A stretch of DNA of 64,000 nt from Candidatus Latescibacterota bacterium (GTDB lineage Bacteria > Latescibacterota > UBA2968). The notes under the pieces were generated by a model. The model was not told the DNA's origin. It saw only the letters and a list, made by a program, of their open reading frames with translations, and ran no database searches. A program made the translations under genes and the position numbers. The stretch is taken from assembly GCA_965198115.1 (NCBI GenBank), contig OZ240241.1, positions 5,376,001 through 5,440,000 of the forward strand. The letters run 5' to 3'. Below, one piece after another: positions 1-64,000 of this stretch. Position 1 is the stretch's first letter; every line of letters starts with the position of its first letter.

Positions 1-2274
1 GCCCTGCTCATCCTCGCGGGCGCGATCGCTTTCATCCTCGTCCGAACGACCCTATCCGGGGCACCCACGCTACGACGTACCGGACTCGGCGTCTTGAGGG
101 GACTCATCGTCGCCCTCCTGTTGGCGCTCGCGCTCGGACCCATCCTCATCGGTCGACGCATCGATCCGGCATCGAGCGTCGCGCTCCTGCTCTTCGACGA
201 CTCCGCCAGCATGGCCATCGCTGACACACGCCAGGGAAGCCCCGCCGAAAGATTGCGATCCGCCTACCTCGCCCGTGACGGACGCTTCGAACACAGACTC
301 ACCACCACCCACACCCTTCGCCCATTCTCATTCGGTGAACGCGTTCGACCCATCAAGGACCTGGATGCGCTCTCCTTCGACCAGATCGATTCGGACATCG
401 TCGGCGGGCTTCGCGCCGCCCACGCAACGTCGGGTCGGGAGCCCGTCGCCGCCATCGTCCTCTTCTCCGACGGAACGCAACACACACCCCTCGACGAAAA
501 AGCACTCGACGGCGTGCCCCCTGTCTACACGGTGGGCGTGGGAGCCCAAGCTGTCTCCTCGCTCGCACTCGAATCCATCGCCGTTTCCAGGACCCATTTC
601 GACCGCAGTCCCATCGCCCTCACCACGCGGGTTTCTGCGACTGGCCTGGCTGGTCGACAGGCGACCATCGATGTTTTCGAAGGGGACCGGCTCGTCGAGG
701 AAACAGCCTTCACCATCGCCGAAGAAAACCATCGATCGACCCAGCGAATCGAATTCATCCCTGCCCGCACGGGCTTCACCACCTATCGCACACGCGTCCG
801 ACTGGCCGACACCGACAGCGTCACCGCCCGTGTCGAGGACCCTATCGCCGAGGACAATCACAGACACTTTCTCCTCGACAATCGGAAAAAGACCTACCGC
901 ATCCTCTACTTCACCGGTAGACCGAACTGGCAACACGCCTTCGTGCGCCGTGCCCTCGATCAGGATCCCCAGCTCGAACTGGCCAGCCTCGTCCGCATCT
1001 CCGGCCCCGATCGGAAATTCAAATTTCGCGGTATGCGGACGACGATGGCGAATCCCCTGTTCGAGGGCTTCGACGACGAGGCCGGCCTCGCGCCCCGCTA
1101 CGACGAAGCCGTCTTTCTCCGTCTCGGGGTGCGGGAATCGGAATTGGACGACGGATACCCGTCGACCGCCGTCGAGCTGTTCGATTTCGACCTCGTCATC
1201 TGGGGGGATGTCGAACGCAATTTCTTCGCCGACGACCACCTCGAACTCACCCGTCGATTCGTCTCCGAGCGTGGGGGCAGCCTCCTCCTCCTCGGAGGGC
1301 CGCGTGGCCTGTCCGAAGGCGGGTATCGAGCGACGGTCATCGAAGGGATGCTTCCCGTCACCCTCGGGGTCGCCAACACCGAACGAGCCACCGAGTTCAG
1401 ATTTCGCCCGACCCCGACTGTCGACGGCACTCTCTCCGGCATCTTCAGCCTCGATCCCGACCCCGCCACGAATCAAACGATCTGGTCCGGTTTGCCGGAA
1501 TTGTTCGGCCTCAACCCGACGATCGGGACCCGAGCGGGTGCAACCGTTCTCGCTCACGCACGCGGAACCGGCGCCAATCAGCAACCTCTCTACGCCTGGC
1601 AACCTTTCGGAAAGGGCCGAACCGCCATTCTCGCGGTCGGAGAGACGTGGCAATGGCGGATGCTTCGTGCCAGCGACGACTATCACGAACAGTTCTGGCG
1701 CCAGCTCGCACGCAGCCTCGTCCAAAGCGCGCCGGAACCCATCTCCGTCACCGCTCGAAACGAGCTCCTCGTCGGTCGACCCGACACGATTCGGATCGTC
1801 GTCCGCGACAGCCTCTACGAAAAACGCGATGGCGTATCGCTCAGAATCGAAGCGCACGGTCCCGGGGGCGAGGTCCACACCCTGCCGGTCGAGGAGTCGA
1901 TGCTGCAGACCGGAAGCTATGCCGCCGCCGTTCAGTTCGAACGCGCCGGCCGATACGACCTTGCCATCGTAGCGACCGACCGCGAGGGCGAAATCGGCCG
2001 GGCCGACGCCGCCCACTACGTACATCCCGATCACAGAGAGCGGATCTCCGCCGGCTACGACCCATCGTTCCTGCAGGACATCGCCCGACTCACAGACGGT
2101 CGATTCTACGAACTCGCCGACCTCGATCGTCTTGTCGACGAACTGCCTCCTGGACCATCCGAAGAAGAGCACTTCGATCGCGTGTCCATCTGGCACGTGC
2201 CGCAAGTTTACGGACTCCTCATCCTCCTTCTCTCACTCGAGTGGTTTCTGCGACGCCGGAAGGGTCATCCGTGA
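1..2274 (+). CDS. Membrane-anchored VWA + GATase1-like domain protein (MoxR/VWA-cluster type), 5'-truncated by window edge
   Basis: Frame open from base 1; MIDAS-like DDSASM and LFSDG; GGSLLLLGG and W-R-W segments typical of the GATase-like domain; C-terminal TM helix ending EWFLRRRKG. Confidence 0.8.
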   Translation, partial: ALLILAGAIAFILVRTTLSGAPTLRRTGLGVLRGLIVALLLALALGPILIGRRIDPASSVALLLFDDSASMAIADTRQGSPAERLRSAYLARDGRFEHRLTTTHTLRPFSFGERVRPIKDLDALSFDQIDSDIVGGLRAAHATSGREPVAAIVLFSDGTQHTPLDEKALDGVPPVYTVGVGAQAVSSLALESIAVSRTHFDRSPIALTTRVSATGLAGRQATIDVFEGDRLVEETAFTIAEENHRSTQRIEFIPARTGFTTYRTRVRLADTDSVTARVEDPIAEDNHRHFLLDNRKKTYRILYFTGRPNWQHAFVRRALDQDPQLELASLVRISGPDRKFKFRGMRTTMANPLFEGFDDEAGLAPRYDEAVFLRLGVRESELDDGYPSTAVELFDFDLVIWGDVERNFFADDHLELTRRFVSERGGSLLLLGGPRGLSEGGYRATVIEGMLPVTLGVANTERATEFRFRPTPTVDGTLSGIFSLDPDPATNQTIWSGLPELFGLNPTIGTRAGATVLAHARGTGANQQPLYAWQPFGKGRTAILAVGETWQWRMLRASDDYHEQFWRQLARSLVQSAPEPISVTARNELLVGRPDTIRIVVRDSLYEKRDGVSLRIEAHGPGGEVHTLPVEESMLQTGSYAAAVQFERAGRYDLAIVATDREGEIGRADAAHYVHPDHRERISAGYDPSFLQDIARLTDGRFYELADLDRLVDELPPGPSEEEHFDRVSIWHVPQVYGLLILLLSLEWFLRRRKGHP

Positions 2275-3230
2275 TGAGCCCGTCGCGCAGCCTCCTCATC
2301 ACCCTCGTCCTGCTCTCCACCGTGACACACGCTGCGACCTACGACCTGATCGTGTCCGGAAGCGGCGGCGAGACTGACTATCGCACCGCCTTCCAGGACT
2401 GGGGCCATCGTCTGCGATCGGTCCTCGTCGATTCGCTGGGGCACCCATCCGACCACGTCGTCCTCCTCACAGAATCCGGCGAGGACGCTGACGGCCCATC
2501 CGACCGTGGCACGATCCTCCGTCGCCTGGCCGAGATCCGCACTCGAATGTCTCAGCAGGACGACCTCTTCATCTACCTCATCGGTCACGGCAGCTATCGA
2601 CGGACCGCGCGCTTCAACGTCGAAGGCCTGGACCTTACGACCGAAGATCTCAGAGGCGCGACCGCCTCCATTCCGGGTCACATCTCCCTCATCAACACGG
2701 CTTCCACCAGCTCCCCTTTCATCGAGGCGTTAGCCGGTCCGAATCGGGTCATCTGCACCAGCACCAAAAGCGTCGACGAAAACAACGCCACACGCTTCGC
2801 AGAATACTTCATCCAGGGTCTGGAGGACCAGAGCGCCGACCGCAACCGTGACGATCGCATCTCCATCCTCGAAGCCTGTCGCAACGCCACTGCCCTCACC
2901 GCCGCATCCTATGCCGCCGAGGGCATTCTCGCGACCGAACACGCTTTGATCGGCAATGACGACGCGACACGGGGCGTTCGTCTGGACGCTGAAAAGGGCC
3001 TTGATGATTTGCCTGGCGACCGCGTATTCCTCAAAGACTGGACGTTCCCCGAATCGGTTCCAGGTGGCTGGATCGATGACTACCGCGCCGCTGTCGACAG
3101 CGTCGAAGTGTGGATCGGGAAAAAAGAATCGATCGACGAAGAGGATTACTGGAAGGAACTGGAGGCGAGGCTGATCCGAGCGGCCAGGGCTCATCGCCGG
3201 ATCAGGGAATGGAAGGGGGAACCGGAGTGA
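2274..3230 (+). CDS. Secreted caspase/C13-like fold protein
   Basis: ATG at 2274 overlaps upstream TGA (TGATG); signal-peptide-like N-terminus; FIYLIGHGS motif; DRNRDDRIS EF-hand-like loop. Confidence 0.65.
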   Translation: MSPSRSLLITLVLLSTVTHAATYDLIVSGSGGETDYRTAFQDWGHRLRSVLVDSLGHPSDHVVLLTESGEDADGPSDRGTILRRLAEIRTRMSQQDDLFIYLIGHGSYRRTARFNVEGLDLTTEDLRGATASIPGHISLINTASTSSPFIEALAGPNRVICTSTKSVDENNATRFAEYFIQGLEDQSADRNRDDRISILEACRNATALTAASYAAEGILATEHALIGNDDATRGVRLDAEKGLDDLPGDRVFLKDWTFPESVPGGWIDDYRAAVDSVEVWIGKKESIDEEDYWKELEARLIRAARAHRRIREWKGEPE

Positions 3231-3253
3231 CGTCGACTCGTGACATCACACGC

Positions 3254-3330
3254 GCGTGGGGCTGAAGCCCCACGCTACGGCAGCCCCTCGACTCCGCTCG
3301 GGATAAACTCCGCCCGCTGAAGCGGGCTGA
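3254..3330. repeat. REP cluster: GTAG-type hairpin, inserted CCCCTCGACTCCGCTCGGGATAAACTC unit, and GCCCGCTGAAGCGGGC hairpin
   Basis: Palindrome gcgtggggctgaagccccacgc followed by tac; related doublet at 20160-20208. Confidence 0.65.
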
Positions 3331-3956
3331 TTTCGCTATCCTGAATTATGCATAAAAAAGGTAGTCTCCTTGTACAAGTGTTTGTTTTTCCCTACATTAG
3401 GGCTGACACATCAAAACAACACTTGGAAGGAACTACCGTGATAGAACCTAGTCAGATCCGGTTACCATTCGCAAGCATTTCGGGCAAGGTAGTTGAGGCT
3501 GATTTTGCCGGTGGCGCCGTCAGGAGTGACGGTGGAGTTCTGTTGCTTCGCGCCCTTGAGTCTCAGATGGGATTAATCGCCAGAATGGTAGATGCTTTGC
3601 GAGATCGTCGTCACCCAAGCTATATCGATCACACGCTTTTGGATCTTGTGAAGCAGCGTGTTTTTCAGATCGCTTGCGGCTATGAAGATGCCGTCGATTG
3701 TGATGATTTGCGCCACGATCCGGGCGTCAAGGCTGCCTGCGATCGGCTTCCTCTTTCCGGTCCTGATCTCGGGAGCCAATCAACGATGACACGACTTGAG
3801 AATGATGTGCGACGCTCGGATTTGTATCGGCTCGCACGGGCTTTTGTAGACGGGTTCATCGCATCGTATGACCAGGCACCCCCAAGCATCATTCTCGATA
3901 TCGACGACACGGATGACCCAACGCACGGTGCGCAACAATTTTCACTCTTCAACGCG

Positions 3957-5331
3957 GAGTTCAGGTCAATAGGTGTGTAAAAGAAATCAGGCGGCCATCT
4001 TCCCGGCTTCGACCTGCGGTCCGGTTGAGTGTTTCTGATCGTAGACTTGTTGTAGCAAGTGTGGCGCGGTGAGTTTCCTGAATCGGCTCTCTGCGACCTT
4101 GAGCGTACGCCAGATGAGAGCCGTGGCGTTCCTGACTTTCTTGAATCGCCTGGCGGCGTTTGTGCGAAGCCGAACGGAAGCAAAGGGGCTCTCGACGACG
4201 TTCGTGGTTCTCAGGTGTTTCCAGTGTTCCTTCGGGAAGTCGTAGAACGTGACCATCCGATCCCAGTCTCTTTCGAGCGTCTCCACGGCGGCAGGGAACT
4301 GTGAGCGATACCGTGCGGCAAAGCGTTTCCGGAGCTTCTCGGCCTCCTTTTTCGTGCCGGCATAGGGGATCTGGACGAGCAGTGCGCGGGCTTCAGCCTG
4401 TGCACGCTTGGCGACCTTGTCGAGCACGTTGAGGATCTTGTGGTTCCAGCACCGTTGTTGCCGGCTCTCTGGCCAGACCTGATCAACGGCCGCCCAGATG
4501 CCCATATTCCCGTCCGCGGCGATCAGGACAGGATGTTCGAGCCCGCGATCCCGGAGATCCCGTAGCACCGTGAGCCAGGATTCTGTAGACTCTCGATAAC
4601 CGGGTTCTATCGCCAGGATCTCCTTGCTGCCGTCGCTCATCGCGCCGATCACGACCAGCAGACACGCCTTCTCGCGCTCGAGCCCGGCTTTGACGTAGAT
4701 GCCATCAGCCCAGGCGTAGACCAGTTCGCGATTATCCAGACGCCTTTCTTTCCAGTCCTGGAAGTCGACCTCCCACTTCCCTCGAAGACGAGCGATCGAG
4801 GTCGGCGAAAGCGGCGCGCCATCACCGAGCAGCGCACGCAAAGACAACTCGAAGTCGCCCTGGGAGAGACCGTGGAGATAAAGGTCGGGAAGCAGATCTC
4901 CAATGGCCCTGGTTCTCCGGGCGAACAGGGGGAGGATGCGGCTTTCAAACCGCTCTTCCAGACCACGAACCCGGGGACGCCGGACCTTGATCGTTCCGCA
5001 GCTCGTCGAGAGACGCCGGGGCTTGCCGTAGCCGTTCCTGTAGCCCCTGGAGCTATCGACCTCGGCTCGGCGCTCATACCACGACCGGCCCAAGAACGCG
5101 GTCGCCTCCTCCTCCAGAATGGACTGGAACCGGCCCTGGATCTCTTCACGGATCCAATCGTCAACCGTCTCCCACGTCGGCATGGACTTCAATGGGGCTC
5201 TATGCGTATGTTCCTTCACGGCGATCCTCCTTCCCAACCGGGCCTCTCACCCGGTTTTGTGTGAATCAACTATCTCACGGGAAGGGTAGGGTCGCCCTTT
5301 CCTCTTTTTCCACACCTTTTGATTATAACTC
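3957..5331 (-). mobile_element. IS256-family element, copy 1 (1375 bp)
   Basis: IRs GAGTTCAGGTCAATAGGTGTG / CACACCTTTTGATTATAACTC; 8-bp DR TCAACGCG at 3949-3956 and 5332-5339. Confidence 0.93.
3987..5237 (-). CDS. IS256-family transposase
   Basis: YRNGY, WADG, AADG, QRCWNH, RTTNVVES motifs; true start probably GTG at 5219. Confidence 0.93.
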   Translation of the reverse strand: MGRRIAVKEHTHRAPLKSMPTWETVDDWIREEIQGRFQSILEEEATAFLGRSWYERRAEVDSSRGYRNGYGKPRRLSTSCGTIKVRRPRVRGLEERFESRILPLFARRTRAIGDLLPDLYLHGLSQGDFELSLRALLGDGAPLSPTSIARLRGKWEVDFQDWKERRLDNRELVYAWADGIYVKAGLEREKACLLVVIGAMSDGSKEILAIEPGYRESTESWLTVLRDLRDRGLEHPVLIAADGNMGIWAAVDQVWPESRQQRCWNHKILNVLDKVAKRAQAEARALLVQIPYAGTKKEAEKLRKRFAARYRSQFPAAVETLERDWDRMVTFYDFPKEHWKHLRTTNVVESPFASVRLRTNAARRFKKVRNATALIWRTLKVAESRFRKLTAPHLLQQVYDQKHSTGPQVEAGKMAA

Positions 5332-6393
5332 TCAACGCGTATTACAATGAACACTGCTATATGCCGCTACATATCTATGAAGGCCAAAGCGGCAAGCTCA
5401 TTACGACGATCTTGAGACCCGGGCATCCGACGAACGGTAAACAGGTCGTTTCTATTCTCAAGCGCTTGGTGGAACACCTACGCGGATCTTGGCCAAACGT
5501 GGAGATCATCGTTCGCGCAGACTCAAAGTTCAGCTCACCAGAGATGCACGATTTCTGCGAAGACAACGGTATCTACTACGTTCTGGGCCAGGGCGCCAAC
5601 TCCAAGCTCAAAGCGGCTGGACAAAACCTGATGGACCAAGCGCTACGTCTGAGCGAGCATAAGGAGACGATTCGCTTGTTCTCATCCTTCTCATATCAGG
5701 CTGGCACCTACCGGCAGCCTCGCCGGATCATTCACAAGGCTGAAGTCACAAACGGCGAAGCAAATCCAAGATACCGCGTGACCAATTTACAGAGTAATCG
5801 AGACGGCTTTATCTATGATCGTATCTACTGCGCAAGGGGACGCACGGAAGGCTTCATCAAGGACCACAAAACATTCCTTCACTCCGATCGAACATCGTGC
5901 CACAAGTTTGAAGCCAACCAGTTCCGACTCTTTCTACACAGTGCTGCATACGCCTTGCTTCACGCACTCCGATCACAGGGACTCAAGGGCACCGCGTGGA
6001 CCAAACCTCAGGTCAACACGATACAGAACCGTTTCCTCAAAATCGGCGCGAGAGTCATTGAAAGCGCACGAAGAATCCGATTCCATTTTCCAACATCGTA
6101 TCCACTCAAAAACGTCTTGGTGTCAATCATCACCAGGCTCGAAACGAACACGCAGTAACAACGCCGATCTATACCGGGGACAGCTATGTACACGTCGCAA
6201 AACAACACCTGTTCCGGACGAAAATCGTGACTCTTGCGACTCGTAGAGACCGCTTACGGGACCTTGGACATCCGAAGAAGCCGAGAACAAATCCTGTGCG
6301 TGATCACATCACTCCAAAACAACCTAAACTCAAATTCATGCATGATTCAGGCTAGCGCTGTTACCCTAGGCTGTGGGAGATATGTCATCGCCG

Positions 6394-6620
6394 ACCGATC
6401 ATCCTGAGCCTGTCCTGAGCTTGTCGAAGGGTTGGCGGCTCACGAACCGAGTCTCAGAACGATCAGGTGTCTGAATGATCGCCGTATCGAAGGACGATCG
6501 GTCGCTGAGTGCGTTGACCGATAGGGCCACCGGCCGTCCTTCGATACGATCTATGCTTCGTTACGTCATACGGCATTCGCAACTTTTGACAAAGCGTCAA
6601 GATCACTCAGGATGATCGGT
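6394..6620. repeat. ~200-bp REPIN/MITE-like palindromic element
   Basis: Terminal IR ACCGATCATCCTGAG / CTCAGGATGATCGGT; inner IR GTATCGAAGGACG / CGTCCTTCGATAC; homologous copy at 35911-36113. Confidence 0.75.
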
Positions 6621-6658
6621 GGACCCCACGACAACAACGAAACAGGCGCGCCGCATTT

Positions 6659-7709
6659 TCACGCGATCATAATACACGATGGGGATGGTACGGATGTCGG
6701 ATCGCCCACCGCCGAAATCTCGCCTGACCCCGCATCGATCGCGAAAACGACGACGTTACCCTCCACCATATTGGCACATAGGAGCAGACCCCCATCGGGT
6801 GTGATGGCCAGGTTCTGCGGTCCTCCTCCCAGACTCGGCTCGATGCCCAGCAGCGACAGCCGACCGTCGGTGTCGATGGCGTAACAGGCTATGCTGTCGT
6901 GACCCCTGTTGGTCCCGTAGAGATACTTTCCGTCGGACGTGATTTTCAGATCCGCGGTGTGGCTGGTCTCGTCGTAGTCCGTGGGAAGTGTCCCGATCGT
7001 CTGCTGTTCGATGAGCGTGCCGGTCGCCCCGTCGTAATCGAACACGGTCACAGAGTTGTGCAACTCGTTGATCACATAGGCGTGCGGTGCGTGGGGGTGA
7101 AACGTGAAGTGACGGGGTCCCGCCCCAGGCAGGGTCCTGGCGAAAGACTGGTGATTGGGTGACAGGACGGCGCTCTCCGCGTCCAGTCGGTAATTCACCA
7201 GCTTGTCCATCCCAAGGTCGGCGGCATAGGCGTATCTATTGTCCGGGCTGATGACGAAGCAATGCGCGTGTGGCTCCGCCTGCCGATCCAATCGAACACT
7301 GGAGCCCTCGTGCTGGAAGAACCCCGCCGGCTCTCCGAGCGAACCGTCATCCTCGATCGGGAGGGCGGCGACGCTGCCGCCGTTGTAGTTGGCCACCACC
7401 AGCGTCTTCCCCGTCGTGTCCACGTCGACGTAACACGTTCCTCCACCTCCGGAGGACTGGTGATTGAGACGTTTCAACTGGCCATCCTCTCCGGTCACGG
7501 CAAAGGCGGCGACACCCCCCTCCTCGAACTCGTGGACCGAATAGAGGAATCGGCGATCCGACGAGAGGGCCAAGAAGAAAGGTTGCTCCACATCGGTCGC
7601 CCGATGCAGGAGCGTCATTTCTGCGGTCTCGACATTCAGACGATACGCGTGGATCGCGCCATCGTCGCCGCTGGCGAAGGCGCTGATGTAGATGAGTTGA
7701 TCGGACTTA
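6659..7709 (-). pseudogene. pgl: 6-phosphogluconolactonase-family (lactonase beta-propeller) gene, separated from its first codons by ISAzo13::ISL3
   Basis: ANYNGG, RQAEPHAH, GAGPRH, NRGHDS motifs; native start AGGAG-N6-ATG TCA GAG GCT AA lies at 10444-10431 and rejoins in frame as MSEAKSDQLIY across the TTA duplication. Confidence 0.85.
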
Positions 7710-7726
7710 GGGTTCGGAATAAATAA

Positions 7727-9146
7727 GGCTATATCCGGATCTCTCAACGAGATGAAGTGGGTGAAGGTGCCGTGGTTCCTGGCATGGGGGCGCGGTTAGC
7801 GTGTGCGGAACCTCTTCGGAATCTGCTCAGGGATGTTTATGTCTCCGACGGTAAGGAAGATCATATCGTTGAATGCGTCGAGTGTGCGGAATCCGCTGGC
7901 TCGGTTCTTGACGATTTGGACGATTCGGTTGAGGCCTTCGGCGATGGCGTTGGTAAGACGCGTGTTCACGAATGCGAGGACGCCGAAGAAGTGCTGTCGC
8001 AGGGTCCTGACGAACTTTCGCAGGGGTTCAAGTCGACTTCTGAGTGCGGACGTCGTCCAGCATTTCAGGAAGCGTTCGGCAGCCCAGGGCGCTTTGTATT
8101 CCCAGAACTGCTCGAACTCGTCCTTGAGTCTCCAGGCTCTATAGATTCGGTAGTTCGCCTTCTCCAGTGCTTTGAGTGTCCGAGTATCCCCTCTGGAGCG
8201 TGTCGCTGAGTGCCGGTAGAGGAGCCATCGGAGGCCCTTCATGGCTTTGCGCTCATCCGGGGCAGCTTTACGCCACTGGTCCTTACGGACCTCGTCAACG
8301 GCGGCATTGAGAGCCTTGACGATGTGAAAGCGATCGAGGACCAGCTTGGCATTCGGACAGTGTTCCTGGATGGCTCCGATGTAAGCTTCGCTCATGTCGC
8401 AGCAGGCCCACTCGATCTTGGATCTCTGGTAGGGACTGAGAGCCTCTGTGAAGAACCGATCGATCGTTTTACGCGCCCTGCCGCGGCCAACCCACACCAC
8501 GCAGGAGCGGTCCAGATCGTAAACGAGCGTGGCGTACCTGTGACGCTTGGCGTAGGAGATCTCGTCGATCCCGATGGTTTTGAGCCCTCGGATACGATGA
8601 CCTTCACGAAGCCGCGTGATGGATCGGTGAAGGAGATCCGACAGCGTCGAGGCAGAGATGCGCAGTAACTCGGACGCCGCCTTCTGCGTCATGGTCTGGC
8701 AGTAGCGCAGCATGGCATACTCGAAGCGATACGTCACCCGAGAGAACCGCTCCGCCCACGGAATCTCCTCGACCACACGACCGTGGGTAGGACACCGAAT
8801 CTCCCGAGGATGGTAGAGAAGCCAGACCCTCCACCCGCACACCGGAATGTCACGCCACCGACGCGGATGGGGCATTGTGCGGACGATTTTACCTCGACGG
8901 CCGCACTCCGGACAACAACAACCATTCTTATGTGGCTTTACGGCGATGACGACGCAGCTTCTCCCCTCAAACCACCAGCTGACAACACGGAACCCCTTGA
9001 ATCTCAGCAGTTTCGATAGTAATCTGCTCCCGGTCATAGGTCGCACCCCCTTCGCTTTGATTGTCCTACACACACAACCAAGCGTAGGGAACGATCTATG
9101 ACCTTGTCATTCTATAGTTTCACCGTTGAGAAACCCGGATAGAGCC
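7727..9146 (-). mobile_element. ISL3-family element, copy A (1420 bp)
   Basis: IRs GGCTCTATCCGG / CCGGATATAGCC; 8-bp DR ATAAATAA. Confidence 0.95.
7796..9073 (-). CDS. ISL3-family transposase
   Basis: CPECG zinc finger, GIDE, CCDM, DRFH, TNAIAEGLN motifs; likely start ATG at 9037. Confidence 0.95.
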   Translation of the reverse strand: MCRTIKAKGVRPMTGSRLLSKLLRFKGFRVVSWWFEGRSCVVIAVKPHKNGCCCPECGRRGKIVRTMPHPRRWRDIPVCGWRVWLLYHPREIRCPTHGRVVEEIPWAERFSRVTYRFEYAMLRYCQTMTQKAASELLRISASTLSDLLHRSITRLREGHRIRGLKTIGIDEISYAKRHRYATLVYDLDRSCVVWVGRGRARKTIDRFFTEALSPYQRSKIEWACCDMSEAYIGAIQEHCPNAKLVLDRFHIVKALNAAVDEVRKDQWRKAAPDERKAMKGLRWLLYRHSATRSRGDTRTLKALEKANYRIYRAWRLKDEFEQFWEYKAPWAAERFLKCWTTSALRSRLEPLRKFVRTLRQHFFGVLAFVNTRLTNAIAEGLNRIVQIVKNRASGFRTLDAFNDMIFLTVGDINIPEQIPKRFRTR

Positions 9147-9164
9147 ATAAATAAACGGTCGATC

Positions 9165-10373
9165 TCAATGTTGAGCCATTGGCCGGATCGTGTAGTTCCA
9201 GTCGCCGTGGAAATCGTGCGGAGTGAGATCGATTTGGGTCATCTGTTCATCGGTCACCTTGACCCCGTTAGGGTAGGGTCGCTTGTCGATCTCGGAGCGT
9301 ACTCGGAGACCGGCTTGAGTGGTCGTTCCGGCAATGAGATTCACGGTTGCAGCCAGGCTGACCAGGGGCTTGCCTCGCCAGTTCATAGCGATGAAGGAGA
9401 ACAGGCGATGTTCGATCTTGTTCCACTTACTAGTGCCAGGAGGGTAGTGGCATACGGTGATCGTCAGGCCAGTGCGATTCGCAAAGCGCTGCAGCTCCCA
9501 CTTCCACAGCCGCGTCTTGGCGCCGTTGCTGCCGCCTGCGTCCGCCGTGATTAGCAGATGCGTCGAAGTGCCGTAGGCGGGCCGTCCCATGTTCTTCCAC
9601 CAACTTCGGATCGCATTCACGGCGAAGCTGGCCGTGTCGTGATCGATACCGACACTTACCCAGCCTTCATCACGGCTCAGATCATACACTCCATAAGGGA
9701 TCGCCTTGCCCTGAGCAGGCACTATGAAATCGTGTACCTTCACACGCTCCGGGTCTCCCTTGGGTCGCCATTCTCGGCCAGGATTCTTGAAGTCGCCGAT
9801 CAACTCTTTCTTCTTGGTGTCCACCGAGATAACGGGAAGGCCCTGCTGCTGCTGCTGGCTAATCCGATCATCGAGGTAAACGAACTGAGCGTCCCGATCC
9901 GGGTGTGCAGATCCCTCCCTTGTCTTCCGATTCGCCTGCAGCGTGTAATCGTGTTCGTGCAGGAGATTGGCAACGATCCTGGGGCTCACCGAATGCCCCA
10001 TCGCTTGCAACTCGGCGGCCAGTTTGCGAGTGCTCTTCGATGTCCATCTCAGAGGATTGTCGTCAGGCGACCCCGCAGTCGTTGGCTCGACCAGATCATT
10101 CAGGTCCTGCCACAGCGTCGGGTCCGTGTCGGCCTTCCGCTTACGACCGCCGCCTGGACGCCGGATGCGAGCCGGGTCCAAAGGTTCGTCCGACCTCAAC
10201 TCCTGAATGCCACGAAAGATCCGCTCTCTGGACATTCCTGTCGCCAGAGCCACAATCGCGATCCCACCGTGACCCAACGCTTCGGCTTCCGTGGCGGCCC
10301 ACAGACGACGCGTGCGTTCCGTCAGCACCGGAGCCAAGGCTTCATACTTCGTTCGGAGAGTTTCGACGTCCAC
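9165..10373 (-). CDS. ISAzo13-family transposase (DDE_Tnp_ISAZ013)
   Basis: RIRRPGGGRK, LRWTSKS, ISVDTKKKE, ADAGGSN, SKWNKIEHR motifs. Confidence 0.93.
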   Translation of the reverse strand: MDVETLRTKYEALAPVLTERTRRLWAATEAEALGHGGIAIVALATGMSRERIFRGIQELRSDEPLDPARIRRPGGGRKRKADTDPTLWQDLNDLVEPTTAGSPDDNPLRWTSKSTRKLAAELQAMGHSVSPRIVANLLHEHDYTLQANRKTREGSAHPDRDAQFVYLDDRISQQQQQGLPVISVDTKKKELIGDFKNPGREWRPKGDPERVKVHDFIVPAQGKAIPYGVYDLSRDEGWVSVGIDHDTASFAVNAIRSWWKNMGRPAYGTSTHLLITADAGGSNGAKTRLWKWELQRFANRTGLTITVCHYPPGTSKWNKIEHRLFSFIAMNWRGKPLVSLAATVNLIAGTTTQAGLRVRSEIDKRPYPNGVKVTDEQMTQIDLTPHDFHGDWNYTIRPMAQH

Positions 10374-10506
10374 ACTCCGAGCGTAAGATCATTACCTTGA
10401 AAAGTGCAGCACTTATTTCGTGGCAAACCCTTAGCCTCTGACATTGTGATCTCCTGTCGATATCTGGCGTGTAGTTACTCTTCGAAAACAATAATGGTCA
10501 CCGAAC

Positions 10507-11138
10507 TTGAACCTCGAAAACATCAGATGCTTCGTCTTCGACTTCGGCTTCACCTTGAGTTCGCAACACTACTTCACGGTCAGCCCACTGGAGTGTCCTG
10601 AATGGATCGACCGCTTTCAGCAACACGTCTTCTCGGGTGACGCACCTGTTTTCGATCGCTGATGGAAGGCGTCATAGGGGCCGAAGACGTAGCCGAAATG
10701 ATGGGGCCAATCGTTGGAATGCGCGAACAAGATGTGCTGGACTACATGAAGAGAGGGTGTCTGAATCTCAGCACGAATCCGGCGGTCGCCAGACTGGTTG
10801 ACGCAGCAAGGCGAATCGGAAAGCACACGATCCTCGTTACCGGAAACATAGACCTCTTCGACTCCGTCATCGTACCCGATCTAAACCTGGCATCGAAATT
10901 CGACGTCATCGTCAATTCGTCGCGATCCCGATCCGTGTTCAAGAAAGACCTCTGGGACGAAGCCTTTCGTTCTCTGCCTGACCACGTGAGCTATCATGAC
11001 AGCTTTCTGATCGAAGACAGCCGGAAAAACGTGGAGTTGTTCCGTGAAGCCGGGGGTCAGGCTCACCGTTATCGCGACGATGAAACACTGATGGCCTACC
11101 TGGCCGACATCGGGTTTCCGCCGGCGCCCGAAACGTAG
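10507..11138 (+). pseudogene. HAD-superfamily hydrolase, frameshifted near 10660
   Basis: Motif I FVFDFGFTL in frame from TTG 10507; cgc tg atg (one G missing from W-M) shifts into the 10662 ORF with LVTGN and LIEDS..N motifs. Confidence 0.7.
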
Positions 11139-11166
11139 ACCCTCCGAAGAATGTGATATCGACACT

Positions 11167-12313
11167 ATGACCATCACCGAAAGAAGAGACTGCCTGATTT
11201 CCGACCTCATCGAACGTTTTATCGTTATGCTACGCGTATCGCGTTCGCTCAGGTCCAGGCGGGTCGGTTCCGCGGCATCGATTCGTGGACCAATACTACA
11301 GCGAATCCAGCAGCAGATCCCGGCTCATCAGAGTCGACCCTCGACGTCCGACGCCGGCACAACTGAAGAAGATCTACAGCGACGTTGCTCTCATCAGTCA
11401 CCGCAACCCTCCAAGCTCGACTTCCCAATCCAGTCTCGTCGCCGATATGCTCGAGAAACTCGGTCTCAGACAGGGCATGAATGTTCTGGAGATCGGCGCA
11501 GGCACCGGATGGAACGCAGCCCTGATGGGCCAAATCGTCGGTCCGAAGGGCCGCGTTTGCAGCGTGGACATCCAGGCCGACGTGGCGAGACGCGCCCGCA
11601 GGCATATTCGCCGACAGGCCAGTGCGAATGTCACGATCCTGACCGCGGACGGAGGAAAGGGATACGACGGTGGCGCTCCGTACGACCGCATCGTCACAAC
11701 CGTCAGCTGTCCAACGATTCCACCCGCCTGGACGTACCAGCTCAAGCAGGGAGGGTCGATGTTGATCACCCTCCAGGACATACCGGGCGAAACGTGGTGT
11801 CTTATGGTCAAACTGCAAAAGAGGACTAACCACTTGCGGGGTCGGATCGTCGGGCTACCCGGATTCATGACCTTGATGGGCGCTTACGCAGCCGAATCCA
11901 CCGACAGCGGTCGGTTCGATACGATCCGAAGAGGCCGACCCTCGCGTCACCCCGCGCCGTGGGAGAGCTGGGGACCGTGGCTTGCTAACTGGTTGAGGCG
12001 GGATCTGCTCTTTTTCGCCAGTCTGCAAGGGCTTATCGTCGAGCCCTTCGAAGACAGCCACGTCATTTCAGACCCGACAGCCGACGGCCTCTGCGTGGCG
12101 ACAGACGCCGACATTCGAGTCTATGGCGACGGCAGAGTGTATCTGAAGTTCGAACAATCCGTGCAGAAATGGCTGGACTTGGGCGCTCCCAGGCGAGACG
12201 ATTACAGTCTCGAAGTGTGGCCGTCCGAGGAGCGTAAGAAAGTACCTTCAGACGGATGGGTGCTGCACCGCAGACACGCTCAACTGATCTTCCGACTGAA
12301 AAAACAGCTCTGA
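11167..12313 (+). pseudogene. Protein-L-isoaspartate O-methyltransferase (PCMT/PIMT)-like, long form, frameshifted near 11268
   Basis: LRSRRV in one frame joins VPRHRFVDQ in another; SSTSQ and VLEIGAGTGWNAAL SAM motif; APYDRI. Confidence 0.75.
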
Positions 12314-12328
12314 CTACGGAGATATTCG

Positions 12329-13084
12329 ATGATCGACCTGGAAGGTAAAGTCGCACTCGTAACCGGTGCATCTCGCGGGATCGGTCGAGCTACGGCGATC
12401 GAGCTCGCGAAGGTAGGCGCCGATGTCACCGTCAATTTCCACAGCCACGGCGATGAAGCAGCCGAAGTCGTTGCCGAGATCGAAGACCTTGGCCGACGAG
12501 GGATCACATTCGGAGCAGATGTCTCCGATCGTGACGCAGTCGAAGCAATGGTCGAGGCCACGGTGGATGCCTTCGGCCGACTCGACATCCTCATATCGAA
12601 CGCCTACTACTCCAAGCGCGAGCCCTTCCTCGATCTGACTGAAGAGGCGATGCGCCGCACCCTGGATGTCACGTTATGGGGTGCTTTTCATTCCGCCCAG
12701 GTCTCCGCTCGACAGATGGCCGAACAGGGCGACGGCGGCAGTATCTGCTTCATCTCCTCAGTACTCGCCCACATCCCGATGCCTACATCCCTCCCCTACA
12801 ACACGGCCAAAGCCGGCATCAACCATATGTCGGCCACGATCGCAAAGGAACTCACCCCGCATCGTATTCGATCCAACGTCATCGAGCCGGGTTGGATCGA
12901 CACGCCCGGTGAACGCCAATACACCACCGATGCCGAAATGGTGGAAGGCGCCAAGAAGCTTCCCTGGAAACGGTTGGGCGAACCCGAAGAGATTGCTAAA
13001 ATGGCTACCTATCTATCTTCGGACACAGCGGATTACATCACGGGCTCGGTGTTCCGAGTGGATGGGGGTTTCAGTCTGCAATGA
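12329..13084 (+). CDS. Short-chain dehydrogenase/reductase (glucose 1-dehydrogenase-like)
   Basis: TGASRGIG, YNTAK, PGWIDT, YITG..VDGG; RBS GGAG. Confidence 0.9.
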   Translation: MIDLEGKVALVTGASRGIGRATAIELAKVGADVTVNFHSHGDEAAEVVAEIEDLGRRGITFGADVSDRDAVEAMVEATVDAFGRLDILISNAYYSKREPFLDLTEEAMRRTLDVTLWGAFHSAQVSARQMAEQGDGGSICFISSVLAHIPMPTSLPYNTAKAGINHMSATIAKELTPHRIRSNVIEPGWIDTPGERQYTTDAEMVEGAKKLPWKRLGEPEEIAKMATYLSSDTADYITGSVFRVDGGFSLQ

Positions 13085-13149
13085 GGATCGTCATAACCTG
13101 AACCGCACACACAACACGCCAGGAAGGGCTCTCTGTCTTTCCGGCCACG

Positions 13150-13283
13150 GCCCGTTCGTCCTTCGATACAACGATAAACGGCCTGTACAAGGGCAGCAAT
13201 TCTAGCTTCCCCAGACGTTTACTCAGGATGAACGGTGGGTGATCTGCCACTTTATCTTTCGTGTCTTCGTGTCTTCGTGTCTT
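13150..13283. repeat. REP remnant plus (TTCGTGTC)n octamer tandem repeat
   Basis: CCTTCGATAC...CTCAGGATGAACGGTGGGTGAT followed by ttcgtgtcttcgtgtcttcgtgtc; same arrangement at 14362-14531. Confidence 0.65.
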
Positions 13284-13312
13284 AGCGTTAGGGCCCCGCC
13301 CCGGAGCCAAGA

Positions 13313-14350
13313 ATGATCGATCTTGCGACATCGTGTGAGATGCCCGACCGACCGCGCCCCATTCTGGAGATCGGTGCGGGTGGGATCGTCCGGGACGCTC
13401 ATCTGCCAGCGTATCGGTTGGCCGGATTCGAGCATTTCGGCCTCTACGATCCCGACATTGTCAAAGCGAGGGCCCTCGCAGCGCAGTTCAACGTGCCTCG
13501 CGTCTTCGAATCGATGGGTGAGGCGCTATCGGCCGCACCTGACAACGTCGTCTTCGACGTCGCGGTTCCCGGTGGTGTTGTTCGTGACGTCGTCCCCCTG
13601 CTTCCAGACAATGCGGCCGTCCTTATCCAGAAGCCTCTCGGGCTCAACCTCGCCGACGCCCGCCACATCTGCCAACTCTGTTGCGACAAAGGGTTGACCG
13701 CTGCGGTCAACTTCCAGCTGCGCTACGCCCCTCCCATCATCGCCCTCCGCGATCTGGTCGACCGAGGCCTGCTCGGCAAGCTTCACGACATCCAGCTGCA
13801 GGTCAACCTCTGGACACCGTGGGAGCTCTGGGACTTCCTGAAGACAGAGGAACGTGTGATCCGGTCGTTCATTGGTGATCCAACAGGGGTTTATGCGCGG
13901 GTGTACCGCAGCCCTCGACAGCCTGATTTGGCCGATGTCAAATCGACGACGATTCTGGAATACGGCGACGCTCTGCGCGTCACCGTCAGCGCAAACCACT
14001 GTCACGAAGGCGGACTGACCAACCAGGAATCCTACTTACGCTTCGAAGGCGACAAAGGTATCGCCAAAGTGACCCTTGGCCTCTGCATGGACTACCCCCG
14101 GGGCCAGCCCGACGTCTTCGAGTATTGTCTGTTCGACCGGGATGACCGCGCATGGCAAACGGTTGACATCGACGGCACCTGGATGCCTCACGCCTTCATC
14201 GGCACGATGGCAAGTGTCATGCGCAAGGTCGAGGACCTCTCACGCCCCCTGCCAACCCACGTCGACGACGCCTTGCGGACAATGGCCGTCGTCGAAGCGG
14301 CGTATGCGTTGAGCGCCGGTGGGGCTACCCCAATCGACTACGGAAACTGA
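13313..14350 (+). pseudogene. Gfo/Idh/MocA oxidoreductase with probable in-frame deletion of the catalytic segment
   Basis: GAGGIV, IQKPLG, VNFQLR present; FLKTEERV runs directly into IRSF where homologs normally carry the H-x-x-H-x-x-D segment. Confidence 0.65.
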
Positions 14351-14361
14351 CATTGCTCAGG

Positions 14362-14531
14362 CACCGTTCGTCCCTTCGACTCCGCTCAGGGCGGGCTCTT
14401 CGATACAACGGGTCACAATCGATCGTATAGCTACATCCTGAACGGTTCTACGAGGCCGTTTACTCAGGATGAACGGTGGGTGATTCGCCAAGCTTATCCT
14501 TCGTGTCTTCGCGTCTTTGCGCCTTCGTGTC
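14362..14531. repeat. REP remnant with inserted CCCTTCGACTCCGCTCAGGGCGGGC unit plus degenerate octamer repeat
   Basis: Shares boxes with 13150-13283. Confidence 0.65.
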
Positions 14532-14555
14532 TAAAGTCCCCGATGGTGGTAAGAA

Positions 14556-16038
14556 ATGCCCGACGCACCTGAACATCCCAACCTGGTTTTCATCTTACCC
14601 GACCGCCAACGGCGCGACACGCTCGCCTGCTACGGCAACAACTGGATCCAGGTCCCGCATCTCAATGGGCTGGCCGAAGAGAGCTTCGTCTTCGACAACT
14701 GCTACGTAACCCAGGCCGTTTGCTGTCCCGCCCGGGCTTCCATCATGAGTGGTCTCTACCCCGTCGACGCGGGAATGCCCGTCAACCTCCGTATCATGCC
14801 CGATTCCGTCCAAACCATCGGCGAAATATTGTCGGACACTTACCACACCGGCTACATCGGCAAATGGCATCTGGGTGACGAGCTCATCGCGCAACACGGC
14901 TTCGAAGAGTGGATCCCGTGTTTCGAACATTGGTGGCGCCAGTACAGGGATCAATCGCAGAAAACCCTTTTCTCACCGTATCACCACTGGCTTATCGAGA
15001 ACGGATTCGAGCCCGACGCGCCGCATCCCGGTGGGAAGATGTTCTCCCCCGAATTCCGTGCCGATCTCCCTGACGGGTATCATATGACGACGTTTCTCGG
15101 CGATCGGGCCGCCGACTTCATCACCCGCAACGCGGAACGTCCGTTCGTCCTCTACGTCAGCTCGAAGGAACCGCACCCACCCTTCACGAGCTACCACAAC
15201 GACCTTTACGATCCCGCGACGCTCCCGGTTGACGACACATTCCTGACTTATCCCGAGGGACACTCGTTGTTCAACCGGATCCGTGCGGAGTTCTGGATGC
15301 AGGCCACGCACGGAGGTGACTTCGACCTGACCACGGAATCGGGCGCACGACAGATGCGATCGAACTACTTCGGCTGCGTGTCACTCGTCGACGAAATGGT
15401 GGGCCGTGTCCTCGGCGCCATCGACGATGCTGGCCTCCGCGACAACACGATCGTCGTCTTCACGAGCGACCACGGGGAGATGGTCGGTACGCACGGCCAC
15501 GTCGAGATGCGATCGCCCTATGAAGAATCCTCCCGTGTGCCGCTTCTCGTGCGGGCCCCGTGGTTGAGTCAGGACCAACAGCGCGTCGACGGCAACTTCC
15601 AGCCAGATCGACTTCGTGCCGACACTTCTCGACCTGCTAGGGGAATCCGTGCCGGATCACTTGCCGGGTTCCAGCCGCGCCGATGTTTTACGTGGCACCG
15701 GCACTCTGAGCGACAACGACATCTTCATCCAGCACAATGGCATCGGTGACCGCGACCTGACATCGGCCTCGACCTCTCACACGATGCCGCCCGAACGCGT
15801 CCAACAGCTGAACCTGCTGAAGACCGCACCGTGGCGAAGCGTCGTCACCTCCGATCGCTGGAAGCTGACCCTTTGCGCCGCTGATCAAGGCGAACTGTTC
15901 GACCTCGACACCGATCCCTCTGAAACGACCAACCTGTTCGACTTACCCGAGCATCGGGATCGCGTACGCTGGATGGCGGCGCGGCTGAGGCTCTGGCAAC
16001 AGGAAGCCGGTGACACCGCTCCCTTGCCGGGGGTTTGA
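14556..16038 (+). pseudogene. Formylglycine-dependent sulfatase, +1 frameshift near 15600
   Basis: CCPAR, GKWHL, SDHG motifs; GNF/SQIDFVPTLL junction has one extra C; C-terminal ELFDLDTDP.E. Confidence 0.85.
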
Positions 16039-16105
16039 CAAGGACTTAGGGTTTGCCACGAAATAAGTGCTGCACTTTTCAAGGTAATGATCTTACGCTC
16101 GGAGT

Positions 16106-17315
16106 GTGGACGTCGAAACTCTCCGAACGAAGTATGAAGCCTTGGCTCCGGTGCTGACGGAACGCACGCGTCGTCTGTGGGCCGCCACGGAAGCCGAAGC
16201 GTTGGGTCACGGTGGGATCGCGATTGTGGCTCTGGCGACAGGAATGTCCAGAGAGCGGATCTTTCGTGGCATTCAGGAGTTGAGGTCGGACGAACCTTTG
16301 GACCCGGCTCGCATCCGGCGTCCAGGCGGCGGTCGTAAGCGGAAGGCCGACACGGACCCGACGCTGTGGCAGGACCTGAATGATCTGGTCGAGCCAACGA
16401 CTGCGGGGTCGCCTGACGACAATCCTCTGAGATGGACATCGAAGAGCACTCGCAAACTGGCCGCCGAGTTGCAAGCGATGGGGCATTCGGTGAGCCCCAG
16501 GATCGTTGCCAATCTCCTGCACGAACACGATTACACGCTGCAGGCGAATCGGAAGACAAGGGAGGGATCTGCACACCCGGATCGGGACGCTCAGTTCGTT
16601 TACCTCGATGATCGGATTAGCCAGCAGCAGCAGCAGGGCCTTCCCGTTATCTCGGTGGACACCAAGAAGAAAGAGTTGATCGGCGACTTCAAGAATCCTG
16701 GCCGAGAATGGCGACCCAAGGGAGACCCGGAGCGTGTGAAGGTACACGATTTCATAGTGCCTGCTCAGGGCAAGGCGATCCCTTATGGAGTGTATGATCT
16801 GAGCCGTGATGAAGGCTGGGTAAGTGTCGGTATCGATCACGACACGGCCAGCTTCGCCGTGAATGCGATCCGAAGTTGGTGGAAGAACATGGGACGGCCC
16901 GCCTACGGCACTTCGACGCATCTGCTAATCACGGCGGACGCAGGCGGCAGCAACGGCGCCAAGACGCGGCTGTGGAAGTGGGAGCTGCAGCGCTTTGCGA
17001 ATCGCACTGGCCTGACGATCACCGTATGCCACTACCCTCCTGGCACTAGTAAGTGGAACAAGATCGAACATCGCCTGTTCTCCTTCATCGCTATGAACTG
17101 GGCGAGGCAAGCCCCTGGTCAGCCTGGCTGCAACCGTGAATCTCATTGCCGGAACGACCACTCAAGCCGGTCTCCGAGTACGCTCCGAGATCGACAAGCG
17201 ACCCTACCCTAACGGGGTCAAGGTGACCGATGAACAGATGACCCAAATCGATCTCACTCCGCACGATTTCCACGGCGACTGGAACTACACGATCCGGCCA
17301 ATGGCTCAACATTGA
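16106..17315 (+). pseudogene. ISAzo13 transposase, +1 frameshift near 17101
   Basis: Matches copy 1 except for an extra G in aactgggcgagg. Confidence 0.85.
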
Positions 17316-17333
17316 GATCGACCGTTTATTTAT

Positions 17334-18753
17334 GGCTATATTCGGATCTCTCAACGAGATGAAGTGGGTGAAGGTGCCGTGGTTCCTGGCATGGGGGCGC
17401 GGTTAGAGTGTGCGGAACCTCTTCGGAATCTGCTCAGGGATGTTTATGTCTCCGACGGTAAGGAAGATCATATCGTTGAATGCGTCGAGTGTGCGGAATC
17501 CGCTGGCTCGGTTCTTGACGATTTGGACGATTCGGTTGAGGCCTTCGGCGATGGCGTTGGTAAGACGCGTGTTCACGAATGCGAGGACGCCGAAGAAGTG
17601 CTGTCGCAGGGTCCTGACGAACTTTCGCAGGGGTTCAAGTCGACTTCTGAGTGCGGACGTCGTCCAGCATTTCAGGAAGCGTTCGGCAGCCCAGGGCGCT
17701 TTGTATTCCCAGAACTGCTCGAACTCGTCCTTGAGTCTCCAGGCTCTATAGATTCGGTAGTTCGCCTTCTCCAGTGCTTTGAGTGTCCGAGTATCCCCTC
17801 TGGAGCGTGTCGCTGAGTGCCGGTAGAGGAGCCATCGGAGGCCCTTCATGGCTTTGCGCTCATCCGGGGCAGCTTTACGCCACTGGTCCTTACGGACCTC
17901 GTCAACGGCGGCATTGAGAGCCTTGACGATGTGAAAGCGATCGAGGACCAGCTTGGCATTCGGACAGTGTTCCTGGATGGCTCCGATGTAAGCTTCGCTC
18001 ATGTCGCAGCAGGCCCACTCGATCTTGGATCTCCGGTAGGGACTGAGAGCCTCTGTGAAGAACCGATCGATCGTTTTACGCGCCCTGCCGCGGCCAACCC
18101 ACACCACGCAGGAGCGGTCCAGATCGTAAACGAGCGTGGCGTACCTGTGACGCTTGGCGTAGGAGATCTCGTCGATCCCGATGGTTTTGAGCCCTCGGAT
18201 ACGATGACCTTCACGAAGCCGCGTGATGGATCGGTGAAGGAGATCCGACAGCGTCGAGGCAGAGATGCGCAGCAACTCGGACGCCGCCTTCTGCGTCATG
18301 GTCTGGCAGTAGCGCAGCATGGCATACTCGAAGCGATACGTCACCCGAGAGAACCGCTCCGCCCACGGAATCTCCTCGACCACACGACCGTGGGTAGGAC
18401 ACCGAATCTCCCGAGGATGGTAGAGAAGCCAGACCCTCCACCCGCACACCGGAATGTCACGCCACCGACGCGGATGGGGCATTGTGCGGACGATTTTACC
18501 TCGACGGCCGCACTCCGGACAACAACAACCATTCTTATGGGGCTTTACGGCGATGACGAAACAGCTTCTCCCCTCAAACCACCAGCTGACAACACGGAAC
18601 CCCTTGAATCTCAGCAGTTTCGATAGTAATCTGCTCCCGGTCATAGGTCGCACCCCCTTCGCTTTGATTGTCCTACACACACAACCAAGCGTAGGGAACG
18701 ATCTATGACCTTGTCATTCTATAGTTTCACCGTTGAGAAACCCGGATAGAGCC
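17334..18753 (-). mobile_element. ISL3 element, copy B (1420 bp)
   Basis: IRs as copy A; DR TTATTTAT. Confidence 0.95.
17403..18680 (-). CDS. ISL3-family transposase
   Basis: Near-identical to copy A. Confidence 0.95.
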   Translation of the reverse strand: MCRTIKAKGVRPMTGSRLLSKLLRFKGFRVVSWWFEGRSCFVIAVKPHKNGCCCPECGRRGKIVRTMPHPRRWRDIPVCGWRVWLLYHPREIRCPTHGRVVEEIPWAERFSRVTYRFEYAMLRYCQTMTQKAASELLRISASTLSDLLHRSITRLREGHRIRGLKTIGIDEISYAKRHRYATLVYDLDRSCVVWVGRGRARKTIDRFFTEALSPYRRSKIEWACCDMSEAYIGAIQEHCPNAKLVLDRFHIVKALNAAVDEVRKDQWRKAAPDERKAMKGLRWLLYRHSATRSRGDTRTLKALEKANYRIYRAWRLKDEFEQFWEYKAPWAAERFLKCWTTSALRSRLEPLRKFVRTLRQHFFGVLAFVNTRLTNAIAEGLNRIVQIVKNRASGFRTLDAFNDMIFLTVGDINIPEQIPKRFRTL

Positions 18754-18772
18754 TTATTTATTCGCGAACCCT

Positions 18773-19942
18773 TAGTGTCACGTCCCAGGAATAACTAGAA
18801 AAATATTCGATTCTGTCGTATGGTTCCTCAAGCACTCATTCTTGGGAGGAACCGATGGCTAGAGGTCGTCCGTTACAGCCACTGAACATCAGTGATGAGG
18901 TCCACGATCAACTCGAGTCATTGTCTCGTTCGCGTAGCATGTCTCACGCTTTGGTGCGTCGCGCGAAGATCGTCTTGATGAGCGATTGCGGTCTGACCAA
19001 TCAGGAGATCGCGGAACGAGTCGGGTTGTCCGGAGCGTCTGTCGGCAAGTGGCGTCGTCGCTTCTGCGAGCAAGGCTTGATGGGACTGTATGACGAATTG
19101 CGTCCTGGAGGGCCACGGTCGGTCAGCGACGAAGAGATCTCCTCCCTCATCTACAAGACGCTCAAGAAGCAACCGAAGGGTGCCACCCACTGGACCTGTC
19201 GTTCGATGGCCGACGAGACGGGGCTCTCCAAGTCCTCGGTTCAACGTGTATGGAAAGCTTTTGGCCTGCAACCGCATCGACAGAAGCACTTCAAACTGTC
19301 GAACGATCCCTTCTTCGTCGAGAAAGTCAGGGATATCGTCGGTCTATACCTGAACCCACCGGACAACGCGATGGTGCTCTGTGTAGACGAGAAGAGCCAG
19401 ATTCAAGCACTCGAACGGACACAACCGATTCTTCCTTTGGGTCTCGGATACGTCGAGGGCGTCACTCACAGCTATATCCGGAACGGCACGACCACCCTCT
19501 TTGCAGCGCTCAACATCGCATCCGGCAAAGTTCTGACTCAGTGCAAGCCCAGACACCGCAACAAAGAGTTCCTTCAGTTCCTCAAGCACATCGACAAGAA
19601 CGTCCCAAAGGATCTCGACATCCATCTGGTCGTCGATAATTACGGCACGCACAAGCACCCGAACGTCAAGCGTTGGCTCGCCTCACGGAAACGATATCAC
19701 GTGCACTACACACCAACATATGCCTCCTGGCTGAACCAGGTAGAGATCTGGTTCGGTATCATCACCCAAAGAGCCATTCGACGAGGCACCTTCAGAAGCG
19801 TCAAGGACCTGATCGCCTGCATCAAGAAATTCACTGATCACTACAACGAGAATTCTACACCCTTCGTCTGGACCGCCACGGCAGATTCAATCCTCGAGAA
19901 AGTCCATAAACTTTTGAAGCTTATACGCGGGACGTGACATTA
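18773..19942 (+). mobile_element. IS630-family element
   Basis: IRs TAGTGTCACGTCCC / GGGACGTGACATTA with TA-type ends; exact tips uncertain by a few bp. Confidence 0.88.
18855..19937 (+). CDS. IS630-family transposase
   Basis: N-terminal HTH; CVDEKSQIQA, VDNYGTH, SWLNQVE DDE motifs. Confidence 0.93.
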   Translation: MARGRPLQPLNISDEVHDQLESLSRSRSMSHALVRRAKIVLMSDCGLTNQEIAERVGLSGASVGKWRRRFCEQGLMGLYDELRPGGPRSVSDEEISSLIYKTLKKQPKGATHWTCRSMADETGLSKSSVQRVWKAFGLQPHRQKHFKLSNDPFFVEKVRDIVGLYLNPPDNAMVLCVDEKSQIQALERTQPILPLGLGYVEGVTHSYIRNGTTTLFAALNIASGKVLTQCKPRHRNKEFLQFLKHIDKNVPKDLDIHLVVDNYGTHKHPNVKRWLASRKRYHVHYTPTYASWLNQVEIWFGIITQRAIRRGTFRSVKDLIACIKKFTDHYNENSTPFVWTATADSILEKVHKLLKLIRGT

Positions 19943-19957
19943 GTAGGGCATCAAGTT

Positions 19958-19981
19958 AATTTTCCGATCGATCGGAAAATT
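19958..19981. promoter_or_regulatory. Perfect 24-bp palindrome, possible operator or hairpin
   Basis: AATTTTCCGATC|GATCGGAAAATT, flanked by GGCATC...GATGCC. Confidence 0.4.
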
Positions 19982-20271
19982 GGATGCCAGCGCTGCAATT
20001 CGTCCCGAAATCAGCGTCGTTTGCCAATCTCTCCTTTCCTAATTCAATAAGTCTCCGTTAGTTGGGGCACGTTCGCGTGGGTTCCCAATCTGCGCCGATT
20101 GCTCAGCGCGGGATCGAAGTCGTACAATAGAGCGGCGCACTTTTCCCGTCCTCGCGAGTACCCGGGGCTGAAGCCCCGGGCTAGGAGGACGCAGCCCTTT
20201 CAGGGCTGAATCTCCAACCCCTCCGTATTCTCAGTGTTCTCCGTGGCTGTCTTTGACTTACAGGAGTGTCA

Positions 20272-21608
20272 TTGAAACCCAACATCATCCTGATCAACTG
20301 CGACGACCTCGGCTACGGTGACCTCGGATGCTACGGCTCCGAAGTCAACAAGACGCCCGCTCTCGACCGGATGGCCGCCTAGGGTACCCGGTTCACCGAT
20401 TTCTACATGGCCTCCCCCGTCTGCTCGCCCTCGCGAGGCGCGATGCTCACGGGTTGCTATCCCTCGCGTATCGGCTTTGGCGAGTTCGACGGTCGCTGGG
20501 TGCTGTTTCCGGGTCAGGGAATCGGACTCAACCCGAGCGAAACCACGATCGCCCGTCTCCTCAAGAACGTGGGATACGCGATGAAAATCGTCGGCAAGTG
20601 GCACTGCGGCGATCAACAGGATCATCTTCCGACACGACACGGCTTCGACAGCTACTACGGGATTCCCTACAGCAATGACATGGGAATTCAAGGCGGGAAC
20701 GATAGGGGCTTCCCACCACTGCCGCTCCTCCGAGACGAGACCGTCATCCAAGCCCAGCCCGACCAGCGCGGCATCACGGAACGCTACGTCGAAGAATCCG
20801 TCCGTTTTTGTGCGGAACAACGCGGGCAGCGGGACTCCGTTCTTCCTTCTATCTCGCTCACATGCACGTTCATCTTCCGCACTATCCGCCGGAACGCTTC
20901 CTCCGCGAATCGGAAAACGGTCCTTACGGCGGAGCGGTCGCTGCGATCGATTGGGCAACGGATGTTCTCCTGGACGAGTTGAAGTCACTCGGTCTGGATG
21001 AGGATACGCTCGTGATCTTCACGAGTGACAATGGATCTCGCATGCAGGGACAGGGCGGGAGCAACGGTGAGTTGAGAGGGATCAAAGGGACCACGTGGGA
21101 AGGCGGCGTGCGTGTTCCCATGATCGCGCGCTGGCTTGGGAAAGTACCCGCTGGTCGCGTGTGCAGCGAGTTGACGCTCTCGATGGATCTGTGCCCGACC
21201 CTGGCCGCTGTCGGCGGCAGCGAGATGCCCGAAGACCGGATCATAGACGGAAAGGACATCCAGCCGATCCTATATGGTGAGGACGGCGCGAAGTCCGAAC
21301 ACGACGCGTTCTTCTACTACAAGAAAAACGTTCTCGAAGCCGTTCGAAGCGGGAAGTGGAAGCTTCACATACGGAGGGAGGAACCCCGCAAAACGGGGAA
21401 CCTGACGGTCGACACGGGCAAGGAAAGAGCCATCGAAGAGCTGAGGGAGCTCTACGACCTGGAGTCGGACATCGGTGACAGCGCGGTCGGAATCGAAGGT
21501 GAGAACATCAGACCCGCCGGCCGGGTCGACAACCCCGACACGCTCACCCGCTACGATCCTGAACATCCGTATATGATCGCGATGTACGATCTCGAAGAAC
21601 GTGGATGA
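20272..21608 (+). pseudogene. Arylsulfatase-family pseudogene
   Basis: TTG after CAGGAG; [39 protein letters not shown]; in-frame TAG at 20380, frameshifts near 20805 and 20847, probable C-terminal deletion. Confidence 0.88.
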
Positions 21609-23667
21609 GCACTTTCGTGCGTCAGTGAACCAAACAACCTTGCACAATCACAAGCGAGTGTCATCCCGGTAGTGTTTTGAAGAGCCTGTCCCGAGCGCAG
21701 TCGAGGGAGGATCCATTCTGTCTTTTCGCGTAAGTCAAAATGGGACCCCCCTTCGACAGGCTCAGGACAGGCGGCTAAGAAGCGTACCGGGGTGACATTT
21801 CCTTTCGTGTTTCGTTTATCGGTCAGTTTCTCTTGGTGTCTTGGAGTTTTGGTACCAGTTGGATGTTCAAACCCATCGACAGAGAGAAAGGCTGCCGAGA
21901 GTTTACGTGGATTCACCCGGTAATCCAAGACCATCTCACCCCCCGGATGTAGATGAATCCGCTCGACACAGGCGTGGATGATGGCCTTGCGCATTCGAAA
22001 CTGCTTAAGCTGATCCTCTGAGTAGCTTCTATTCTTTACGAGAAAAGATGGAACCGTATCGTCGACATCGACTAGCGAGAGGATTCCATCGCCCGCAAAC
22101 GTCAGCGCGTGGGCGAGACCATCCTTAAGTGCGTCGGCCCCCTCGCGCGCATCCAGCTTGGCAGTTATCTGATGAATCTCTTGATCCAGGTGCACGCCTT
22201 CTGCTTGGATCCTGTCCACTTGCTTTTGATACCGGCTTCCCGTCAGCGTTCCAGATACGTACGCAAAATCCGCTCGCTCAACATGTCCTGCAAGACCGTC
22301 CCTCTTCTTTTTCAGACTTTCGAGTCGCTGCGCCATCGCTTCTCCGCCTTCTGAATCGAACTGTTCCTGCCAGATCGCCAGGATTTTCTCGGGCTTCATC
22401 AGCATCCGATGCACTTGTGCGGACACTCGCTGATTCACGTCCGATATTTTTTGGCTGGGCGCGCTGCACCTCTTTCCGAACTGATCGAATCTGGCGTTGC
22501 AGTAGAGCCGGCCATCGATCAGGTTCGACCGTTGGCCATACATCCCCCGTCCACCCCCTCGGTATCCTCGGTCCTCTTCGTGACAGACTCCGCAACGAAG
22601 AAGCTTGCCAACAGATACTCGGTCGCGTCGGTGCGGGTGCCTTGCGACTTCTTGCCGTCCTTGGCCGCAGGCTGTGCCTTTTGCCAGGTGGCGTCGTCGA
22701 TGATCCCGGGCACCGAGCAGGAGACCCATTCGGATCTGGGCTTCAGCCGTTGTTTTTTCCGACCCGTCAGCGGGTCCTGCTCATACGCGTATTTGCTGTA
22801 GTTGAAGACTCCCTTGTAGGTCTCCGAAGATAGCACGCCCCGCACGTGCTGCGGTCGCCACGGCACACCTTTATTGGTCAGGGTGCCTTGCGCATCGAGA
22901 GTCAGGGCGATCCGGTAGGTCGCCACACCTCGCAGACACATCTCAAACATACTGCGGACCACCTTGGCCTTCTCATCATCAACGACGAGCCGCGAACGCG
23001 AGCCCTGCTTGCCGCGAGCCGAGTCGCCTGTTAGCTCCAGCCGATAGCCGAAAGGGGTGCAACCGCCCGGCCAGTGACCATGTTCGGCTGCCGCAAGTTT
23101 GCCCTGGATCATCCGTCGGTGGCGCGTGTCAGAATCAGCTTCGACGATCGATAGCCTAATGGACGTCTCCAGCTTCTCCGGATCGAGCCAGCCCTCATTT
23201 ATGGTGTAAATCAGCGCGTCCAATTCCAAAAGGACGGCCGTAAACTCGCCTCTCTGACGGGCCTTCTCGGCACTACCGGCTTTGAGCCTTATCAGACGAT
23301 CAAGGAACGTCGACCGCAGCACCGACAACTTGCCGGCAGTTCGTAACTCCTTCGCCGTCTCCAGCAGAACACGCCCGGCTGGACGTTCCCAAAGCGGATA
23401 CCGTTCTGCCGATACCCCAAGATCGAGCAAGATGGTATGGGAGTCGTCCACGAACACCGTCTCGGCTGACTGCTGTTTGGCAGGCGTCCGCTTCCCGCCG
23501 TCGTAGACGACCAGGGAATCGAACCGGTGCAGGGGCCACTGGTTCTGTTCGGCGTCTTCGTTCAGCGCACGGATGTTGCCAAGATGCGTCTCGGCTGCTC
23601 GCTGCTCGGCGGACGAAGAACGGTGGTAGGATAGGATGACTGCATTCTGTGGCAAGGTAGTCTGCAT
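21551..23667 (-). pseudogene. Large serine recombinase (integrase) with one frameshift near 22608
   Basis: ATG 23667 after GGAGG; YHRSS catalytic motif, DLGVS..ERP, LDRLIR; recombinase domain PFGY..WRPQHV..YKG..PGII; zinc ribbon CGVC...C...C in the shifted frame; coiled coil. Confidence 0.85.
21659..21797. repeat. CGTC-type palindromic repeat with two nested ~25-bp units
   Basis: TGTCATCCCGGTA / TACCGGGGTGACA termini; inserted gagcctgtcccgagcgcagtcgaggg and cccttcgacaggctcaggacaggc. Confidence 0.65.
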
Positions 23668-24121
23668 TCGGGCCTCCATCGGTATCAGGGGGTTATCACT
23701 TTCGGCTGTAGCCAATTTGACTGATTCTTCGACGTCTGTCTCGTGATTTCCTGGTGCATCCACAGGATTCCGGGCACAAACAGGTTCCTGTGCTGAATGG
23801 GGGCACTGTTGCCGAGCAGGTGTGGCTTACGACCACGGTAACGGCTATTAGTCCCCCGATCTTGACCCCGTCCGCCAACGAATGCATTACCTATTGATCG
23901 AGCGACATTCGCCATTATGAAGTGGCCTTGGCCTTCCTCACAGGGAGCGGTGTTCAGACGGTCCTCGACCTCTTCTTCAGTCAGAACGTGACAGCTTTCC
24001 AGAGCGTGTAGGGGATGCAACACCGTGCGGGCTGTCGTAAGCGACCGTTCACATTTGTGAATCTTCTTGGGTTCAGGTGCCAAAACGGCGCTTAGGCTGT
24101 GGGTATTCGGCTCAGGTGTCA

Positions 24122-24858
24122 CTACGTGGCTCCGATGTCGCTCCGGACCAGGACTCGGCGGACTCTCCCCCTCGAACGTGTGCCATGCTTTGGGCGTGAA
24201 ACCAGTCTCGTCCTCACATCCTTCAGTGGCTTCGAGCGCGCCCGAATAACTCTCCTCGTCCTGGCGACTGGTGGTCTCGCGTGAAGGTCGGCTGATGAAC
24301 GCTCATTGGTGCCGCGCTGCCGACGGAGAGCGCCGTACGACTCAATCCGCCGAATCCCTCGCAGTTCCCCCCAGACTTTCACTCGCAACCGTGGTCTCAT
24401 CCTGTCGAACGAGGTGACGTACGATAGGCGCTCCGCCAGTTTTTTCGGCCCGCCGATGCTCCGAACGTCAACGATGCTGCTGTTGGTCGTGAGTTTCGTC
24501 CATAGTTCGCAAAGTTCTCGTTGATCTATCCACGGGCCATAGTGCAAAACGTGCACGTGGATGTTTCCAGACTTAGGGCCTGCTTGAAGCACAGCAAACG
24601 CAGCAGCGTGGGCCCCTCGCAATCTTCGACGCCAGAGTAACGACATCCCCCTCCTACCAATCTCCGCTGCATGTCGGAACTTCCCTTCTGTGCGTACGGT
24701 CAGCGTGATGTGTCTCCACGTATGATTCGACTCGATGTTGATGACGTCACGCGCTTGGTCGAGGCAAGCGATGATGTCGGTGACCTTCAGTCCGCGGCGA
24801 TTCACAAGCTTCTTCGCCAATCGGAGATGGTGAACCACCTCATGAACCCGAATGAGCT
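24122..24858 (-). pseudogene. HUH-superfamily rolling-circle replication initiator (Rep), 5'-truncated by IS256-family insertion
   Basis: Motif 1 HITLTV, motif 2 HVHVL, W..Q..L...W...IVDVR, motif 3-like LSYVT; frame stays open upstream into the IS end at 24859. Confidence 0.72.
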
Positions 24859-25467
24859 GGCAATGTCTTTTTCGCTGTTGAAATTGGACAGCGGCATGTG
24901 ATGGTTTCAGGCGGCTGCAGCGCGTCCTTCAACGTTCCCGTCGAGGGCGGCATCGTGCGTCTGAAGGGCGACCACAAGCTTGGTCATCTGGCGGTAGCCC
25001 TTGAGTCGCCGGAAGCCCCGTTCGGCTTCCAAGGCACCGGCGGCGCTCCAGCGCAGGATCATGCGGCCGCTCTTCCATCGCTTGACGCGGCCTGAGAGTT
25101 GGCGCAACTGTCCGATCAGGTTTTCGATGACGTTCGTGCTCGAAAGGGTGCGCTCCAGGGAAGATCCACCGAGGCCCAGGCGTTTGTACCGTCAGCAGAT
25201 CCTCGAGCCCTTCGCGGAGCGAGGCGGCCGCGCCGGGGTGCTGCTCGTCCAGGCTCCTCGCCAGATTCGTGAGCATACGTTCAGCCAGTTCGGGATCTTC
25301 GGCTCTGAACGCGTCTTTCAGAGCGCACTTCACCGACCCTCGCTTGCCCTCCGGCAGCGCGTCCAACACGTTCCGCTTCTTGTGCTCCTGGCATCGCTGG
25401 ATGAGCGCGCGTCTTCCGAGGACTGACCGCACAGCCCTGTAAAGGGCCTTGCCGCCGTCGATCACAA
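24859..25467 (-). mobile_element. Remnant of a second IS256-family element (3' part of transposase plus right end)
   Basis: IDGGKAL, QRCQEHKKRN, TNVIEN motifs with a frameshift near 25180; right end TTTCAACAGCGAAAAAGACATTGCC. Confidence 0.8.
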
Positions 25468-26677
25468 TGTCGTCCGAATGATCTGCTGTGCGAGGCTTGC
25501 CGTTCTGCCTTACTACTCGAAGATCTACTGCACCGTCCTCCGGAGCACTTATCTCTGAAGGTTGTTACTGAATTCGGGGAGCCCCTTTGCTACGGCGCCG
25601 TCTCTAGCCTGAATCATGCATGAATTTGAGTTTAGGTTGTTTTGGAGTGATGTGATCACGCACAGGATTTGTTCTCGGCTTCTTCGGATGTCCAAGGTCC
25701 CGTAAGCGGTCTCTACGAGTCGCAAGAGTCACGATTTTCGTCCGGAACAGGTGTTGTTTTGCGACGTGTACATAGCTGTCCCCGGTATAGATCGGCGTTG
25801 TTACTGCGTGTTCGTTTCGAGCCTGGTGATGATTGACACCAAGACGTTTTTGAGTGGATACGATGTTGGAAAATGGAATCGGATTCTTCGTGCGCTTTCA
25901 ATGACTCTCGCGCCGATTTTGAGGAAACGGTTCTGTATCGTGTTGACCTGAGGTTTGGTCCACGCGGTGCCCTTGAGTCCCTGTGATCGGAGTGCGTGAA
26001 GCAAGGCGTATGCAGCACTGTGTAGAAAGAGTCGGAACTGGTTGGCTTCAAACTTGTGGCACGATGTTCGATCGGAGTGAAGGAATGTTTTGTGGTCCTT
26101 GATGAAGCCTTCCGTGCGTCCCCTTGCGCAGTAGATACGATCATAGATAAAGCCGTCTCGATTACTCTGTAAATTGGTCACGCGGTATCTTGGATTTGCT
26201 TCGCCGTTTGTGACTTCAGCCTTGTGAATGATCCGGCGAGGCTGCCGGTAGGTGCCAGCCTGATATGAGAAGGATGAGAACAAGCGAATCGTCTCCTTAT
26301 GCTCGCTCAGACGTAGCGCTTGGTCCATCAGGTTTTGTCCAGCCGCTTTGAGCTTGGAGTTGGCGCCCTGGCCCAGAACGTAGTAGATACCGTTGTCTTC
26401 GCAGAAATCGTGCATCTCTGGTGAGCTGAACTTTGAGTCTGCGCGAACGATGATCTCCACGTTTGGCCAAGATCCGCGTAGGTGTTCCACCAAGCGCTTG
26501 AGAATAGAAACGACCTGTTTACCGTTCGTCGGATGCCCGGGTCTCAAGATCGTCGTAATGAGCTTGCCGCTTTGGCCTTCATAGATATGTAGCGGCATAT
26601 AGCAGTGTTCATTGTAATACGCGTTGAAGAGTGAAAATTGTTGCGCACCGTGCGTTGGGTCATCCGTGTCGTCGATA

Positions 26678-28051
26678 GAGTTCAGGTCAATAGGTGTGTA
26701 AAAGAAATCAGGCGGCCATCTTCCCGGCTTCGACCTGCGGTCCGGTTGAGTGTTTCTGATCGTAGACTTGTTGTAGCAAGTGTGGCGCGGTGAGTTTCCT
26801 GAATCGGCTCTCTGCGACCTTGAGCGTACGCCAGATGAGAGTCGTGGCGTTCCTGACTTTCTTGAATCGCCTGGCGGCGTTTGTGCGAAGCCGAACGGAA
26901 GCAAAGGGGCTCTCGACGACGTTCGTGGTTCTCAGGTGTTTCCAGTGTTCCTTCGGGAAGTCGTAGAACGTGACCATCCGATCCCAGTCTCTTTCGAGCG
27001 TCTCCACGGCGGCAGGGAACTGTGAGCGATACCGTGCGGCAAAGCGTTTCCGGAGCTTCTCGGCCTCCTTTTTCGTGCCGGCATAGGGGATCTGGACGAG
27101 CAGTGCGCGGGCTTCAGCCTGTGCACGCTTGGCGACCTTGTCGAGCACGTTGAGGATCTTGTGGTTCCAGCACCGTTGTTGCCGGCTCTCTGGCCAGACC
27201 TGATCAACGGCCGCCCAGATGCCCATATTCCCGTCCGCGGCGATCAGGACAGGATGTTCGAGCCCGCGATCCCGGAGATCCCGGAGCACCGTGAGCCAGG
27301 ATTCTGTAGACTCTCGATAACCGGGTTCTATCGCCAGGATCTCCTTGCTGCCGTCGCTCATCGCGCCGATCACGACCAGCAGACACGCCTTCTCGCGCTC
27401 GAGCCCGGCTTTGACGTAGATGCCATCAGCCCAGGCGTAGACCAGTTCGCGATTATCCAGACGCCTTTCTTTCCAGTCCTGGAAGTCGACCTCCCACTTC
27501 CCTCGAAGACGAGCGATCGAGGTCGGCGAAAGCGGCGCGCCATCACCGAGCAGCGCACGCAAAGACAACTCGAAGTCGCCCTGGGAGAGACCGTGGAGAT
27601 AAAGGTCGGGAAGCAGATCTCCAATGGCCCTGGTTCTCCGGGCGAACAGGGGGAGGATGCGGCTTTCAAACCGCTCTTCCAGACCACGAACCCGGGGACG
27701 CCGGACCTTGATCGTTCCGCAGCTCGTCGAGAGACGCCGGGGCTTGCCGTAGCCGTTCCTGTAGCCCCTGGAGCTATCGACCTCGGCTCGGCGCTCATAC
27801 CACGACCGGCCCAAGAACGCGGTCGCCTCCTCCTCCAGAATGGACTGGAACCGGCCCTGGATCTCTTCACGGATCCAATCGTCAACCGTCTCCCACGTCG
27901 GCATGGACTTCAATGGGGCTCTATGCGTATGTTCCTTCACGGCGATCCTCCTTCCCAACCGGGCCTCTCACCCGGTTTTGTGTGAATCAACTATCTCACG
28001 GGAAGGGTAGGGTCGCCCTTTCTCTTTTTCCACACCTTTTGATTATAGCTC
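26678..28051 (-). mobile_element. IS256-family element, copy 2 (1374 bp)
   Basis: Same IRs as copy 1; 8-bp DR CGTCGATA. Confidence 0.93.
26708..27958 (-). CDS. IS256-family transposase
   Basis: One residue differs from copy 1. Confidence 0.93.
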   Translation of the reverse strand: MGRRIAVKEHTHRAPLKSMPTWETVDDWIREEIQGRFQSILEEEATAFLGRSWYERRAEVDSSRGYRNGYGKPRRLSTSCGTIKVRRPRVRGLEERFESRILPLFARRTRAIGDLLPDLYLHGLSQGDFELSLRALLGDGAPLSPTSIARLRGKWEVDFQDWKERRLDNRELVYAWADGIYVKAGLEREKACLLVVIGAMSDGSKEILAIEPGYRESTESWLTVLRDLRDRGLEHPVLIAADGNMGIWAAVDQVWPESRQQRCWNHKILNVLDKVAKRAQAEARALLVQIPYAGTKKEAEKLRKRFAARYRSQFPAAVETLERDWDRMVTFYDFPKEHWKHLRTTNVVESPFASVRLRTNAARRFKKVRNATTLIWRTLKVAESRFRKLTAPHLLQQVYDQKHSTGPQVEAGKMAA

Positions 28052-28606
28052 CGTCGATATCGAGAATGATGCTTGGGGGTGCCTGGTCATACGATGCGAT
28101 GAACCCGTCTACAAAAGCCCGTGCGAGCCGATACAAATCCGAGCGTCGCACATCATTCTCAAGTCGTGTCATCGTTGATTGGCTCCCGAGATCAGGACCG
28201 GAAAGAGGAAGCCGATCGCAGGCAGCCTTGACGCCCGGATCGTGGCGCAAATCATCACAATCGACGGCATCTTCATAGCCGCAAGCGATCTGAAAAACAC
28301 GCCGCTTCACAAGATCCAAAAGCGTGTGATCGATATAGCTTGGGTGACGACGATCTCGCAAAGCATCTACCATTCTGGCGATCAATCCCATCTGAGACTC
28401 AAGGGCGCGAAGCAACAGAACTCCACCGTCACTCCTGACGGCGCCACCGGCAAAATCAGCCTCAACTACCTTGCCCGAAATGCTTGCGAATGGTAACCGG
28501 ATCTGACTAGGTTCTATCACGGTAGTTCCTTCCAAGTGTTGTTTTGATGTGTCAGCCCTAATGTAGGGAAAAACAAACACTTGTACAAGGAGACTACCTT
28601 TTTTAT

Positions 28607-30026
28607 GGCTCTATCCGGGTTTCTCAACGGTGAAACTATAGAATGACAAGGTCATAGATCGTTCCCTACGCTTGGTTGTGTGTGTAGGACAATCAAAGCG
28701 AAGGGGGTGCGACCTATGACCGGGAGCAGATTACTATCGAAACTGCTGAGATTCAAGGGGTTCCGTGTTGTCAGCTGGTGGTTTGAGGGGAGAAGCTGTT
28801 TCGTCATCGCCGTAAAGCCACATAAGAATGGTTGTTGTTGTCCGGAGTGCGGCCGTCGAGGTAAAATCGTCCGCACAATGCCCCATCCGCGTCGGTGGCG
28901 TGACATTCCGGTGTGCGGGTGGAGGGTCTGGCTTCTCTACCATCCTCGGGAGATTCGGTGTCCTACCCACGGTCGTGTGGTCGAGGAGATTCCGTGGGCG
29001 GAGCGGTTCTCTCGGGTGACGTATCGCTTCGAGTATGCCATGCTGCGCTACTGCCAGACCATGACGCAGAAGGCGGCGTCCGAGTTACTGCGCATCTCTG
29101 CCTCGACGCTGTCGGATCTCCTTCACCGATCCATCACGCGGCTTCGTGAAGGTCATCGTATCCGAGGGCTCAAAACCATCGGGATCGACGAGATCTCCTA
29201 CGCCAAGCGTCACAGGTACGCCACGCTCGTTTACGATCTGGACCGCTCCTGCGTGGTGTGGGTTGGCCGCGGCAGGGCGCGTAAAACGATCGATCGGTTC
29301 TTCACAGAGGCTCTCAGTCCCTACCAGAGATCCAAGATCGAGTGGGCCTGCTGCGACATGAGCGAAGCTTACATCGGAGCCATCCAGGAACACTGTCCGA
29401 ATGCCAAGCTGGTCCTCGATCGCTTTCACATCGTCAAGGCTCTCAATGCCGCCGTTGACGAGGTCCGTAAGGACCAGTGGCGTAAAGCTGCCCCGGATGA
29501 GCGCAAAGCCATGAAGGGCCTCCGATGGCTCCTCTACCGGCACTCAGCGACACGCTCCAGAGGGGATACTCGGACACTCAAAGCACTGGAGAAGGCGAAC
29601 TACCGAATCTATAGAGCCTGGAGACTCAAGGACGAGTTCGAGCAGTTCTGGGAATACAAAGCGCCCTGGGCTGCCGAACGCTTCCTGAAATGCTGGACGA
29701 CGTCCGCACTCAGAAGTCGACTTGAACCCCTGCGAAAGTTCGTCAGGACCCTGCGACAGCACTTCTTCGGCGTCCTCGCATTCGTGAACACGCGTCTTAC
29801 CAACGCCATCGCCGAAGGCCTCAACCGAATCGTCCAAATCGTCAAGAACCGAGCCAGCGGATTCCGCACACTCGACGCATTCAACGATATGATCTTCCTT
29901 ACCGTCGGAGACATAAACATCCCTGAGCAGATTCCGAAGAGGTTCCGCACACTCTAACCGCGCCCCCATGCCAGGAACCACGGCACCTTCACCCACTTCA
30001 TCTCGTTGAGAGATCCGGATATAGCC
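28607..30026 (+). mobile_element. ISL3 element, copy C (1420 bp), inserted at the left IR of IS1380
   Basis: DR TTTTTTAT at 28599-28606 and 30027-30034. Confidence 0.95.
28680..29957 (+). CDS. ISL3-family transposase
   Basis: Near-identical to other copies; likely ATG at 28716. Confidence 0.95.
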   Translation: MCRTIKAKGVRPMTGSRLLSKLLRFKGFRVVSWWFEGRSCFVIAVKPHKNGCCCPECGRRGKIVRTMPHPRRWRDIPVCGWRVWLLYHPREIRCPTHGRVVEEIPWAERFSRVTYRFEYAMLRYCQTMTQKAASELLRISASTLSDLLHRSITRLREGHRIRGLKTIGIDEISYAKRHRYATLVYDLDRSCVVWVGRGRARKTIDRFFTEALSPYQRSKIEWACCDMSEAYIGAIQEHCPNAKLVLDRFHIVKALNAAVDEVRKDQWRKAAPDERKAMKGLRWLLYRHSATRSRGDTRTLKALEKANYRIYRAWRLKDEFEQFWEYKAPWAAERFLKCWTTSALRSRLEPLRKFVRTLRQHFFGVLAFVNTRLTNAIAEGLNRIVQIVKNRASGFRTLDAFNDMIFLTVGDINIPEQIPKRFRTL

Positions 30027-30138
30027 TTTTTTATGCATAATTCAGGCTATCTGGCTCAAGCTGGGAAACTAGCAACCACTCAATGCCTTGCCCCTCGAAG
30101 CACTAGCTTTCAGCCCCCCTCGGTTAGCAGCTGTCACC

Positions 30139-30492
30139 TCGCCCTCGTGCGAAGCACGAGGGCGAGCGTAGGGTATTCCTATTAAAAGCAATGTGCGGCG
30201 CTCGTCCCGGAGCTTGTCCTGAGCCCCTCGACGGAGCCTGTGCCGAGCGGAGTCGAGGTGCTCGGGATAAACTCTGTCGAAGGGCTGTGCACAGGGACAC
30301 ATAACGAGCCAAACCTAATGGTAGTGGTGCTCTGTACGGGGGCGCTTGAATCGCGACGATCGTGGCCTACCTGGGATTGCTCTTCCTGAACACTGAACAC
30401 CGAACACTGGGCTGCCGCCGAGTATGGGCGGAGGAGACGGGCAGTCGGGGTGCTCGCCTCCCCCTGTAGGGCGACAGGTCGGGGCTGTCGCC
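30139..30492. repeat. REP-rich intergenic tract: hairpin REPs, nested units, CTGAACA heptamers, GTAG REP
   Basis: ctcgccctcgtgcgaagcacgagggcgag; nested units 30201-30298; ctgaacactgaacaccgaacactg; gtagggcgacagg...ctgtcgcc. Confidence 0.65.
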
Positions 30493-30817
30493 GGTTTCCA
30501 TTTTCTGTCCTTCTATATTTGCAACCGTTGTGCCACCCACGCACCCTGCCGAACGATTCATCCTAAGTGACAGTTTCATAGGAGGTTCCGCTTTCGCCCC
30601 GGTTTTTCCTCCTGGAACGCCGCACCTGCTCCCCCACGATCGGTGGCCGGAATCAGCCTGCCACCTGGCCCATATCAGCCCGCGAAGGGGCAGGTGGAAC
30701 GGGCCGCCCGGCTCTCAACGATGACGTTTGCTCAGTGGCCCTGAAGAATGGATCTTGTGACGCGAAGATCCCGCTCTCGAAGAGAGCCTTCGGTCAGTGC
30801 CCCGACGGAGATTTCAT

Positions 30818-32158
30818 ATGCGCAGCTGCCTGTATCTTTTCTCATGTATCTTGGTGCTTTCCGCTGCATCCACGTTCCCGACCACATCCGGAGAAGAATC
30901 ACCGGGCAGGAACTGGCCCCGGTGGCGGGGCGAATTCGGCGTTTCATCCGAGACCTCTCTCCCCACGACCTGGAGTCCAGATTCGGGCATCGCCTGGACC
31001 GTCAAACCGGCCGGATCCGGTACCTCTGCGCCGATCGTCTGGGGCGACCAAGTCATCGTCACCTCACAGGTCGGCCTGGCAACGGTCAAGGGCGGTGCGC
31101 ATCCATTCCTCGCCCGCGACGACCCCAGCATTGTTGCGCAGGAAGACGCCATGGCCATCGTCGACCGGCGTGACGAGCCGCATCTTGTCATCGAATCTTT
31201 CGATCGATCCAGCGGCAAACGGAAGTGGATCTACCGATCAAAGGCCATCGGACCGTTCTCCGAACACCATAAAAAGCACAACCTTGCGACGTCGACCCCC
31301 GTGACCGACGGAAAGCGCGTCTATGCGTTGTTCGGGAATGGGCAGGTCCTCTGCGTCGACTTCGACGGACAACTCGTCTGGTCGCGCCATCTGTCAGACT
31401 ACGGAACCTTCGTGAACCGGTGGGGACACGGCGCGTCACCCACGCTCTACGACGACCTGCTCATCCTCCTCGTCGACCACCAGCCCAACGCTTACCTCCT
31501 CGCCCTCGATGCCGAAACGGGGAAAGAACGCTGGCACGTCGACCGCGGGTCGGACCGCATTTCCCACGCCACGCCCGTCGTCATACCCGGCCCCGACGGC
31601 GACGAGCTCGTGATTAACTCGACGGAGCGCGTCGAGGCCTTCGATCCCACGACCGGCCAGCTCCTGTGGCACTTTGGAGCGTATCGGCAGACACCGATCC
31701 CGACGCCCGTCTTCGGCGACAGCACCATTTACATGACGCGGGGTTATCGGAACAGCGACTTCCTGGCCATCCGCCCGGGAGGACGAGGCGACATCACGGA
31801 GAGCCACATTCTCTGGCGATCACCCGGCGGAGGGTCTTACGTCCCCTCCATCGTGCACTTCGAGGGGCTGCTCTACATGACCAACGAGATCGGTGTCGTG
31901 ACGTGCGCCGACGCGAGCGACGGGAAGCGGGTGTGGCGCCACCGGCTCGGCGGCATCTTCTTCGCATCCCCAGTCGCAGGTGACGGGAAGGTTTACATGG
32001 TTGGCGAAACGGGCAGGACGTTCGTATTGCAGGCTGGGCGGAAACCCGAAATCATCGCCGAGAACACCCTCGAGGGTCGTTTCGTCGCCTCACCCGCCAT
32101 CTCCCACGGGCGCATCTTCCTGCGCAGCGACACGACGCTCTTCGCGATAGGCGAATAG
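30818..32158 (+). CDS. PQQ-like beta-propeller repeat protein (BamB-like), secreted
   Basis: GGAG RBS, signal peptide, NWPRWRG, repeated S/TP and G...W propeller motifs. Confidence 0.85.
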   Translation: MRSCLYLFSCILVLSAASTFPTTSGEESPGRNWPRWRGEFGVSSETSLPTTWSPDSGIAWTVKPAGSGTSAPIVWGDQVIVTSQVGLATVKGGAHPFLARDDPSIVAQEDAMAIVDRRDEPHLVIESFDRSSGKRKWIYRSKAIGPFSEHHKKHNLATSTPVTDGKRVYALFGNGQVLCVDFDGQLVWSRHLSDYGTFVNRWGHGASPTLYDDLLILLVDHQPNAYLLALDAETGKERWHVDRGSDRISHATPVVIPGPDGDELVINSTERVEAFDPTTGQLLWHFGAYRQTPIPTPVFGDSTIYMTRGYRNSDFLAIRPGGRGDITESHILWRSPGGGSYVPSIVHFEGLLYMTNEIGVVTCADASDGKRVWRHRLGGIFFASPVAGDGKVYMVGETGRTFVLQAGRKPEIIAENTLEGRFVASPAISHGRIFLRSDTTLFAIGE

Positions 32159-32168
32159 AGGTTAGCCT

Positions 32169-32681
32169 TTGGCGACGGTCAGACGGATTCGAGAGGAGGA
32201 GTGGGAACGGCTGCGCGAGGTGCGTCTTGAAGCCCTCGGTGACACCCCCTACGCCTTCCATTCCAAACTCGAGGAGGCAAGGACGCTCCCCGACAAAGAG
32301 TGGCAGACGCGCGCACGAAACGGGGCCGAAGGAAGTTTGTCGCTCTGTGTCATCGCAACCGAGGGTGAAAAGACCGTTGGCATGGCCGCGGGGTTTCCCG
32401 ACGAGTCGACCGACGAAATCGCTCACCTGGTCTCCATGTGGGTCCGCGACAGTCACCGCGGCACCGACGTGGCCATCCGACTCGTCGATTTCGTCGTGGA
32501 GTGGGCGGCCGATCGTGGAGCCGAAGGCCTCCTGGCCGGTGTCACGACCGGAAACGATCGGGCGCTGCGGTTCTACGACAAGATCGGGTTCAAACTTTAC
32601 GATGGCGATGTCGACATGGGTTGTGAAACCGTACTCTGCAAGAACCTTGTGAGGAAGCAAACGTGGATTTCCCGTCCCTAA
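32169..32681 (+). CDS. GNAT-family N-acetyltransferase
   Basis: MWV...HRG and N.RA.RFY.K.GF motifs. Confidence 0.85.
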   Translation: MATVRRIREEEWERLREVRLEALGDTPYAFHSKLEEARTLPDKEWQTRARNGAEGSLSLCVIATEGEKTVGMAAGFPDESTDEIAHLVSMWVRDSHRGTDVAIRLVDFVVEWAADRGAEGLLAGVTTGNDRALRFYDKIGFKLYDGDVDMGCETVLCKNLVRKQTWISRP

Positions 32682-32731
32682 CAGCCGACAGAAGCCGACA
32701 GTTCCACCTCATCCATATCCAGACCTGACTC

Positions 32732-35700
32732 TCAGCCACCGGCGCCTTTTCCACCCGGTTCTCCGATGTACTTCACAAACAGGGACCGGTTCCTCTTCAT
32801 CCCACTCCCCAGCACCGCCAGAAGTGCAGCATGGTCTGCCTCGCCGACCGCGCGTGCGAGCTTGTTGAGCGCCACCTCGTCGTCAGGCAACCGGGTCCGC
32901 CCCTGTTCATCCTGACATCGCAGCACCTTCTCCACCGTCCGCAAGAAGACGAAGTTCTCGTCGAGGTCGTGCGCTTCGCCCACCTCGATCAGCCCCGCCT
33001 GTCGCAGCTTCGAAAGCCCATCGCGCGTGTTCGCAGTACGAAGACCCGGTTGGTTCTTGGCGTGTCGAATCTGAAGCCCCTGCACGATGAACTCGACGTC
33101 CACGATCCCTCCCGCCCCGGTCTTGATGCTCAGGAGATCCGAGCCCCCTTTCCGCTCCATCCGGCGTCGAACGTCGACCATGGTGGCTCGGGCCCCTTCA
33201 TCTAGACCGTCTCCGAGCACGAAAGTCTCCAGACGCGAAACCATGCGCGCTCCAAGGTCCGCATCGCCAGCGACCACACGCGTTCTCGATAGCGCAAAAC
33301 GCTCCCACGTGGACGCACGCCGCTCCAGATACCGTTCATACGCATCGAACGAAAGCGCCATTAACGCGTTCGCCCCCTCGGGCCTCAGCCGGGCATCGAC
33401 CTCGTAGAGCGACCCGCTCGCCGTCACCTCCGACAGCGCCGTCGTGACGGCCTGTGCGATGGCCACGAAGAATTGGAGGTTCCCTTCCTGACGCGCCCCG
33501 TCCGTCGTCCCGTCTTCGCCGTAGACGAACACGATGTCCAGATCCGACCCGAAGTTCAGTTCGCGCCCACCCATCTTCCCGAGTCCCAGAATCACGAACG
33601 GTGACACGTCGCCGTCCGGTGTCCTGGGCACACCCGTCCTTTCGGCTCGCTGACGGTAGGTCAACTCGAGCACGCGACGCAGAATGGCCTCGGCCAGACA
33701 CGTCAGCGCTTCGAACGTCTCGAACGAATCCGTCAACCCCAGGAGATCTCGCGTCCCGATGCGCAGAAGCTCCTTGTTCTTCACACCGCACAGGGCAGCG
33801 ATGGCGCGAGACGGTTCCTCGACACCCTCGAGTACCCGATCGAGTTCGGTCTCCAGCTCCTCCGCGCTCACCTCCCGCAGAAGGACGGCGGGTAGCGTCA
33901 GCCAATCCAGCAAACCGGGATTTCGAATCAGGATCGAAATCAGATACTGGCTGCCGCCGCAGAGTTTGAGCAGCAGATCCCGTAGTCCGTGGTTGCTGTT
34001 CAGCGTCTGGAACAAGGTGTTCCCAGCGCCATACGCGCTGACGAGACGCTCCAGATGACTCAATGCCTGATCCGGATCCACCGTCTCCTGCAGCGACGCC
34101 ATTAGGGTGGGCGCGAGCTCCACGAAGCTCCGACGGGCCTGAGTCCCTCGGATGCGGGGCGCGTGGCCGAACGCCAGGTAGACGAGGTTTCGATGGGCCT
34201 CCCCCGGACGGGCGAAACCCAGCTCGCTCAACATCCCCCTCGCCTCTTCGTCGCCCAGTTCGATCTCGCACAGCGCACCGACCGACCGGTGGGCACCGGC
34301 TTCGTCCTGTTCGGAAAAAATCTCGGCGTAGATGGTCTGCACGTCGCTCAGGTGTCGCTCGAGTGTCGCTACGTAGGCTTCAGCGTTTTCCAACCCCAGG
34401 CTTCGCCCGAGCGCGTCCTGTGCGGGTTCGCTGTCCGGCAGGATGTAGTCGCTGCGGCCGTGCATCATCTGCAGCCGATGTTCCAATCGTCGGTAGAAGA
34501 CGTAGGCTTCACTCAAGGACACCGACTGAGTGCTCGACAGCGCGCCGACCGTAGTCAGCTGCTCGATCGCTTCCAGGGTGTGACCCGACCGGGTGTGTTC
34601 GTGAACCTGACCCACGATCAACTGGAGACATTGGACGATGAACTCGACGTCCCGAATCCCTCCCGACCGCAGCTTCAGATGCGTTTCGCCCTGCCCGCGA
34701 CTACCGATTTTCCCCTCGATCCGCTGCTTGATGCGGTGGATCTCGTCCACGGGCGAGCCGTCGATGTAACCGGGAAAGACGAACGGCCGGATCCGATCGA
34801 TGAAGCGCTGCCCGAGCACCCGATCGCCGGCACACACGCGGGCCTTGATCAGCATCTGGCGCTCCCACAGCTCGCCGCGACGCACGTAGTAACTTTCGTA
34901 TGCCAGCAACGGCATCGTCAGAGCGCCGGCCATACCGTCCGGTCGGAGACGCACGTCCACGCGAAAAAAGGCCCCCTCCGTGGTCGGTTCCGAAATGACC
35001 TGGACGATCTGCTCCGAAAGCCTCGTAAAGAACTCCTGGTTCGAAACGCTTCTCAGCTCGCTCCCTTTCCCATCCGTCTTTCCTTCCGCCGAGTAGAGAA
35101 ACATCAGGTCGATGTCGGAGCTGAAGTTCAACTCCTGGCCGCCCAGCTTGCCGAGACCGATCACGGCGTAAGACGCCTCTCTTCCCGACTCCTCGAACGG
35201 TGTCCCGAATCGTCCCACTAGGGCTCCGTAGGTCTCATCGATCACACGATCCAAACAGGCGTCCGCCAGGTCCGAAAGTTCGTCGGCCACGCGGTGAATC
35301 GGTCTGCCGCCTACGAGATCCGCGGAGCCGATACGCAAAAGCTCGCGACGCATCAGTCGCCGGAGGGCATCGAGCCGTCTTTCACTGTCGTCGAACGGAG
35401 CCAGCGCGCGATCCATTTCTGCGTCCACACAAGCTCTGTCGCAGACCTCGGAAAGGCGCTCGGGCGTCTCGGTCAGCCAGGAAAAATATTGAGGATCGCG
35501 AACGAGGATGTCCGAGAAGTATTGGCTGCTCCCCAGCAAGCGAACCAACAGGGCACACGTCTCCGGGCGGGCGTTCAGCTCTGCGTAGAAATCGCTTTTG
35601 CTGAACACGCTACGGGCGAGTCGATCGAAATTGCTGAGCGCGAGATCCGGGTCGGGCGCGCCGGGCAGCTCGTCGAGCAGACTGTCGGGCAATCGCACCT

Positions 35701-35854
35701 GCCCAATCGGCTGGACAAGATCGTCTAGATCCTTCAACACACGGCTCGGATCGCGGAACCCTAGATCGAGCAATGTGTCGTGGGCCGCCCCCTCGGCCTC
35801 GAGCAGAGCGAGCGTCCGTTCGTGTCCTGCTGCGTCGACGTCAGACATAGCCAC
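32732..35854 (-). CDS. glnE: Bifunctional glutamine synthetase adenylyltransferase/adenylyl-removing enzyme
   Basis: Two nucleotidyltransferase motifs GKLGGQELNFSSDIDL and GKMGGRELNFGSDLDI; VD.RLRP.G and GGI.DVEF in both halves. Confidence 0.95.
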   Translation of the reverse strand: MAMSDVDAAGHERTLALLEAEGAAHDTLLDLGFRDPSRVLKDLDDLVQPIGQVRLPDSLLDELPGAPDPDLALSNFDRLARSVFSKSDFYAELNARPETCALLVRLLGSSQYFSDILVRDPQYFSWLTETPERLSEVCDRACVDAEMDRALAPFDDSERRLDALRRLMRRELLRIGSADLVGGRPIHRVADELSDLADACLDRVIDETYGALVGRFGTPFEESGREASYAVIGLGKLGGQELNFSSDIDLMFLYSAEGKTDGKGSELRSVSNQEFFTRLSEQIVQVISEPTTEGAFFRVDVRLRPDGMAGALTMPLLAYESYYVRRGELWERQMLIKARVCAGDRVLGQRFIDRIRPFVFPGYIDGSPVDEIHRIKQRIEGKIGSRGQGETHLKLRSGGIRDVEFIVQCLQLIVGQVHEHTRSGHTLEAIEQLTTVGALSSTQSVSLSEAYVFYRRLEHRLQMMHGRSDYILPDSEPAQDALGRSLGLENAEAYVATLERHLSDVQTIYAEIFSEQDEAGAHRSVGALCEIELGDEEARGMLSELGFARPGEAHRNLVYLAFGHAPRIRGTQARRSFVELAPTLMASLQETVDPDQALSHLERLVSAYGAGNTLFQTLNSNHGLRDLLLKLCGGSQYLISILIRNPGLLDWLTLPAVLLREVSAEELETELDRVLEGVEEPSRAIAALCGVKNKELLRIGTRDLLGLTDSFETFEALTCLAEAILRRVLELTYRQRAERTGVPRTPDGDVSPFVILGLGKMGGRELNFGSDLDIVFVYGEDGTTDGARQEGNLQFFVAIAQAVTTALSEVTASGSLYEVDARLRPEGANALMALSFDAYERYLERRASTWERFALSRTRVVAGDADLGARMVSRLETFVLGDGLDEGARATMVDVRRRMERKGGSDLLSIKTGAGGIVDVEFIVQGLQIRHAKNQPGLRTANTRDGLSKLRQAGLIEVGEAHDLDENFVFLRTVEKVLRCQDEQGRTRLPDDEVALNKLARAVGEADHAALLAVLGSGMKRNRSLFVKYIGEPGGKGAGG

Positions 35855-35910
35855 CCGTCATCGTGATGAATCTTGCGGTGCACACTACGGATGAAATCGT
35901 TCCCTTTGGC

Positions 35911-36113
35911 CACCGGTCATCCTGAGTGATCTCTGCACGAGAAATATGGTCGCGAAGCAAGGTGATGTACCACTGCACAGATCGTATCGAAGGACGGCCG
36001 GTGGCCCCCACACGGACAGCATTGGGCGACCGATCGCCCTTCGATACGGCGGTCATTCAGACACCCCACCGTTTCGGAATGTGATTCGCGAGTCGCCGAC
36101 TCAGGATGATCGG
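35911..36113. repeat. ~200-bp REPIN/MITE-like element, inverted homolog of 6394-6620
   Basis: Same terminal and inner IR boxes. Confidence 0.75.
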
Positions 36114-36165
36114 CCGGCGATCGCCTACCAGGTGATACGTCGCCATACCTACGAAAATATTGTGA

Positions 36166-36531
<366 letters not shown>

Positions 36532-36605
36532 TCACGAGCTGATGCTGCCCGTCCTGGGCGCATCGCTACAATCTTCACTATTCGAGTTTCAATATTCAAT
36601 CAAAA

Positions 36606-36634
36606 TTGACACCCGCAGCCGTTTCCGCTATCGT
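36606..36634 (+). promoter_or_regulatory. Sigma70-type promoter for cupin operon
   Basis: TTGACA-17 bp-TATCGT. Confidence 0.55.
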
Positions 36635-36675
36635 TCCCGCTCGCCGAAAGCACTCAGACCGAAAGGAAATCCAGC

Positions 36676-37038
36676 ATGGCCAGTCCCGTCACCCGCGGCG
36701 GCGAACACGAAGCCGAAAACTTCCCCTGGGGGTCGATCACGTGGCTCCACGCCGGCAAGTACGATCCGGACACACAGCAGACGTTCGGCTTTGTCTTCAT
36801 AAACCCTGGCGAGCATAACCCTCCTCATTACCATCCCAACTGTGAAGAGATCCTCTTCGTCGTCTCCGGCACGTGCTCGCACAGCTACGGCGACGACGCC
36901 TACGACCTGGGCCCCGGCGACTCGATTCGCGTCCCCCAGGGCGTCATCCACAATGCCGTCAACAATGGCTGGGAGCCCGTCCGCTGCATCATCAGCTTCA
37001 GCTCCGGCGACCGCCAGACCGTCTTCCTGGAGGAATGA
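36676..37038 (+). CDS. Cupin_2 domain protein
   Basis: HYHPNCEE and PGD...P.G..H metal-binding motifs; RBS AAGGA. Confidence 0.85.
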   Translation: MASPVTRGGEHEAENFPWGSITWLHAGKYDPDTQQTFGFVFINPGEHNPPHYHPNCEEILFVVSGTCSHSYGDDAYDLGPGDSIRVPQGVIHNAVNNGWEPVRCIISFSSGDRQTVFLEE

Positions 37039-37105
37039 TCATTCCGGGCGACGTTAAACCTTCCTTCGAACGCCTCATTTTGCATTTTGCACTCTACATT
37101 TTGCA

Positions 37106-38119
37106 ATGAACTCCCTGCCCCCCGGCAAGCTCCCCCTCGGTCTGCTGGACGATCTGCTCGGTCGCATCCGCACCGACGACCCTCGCCTCCTCGTCGGTCC
37201 GCGTCTCGGCGAAGACGCCGCCGTCATCGACTTCGGGGACACCTGCTTGGTCGCCAAAACCGACCCCATTACTTTCGCGACGGACGAGATCGGCTACTAC
37301 GCCATTCACGTAAGCGCGAACGACGTCGCCACGATGGGGGCTACACCCCGCTGGTTTCTGCCCACCCTCCTGCTTCCCGAAGGCGCTACCGACACCCAAA
37401 CCGTCCGCAGCATCTTCACATCGATTCAAAACGCGGCCGACGAGGCCGGCATCACCATCTGCGGCGGACACACCGAGATCACGGCCGGTCTGGATCGTCC
37501 GATCGTCGTCGGCCAAATGCTCGGTGAAGTCGCGCGAGATCGGATCATTCGCTCCGATGGGTTGCGCGAAGGCGATCGCATCCTCCTCACCAAAGGCCTC
37601 GGCATCGAGGGGACGGCCGTCATCGCCCGGGAGCTGGGCGACGAACTCGACGCACGCGGTCTCGACCCGGACCTGATCGAACGCGCAACGCACTATCTCC
37701 GCGACCCCGGCATCAGCGTGCTCGCCGAGGCCCGCGCCGTTTCCGACGCCCTCACCCCGCACGCCATGCACGACCCCACCGAGGGGGGTGTCGCGACGGC
37801 CCTACGCGAGCTTGCCTCCGCCTCGAACGTCGGACTGGCCGTCTATGCGGACGCCCTCTTTCTGCCGCCAGAGACCGAGACGATCTGCACAACCATGAAA
37901 ATCGATCCCCTCGGACTCATCTCATCCGGCGCCCTCCTGGTCGGCGTCGATCCGTCCGACGTCGACACCGCCACGCGAGCTCTCGACCGTGTCGGTGTGA
38001 GGTCCGATGTCATCGCTCGCGTCGAATCGGCCGGTTTCGGCCTCCGATACGGGAGCGGCACCGACTGGCGCGACCTGCCCACGTTCGAACGCGACGAGCT
38101 CGCACGACTCTTCAAGTAA
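37106..38119 (+). CDS. AIR synthase-related (HypE/PurM-like) protein
   Basis: GKLP, GEDAA, DPIT, AND, GGHTE, HDPTEGG motifs. Confidence 0.85.
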   Translation: MNSLPPGKLPLGLLDDLLGRIRTDDPRLLVGPRLGEDAAVIDFGDTCLVAKTDPITFATDEIGYYAIHVSANDVATMGATPRWFLPTLLLPEGATDTQTVRSIFTSIQNAADEAGITICGGHTEITAGLDRPIVVGQMLGEVARDRIIRSDGLREGDRILLTKGLGIEGTAVIARELGDELDARGLDPDLIERATHYLRDPGISVLAEARAVSDALTPHAMHDPTEGGVATALRELASASNVGLAVYADALFLPPETETICTTMKIDPLGLISSGALLVGVDPSDVDTATRALDRVGVRSDVIARVESAGFGLRYGSGTDWRDLPTFERDELARLFK

Positions 38120-38146
38120 CTCCATTCGAAACGCAACCTTGCGGAC

Positions 38147-38707
38147 ATGATCAAAGCAGTCATCCTCGACATGGACGGCACCCTCACCCAACCCGTGATC
38201 GACTGGCAGCGCCTCCGGCAACGAATCGGCGCCCCACCAGAGTCGACGATCATGGATCACATCGCCAGTCTGCCCGAACCGGAGGCGGAACGCGCAGAAA
38301 CGATCCTCCTCGAAACCGAACGCGAAGGGACGGAAAGGGCGCCGCTCAACGACGGCGTGCACGAGCTGTTCGACACCCTCGACCGACGGCAGATCCGTCG
38401 AGCCATCGTCACCAACAACCACAGGGCGGCCATGGAATCGGTCATCGATCGCCACGCGTTACGGCTCGACGCCGCGTTCAGCCGCGACGACGGCCCGCTC
38501 AAACCGGCCCCCGATCTGGTGCTCATGGCCCTCGAAGCGCTCGACTGCGATGCCGACGACACCCTCGGTCTTGGAGACGGCCGCTACGACATCGCCGCCT
38601 ACGGCGGCGCCGGTGTGCGCTGCGTCTATCTGACGCACGGCAAACCCACCCTCGACCACAACCCCGCCATCGCCTCACTCACAGAGTTCCTGCCCTTCCT
38701 AAAATGA
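38147..38707 (+). CDS. HAD-superfamily hydrolase
   Basis: LDMDGTL, IVTNN, KPAPD, GDG.YD motifs. Confidence 0.88.
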   Translation: MIKAVILDMDGTLTQPVIDWQRLRQRIGAPPESTIMDHIASLPEPEAERAETILLETEREGTERAPLNDGVHELFDTLDRRQIRRAIVTNNHRAAMESVIDRHALRLDAAFSRDDGPLKPAPDLVLMALEALDCDADDTLGLGDGRYDIAAYGGAGVRCVYLTHGKPTLDHNPAIASLTEFLPFLK

Positions 38708-38814
38708 GGTTCCACCTTGGGGTGTTTATCCTGAACACCGAACACTGAACACGTCTTTTTAACGCGCAGCTTCCGCCTACTTCGTTGTGCCGGCTGATAC
38801 AAGTGCTTATAATT

Positions 38815-40234
38815 GGCTCTATTCGGGTTTCTCAACGGTGAAACTATAGAATGACAAGGTCATAGATCGTTCCCTACGCTTGGTTGTGTGTGTAGGACAA
38901 TCAAAGCGAAGGGGGTGCGACCTATGACCGGGAGCAGATTACTATCGAAACTGCTGAGATTCAAGGGGTTCCGTGTTGTCAGCTGGTGGTTTGAGGGGAG
39001 AAGCTGTTTCGTCATCGCCGTAAAGCCACATAAGAATGGTTGTTGTTGTCCGGAGTACGGCCGTCGAGGTAAAATCGTCCGCACAATGCCCCATCCGCGT
39101 CGGTGGCGTGACATTCCGGTGTGCGGGTGGAGGGTCTGGCTTCTCTACCATCCTCGGGAGATTCGGTGTCCTACCCACGGTCGTGTGGTCGAGGAGATTC
39201 CGTGGGCGGAGCGGTTCTCTCGGGTGACGTATCGCTTCGAGTATGCCATGCTGCGCTACTGCCAGACCATGACGCAGAAGGCGGCGTCCGAGTTACTGCG
39301 CATCTCTGCCTCGACGCTGTCGGATCTCCTTCACCGATCCATCACGCGGCTTCGTGAAGGTCATCGTATCCGAGGGCTCAAAACCATCGGGATCGACGAG
39401 ATCTCCTACGCCAAGCGTCACAGGTACGCCACGCTCGTTTACGATCTGGACCGCTCCTGCGTGGTGTGGGTTGGCCGCGGCAGGGCGCGTAAAACGATCG
39501 ATCGGTTCTTCACAGAGGCTCTCAGTCCCTACCGGAGATCCAAGATCGAGTGGGCCTGCTGCGACATGAGCGAAGCTTACATCGGAGCCATCCAGGAACA
39601 CTGTCCGAATGCCAAGCTGGTCCTCGATCGCTTTCACATCGTCAAGGCTCTCAATGCCGCCGTTGACGAGGTCCGTAAGGACCAGTGGCGTAAAGCTGCC
39701 CCGGATGAGCGCAAAGCCATGAAGGGCCTCCGATGGCTCCTCTACCGGCACTCAGCGACACGCTCCAGAGGGGATACTCGGACACTCAAAGCACTGGAGA
39801 AGGCGAACTACCGAATCTATAGAGCCTGGAGACTCAAGGACGAGTTCGAGCAGTTCTGGGAATACAAAGCGCCCTGGGCTGCCGAACGCTTCCTGAAATG
39901 CTGGACGACGTCCGCACTCAGAAGTCGACTTGAACCCCTGCGAAAGTTCGTCAGGACCCTGCGACAGCACTTCTTCGGCGTCCTCGCATTCGTGAACACG
40001 CGTCTTACCAACGCCATCGCCGAAGGCCTCAACCGAATCGTCCAAATCGTCAAGAACCGAGCCAGCGGATTCCGCACACTCGACGCATTCAACGATATGA
40101 TCTTCCTTACCGTCGGAGACATAAACATCCCTGAGCAGATTCCGAAGAGGTTCCGCACACTCTAACCGCGCCCCCATGCCAGGAACCACGGCACCTTCAC
40201 CCACTTCAGCTCGTTGAGAGATCCGGATATAGCC
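38815..40234 (+). mobile_element. ISL3 element, copy D (1420 bp), flanks not duplicated
   Basis: Both IRs present; left flank TTATAATT, right flank AAATTATT. Confidence 0.95.
38888..40165 (+). CDS. ISL3-family transposase (zinc-finger C-to-Y variant)
   Basis: CPEYG instead of CPECG. Confidence 0.9.
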   Translation: MCRTIKAKGVRPMTGSRLLSKLLRFKGFRVVSWWFEGRSCFVIAVKPHKNGCCCPEYGRRGKIVRTMPHPRRWRDIPVCGWRVWLLYHPREIRCPTHGRVVEEIPWAERFSRVTYRFEYAMLRYCQTMTQKAASELLRISASTLSDLLHRSITRLREGHRIRGLKTIGIDEISYAKRHRYATLVYDLDRSCVVWVGRGRARKTIDRFFTEALSPYRRSKIEWACCDMSEAYIGAIQEHCPNAKLVLDRFHIVKALNAAVDEVRKDQWRKAAPDERKAMKGLRWLLYRHSATRSRGDTRTLKALEKANYRIYRAWRLKDEFEQFWEYKAPWAAERFLKCWTTSALRSRLEPLRKFVRTLRQHFFGVLAFVNTRLTNAIAEGLNRIVQIVKNRASGFRTLDAFNDMIFLTVGDINIPEQIPKRFRTL

Positions 40235-40341
40235 AAATTATTAGGTGCTTTCAGGACTGGGGCGATACGTGGCCGTCATCCCCAACCGTCAGCGTCCTTT
40301 ACGAACGGTTGATCGCGAACTATCACGTTCCGGAGACACAC

Positions 40342-41643
40342 ATGAACTACCCTGAAATGTTCCGTCTGCGACAGATCTTCGACGCTCCGCGCTGCGACGA
40401 TGTATACGGGGCCGTCCGCTCGGAAATCGACAAGCTGAGCCCCGGCGACAAGATCAAGTCCGGCCAGACCGTCGCCGTGGCCGCAGGCAGCCGAGGTGTC
40501 GCCAACATCGACACCATCGTCAAGGCGACCGTCGATGCCGTCAAGAACCTGGGCGCCGAACCATATGTCGTTCCGGCCATGGGTAGCCACGGTGGCGGCA
40601 CGGCCGAAGGCCAGGCCGCGGTGCTCGATGGCTACGGCATCAACGAACAGACGATGGGCTGCCCGATTCGGTCCTCCATGGACGTCGTCCAGATCGGAAC
40701 CTCCGACTTCGGCATGCCCATCTACTTCGACCGGAACGCGTCCGAAGCCGATCACGTCGTCGTCGTCAATCGGGTGAAGCCACATACCGGATTCGCGGGC
40801 GAAATCGAGTCCGGATTGATGAAAATGATGCTCATCGGTCTCGGGAAGCACAAAGGAGCGGCGGTTTACCACCGGGCCATCATCCACCACTCTTTCGATA
40901 CCATCGTCAGACTGGTCGGACGCGTCGTTCGCGAAGAAATGCCGATAGCGTTCGGCGTCGCGACCCTCGAAAACGGCTACGACGAGACCGCCGAGATCCA
41001 CGCCATCGACGCACCCGACTTCGAAGAAGTGGAGAAGGTTCTGCAGGCCAAATCGAAGGCCTATTGTCCCACACTCCCGTTCGAAGACGTCGACCTCCTC
41101 ATCATCGACGAGATGGGCAAAGACATCAGTGGCGCGGGCATGGATACCAACGTCATCGGCCGGAAGCGCAACGACCGGAAGGCCATGGACGGGGACACGC
41201 CCCGGGTGCTACGCATTTTCGTCCGCGACCTCACGGAAACGACGCACGGAAACGCCACCGGCATCGGCATGGCCGAGTTCACGACGAACCGACTCGTCGA
41301 CAAGATCGATTTCCACGCAACCTACACGAACGCCATCACCGGCCAGCACGTGTCTGCCGCTGCGGTCCCCCTGCACTACGAGACCGACTGCGAAGTACTC
41401 GAAATCGCCCTTGAATCGATCGGTCTGATCGACATCCCCGACGCCCGCGTGCTCTGGATCAAGAACACGCTCGACCTCGGAGAGGTCGAAGCGTCCGTCG
41501 CCTACATGGCTCAGCTCGAGGGACGCGACGACCTCGAACTCACCGTCGGTCCCAGAACACTCGAACTCCAGGCCGGCGGAAACCTCCCGCCGTTCGAGAC
41601 GTTCGCACAGACCCCCGCCGCCGAAGGTGTCGCAGCGGACTGA
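40342..41643 (+). CDS. LarA/DUF2088-DUF362-like protein (lactate racemase superfamily)
   Basis: GSRG, PAMGSHGG, NRVKPHT, GLGKH.GA, GKDISGAGMDTNVIGR motifs; ATG after GGAG. Confidence 0.8.
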   Translation: MNYPEMFRLRQIFDAPRCDDVYGAVRSEIDKLSPGDKIKSGQTVAVAAGSRGVANIDTIVKATVDAVKNLGAEPYVVPAMGSHGGGTAEGQAAVLDGYGINEQTMGCPIRSSMDVVQIGTSDFGMPIYFDRNASEADHVVVVNRVKPHTGFAGEIESGLMKMMLIGLGKHKGAAVYHRAIIHHSFDTIVRLVGRVVREEMPIAFGVATLENGYDETAEIHAIDAPDFEEVEKVLQAKSKAYCPTLPFEDVDLLIIDEMGKDISGAGMDTNVIGRKRNDRKAMDGDTPRVLRIFVRDLTETTHGNATGIGMAEFTTNRLVDKIDFHATYTNAITGQHVSAAAVPLHYETDCEVLEIALESIGLIDIPDARVLWIKNTLDLGEVEASVAYMAQLEGRDDLELTVGPRTLELQAGGNLPPFETFAQTPAAEGVAAD

Positions 41644-41743
41644 GCCCCAAAGAAGCGGATCGAGTCTGGAGACGGCCAGATCCGTCCCAGAAATTCGAGT
41701 TTCACAGAGACCTCGGGTGAGCCCGAGGGTGTCTTGTTGTCTG

Positions 41744-41771
41744 GGTCCTGGGGAAACCCGGGACCTTTTTT
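41744..41771 (+). terminator. Rho-independent terminator
   Basis: GGTCCTGGG-GAAA-CCCGGGACC-TTTTTT. Confidence 0.75.
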
Positions 41772-41876
41772 GTGACAACGCGTGCGCTCGCCCCCGTGCT
41801 CTGCACGGGGGCATCTGGCGTACGGCCAGTGAAACAGGTCTCTGTCAACCATGACCGCACAAGGGCAATACCAGCC

Positions 41877-43583
41877 GTGATTCAGATCCGGAACCTCACA
41901 TTCTCCTACGGCGACGCGGTCGTACTCCGTGACGTTTCGGTCGATCTGGTCTTCGGCCAATCGGTCGCCATCCTCGGGCGGAACGGTTCTGGCAAATCGA
42001 CGTTCCTCCGCTGCCTCAACGGGTTGCTCCAACCCGACTCGGGTGACATCACCGTCGATGGCCAGACGACCGCCGATGTCGGAAACCTGCCCGAACTTCG
42101 CCGTCGAGTCGGTCTCCTCTTCCAGAATCCTGACGAACAGGTCGTTTCGGCGGTCGTCGATTCGGACATCGCCTTCGGTCTCGAGAACCTCGGGCATCGA
42201 CGCGAAGAGATCGTCGATCGTGTGGAAGAAGCGCTCGTTCGGTTCGACCTTCACGCCTATCGGAATCGTTCGACCCACGCGCTTTCCGGTGGCGAACGTC
42301 AGCGCCTCGCTCTCGCCGGCGTCTGGGCCGCCCGGCCACGCTATCTTCTGCTCGACGAACCGACTGCGCTCCTCGACCCTGCCGCCGCCCTGGCATCCCT
42401 CGACCTGATCTTCACGCTCACGGCCGAGGGCGTCACCCCCATCGTCGTCACCCACGACCCCGATGTGGCGGTTCGGGCCGATCGTCTGCTCGTCTTGCGT
42501 GACGGCCGTCTCGTCGAGGACGGATGCCCCAGGTCGATCCTTTCCGCCGCAGGCGCCCTGACCGACCACGGATTGGCGACGACATTACCCGCGCGAATCG
42601 CTCGCAGCCTCGGACACGACGAACCCCTGCCTGTCACACACGCCGACCTCGCACGGGCCGTCGTCGGGCGACCGGTCGCGGACCTTCCCCCTCCTGCCGC
42701 CCGACCGGCGTCTCTTTCCATCATCGAATCGAAGGGCGTCCGCCACGTTTACAACGAAGGCCTCCCCGACGAAACCGTCGCCCTCGACGGCGTCGACCTC
42801 GGGATCGACGAGGGGGAAATGGTCGCCGTCGTCGGCCGCGGTGGATCCGGCAAATCGACCTTCGCCCTGCACCTGAACGGCCTTCTCTTCCCCACGCAAG
42901 GATGTCTCTCCGTTTCGGGACACTCGATGAACCCGAAGCTTTCCCGCCAGAACGCCCTGCGAATTCGACGCGAAGTCGGTCTCATTTTCCAGTTTCCAGA
43001 AACGCAGCTCTTCGCGGAAACCGTCGCGGAGGACATCGCATTCGGGCCCAACAACCTGGGTCTTGACGAGGTCGACCGACGTGTCAACCAGGCCCTCGTC
43101 GATGTCGGTCTCGATCCGGCGCGCTACCGGGATCGCAACCCGTTCACCCTGAGCGGTGGCGAAAAGCGACGCGTCGCCATCGCCGGCGTGCTCGTCACGA
43201 ATCCACGCCTCGTCGTCCTCGACGAACCGACCGCCGCCCTGGACCCCTCGGGAGCCGGCGACTTCGACGTGCTCCTCGGACGTCTCAGGGCCGATGGCGT
43301 GACCGTCGTCATGATCACCCACGACCTCGACCGTGCTTCCCGCGCGTGCGACAGGATCATCGCCTTCGACGGCGGTCGCGTGGCCTTCGCGGAGCCACCT
43401 CAAAACGCGTTCGTGGAGCGCGAGCGATTGTCATCCCTCGGACTGGTCCCGCCCGACGTCGTACGGCTCGCCGACAGCCTGCGGGCCGCGGGGTGCCCCA
43501 TACCACTCCACGCTGTCAATGAGGATCAAATCGTCGACGCACTCGGCGGAACTCCGCCGGACGAAAGCAGTCATCAGGGTTGA
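41877..43583 (+). CDS. ECF transporter ATPase with two fused ABC domains (EcfA/CbiO-like)
   Basis: Two Walker A motifs, FQNPDEQ / FQFPETQLF, two LSGGE signatures, DEPTA. Confidence 0.88.
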   Translation: MIQIRNLTFSYGDAVVLRDVSVDLVFGQSVAILGRNGSGKSTFLRCLNGLLQPDSGDITVDGQTTADVGNLPELRRRVGLLFQNPDEQVVSAVVDSDIAFGLENLGHRREEIVDRVEEALVRFDLHAYRNRSTHALSGGERQRLALAGVWAARPRYLLLDEPTALLDPAAALASLDLIFTLTAEGVTPIVVTHDPDVAVRADRLLVLRDGRLVEDGCPRSILSAAGALTDHGLATTLPARIARSLGHDEPLPVTHADLARAVVGRPVADLPPPAARPASLSIIESKGVRHVYNEGLPDETVALDGVDLGIDEGEMVAVVGRGGSGKSTFALHLNGLLFPTQGCLSVSGHSMNPKLSRQNALRIRREVGLIFQFPETQLFAETVAEDIAFGPNNLGLDEVDRRVNQALVDVGLDPARYRDRNPFTLSGGEKRRVAIAGVLVTNPRLVVLDEPTAALDPSGAGDFDVLLGRLRADGVTVVMITHDLDRASRACDRIIAFDGGRVAFAEPPQNAFVERERLSSLGLVPPDVVRLADSLRAAGCPIPLHAVNEDQIVDALGGTPPDESSHQG

Positions 43584-43673
43584 CACTGCAGGGGCCGGCC
43601 GGTAACTTCAGGCGGCTCGCGTCGAGCAGCTCCCGCTGGCACGCCTACCCATCGACATCCCGAAAGCAGGCTC

Positions 43674-44975
43674 GTGACCGACGCGTCCACGCTTCTTCTC
43701 CAGAACGGTCGGGTCATCGATCCGGCCAACCGCACGAACCGGCAAGCTGACGTATTGATTCAACACGGCCGCATCGCCGGTGTCGAGCCTTCCCTCACTC
43801 CTCCCCCCGACGCATACGTCATCAACGTAGATGGATTGTTCGTCGTTCCCGGTCTGATCGATGTCCACGTCCATCTTCGCGATCCCGGATTTCCCGACAA
43901 GGAAACGGTGCAGACAGGGTGTCAGGCTGCGGCCGCAGGCGGTTTCACCACCGTGATCTGCATGCCCAACACCGACCCCAGGATCGACACGCCGGGCGTC
44001 GTCGTGGACATCCAGCAAAAAGCCGAAGATGCGGACGCCCGCGTCTTTGTCGTCGCGTGCGCGACCGTCGGCATGGCTGGAGAAGAACTCACGGACACGC
44101 CGTCTCTCCTCGAAACCGGCGTCGTAGGGTTCTCCGACGACGGCCTCCCTATCGAATCCACCGACCTAATGCGAGAGCTCCTGCGCCGGTCCGAGGAATA
44201 CGGATTCATCGTCTGCCCGCACGTCGAGGATTTCAGCTACACGCGCGGCGGACACATGCACGATGGCGACGTATCGCGTCGTCTCGGAATCGCCGGCATG
44301 GGGTCCGAAGGCGAAGCCGCCATGGTCGAACGGGACATCGATCTGGTACGCGATGTCGGCGGCCGGCTCCACATCCTGCACATCAGCGTGCGACGGGCCA
44401 TCGAACTCGTACGCAAGGCCAAAGCCGAGGGTCTGCGCGTCACGAGCGAGGCCTGCCCCCATCATTTCACCCTGACCGACGAAGACGTCCCGACGTTCGG
44501 AACAGCGGGAAAGATGAGCCCGCCCCTCCGGTCGAGGGACGACCGCGAGGCCATCCTCGAAGGTCTGGCCGACGGCACCATCGACGTCATAGCCACCGAC
44601 CACGCGCCCCACACGACCGAAGAAAAGCTCCGCGCCTTTTGCGACGCACCGAACGGAATCCTAGGGCTCGAAACGGCCGTCGGCAGCACGCTGACGGCTC
44701 TGGTCTACGGTGGCGTGCTGCCCCTCGAGCGCGTCATTCAAAAAATGACGTCCGAGCCCGCTCGTCTGTATGGCCTCGACGTCGGCACACTGTCGGAGGG
44801 TGCTCCCGGCGACGTCACGCTCATCGATCTGGATGCCGAATGGCAAGTCGACGCGACGACCTTCCGTTCGAAATCACGAAACACACCCTTCCACGGATGG
44901 TGCTTCCGAGGCCGTCCGACGATGACAGTCCTCGATGGACGCATCACCCACCTGCTCGAAACCGACGCCGCGTGA
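43674..44975 (+). CDS. pyrC: Dihydroorotase
   Basis: [36 protein letters not shown]. Confidence 0.93.
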
Positions 44976-45003
44976 GCTACGTTCAACTGGCTGGGACACA
45001 CGC

Positions 45004-46128
45004 ATGACCGCTTACCTCGCACTTGAAGACGGGACGATATTCGAGGGCCGATCCTTCGGCGCCGACGTCGAACGCGTCGGCGAAGTCGTCTTCAACACCA
45101 GCATCACCGGCTATCAGGAGATCCTTACCGACCCGTCCTACAACGGTCAGATCGTGACGATGACCTACCCCCTGATCGGAAACTACGGGATCAATCCCGA
45201 CGACTTCGAATCCGTCAGGCCGCAGGTCGAGGGTTTCGTCGTCAAGGAAGCCTGCAAGAATCCGAGCAACTACCGGTCCGTCCAAAGCCTGGGGTCCTTC
45301 TTGAAGGAACACGACATCCCCGGCATTGAAGGGATCGACACGCGATCGCTCACGAAACACATTCGGTCCAAGGGTGCCATGAAGGGCATCCTGTCCACGC
45401 TCGATTCCGACAGGGAAAGTCTCGTCCAAAAGGCGAACGACTATCCCGGCCTCGTCGGACGCGACCTCGTTTCCCGAGTCACGTGTGGTGAACCCTATCA
45501 ATGGGCCGAAGGGCTTTACGATTTGGAAAAGGGCGAACGGACACATTTGGAAGGGAAGGCTCGCTTCCGCGTCGCCGCCTACGACTTCGGAATCAAACAG
45601 AACATTCTGCGATACCTCGTCGACCGAGGGTGCGACGTGACTGTTTTCCCCGCCGACACGCCACCGGATCAGATTTTGGAAATCGACCCCGACGGCATCT
45701 TCCTGTCGAACGGCCCGGGTGACCCTGAACCCGTGACCTACGCCGTCGACAGCATCCGCCAGCTAATCGCAGAGAAGCGACCGACATTCGGGATTTGCCT
45801 GGGACATCAGCTCATCGGACTGGCGCTCGGTGGATCTACCTACAAGCTCAAGTTCGGTCACCGTGGCGCGAACCAGCCTGTCCAACAGACCGACACGGGA
45901 AAGGTCGAGATCACCTCGCAGAACCACGGCTTCGCCGTCGACATCGATTCGCTCGACCGGGACGACGTCGTCCTCACCCACATCAACCTCAACGACAACA
46001 CCCTCGAGGGCCTGAGACACAGGGACTTGCCCTTGTTCTGTGTCCAGTATCATCCGGAAGCGTCCGCGGGACCTCACGATGCCGATTATCTCTTCGACCA
46101 CTTCGTCGAACTGATGGAGAAAGCATAG
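45004..46128 (+). CDS. carA: Carbamoyl-phosphate synthase small subunit
   Basis: GEVVFNT..TGYQE, SNGPGDP, GICLGHQ, QYHPEA. Confidence 0.96.
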
Positions 46129-46205
46129 AGGGCGCTCCCCTCCGGGTCGCGGCTTTCCACGGGAACTTTCGCACCGCGTATCCGTCCAACTGCTGTGTGC
46201 ACGGC

Positions 46206-46250
46206 TTGACGACGTGCGCCGAACAGGCTATTCTTTGGCACGAAGCCTGC
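46206..46250 (+). promoter_or_regulatory. Tandem sigma70 and sigma54 promoter motifs
   Basis: TTGACG-17 bp-TATTCT immediately followed by TGGCACG-N4-CTGC. Confidence 0.55.
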
Positions 46251-46277
46251 CGAATCGGGAAGGTATGCGAGGTCTTC

Positions 46278-46715
46278 ATGAAGACGTATCTCATCATCGC
46301 CGCACTTTTACTGGGTTTCGGGACGGTCCAAGCCGGAACCGGGATCGACCTGGGGAACAGCCGCGTGCTGAACCCCCTCAAGCCAGAGGCCGCACTCCAG
46401 GGTCTGTTCGATCGATCCAAGTTCGACATGAACCAGACCGTCGGAATGAGCTTCGGAACAGGGGGTTCCGGGTTTTCGCAATACTACCTGAACTCGCTGA
46501 CCTACAAACCGTCCGACAAGCTCACCGTCAATGCCACGCTCGGATTGCACAACAGGGCCTACGGGAGTGGATTTTACGGATCGGCCACGAACGGTGCGCA
46601 GATCATCGTGCCGAACGTGGGAGTGACCTATCGGGTCAAACCGAACATGACGTTTCACATCGGCTTCAGCAGCATCCCCAACTACTACTACCGTCCGTCC
46701 TGGGGTCACTGGTAA
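46278..46715 (+). CDS. Secreted hypothetical protein, beta-strand-rich (possible small outer-membrane protein)
   Basis: GAGG RBS, signal peptide MKTYLIIAALLL..VQA, amphipathic strands, aromatic C-terminus. Confidence 0.75.
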   Translation: MKTYLIIAALLLGFGTVQAGTGIDLGNSRVLNPLKPEAALQGLFDRSKFDMNQTVGMSFGTGGSGFSQYYLNSLTYKPSDKLTVNATLGLHNRAYGSGFYGSATNGAQIIVPNVGVTYRVKPNMTFHIGFSSIPNYYYRPSWGHW

Positions 46716-46740
46716 GTTCCCGTCCCTATCGTGATCCATC

Positions 46741-46773
46741 AAAACGCGCGAGGCATCTGTCTCGCGCGTTTTT
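46741..46773 (+). terminator. Rho-independent terminator
   Basis: AAAACGCGCGAGGC...GTCTCGCGCGTTTTT. Confidence 0.75.
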
Positions 46774-46872
46774 CATTTTTCCTTTTAACTTTTGACTTTT
46801 CCCACCCAGTGTGCCTAAGGTGAAACGACCACGAAGACACTTGCGCCAAACCGACTTCAAGGCCACTTTTTG

Positions 46873-48294
46873 GGCTCTATCCGGGTTTCTCAACGGTGAA
46901 ACTATAGAATGACAAGGTCATAGATCGTTCCCTACGCTTGGTTGTGTGTGTAGGACAATCAAAGCGAAGGGGGTGCGACCTATGACCGGGAGCAGATTAC
47001 TATCGAAACTGCTGAGATTCAAGGGGTTCCGTGTTGTCAGCTGGTGGTTTGAGGGGAGAAGCTGTTTCGTCATCGCCGTAAAGCCACATAAGAATGGTTG
47101 TGTTGTTGTCCGGAGTGCGGCCGTCGAGGTAAAATCGTCCGCACAATGCCCCATCCGCGTCGGTGGCGTGACATTCCGGTGTGCGGGTGGAGGGTCTGGC
47201 TTCTCTACCATCCTCGGGAGATTCGGTGTCCTACCCACGGTCGTGTGGTCGAGGAGATTCCGTGGGCGGAGCGGTTCTCTCGGGTGACGTATCGCTTCGA
47301 GTATGCCATGCTGCGCTACTGCCAGACCATGACGCAGAAGGCGGCGTCCGAGTTGCTGCGCATCTCTGCCTCGACGCTGTCGGATCTCCTTCACCGATCC
47401 ATCACGCGGCTTCGTGAAGGTCATTGTATCCGAGGGCTCAAAACCATCGGGATCGACGAGATCTCCTACGCCAAGCGTCACAGGTACGCCACGCTCGTTT
47501 ACGATCTGGACCGCTCCTGCGTGGTGTGGGTTGGCCGCGGCAGGGCGCGTAAAACGATCGATCGGTTCTTCACAGAGGCTCTCAGTCCCTACCAGAGATC
47601 CAAGATCGAGTGGGCCTGCTGCGACATGAGCGAAGCTTACATCGGAGCCATCCAGGAACACTGTCCGAATGCCAAGCTGGTCCTCGATCGCTTTCACATC
47701 GTCAAGGCTCTCAATGCCGCCGTTGACGAGGTCCGTAAGGACCAGTGGCGTAAAGCTGCCCCGGATGAGCGCAAAGCCATGAAGGGCCTCCGATGGCTCC
47801 TCTACCGGCACTCAGCGACACGCTCCAGAGGGGATACTCGGACACTCAAAGCACTGGAGAAGGCGAACTACCGAATCTATAGAGCCTGGAGACTCAAGGA
47901 CGAGTTCGAGCAGTTCTGGGAATACAAAGCGCCCTGGGCTGCCGAACGCTTCCTGAAATGCTGGACGACGTCCGCACTCAGAAGTCGACTTGAACCCCTG
48001 CGAAAGTTCGTCAGGACCCTGCGACAGCACTTCTTCGGCGTCCTCGCATTCGTGAACACGCGTCTTACCAACGCCATCGCCGAAGGCCTCAACCGAATCG
48101 TCCAAATCGTCAAGAACCGAGCCAGCGGATTCCGCACACTCGACGCATTCAACGATATGATCTTCCTTACCGTCGGAGACATAAACATCCCTGAGCAGAT
48201 TCCGAAGAGGTTCCGCACACGCTAACCGCGCCCCCATGCCAGGAACCACGGCACCTTCACCCACTTCAGCTCGTTGAGAGATCCGGATATAGCC
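46873..48294 (+). mobile_element. ISL3 element, copy E (1422 bp)
   Basis: DR ACTTTTTG. Confidence 0.95.
46946..48225 (+). pseudogene. ISL3 transposase with a 2-bp insertion near 47100
   Basis: ggttgtgttgttgt versus ggttgttgttgt in other copies. Confidence 0.85.
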
Positions 48295-48299
48295 ACTTT

Positions 48300-48740
48300 T
48301 TGGTACGCTACGTCCTGCCGCCGCTCATCGCCGTCGTCTGTGCGTTCTTCTACTTCAATCGGCCGGAACCCACGGTGGAAGAACCTGAGCCCATCCGGCG
48401 GAGCTACAAGCACATCAAAGTCGAGGTTCTCAACGGGTGTGGCGTGAACGGCCTGGCAAGAACCGTGGGGGGGCGTCTTCGCGATCTTGGTTTCGACGTG
48501 ATGACCCTGGAAAACGCCGACAGCTTCGACTATCCCGAGTCGATCGTGATCGACCGTATCGGAAAAGTGTCCGAGGCTGACCGCGTCGCTCAGGCTCTCG
48601 GAATCCCGAACCGTATTCAGCAGATCATACCCGACCCCTTCCGAATCGAAGGCGTGACCGTCATCGTCGGAAGAGACTATCGCCGATTGGGACTGCCGCC
48701 GACTACGACGGCCGCGCACAACCCGGAAATCCCACCGTGA
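48300..48740 (+). CDS. LytR C-terminal domain protein
   Basis: N-terminal TM; VEVLNGCGVNGLA, NAD, VIVGRDY; TTG start lies inside the ISL3 target duplication. Confidence 0.85.
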   Translation: MVRYVLPPLIAVVCAFFYFNRPEPTVEEPEPIRRSYKHIKVEVLNGCGVNGLARTVGGRLRDLGFDVMTLENADSFDYPESIVIDRIGKVSEADRVAQALGIPNRIQQIIPDPFRIEGVTVIVGRDYRRLGLPPTTTAAHNPEIPP

Positions 48741-49120
48741 TCTCCACCACTGCCTACACCCCACTCCAGACGATCGACCACTGTTCGGAGTGGCTGCTCG
48801 ACAGGAAGGGCGAGGACCTCGTCGCCCTCGACCTCCGAACGATCGCCGAGTTCACGGACTACTTCCTGATCTGCACGGGAACGTCCGATGTTCAGGTGCG
48901 TGCCCTCGCAGACGCGGTCATCGAAGGCATGAAGGATGCCGGACAACGACCCTTGCACGTCGAGGGATACGACAGCCGCAGGTGGATCCTGATCGACTTC
49001 GTCGACGTCGTCATCCACATTCTCCAACCCGAAGAGCGCCAATTCTACGGTCTCGAACGCCTCTGGGGTGACGCACCCACCCGCAGCATCGTCGACGAAC
49101 ACCAACCTCAGCCAGCCTGA
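48737..49120 (+). CDS. rsfS: Ribosomal silencing factor RsfS
   Basis: KGED...LD, DYFLIC, WILIDF.DVVIH, RQFYGLERLW. Confidence 0.93.
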   Translation: MISTTAYTPLQTIDHCSEWLLDRKGEDLVALDLRTIAEFTDYFLICTGTSDVQVRALADAVIEGMKDAGQRPLHVEGYDSRRWILIDFVDVVIHILQPEERQFYGLERLWGDAPTRSIVDEHQPQPA

Positions 49121-49123
49121 TCC

Positions 49124-50155
49124 TTGCCGGTCGCGACCATCAACTGGGTCGATGACGGTCTCCGGCTCATCGACCAGACCCGCCTGCCCGAAGAGCTCAT
49201 CCACATCGACTGCCGCGATGTCGAAACGGTCGCCGAAGCCATCAGGATGCTGCGGGTCCGCGGGGCCCCCGCCATCGGCGTAGCCGCAGCCTACGGCGTC
49301 GTCATCGCCGCCCAGGAGGCCACGCGTGCCGCCGACCCCGTCGCGCACATCCGCGCGGCGATCGACACCCTCGGCGCCACACGGCCGACCGCGGTCAATC
49401 TGTTCTGGGCCCTCGATCGGATGACGCGCGTCCTCGACGCGGCAGCCAGCGAGTCCCTCGCCGCGATCCACGACCGGCTGTTCGCCGAGGCACAGACGAT
49501 CTTCGAAGAGGACAAAACCACGTGCCGGGCGATCGGCCGTCACGGAGCCGGATTGCTCGGCGCAAAGACGACGATTCTCACGCACTGCAATGCCGGTGGT
49601 CTCGCAACAGTCGACTACGGCACGGCCTTGGCGGTCGTCTACGCCGCCGTCGAGCAAGGGAAGCAGGTCGCCGTCTACGCCGACGAGACGCGACCTCTGC
49701 TACAGGGATCGCGTCTCACCGCCTGGGAGCTCCAGCAAAGCGGCGTCGACGTCACCGTCATCTGCGACAGCATGGCCGCCACCGTGCTCCGTGACAAACC
49801 GATCGATTGCGTCATCGTCGGTGCCGACAGGATCGCCGCCAACGGTGACGTGGCTAACAAGATCGGGACCTACGGCGTCGCCATCCTGGCCCGAGAGCAC
49901 GACATCCCGTTCTACGTAGCCGCACCGCTCTCCACGATCGACATGTCGCTCGCCGAGGGCAGTCTGATCCCGATCGAGGAGCGGTCCCCGGTCGAGATCA
50001 CACACGGCATGGGCAAGCAAACGGCCCCGGAAGCCGTCCACGTCTACAACCCCGCTTTCGACGTCACACCCCACCGACTCGTGAACGCCATCATCACCGA
50101 CCACGGCGTCGCGGAGGCCCCTTACGAATCTGTGTTCAGATCCTGGTTTTCATAG
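49124..50155 (+). CDS. mtnA: Methylthioribose-1-phosphate isomerase
   Basis: DQTRLP, VRGAPAIG, RPTAVNL, THCNAG, ETRP.LQGSRLT, ANKIGTY. Confidence 0.93.
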   Translation: MPVATINWVDDGLRLIDQTRLPEELIHIDCRDVETVAEAIRMLRVRGAPAIGVAAAYGVVIAAQEATRAADPVAHIRAAIDTLGATRPTAVNLFWALDRMTRVLDAAASESLAAIHDRLFAEAQTIFEEDKTTCRAIGRHGAGLLGAKTTILTHCNAGGLATVDYGTALAVVYAAVEQGKQVAVYADETRPLLQGSRLTAWELQQSGVDVTVICDSMAATVLRDKPIDCVIVGADRIAANGDVANKIGTYGVAILAREHDIPFYVAAPLSTIDMSLAEGSLIPIEERSPVEITHGMGKQTAPEAVHVYNPAFDVTPHRLVNAIITDHGVAEAPYESVFRSWFS

Positions 50156-50187
50156 CTTACTGCCGATATCAAAAGGTTATATAAAGG

Positions 50188-50226
50188 ACGGGCCCGATCT
50201 GGATCGGGTGACGTCCTTTTCCTTTT
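50188..50226 (+). terminator. Probable terminator hairpin after mtnA
   Basis: AAAGGACG..CCCGATC-TG-GATCGGG..CGTCCTTTT followed by a T-rich tract. Confidence 0.5.
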
Positions 50227-50333
50227 TCACCACCGCCGGCACGTGCTCGGATGGACGCGTAGGACGTCGTCGGGAGGGTTGATATCAACCCGGACATATG
50301 ACCTAAACCCTGAATTTTCAGCCACATATTTAT

Positions 50334-51753
50334 GGCTCTATCCGGGTTTCTCAACGGTGAAACTATAGAATGACAAGGTCATAGATCGTTCCCTACGCTT
50401 GGTTGTGTGTGTAGGACAATCAAAGCGAAGGGGGTGCGACCTATGACCGGGAGCAGATTACTATCGAAACTGCTGAGATTCAAGGGGTTCCGTGTTGTCA
50501 GCTGGTGGTTTGAGGGGAGAAGCTGCGTCGTCATCGCCGTAAAGCCACATAAGAATGGTTGTTGTTGTCCGGAGTGCGGCCGTCGAGGTAAAATCGTCCG
50601 CACAATGCCCCATCCGCGTCGGTGGCGTGACATTCCGGTGTGCGGGTGGAGGGTCTGGCTTCTCTACCATCCTCGGGAGATTCGGTGTCCTACCCACGGT
50701 CGTGTGGTCGAGGAGATTCCGTGGGCGGAGCGGTTCTCTCGGGTGACGTATCGCTTCGAGTATGCCATGCTGCGCTACTGCCAGACCATGACGCAGAAGG
50801 CGGCGTCCGAGTTACTGCGCATCTCTGCCTCGACGCTGTCGGATCTCCTTCACCGATCCATCACGCGGCTTCGTGAAGGTCATCGTATCCGAGGGCTCAA
50901 AACCATCGGGATCGACGAGATCTCCTACGCCAAGCGTCACAGGTACGCCACGCTCGTTTACGATCTGGACCGCTCCTGCGTGGTGTGGGTTGGCCGCGGC
51001 AGGGCGCGTAAAACGATCGATCGGTTCTTCACAGAGGCTCTCAGTCCCTACCAGAGATCCAAGATCGAGTGGGCCTGCTGCGACATGAGCGAAGCTTACA
51101 TCGGAGCCATCCAGGAACACTGTCCGAATGCCAAGCTGGTCCTCGATCGCTTTCACATCGTCAAGGCTCTCAATGCCGCCGTTGACGAGGTCCGTAAGGA
51201 CCAGTGGCGTAAAGCTGCCCCGGATGAGCGCAAAGCCATGAAGGGCCTCCGATGGCTCCTCTACCGGCACTCAGCGACACGCTCCAGAGGGGATACTCGG
51301 ACACTCAAAGCACTGGAGAAGGCGAACTACCGAATCTATAGAGCCTGGAGACTCAAGGACGAGTTCGAGCAGTTCTGGGAATACAAAGCGCCCTGGGCTG
51401 CCGAACGCTTCCTGAAATGCTGGACGACGTCCGCACTCAGAAGTCGACTTGAACCCCTGCGAAAGTTCGTCAGGACCCTGCGACAGCACTTCTTCGGCGT
51501 CCTCGCATTCGTGAACACGCGTCTTACCAACGCCATCGCCGAAGGCCTCAACCGAATCGTCCAAATCGTCAAGAACCGAGCCAGCGGATTCCGCACACTC
51601 GACGCATTCAACGATATGATCTTCCTTACCGTCGGAGACATAAACATCCCTGAGCAGATTCCGAAGAGGTTCCGCACACGCTAACCGCGCCCCCATGCCA
51701 GGAACCACGGCACCTTCACCCACTTCATCTCGTTGAGAGATCCGGATATAGCC
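50334..51753 (+). mobile_element. ISL3 element, copy F (1420 bp)
   Basis: DR ATATTTAT. Confidence 0.95.
50407..51684 (+). CDS. ISL3-family transposase
   Basis: Same protein sequence as copy A. Confidence 0.95.
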   Translation: MCRTIKAKGVRPMTGSRLLSKLLRFKGFRVVSWWFEGRSCVVIAVKPHKNGCCCPECGRRGKIVRTMPHPRRWRDIPVCGWRVWLLYHPREIRCPTHGRVVEEIPWAERFSRVTYRFEYAMLRYCQTMTQKAASELLRISASTLSDLLHRSITRLREGHRIRGLKTIGIDEISYAKRHRYATLVYDLDRSCVVWVGRGRARKTIDRFFTEALSPYQRSKIEWACCDMSEAYIGAIQEHCPNAKLVLDRFHIVKALNAAVDEVRKDQWRKAAPDERKAMKGLRWLLYRHSATRSRGDTRTLKALEKANYRIYRAWRLKDEFEQFWEYKAPWAAERFLKCWTTSALRSRLEPLRKFVRTLRQHFFGVLAFVNTRLTNAIAEGLNRIVQIVKNRASGFRTLDAFNDMIFLTVGDINIPEQIPKRFRTR

Positions 51754-51760
51754 ATATTTA

Positions 51761-51789
51761 TTGACATCGATAAGACTGAGCCTTAAACT
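51761..51789 (+). promoter_or_regulatory. Sigma70 promoter of SPOR/MltD/mreD operon
   Basis: TTGACA-17 bp-TAAACT, 9 nt before ATG 51799, no SD. Confidence 0.65.
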
Positions 51790-51798
51790 TAAGCTCCG

Positions 51799-52557
51799 AT
51801 GAAGAACGTGCTCGTCCCGGTCTTCGGACTCTTTTTGTTCGGCCTGGCAGCGTGCGGGAGCGCACCCGCTCAACGGCGCCCCACGCCCGCCTACGCCGGA
51901 TCCTCCGTGATCCGAGAAGAGTTCGATCCGCAGACGCTCGACGACAATGATTTCTTGCTTCAGCCGACCGAGGGATTGCCGGTGCAAATCGTTCCTTCGG
52001 CGCCCTCACGGAGCGGGCGGAGGTCGGTGGCGAGAGAGGCGACACGTGGATACCGCATTCAGATCGCCGCCATCATCGACCGGGTTCGCGCCGAAAGCCT
52101 GAAGGGTCGCGCGGAGATTCAGCTCAAGGAGCGTGTCTACGTCGCCTACGACGAGCGCACCCGGTTGTACAAGCTTCACGTCGGGAATTGCAGGACGGCG
52201 GCAGAAGCGGAGACACTCCGGAAGCAGACGAAGGTGAAGGGGTATCCCGAAGCCTTTATCGTCCGATCGCGGATCGAAGTCGCACCTTCGCCCTACCGCC
52301 TCCCCGTCGAGTCGGGGTATCGTGTTCAGATCTTCTCCGCCACGAGCCGGGAGTCGGCGGAACGATCGCTCAAGGAAGCCAAGTCGCGACTCGAACGCGA
52401 AGATGTCTACATCGAATTCGAGCCGCCCTATTTCAAAGTACGTGTCGGGAACTTCAGGTCGAAGTCGGACGCCGACGACTTCCTCAAAACGGCGAGGAAG
52501 AACGGTTACGATACGCCGTTCCCCGTCAAGACCGAGATCCTATCGAACCCCCGATAG
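51799..52557 (+). CDS. SPOR-domain lipoprotein (two SPOR domains)
   Basis: Lipobox LAAC; GYRIQI...YKLHVG and GYRVQI...FKVRVG repeats. Confidence 0.85.
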   Translation: MKNVLVPVFGLFLFGLAACGSAPAQRRPTPAYAGSSVIREEFDPQTLDDNDFLLQPTEGLPVQIVPSAPSRSGRRSVAREATRGYRIQIAAIIDRVRAESLKGRAEIQLKERVYVAYDERTRLYKLHVGNCRTAAEAETLRKQTKVKGYPEAFIVRSRIEVAPSPYRLPVESGYRVQIFSATSRESAERSLKEAKSRLEREDVYIEFEPPYFKVRVGNFRSKSDADDFLKTARKNGYDTPFPVKTEILSNPR

Positions 52558-52593
52558 ATACTCCCCCGACGTCATTCGGTTGAGGACCGGCGA

Positions 52594-54444
52594 TTGCCTT
52601 CTGAACTGAGCGCGGGACGGCGCCGACCCTACCTACTCCTACGTCTTGCGATCCTGGCGCTGACCCTGATCGCGTGTGCCACGTTCGGTGCCAAACAGGC
52701 CGACGAAGCCGAAGTGGCGCCGCCCGTAGCCGTCGAGGAAACGGAGGACGCACCCTATGGGCACGTTCGACGGCTCCTCCATCAGGCCTTCTTCGACCTG
52801 CAGAACGGCCTCAACGGTGCCGCAGCCGATTCACTCGGCCTGGCCGCCGACGCGTTGATTCTCCTGCTGAATCCCGCTGCTTCCTCCGATTCCACCGAAG
52901 TAACTGAACTCACCCACGAAGAACGAGCTGGATTGGCCGGTCTGGTCCGGGCCACCGTTGAACTCTACGACGACGCCCTGCCCCGGGAGGCGCGCCTCGC
53001 TCGAGATCATCCTGCCGCCCGGCTGATTCAATCCCTCTCACCCGCGATCGAGTCGGACCTGCTCCAGCACCCCCGATACAGGGACCTCTATCTCCGAAAA
53101 TTGGCCGGAACGTCCGACGTTCTCATCGACCTGAACGACCGTGTTCGGCAGCAAATACGCTTCTTTCAGACCGACGGTGCGAAGGTCATGCGGACCTGGC
53201 TCCATCGTTCGGGCTCGTACGACGACCTGATCCGAGACGTTCTTCGAGAGGAAAGCCTGCCCGAAGACCTGATCTACCTGAGCATGATCGAGAGCGGGTT
53301 CAACCCAAAGGCCTATTCCAGGGCGCGAGCCGTGGGGCTTTGGCAGTTCATCCGACACACGGGCCGTCTCTATGGGCTCAAAAGCACGACCTGGGTGGAC
53401 GAACGTCGCGATCCCGTCAAGGCCACACACGCCGCTGCCCGACACCTCAAGCATCTCTACAACCTTTTCGGGGACTGGCGACTCGTCATCGCCGCCTACA
53501 ACTGTGGACAGGGCCGCCTCGATCGCGCCGTGCAGCAGGCCGGAACCGAAGACTTTTGGAAACTCGACGCGCTCCCCCGAGAGACGAAGAATCACCTGCC
53601 CAAATTCATGGCCGCCCTCCTGATCTCCCGCGATCCAAGCTTTTTCGGTATCCACGACCTCACGTTCGACCAGCCTCTGCAGTTCGACGTCGTCAAGGTC
53701 TCCGAAGCGGTCGATCTCCGCGTGGGTGCCGAGTGTGCGGGCACCAGCTACGAGCGCCTGCGCACGCTGAACCCCGAGCTGAGACTCGGCTACTCGCCTC
53801 CGCTGCAGCCGCGTCAATTCTACGCCCTCCGGATTCCGCTCGGGACCTCCAACCGGTTCAGGACGCAATACGCACGCGTACCCGAGTCGCGCAAGGTTCA
53901 GGTCGTCGAATACAAGGTGAGGTCCGGTCAGACGGTTTCCCACATTGCACGGGAGCTCGGTGTCTCTTCCCGCGCGATTCTCGACGCGAACGGGATTCGC
54001 GACCCCAGACGTCTGCGTGCCGGTCAAAAGCTCAAGATCCCCGTTCATCCACGGGGCCTCAAGGGTGCGACGCTCCGGGCCAGCGCCGAAACGGACGCCG
54101 GGTCGGGCAGGAAAGTGACCTACCGCGTCCGAAAGGGCGACACTCTGTGGGGAATCGCCAAAAAAATGGGCGTCAAACCACGTCAGATACAGGCGTGGAA
54201 CGAAATCCGGGCGAGGGAGCACATCCATCCCGGAGACCGTCTCACCATTTACAGAACGTCGACTCTGGTAGACGCGATGACCACACACTACCGCGTCCAA
54301 CGGGGTGACACACTCTGGGAAATCGCACGCGCCTTCGGAACGAGTGTGGGTGAACTCAAGCGACTGAACGGCATACAGAACGCGACGAGCCTTCGCGCAG
54401 GCACACGACTCCGCCTGCGTCAGGGCGATGCTCACGTCGAATGA
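52594..54444 (+). CDS. mltD: MltD-like lytic murein transglycosylase with three LysM domains
   Basis: IESGF, AVGLWQF, AAYNCG, LPRET; LysM repeats Y.V..GDTLW.IA. Confidence 0.85.
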   Translation: MPSELSAGRRRPYLLLRLAILALTLIACATFGAKQADEAEVAPPVAVEETEDAPYGHVRRLLHQAFFDLQNGLNGAAADSLGLAADALILLLNPAASSDSTEVTELTHEERAGLAGLVRATVELYDDALPREARLARDHPAARLIQSLSPAIESDLLQHPRYRDLYLRKLAGTSDVLIDLNDRVRQQIRFFQTDGAKVMRTWLHRSGSYDDLIRDVLREESLPEDLIYLSMIESGFNPKAYSRARAVGLWQFIRHTGRLYGLKSTTWVDERRDPVKATHAAARHLKHLYNLFGDWRLVIAAYNCGQGRLDRAVQQAGTEDFWKLDALPRETKNHLPKFMAALLISRDPSFFGIHDLTFDQPLQFDVVKVSEAVDLRVGAECAGTSYERLRTLNPELRLGYSPPLQPRQFYALRIPLGTSNRFRTQYARVPESRKVQVVEYKVRSGQTVSHIARELGVSSRAILDANGIRDPRRLRAGQKLKIPVHPRGLKGATLRASAETDAGSGRKVTYRVRKGDTLWGIAKKMGVKPRQIQAWNEIRAREHIHPGDRLTIYRTSTLVDAMTTHYRVQRGDTLWEIARAFGTSVGELKRLNGIQNATSLRAGTRLRLRQGDAHVE

Positions 54445-54979
54445 CGCGCCGCCAAGAGGTTCATCTCTGTCGATGACCGTTCTTCGCCACGTGTTGATGA
54501 TGATCCTGGCGCTGCTCGTGCAGACGTCGTGGGCGCACACGCTTCAGTTATTCGGGATACGCCCGGACTTCGTCCTCCTCGTCGTCGTCTATGTAGGAAT
54601 TGTGTCGGGGCAGGTGGAGGCGACGATACTGGGGTTCGTGTCCGGCTTTCTGCTCGACGTCTACAACCCGGCGTTCATGGGCGTGAACGCGCTCGCCAAC
54701 GCCGTCGTCGGGTTCACCGTAGGCTACAGTCGTGAGGACATCGCCGCCGAAGAACTCAGAGTCCAGGGACTGGTCGTGTTTTTTGCCGGCCTGATCCAGA
54801 GCCTGATCTTCTTCGTTTTTTCATCCTTTGCGAACCTGGGCGCCATCCTGCCTGCCTTCTTCCGTTACGGCATCGGATCGGCCCTGTATTCGGCGATCAT
54901 CGGCATCGCACTGCTGCTGGCCGCGTCGGTCAGGTTTCAAGGAGGCCTTCGACTCGATGTTCGAAGACTTCATGAATAA
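54428..54979 (+). CDS. mreD: Rod shape-determining protein MreD
   Basis: Hydrophobic; RPDFVL and GF..G.LLD motifs; directly upstream of mrdA. Confidence 0.85.
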   Translation: MLTSNDAPPRGSSLSMTVLRHVLMMILALLVQTSWAHTLQLFGIRPDFVLLVVVYVGIVSGQVEATILGFVSGFLLDVYNPAFMGVNALANAVVGFTVGYSREDIAAEELRVQGLVVFFAGLIQSLIFFVFSSFANLGAILPAFFRYGIGSALYSAIIGIALLLAASVRFQGGLRLDVRRLHE

Positions 54980-56756
54980 CGGAACACGCGAGCGACAGGC
55001 GAAATGCCTGCTCGGCTTCGTGTTCGTGCTGTTCGGCGTTCTGGGCGTCCGCCTCTATTCTCTGCAGATCGGGGATTGGGAGCGATACCGGATACAGTCC
55101 GAAAAGAACACCATGCAGCCTGTCCCCCTCGTGGCCAGCAGGGGGCTGATCCGGGATCGACACGGTCGCATCGTCGTCGAAAACCGACCCTCCTACAGCA
55201 TCTCTGTCGTTCCGCCGCGTTTCCTAAAAGGCCTGCAGCCCGAGGCCAGAGCCCAGGGTATCAACCGCCTGAGCCGTCTCGTCGACCTCCCCGAGACGCT
55301 CGTGGAGCGCAAGCTCTCCAAGCGAAAACGGCATTACTACGAGCCCGTCAAGCTCAAACGGGATGTACGATTCGGAACCGTTTCCGTCGTCGAGGAAGAG
55401 CGCTACGACCTGACTGGCGTGGAAATACAGGTCGAGGCCAGACGCGGCTACCCGGAACTCGGAATCGGCGGCACGATTGCGCCCCACCTGCTCGGTTACG
55501 TCGGACTGATCGACCCCGACGAATACCCCCGCATGGCGGCAAAGGGCTACAGCTACGACGACCAGATCGGGAAGCGCGGGATCGAACGTCTGTGCGAGCC
55601 GCAGCTGCGCGGGCGCGACGGGCTCAAGTACATCGAGGTGAACGCCCACGGCCGCGAGGTCGGCAATTTCCCCGACAAGACACAACCTCCGATTCCGGGT
55701 CAGGACATCATCCTCACGCTCGACACACGGCTCCAGCAGGAGGCCGAAGCCGTGTTCGGCGACTCGCTGTCGGGCAGCCTGATCGCCCTCGACCCGTGGA
55801 CCGGCGAAGTCCTGGCCATGGTGAGCAAACCGGACTTCCATCCGCGAGCCATTCGGGACGAGACGGCCTGGGACCGGCTGACGAAGGACGATCTCAAACC
55901 GCTCCTCAACCGGTCGATCCAGGGTCTCTACGCCCCTGCGTCCGTGTTCAAGATGGTCATCTCGGTCGCGGCACTCGAAATGGGCATCCTGCATCCGGAT
56001 CAAGTTCGCTTCCCGCCGTGCCAGGGAGCCCTCGAATTCGGAGATCGTGTGTTTCACTGTCACGTCAAAGGGGGATGCGGGGAACTCACACTCCGTGGCG
56101 CTCTCATACGGTCGTGCGACGTCTTCTTCTATCACCTCGGTCGCGACGTCGGCATCGCGAACTGGCACCGCTACGCCCGCCGATTCGGCTTTGGCACCCC
56201 GACTCACATCGACATCGCCCGAGGTGGCGACGGGGAATCGCGTGGTCTTCTGCCCGACAGGGTTTACTATGAGCAACACCGGGGCAAGTGGTTCGAAGGG
56301 AACATGCTGAATCTCGCGATCGGCCAGGGCGAGACGCTCGTCACACCCGTGCAGATCGCACGATACAACGCGGCGCTGGCCACGGGCGTGCTCACGACAC
56401 CCCACCTCTTGCGTCACACCGACCCCGCCGGCTTGTCCCTGACCGACGTAGAAGTCTCACCGCAGACGCTCGACTACATTCGCGCCATTCTGGCCGACGT
56501 CGTATCGCATCCCTTCGGGACGGGCCGACGCGCCCGCATCGAGGGTGTCGAGATCGCCGGGAAAACCGGCACGGCCGAAAACTCGCACGGCGAAGACCAC
56601 GCCTGGTTCGTGGCCTACGCCCCATCCAAGCAACCCGAGATCGCCGTCACGATCCTCGTCGAGAACGGGGGCCAGGGTGGGGCCGTAGCCGGTCCCATGG
56701 CCAAACGCCTGCTCGAAACCTATTTCGAGATCCGAAAAAGAGGCACAGGGCATTAA
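54972..56756 (+). CDS. mrdA: Penicillin-binding protein 2
   Basis: RGLIRDR, SVFK (SxxK), SCD (SxD), KTGT motifs. Confidence 0.93.
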   Translation: MNNGTRERQAKCLLGFVFVLFGVLGVRLYSLQIGDWERYRIQSEKNTMQPVPLVASRGLIRDRHGRIVVENRPSYSISVVPPRFLKGLQPEARAQGINRLSRLVDLPETLVERKLSKRKRHYYEPVKLKRDVRFGTVSVVEEERYDLTGVEIQVEARRGYPELGIGGTIAPHLLGYVGLIDPDEYPRMAAKGYSYDDQIGKRGIERLCEPQLRGRDGLKYIEVNAHGREVGNFPDKTQPPIPGQDIILTLDTRLQQEAEAVFGDSLSGSLIALDPWTGEVLAMVSKPDFHPRAIRDETAWDRLTKDDLKPLLNRSIQGLYAPASVFKMVISVAALEMGILHPDQVRFPPCQGALEFGDRVFHCHVKGGCGELTLRGALIRSCDVFFYHLGRDVGIANWHRYARRFGFGTPTHIDIARGGDGESRGLLPDRVYYEQHRGKWFEGNMLNLAIGQGETLVTPVQIARYNAALATGVLTTPHLLRHTDPAGLSLTDVEVSPQTLDYIRAILADVVSHPFGTGRRARIEGVEIAGKTGTAENSHGEDHAWFVAYAPSKQPEIAVTILVENGGQGGAVAGPMAKRLLETYFEIRKRGTGH

Positions 56757-56843
56757 GGTAGCCGCGAGTCTGTCTCCGAACGGCACGCCGACATCGGCGC
56801 CCCACATCAGGGAAACTCGAATGACCGGAGCAACCCGATAGGC

Positions 56844-58064
56844 ATGAGCGTCACACGGTTCATACAGCGGGACCTCGACCTCGGTCTGGTCACGACCGTC
56901 CTCGCCGCCACACTGATCGGCATCACGATGATCTACAGCGCGACGTTCGACTGGGACCTCGGGACAGCAGGAACCACCTACCAGAAGCAGATCCTGTGGG
57001 CTTTCATCGCGCTAGCCGGAATGGCCCTGACCATCGTCATACCCCCCAAGCTCTACTACGCTTTCGCCTACATCATCTACGGGGTCGCCATCACAGTGCT
57101 CCTGCTCGTCCTGGAAGTCGGCGACAGGCGCTGGTTCAACTTTGGGCCGATCCACGTGCAGCCCTCGGAGCTGGCCAAAATCGCCACGGTCCTGGCCATC
57201 GCACGCTACCTGTCCTCCAGCAACCTGGACCTCGATCGCGTCAAGACCTTCATCGCACCCGCGCTCCTCGTGCTCCTCCCAGCCGTACTCGTCTACAAAC
57301 AACCCGACCTGGGAACCGCCCTCGTGTTCGGCGCGGTACTTTTCCCCATGCTCTACTGGGCGGGGCTGAGGCCGGTCAACATCTTCTTCATCGTCTCCCC
57401 CGGTCTGAGCCTGATCTGCGCGTTCCACCACTGGTCGCTGGGCCTTCTCTACCTCGCGATGATCGTCGTCGTGTTCCAGGTTCGCCCCCGACTGTCCACG
57501 ATGGCGATCCTGGGCGCCCTGAACCTCGCCGTGGCCATCGGTGCGCCCTACATCTGGGACAACAAGCTCCACGACTACCAGAAGGACCGAATCCTGACCT
57601 TCCTCAATCCCGATACCGATCGACTCGGCGGCGGTTATCAGGTCATTCAATCGAAGGTGGCCATTGGATCGGGCGGTCTGAAAGGGAAGGGCTATCTGCA
57701 GGGTACGCAGACCAAACTCGCCTTCCTGCCCGAGCAGCATACCGATTTCGTCTTCTCCGTCGTCGGAGAAGAATTCGGGTTCGTCGGTGCCGTCACCATC
57801 CTTCTCCTCTTCTTCTTCATCGTATGGCGGGCGCTTCAGATCGCCACGACCGTCAAAAGCCGGTTCTCGAGTCTCGTGGCCATCGGCCTGACCGCCATTC
57901 TCGTGTTCCACATCTTCGTCAACATCGGCATGACCATCGGCGTGATGCCCGTGACTGGACTGCCCCTGCCATTTCTCAGCTATGGAGGCTCGCCCCTCGT
58001 CATGAGCATGGCCCTCATCGGCTTTCTCCTCAACGTCCACGGACGACGGCACGAATACTACTGA
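56844..58064 (+). CDS. rodA: Rod shape-determining protein RodA (SEDS)
   Basis: QPSELAK, QPDLGT, AIGSGG, PEQHTDF, PVTGLPLPFLSYGGS. Confidence 0.95.
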   Translation: MSVTRFIQRDLDLGLVTTVLAATLIGITMIYSATFDWDLGTAGTTYQKQILWAFIALAGMALTIVIPPKLYYAFAYIIYGVAITVLLLVLEVGDRRWFNFGPIHVQPSELAKIATVLAIARYLSSSNLDLDRVKTFIAPALLVLLPAVLVYKQPDLGTALVFGAVLFPMLYWAGLRPVNIFFIVSPGLSLICAFHHWSLGLLYLAMIVVVFQVRPRLSTMAILGALNLAVAIGAPYIWDNKLHDYQKDRILTFLNPDTDRLGGGYQVIQSKVAIGSGGLKGKGYLQGTQTKLAFLPEQHTDFVFSVVGEEFGFVGAVTILLLFFFIVWRALQIATTVKSRFSSLVAIGLTAILVFHIFVNIGMTIGVMPVTGLPLPFLSYGGSPLVMSMALIGFLLNVHGRRHEYY

Positions 58065-58086
58065 GTCACCGATCACGCCAATAGAG

Positions 58087-58121
58087 AAGCGGCCTGCGAG
58101 GAAAATCTCACAGGCCGCTTT
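58087..58121. terminator. Hairpin terminator between convergent rodA and dnaE
   Basis: AAGCGGCCTG...CAGGCCGCTTT. Confidence 0.55.
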
Positions 58122-58176
58122 CATATGTGATCGGAACAGCACCACCCTACCATGGCGCTCGCCCATACACCAAAAC

Positions 58177-58272
58177 GTCCCCGTGCGGGAGCACGGGGAC
58201 GAGCGTGACGCTTTGTTTCTTTGATTAAATCAAATGGCGAACCGCTCGCCCCTGGGCTCTGCCCGGGGGCGC
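58177..58272. repeat. Pair of hairpin REPs of the CTCGCCCCCGTGCTCTGCACGGGGGC family
   Basis: gtccccgtgcgggagcacggggacgag and ctcgcccctgggctctgcccgggggcg; relatives at 41786-41811 and 30139-30167. Confidence 0.55.
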
Positions 58273-58312
58273 TGTTCCAGAGGCCATTGACTGGCGGCCC
58301 GCTTGGGCCGGG

Positions 58313-61300
58313 CTACGGGGCTGCCGGAACCGGTGACCCGTTCGCCCTGGCAGACCGCCTCGCCCTGACGGTCTCCGACGAGACCCACGACCGCGCTCCA
58401 GTGTTCGCGTCGATTTCTGAAAAAAGCGCTTCGGAGGGCAATACCTTCAGGTCGCGCGATCGGATCACCGTCCGCTGGGCGTCATCGATTTCCACGTGGA
58501 GAAACACCGAGCACGATCCCTCGTGACGCGCAAAAATGTCCCGGAGCACCTCCAGCTTCTCGTCCGTCAGATTGGGCCCCGACAACAACACGTTCACCGC
58601 GTCTGCCAGTTCTTCACGAGCTTGCTCGAGCGGGGTCAACTCCTCGACCTGCACGGAAAAACGTCCGTTCCGGTCCGACACGCGACCGTGCAGCGCGACC
58701 GTGGCATCCACGACGAAATCCGCTTTGATCTTCTCGAACGCGTCGGGAAACACGACCAACTCGACGGCGCCCTCGAGATCCTCCATCGCGCCGAAAGCCA
58801 TGGGACGACCATTCCGATCCGTGTGGCGCTTGAACTCCGTGATGAGACCGCCCAGCTTGATGCTCGCCCCGTCCGGCAGCCCGGACAGCTGTGTCGACGT
58901 CTTCAGACCGATATTCTCCAGGTCGCCACGGAACTTCTCCAGCGGATGGCCCGAAAGGTAGAACCCCAGAACCTCCTTCTCCCTGGCCAGCCGCTCCCGA
59001 TCGCTCCACTCCGCCACGTCGGGTAGCTCCGTGTTCGTGACCAGAGCGGCCTGCGCTTCCAACCCTTCGCCCCCAAACAGCGAAAATTGCCCCTTTGCCC
59101 GGTCGGCCTGGGCGTTCTGCGCCATCTCCAGAGCCCGGTCGAGCGCTTCGAAGAGTTGCCCTCGATGCCCGGACAGACAGTCGAGCGCACCGGCACAGAC
59201 GAGACTCTCGATCGCCCGTCTGTTGACGGCCCGCAGATCGATTCGCTCACAAAGGTCAAACAGGCTCTCGAACGGACCGTCCTCCTCACGCGCGGCCACG
59301 ATCGCCTCGACCGCACCGCGTCCCACATTCCGGACCGCTGCCATCCCCATGCGGACACTCGAATCGATAGCTAAAAAATCGACCGTGCTCTCGTTCACGT
59401 CCGGCGGCAGGACCTCGAGACCCATCCGACGACACTCCTCGACCAAGACGACCAGTCGATCGATATCCCCGATCTCGCTGTTCAGGTTCGCCGCCATGAA
59501 GTCTGCCGGATAGTGTGCCTTGAGGTAGGCACACTGATAGGCGACCATCGAATAGCCCGAGCTGTGCGCCTTGTTGAAACCGTAACCGGAGAAAACTTCG
59601 ATGTCGGACCAGACCCGTTCGCTGATCTCTCGTGAAACACCGTTCTTCTCGCACCCGTCCAAAAAGTCCGCCCGGTATTCCTCCATCACCTCCGCGAGCT
59701 TCTTCCCCATCGCCTTCCGGATCCCGTCGGCCTTGCCCAGCGTGAACCCTGCCAGGTCGCGACAGAGCCGCTGCACCTGCTCCTGGTAGGTGATGATGCC
59801 GTGGGTCTCCTCTAGCGACGGCCGCATCCGGTCGTGATCGTAAGTGACGGCCTCGCGCCCGTTCTTTCGGTCGATGTAGTTGGGGATGTATTTCATCGGG
59901 CCGGGCCGATACAGCGCGTTCATAGCGATAATGTCGCCAATCTTGTCCGGCTTGAGTTGGGTCAGGTAATTCCTCATACCCGGTGATTCGAACTGGAACA
60001 CCCCCGTCGTCTCCCCCCGCCCGAAGAGGGCGTAGGTCTCCTCGTCGTTAAGCGGAAGATCGTCCACGTCCAGCTCCACACTGTGATTCTCCTTCAACAT
60101 CGCGACCGTATCGCTGATGACCGTCAGGTTGCGCAGCCCGAGGAAATCCATCTTGAGGAAGCCCAGATCCTCGACGTGGTGCCAGTTGTACTGCGTCATT
60201 ACCTCCCCACCCTTCGGTGCTTTGTAGAGAGGTAAGAGCTCCGTCAACGGCTTGGGCGCGATGACGACCGCCGCGGCGTGAATCGAGCAGTGCCGGGCCA
60301 TCCCCTCGAGCTTTCGAGCGATCTCCAGCAGCTTCTGGCCCTGATCCCCGTCGACCGACAGCGCCTTCAGTTCGGGAGACTGCTCGATCGCCTTGTCGAC
60401 CGTCATTTTCAGCTCGGCCGGCACCATCTTGGCCACTCGGTCCACCTCCCCGAACGGCATGTTCATCACTCGCCCGACGTCCCGAATCACGGCTTTCGCA
60501 CCCATCGTACCGAACGTGATGATCTGACACACGTTGTCGCGTCCGTATTTTTCCACGACGTATTCAATGACCCGCTCGCGGTCACGATCGGCGATGTCAT
60601 AGTCGATGTCGGGAGGCGAGATGCGGTCGGGGTTCAGGAAGCGTTCGAACACCAGTTCGTATTCGAGGGGATCGACGGTCGTGATCTCCAGAGCGTAGCT
60701 CACCAGACTGCTGACCGCCGACCCGCGTCCACCCGCCCGGATTTCATTTTCTCGACAGAAGTCGACCAGGTCTCCCAGAATTAAAAAGTAACCGGGATAA
60801 CCGGTCTGCTGAATCACGTCGAGCTCGAACGTCAGCCGCTCTTCGTATTCGGGTGTGATCCTCCCGATTCGATCCTCCAAGCCCTTGCGCGCCCGATGCT
60901 CCAGGTAGACCAGAGGATCGTCGAAACCCGCCGGCAGCGGAAAGTCGGGGGCGTGGGATTCCTCGAATGACATTTCAAAATGGCACTTGTCCGCAATCTC
61001 CACGGTCTGCTCGCACGCGTGGGGCAGGTCGTGGAACAGCGTGTACATCTCTTCGGCCGATTTGAAATAGACCCCCGACGGATAGCACATCCGATTTGGA
61101 TCGTCGAGCGTCTTGCCTGTCTGAATGGCCACGAGGGCGGCGTGGGCCTCGTGGTCCTCTTCTCGCAGAAAGTGAGAATCGTTCGTCGCGACGAGTGGAA
61201 TACCCATCTCTTTATGAAGCTTCAGCAACCCGTCGTTGATCTTCTCCTCTTTGTCGATCCCGTGACGCTGAATTTCCAGATAAAAGTCATCCCCGAAGAT

Positions 61301-61804
61301 GTCGACGTAGTCTTCGGCTGCCTTTTGGGCCTCCCCAACGCCCTCCCGCTCGATCAGATGCGGAATCTCACCGCTCACACAGGCCGACAGACAAACCAGC
61401 CCCTCCGAGTGCGCGCGCAGCAACTCCCTGTCGATCCGTGGGGCGTAGTAAAAGCCCTCCAGGTAACCCGATGACACGAGCTTGGTCAGATTCTTGTAGC
61501 CGACCTCATTCTTGACGAGCAACACGAGATGGTTGGACGCACTCTGAATGCCACGCGCCAGCTTTTTCGAAAATCGGCTCTCGATCGCGCAGTAGACTTC
61601 ACACCCGATGATCGGTTTGACATCGGCCTCCCGCATGCCCCGGTAAAAATCGATCGCGCCAAAGAGATTTCCGTGATCCGTCATCGCGACGGCGGGCATT
61701 CCCCACTCTGCTGCCCGCTCTGCGATGGACCCGATCTTGCTCGCACCGTCGAGCAGACTGTATTCGGTGTGGCTGTGCAGATGTACGAAGTCAGATGCGG
61801 CCAT
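58313..61804 (-). CDS. dnaE: DNA polymerase III alpha subunit
   Basis: FVHLHSHTEYSLLDG PHP domain, PDIDYD, KMDFLGL, GFNKAHS, C-terminal OB fold; ATG at 61804. Confidence 0.97.
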   Translation of the reverse strand: MAASDFVHLHSHTEYSLLDGASKIGSIAERAAEWGMPAVAMTDHGNLFGAIDFYRGMREADVKPIIGCEVYCAIESRFSKKLARGIQSASNHLVLLVKNEVGYKNLTKLVSSGYLEGFYYAPRIDRELLRAHSEGLVCLSACVSGEIPHLIEREGVGEAQKAAEDYVDIFGDDFYLEIQRHGIDKEEKINDGLLKLHKEMGIPLVATNDSHFLREEDHEAHAALVAIQTGKTLDDPNRMCYPSGVYFKSAEEMYTLFHDLPHACEQTVEIADKCHFEMSFEESHAPDFPLPAGFDDPLVYLEHRARKGLEDRIGRITPEYEERLTFELDVIQQTGYPGYFLILGDLVDFCRENEIRAGGRGSAVSSLVSYALEITTVDPLEYELVFERFLNPDRISPPDIDYDIADRDRERVIEYVVEKYGRDNVCQIITFGTMGAKAVIRDVGRVMNMPFGEVDRVAKMVPAELKMTVDKAIEQSPELKALSVDGDQGQKLLEIARKLEGMARHCSIHAAAVVIAPKPLTELLPLYKAPKGGEVMTQYNWHHVEDLGFLKMDFLGLRNLTVISDTVAMLKENHSVELDVDDLPLNDEETYALFGRGETTGVFQFESPGMRNYLTQLKPDKIGDIIAMNALYRPGPMKYIPNYIDRKNGREAVTYDHDRMRPSLEETHGIITYQEQVQRLCRDLAGFTLGKADGIRKAMGKKLAEVMEEYRADFLDGCEKNGVSREISERVWSDIEVFSGYGFNKAHSSGYSMVAYQCAYLKAHYPADFMAANLNSEIGDIDRLVVLVEECRRMGLEVLPPDVNESTVDFLAIDSSVRMGMAAVRNVGRGAVEAIVAAREEDGPFESLFDLCERIDLRAVNRRAIESLVCAGALDCLSGHRGQLFEALDRALEMAQNAQADRAKGQFSLFGGEGLEAQAALVTNTELPDVAEWSDRERLAREKEVLGFYLSGHPLEKFRGDLENIGLKTSTQLSGLPDGASIKLGGLITEFKRHTDRNGRPMAFGAMEDLEGAVELVVFPDAFEKIKADFVVDATVALHGRVSDRNGRFSVQVEELTPLEQAREELADAVNVLLSGPNLTDEKLEVLRDIFARHEGSCSVFLHVEIDDAQRTVIRSRDLKVLPSEALFSEIDANTGARSWVSSETVRARRSARANGSPVPAAP

Positions 61805-62109
61805 TGGATCTCCGCCTACGCTGAAGAGGTGTTGGAAAACTTGGGAGCAACCAGGGAGTCGTGTGATAAACGCCGCGAGAAAAATTTGGCCGGGGTCGGC
61901 CGTGCGGCGGCTGGCGGGCGAGAGGGAGGCCCGCTGAGGAGGAATGTAGTCCACGCCACCCGAATGTCAATCTTCATCGCTAAACCGGAAAAACCTGACG
62001 CATCGGGCGAAAGAACGGGCATAAATTTCTCGCACCGAGCTGCAAAAAGAGTGCAAAAAACCATCCCAAGGTGAACGATTTCAATCAGTTATACTCATTC
62101 TTCCAAATT

Positions 62110-62218
62110 GGCACGCGTCTTGTTTAGGTTCTCTCTGACTCTGAGTGGTACCGATTGGTCAAGCCCCCTCCGGCGGCGGTAGGAACCCTTTGTGGTGACC
62201 GAAACCGGGGGGTTTTTT
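62110..62218 (+). ncRNA. Candidate sigma54-type small RNA
   Basis: TGGCACG-N4-TTGT motif then ~85 nt closed by CCCCCTCCGG...CCGGGGGG-TTTTTT. Confidence 0.3.
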
Positions 62219-62328
62219 ATGCCTTCCCAGCAACACACCGAGTATTCTGGCGCCACCAGCCCCACTTTGCCGTTTGCCTTCCGACTTTTGCCTTCTGACG
62301 CCCCCCCTTTTCGTATACTTTCTCCCTC

Positions 62329-63609
62329 GTGGATACGCTTGAAATCACCCCTCTCGATCGACCCGTCGACGCCAAGGTCACCATACCCGGCTCGAAGAGC
62401 TACACCAACAGGGCGCTCCTCATCGCGGCTCTGTCCGACGGCGTAACGACCCTGACCGGCGCCCTCCTGAGCGACGACACGAAATACATGGCCGAATCGC
62501 TCAGACGGCTCGGAATCGAGGTGGTCGCAGACAAAGACGCCCAGATCTTCGTCGTCCACGGCACAGGTGGCCGAATCCCTTCGTCCGGCGCAGACCTCTT
62601 CGTCGGGGGATCGGGGACCTGCGCCCGGTTCCTGACCGCATTCACTGCCCTCGGCAGCGGTCGCTTCGTGATCGACGGTGGCGAGCGCATGCGTGAACGT
62701 CCCATCCAGGATCTGCTCGTCGGCCTCGAGGGCCTCGGCGCCAGCGCGACCACCCGACACGGCACGGGGTGCCCACCCGTTGTCGTGAACGCCGACGGCC
62801 TGCGTGGCGGTCGAACGTTCATGCCTGGCGATCGCAGCAGCCAGTATTTCACCGCTCTGCTCCTCGTTTCGTCCTACGCGGCGGAAAACGTCGAGATTCG
62901 CGTCGAAGGCGATCTTGCCTCGAAACCCTACATCGACATGACCCTCGCTATCATGCGGCACTTCGGGGTCGACGTCGTGAACGACGACTACAACACGTTC
63001 CACGTGGCGGCAGGTCAACGCTACACGGCCACGACCTATGCGATCGAACCCGATGCCACGAACGCCACCTACTTCCTTGCAGCGGCGGCCGTCACCGGAG
63101 GGCGCGTCACCGTAGGCGGTCTCTCCGAGGAGTCCGCCCAGGGAGACGTGCGATTCGCTCGCGTGCTCGAGCAAATGGGGTGTGCTGTCGACATCGACGA
63201 CACCGGTATCACCGTACGTGGACCGCAACAACTCAGCGGAATCGACATCGACCTGAACGGTATGCCGGACACCGCGCAGACGCTGTGTGCAATCGCACCG
63301 TTCGCTTCCGAACCCGTCACGATCTGCAACGTGCCCGTTCTTCGAATCCACGAAACGGACCGGATCGCCGCCGTGGAGACCGAACTGACCAAGCTGGGCG
63401 TCCGCGTCGAAACGTGGCACGATGGGATGACCGTCCATCCAGCGTCGCAGATTCTGCCTGCCCGGCTCGAAACCTACGACGATCACCGCATGGCCATGAG
63501 CCTTTCCCTGATCGGGTTGCGCGAACCGGGTGTCGTGATCAACGACCCTGGATGCGTCAACAAGACATTTCCAGAATACTTTTCTGTCTTGGACACGCTT
63601 CGCACGTAG
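62329..63609 (+). CDS. aroA: 3-phosphoshikimate 1-carboxyvinyltransferase (EPSP synthase)
   Basis: PGSKSYTNR, SGT..R, SSQY, LRIHETDRI, DDHRMAM, KTFP. Confidence 0.96.
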   Translation: MDTLEITPLDRPVDAKVTIPGSKSYTNRALLIAALSDGVTTLTGALLSDDTKYMAESLRRLGIEVVADKDAQIFVVHGTGGRIPSSGADLFVGGSGTCARFLTAFTALGSGRFVIDGGERMRERPIQDLLVGLEGLGASATTRHGTGCPPVVVNADGLRGGRTFMPGDRSSQYFTALLLVSSYAAENVEIRVEGDLASKPYIDMTLAIMRHFGVDVVNDDYNTFHVAAGQRYTATTYAIEPDATNATYFLAAAAVTGGRVTVGGLSEESAQGDVRFARVLEQMGCAVDIDDTGITVRGPQQLSGIDIDLNGMPDTAQTLCAIAPFASEPVTICNVPVLRIHETDRIAAVETELTKLGVRVETWHDGMTVHPASQILPARLETYDDHRMAMSLSLIGLREPGVVINDPGCVNKTFPEYFSVLDTLRT

Positions 63610-63643
63610 CCGCAAACCCGTCCGGGACACGTCACCAACTCAC

Positions 63644-64000
63644 ATGAATCCAACCGTACTACTCGTCGACGATGAACGGGAAGTCCGTAGGGTCCTCACC
63701 GACACCATCGGTCAGGCGGGGTTCGACATACGCACCGCCATATCCGGTCTTCAAGGCATCGAAATGCTGGATGACTGGTCCCCCGATCTCTTCGTCGTTG
63801 ACCTCAAAATGCCCGGAATGAGCGGTTTGGATTTCGCCAAACAGGCGCGCAAGCGGCTACCCGACAGTGAGCTGATCATCCTCACTGGCTTTGGCGATAT
63901 GAAAAGTGCCGTGGAGGCGGTGCGGATCGGCGCCTACGACTATCTCAGCAAGCCTGTTGACCTCGACAGGCTGCTCCAAACGCTACGCAGGGCCTCCGAG
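63644..64000 (+). CDS. Response regulator receiver domain (NtrC-like), 3'-truncated by window edge
   Basis: LLVDDE, DLKMPGMSG, LTGFG, GAYDYLSKP. Confidence 0.88.
   Translation, partial: MNPTVLLVDDEREVRRVLTDTIGQAGFDIRTAISGLQGIEMLDDWSPDLFVVDLKMPGMSGLDFAKQARKRLPDSELIILTGFGDMKSAVEAVRIGAYDYLSKPVDLDRLLQTLRRASE

Follow-up and report, generated by a model that had tools for sequence, protein, structure and literature searches.

A decayed mobile-element end in a Latescibacterota genome: a divergent large serine recombinase, likely aimed at a dispersed host repeat, beside a probably unrelated rolling-circle Rep fragment

The 64,000-nucleotide stretch of DNA analysed here (the window) comes from Candidatus Latescibacterota bacterium (assembly GCA_965198115.1, contig OZ240241.1, positions 5,376,001 to 5,440,000), whose single-contig 8.43-Mb genome is rich in insertion sequences (IS). 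As originally predicted, two co-oriented genes lie on the minus strand, one encoding a large serine recombinase (LSR; 21840..23667) and the other an HUH rolling-circle initiator (Rep; 24296..24858). They are about 630 bases apart, have a similar GC content (0.57-0.58) and are separated by a 628-bp leader (23668..24295, minus strand). The Rep gene ends upstream at the remnant of an IS256-family element (24859..25465, minus strand; 607 of about 1430 bases). The end at 24859 is exact, as ten other copies of this IS start at 24858-24861, and it is therefore the IS that cut the Rep gene. Beyond it stands a pile of IS1380-type, IS256 and ISL3 elements (25462..30038), in which no far att end was found. 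The predicted lack of capsid, morphogenesis and conjugation genes was borne out, as only IS genes, and no transfer or virion genes, are present between 24859 and 30038. Dense IS piles are seen both there and at 16043-19944 of the window (ISAzo13, ISL3, IS630); IS ends have more than 250 BLAST matches in the genome, which is around 3 Mb larger than that of its congener. The neighbouring sulfatase genes (20271-21608 and 14556-16038) are both frameshifted or interrupted by a stop. Scans of the locus for promoters and terminators gave results at chance level.

The architecture proposed for the LSR, with a resolvase domain carrying an insertion, a recombinase domain, a four-cysteine zinc ribbon and a coiled coil, agrees with an alignment to nine canonical LSRs. 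Residues Y14, R16, S18, R95, R124 and R127 are invariant in this alignment, the zinc-ribbon cysteines C359, C362, C390 and C401 are nearly so, and an insertion of roughly 20-30 residues lies within the catalytic domain. The recombinase domain matches PF07508 (E 1e-18), and the Atlas search gave 0.97 to LSR clusters. No match to Pfam Resolvase was obtained for the catalytic domain, which is too divergent for that profile. The structure model (pLDDT 34.6) is unusable as a whole, a helical hairpin at 442-522 being its sole confident part. The gene starts at 23667, its reading frame changes near 22607, where a base is missing, and the frame then extends into the flank, with its stop at 21551 at this locus. 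The frame is thus not intact in the window, but it is intact in the cluster of P0002, a 99% identical relative (cluster of 21, 15 of them among those listed).

The nearest canonical LSRs are only 26-32% identical over less than 55% of the length. No close relatives were found in the genome, metagenome or viral contigs searched, in a DNA search of 131 other genomes of the class, or in a protein search of 167 genomes of the phylum, where five genomes gave generic LSRs at 26-33% identity. DUF4368 was not matched in P0002, P0159, P0160 or P0172. The LSR belongs to a real and divergent family with intact natural members. Two subtypes of it can be recognised, with C-terminal halves 85% identical and N-terminal halves 53% identical, and one protein (P0161) is an A-subtype LSR that ends in the last codons of the C subtype; together these point to recombination between the subtypes. 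A separate canonical LSR with an open frame of 519 codons is also present in this genome (G000:C1:3318499-3318963), about 48 kb from one of the LSR copies described below (copy B).

The original prediction placed an indel at 22608 that needed confirmation, and the missing base, at 22607, is real. In X1, the likely source run, no base is inserted at 22607 (depth 31.6), whereas X3, X4 and X6 have one extra base behind this position. Two other copies in the genome (B and D) have the same break, copy B being identical to the LSR copy of the window at 1968 of 1969 positions with no gap, and copies C and E keep the base. No slippery heptamer was seen by eye at the frameshift. A chimeric join or a sequencing indel might be suspected in a single-contig metagenome assembly with frameshifted sulfatase genes nearby. 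Against this, one X1 contig covers 23773-24887 without a difference, another crosses 22607 without an insertion, and the same join between Rep and leader is seen independently in X3. An assembly artefact is accordingly an explanation to which we give almost no credence.

The Rep-like frame opens on the minus strand at the IS end (24858), closes with a stop at 24122, and is complete for the catalytic core of a Rep_1-like, single-tyrosine HUH protein but lacks its 5' part. The predicted motifs HITLTV, HVHVL and YVT are present, and H100, H102 and Y146 are invariant across 37 aligned sequences. A full-library search gave 400 matches at E<=0.001 with 26-46% identity, mostly to proteins of 250-490 residues that have 80-200 more N-terminal residues than the window Rep. 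The fragment itself has no profile match at 0.01, REP_ORF2-G2P being reached at 0.042 and Rep_1 (PF01446) not being reached. The structure model (pLDDT 84) resembles viral replication initiators. A fold search of the PDB gave nothing at E<=0.001, with weak rows that included HUH domains, and weak sequence matches were found to the Reps of two 2.3-kb Acinetobacter plasmids. Phage records held no match, and a word-indexed search for relatives returned only the Rep itself. Taken together, the protein is a genuine rolling-circle initiator. A full-length Rep gene is not present at the locus, a double-strand origin was not identified there, and the missing 5' part was absent elsewhere in the genome when queried with 28 homologues.

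A fixed 3' end with variable 5' ends, as described below, would also be expected if the HUH protein moved one-ended units in the manner of an IS91-like rolling-circle transposon, with the LSR as a passenger, and 17 of the 37 aligned Rep proteins match Zn_Tnp_IS91. The known targets of IS91, which inserts before CAAG or GAAC, would also be in keeping with this. The same 37 proteins, however, match Rep_1 in 32 cases, REP_ORF2-G2P in 27 and Y2_Tnp in none; the best IS91 equivalog (NF033538) reaches 19.5 bits where the cut-off is 125; the protein has a single tyrosine and relatives on small circles; and what flanks the LSR end is a long repeat instead of a tetranucleotide. An IS91-like origin is therefore largely refuted and we regard it as very improbable. 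The Rep is not an IS91 or IS200 transposase or a relaxase, any of which would have spoken against the original prediction.

Of the 41 loci at which relatives of the Rep were examined, several are small circles that encode Zot or ParA, and five distinct ones have a tyrosine integrase. At L053, L054, L057, L058 and L061 the relatives are more distant and belong to integrated elements, where a tyrosine integrase follows them immediately, and L023, L035, L036 and L045 represent a single inovirus-like circle of 4.9 kb. In the tree the Rep of the window belongs to a subclade of low support (0.67-0.77) in which tails are short and a C-terminal CxxC is missing. A CxxC tail is present in 102 of 120 homologues, but given this position in the tree its absence does not show a truncation, and the Rep need not be cut at its 3' end. 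The join to the leader at 24295 comes nine codons after the Rep core has ended. Just past it, the residues HARPP resemble the RGPP ending of the Rep family. The last 58 codons of the frame (24295-24122) are DNA that is present without Rep in other strains.

At the other end of the locus, the LSR frame closes on a sequence that recurs across the genome. The LSR 3' end is present seven times, compared with once for Rep: in the window (copy A) and at 3268805 (B), 1340793 (C), 7157893 (D), 2883507 (E), 7513630 (F) and 135529 (G). These ends belong to the two subtypes, and each extends differently into the element, for 75 to about 2500 bases. A constant arm (21853..21882, minus strand), within the 3' end of the LSR frame, is kept in all seven copies, and the flank changes directly past it. 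In the window the flank is a copy, in tandem here, of a dispersed host repeat (21832..21852, minus strand; consensus CCAAGACNCCAAG). This 13-mer is found with at most one mismatch at four of the seven LSR ends, and at copy D after a shift of one base; at copies E and F an IS has left only 8 bases of the flank. All five uncut ends thus run into the short dispersed repeat. In the genome as a whole there are 88 repeat sites, as against about 46 expected by chance over 16.9 million strand positions, and the natural left arms met most often end in GAACCA. A genome of the same genus (G001) has seven exact repeat sites with the natural left arm, the control giving none, and no LSR match, and four other genomes examined have no exact match to the pattern.

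Other strains extend this picture. Among the 19 cluster proteins listed, from two clusters, seven further LSR tails were found; one protein stops before the tail and one is cut, and where the tail is present it always starts TKT[PR]R[HY][QE]E. This genome and the other strains together give 12 different flanks, at least ten of them for the A subtype, counted here by flank, unlike the count by target gene cluster in PMC10083194. The constant arm and the changing flank suggest that the att site lies within the last codons of the LSR, that the repeat is attB and that the repeat copy at 21832..21852 is an attB-derived arm, as read from the one end of the element that is available. The crossover would then lie at 21853-21852 at the earliest, and the insertions would have been made by the LSR itself. 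An attL was not recovered by an inverted-arm search or from clustered downstream words. No empty site was found either, since a different gene adjoins the sulfatase in G001 and orthologues of the far flank were absent from five genomes, and the contigs showed no circle. The seven loci covering the genome copies contain no tRNA gene, and Rfam gave no match.

The repeat might instead not be a target at all, one or two original insertions having been multiplied by duplication or by homologous recombination between repeats. That copies A, B and D have the frameshift in common, that A and B share 16 bases past the presumed crossover, and that attL was not found would all fit such a history. It is harder to reconcile with two subtypes and 12 flanks in which the change always falls directly past the same arm, or with a repeat that differs between near-identical LSR copies, and we consider it quite improbable. 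For the three copies sharing the frameshift, movement in trans and duplication would both be suitable explanations.

The leader and its ORF have no match to a protein family, an Rfam family or the Atlas, and the leader is contiguous with the LSR in X3, X4 and X6. At the junction (24295..24296) the window continues into Rep, but the contigs of X4 and X6, which carry intact LSRs, depart from it at 24295 into an identical loose end of 114 bases. This end is made up exactly of 64+16+34 bases from upstream of copy C, with a joint across the copy C ISL3, and has a depth of 14.3 in X4. It follows that an upstream region is common to both LSR subtypes and that Rep is unattached there; the region contains a strong hairpin. 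The copy C joint was present in all four runs examined, from four studies (X4, X5, X11 and X15). Its link to the LSR is seen in X4 and would apply by extension in X5, X11 and X15. Sequence in X4 beyond the part shared with copy C is absent from this genome. Upstream of copy C (L002) we also observed part of the LSR N-terminus duplicated in tandem (G000:C1:1342630-1342910; about 73% identical over 121 bases) and, at 13450-15100 of the same locus, a basic 190-residue ORF with two 58% paralogues, a possible RHH protein and a holin-like ORF. These phage-like ORFs are covered in four other runs, and their tie to the element is possible but unproven.

Only X1 and X3 showed LSR and leader joined to Rep, and both have the same IS256 cut; in X3 the Rep-IS256 join is at depth 2 and the LSR at depth 6. 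The zero depth over Rep in the X4 and X6 contigs is a hole in the contigs and proves nothing. Of the 18 main runs that contain sequence of the locus, 15 (seven studies) have 0.65-0.72 of the words. The share expected for LSR and leader with the differences of X4 is 0.73, to which Rep would add up to 0.19, so the 15 runs indirectly fit an element with LSR and leader and without Rep. Two RNA runs labelled sponge metagenome contain 0.12 and 0.06 of the words.

The other copies in the genome have different neighbours on their 5' side: a cut DUF4386 gene at copy B (profile positions 7-163 of 210), a membrane ORF at copy D, an IS21-like fragment at copy F, and other ORFs or DNA. A further 5' fusion occurs in another strain (P0160). 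Since other genome copies are fused to such an assortment of genes, Rep is likely to be one more partner of this kind. The rest of the DUF4386 gene is absent past the LSR at copy B, which points to deletion after insertion, and the Rep join may have been produced in the same way. We therefore favour, as the probable reading, an eroded mobile-element end in which an LSR likely integrating at a dispersed repeat has been fused, at 24295 of its leader, to a Rep fragment that is likely unrelated. In this scheme the att site would be part of the final codons of the LSR gene, and its recombination with the repeat TGAACCA-CCAAGACNCCAAG would change the tail of the protein at every insertion. The far side of the element would afterwards be stripped by deletions together with neighbouring DNA, leaving the remnant joined to whatever gene stands upstream.

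Several observations run against a fusion. The join lies just behind the Rep core, Rep is co-oriented and would be an unlikely random partner, and the Rep family is paired with LSRs elsewhere. One of the 167 other genomes of the phylum (G142) has two elements that carry this Rep family with a canonical LSR and a repressor. Both appear intact, at about 9 kb (L098, 6203-15192) and 11 kb (L099, 5780-16800), and consist of a canonical LSR, an HTH repressor, a Rep_1-like Rep and a large secreted-protein cargo. L099 has in addition an ImmA-like peptidase and a SpoVG-like gene and abuts tRNA-Ala(GGC), and an att-like repeat recurs at 15175 of L098. These elements confirm that homologues of Rep and LSR do co-occur.

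The G142 pairs, together with the co-orientation, the similar GC, the position of the join directly behind the Rep core and its occurrence in two samples, would suit a Rep that truly serves the replication of this element, or of a larger version of it, as an LSR-integrated rolling-circle replicon later inactivated by IS256, with Rep either native beside the leader or placed there by an internal deletion. The LSRs of G142, on the other hand, are only 27-29% identical to the window LSR over short stretches and are divergently oriented, and the G142 Rep is distant in the tree. PF07508 was found in none of 72 neighbour ORFs from the 41 Rep loci, a set with many short contigs from which duplicates and most short ORFs were excluded. 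X4 and X6 enter other DNA at 24295, common to the second LSR subtype, and the word shares of the 15 runs fit the absence of Rep. The single Rep copy does not discriminate here, because upstream parts have been lost in nearly all genome copies. We judge that Rep is possibly a native module, though this is unlikely. A fuller version, of which we are more doubtful still, is a repeat-homing integrative replicon: the LSR would land on the intergenic repeat and rewrite its own C-terminus, an autonomous form would use Rep to amplify its excised circle, and forms lacking Rep would travel as satellites.

Of the minimal Rep-LSR element originally proposed, it holds that both genes are real and that their families co-occur, but the evidence at the locus favours two fused elements, and the two-gene system is likely the fusion of two decayed ones. 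Its notable part is the divergent LSR, for which homing to a dispersed repeat of 13-20 bases is likely. If this is correct, serine integrases can exploit repeats of the host as safe landing places at many sites, as some insertion sequences do, and the LSR, with its short and defined target, would lend itself to direct testing.

The pairing itself is not the new system that had been proposed, as serine recombinases combined with rolling-circle initiators are already described for actinomycete elements and for phiRSM. Of 144 actinomycete integrative and conjugative elements (AICEs), 19 use a serine recombinase, including Faln2929 and mycobacterial AICEs with a rolling-circle Rep (PMC3218068). 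The window resembles them in having an LSR and an HUH rolling-circle initiator, although the linkage of the two is doubtful here, and differs in having no FtsK/Tra gene and a Rep_1-like Rep in place of RepSA. The filamentous phages phiRSM1/3 are ssDNA rolling-circle replicons integrated by a serine recombinase (PMC4471427), and some relatives of the window Rep are likewise on Zot-bearing circles. Their enzyme is small, resolvase-type and acts at tRNA-Ser, and they carry virion genes, of which the window has none. In streptococcal integrative and mobilisable elements, RCR-related relaxases are found together with integrases of the tyrosine or serine type (PMC5357655, PMC5704250).

Multi-targeting LSRs, including a TndX/TnpX-like clade, have been described (PMC10083194), as has Tn4451 (PMC5704250). 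Multi-site LSRs mostly carry DUF4368, and LSRs aiming at sequences present several times in the host are allowed for (PMC10083194). The window LSR is like these enzymes in that one 90% cluster is found at many sites, beyond the threshold of more than three used there, and in multiple copies per genome; unlike them, it lacks DUF4368 and its likely target is a family of intergenic repeats, not genes or AT-rich sites. The searches, which covered open-access papers, brought up no LSR that targets intergenic repeats of this dispersed kind, although the supplements of PMC10083194 may hold such targets.

The Rep shares its three motifs and one tyrosine with Rep_1 (PF01446) initiators of the pC194/pUB110 type, in line with the Rep_1 matches of its relatives, and differs from them in that the window fragment, its N-terminus lost, stays below a Rep_1 match. 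Insertion into dispersed intergenic repeats, of the REP/BIME kind, is a known habit of IS1397 and IS621, which use DDE or DEDD transposases. The window LSR resembles IS1397 and IS621 in its likely dispersed-repeat target, and is unlike them in that the enzyme is a large serine recombinase and not a DDE or DEDD transposase.
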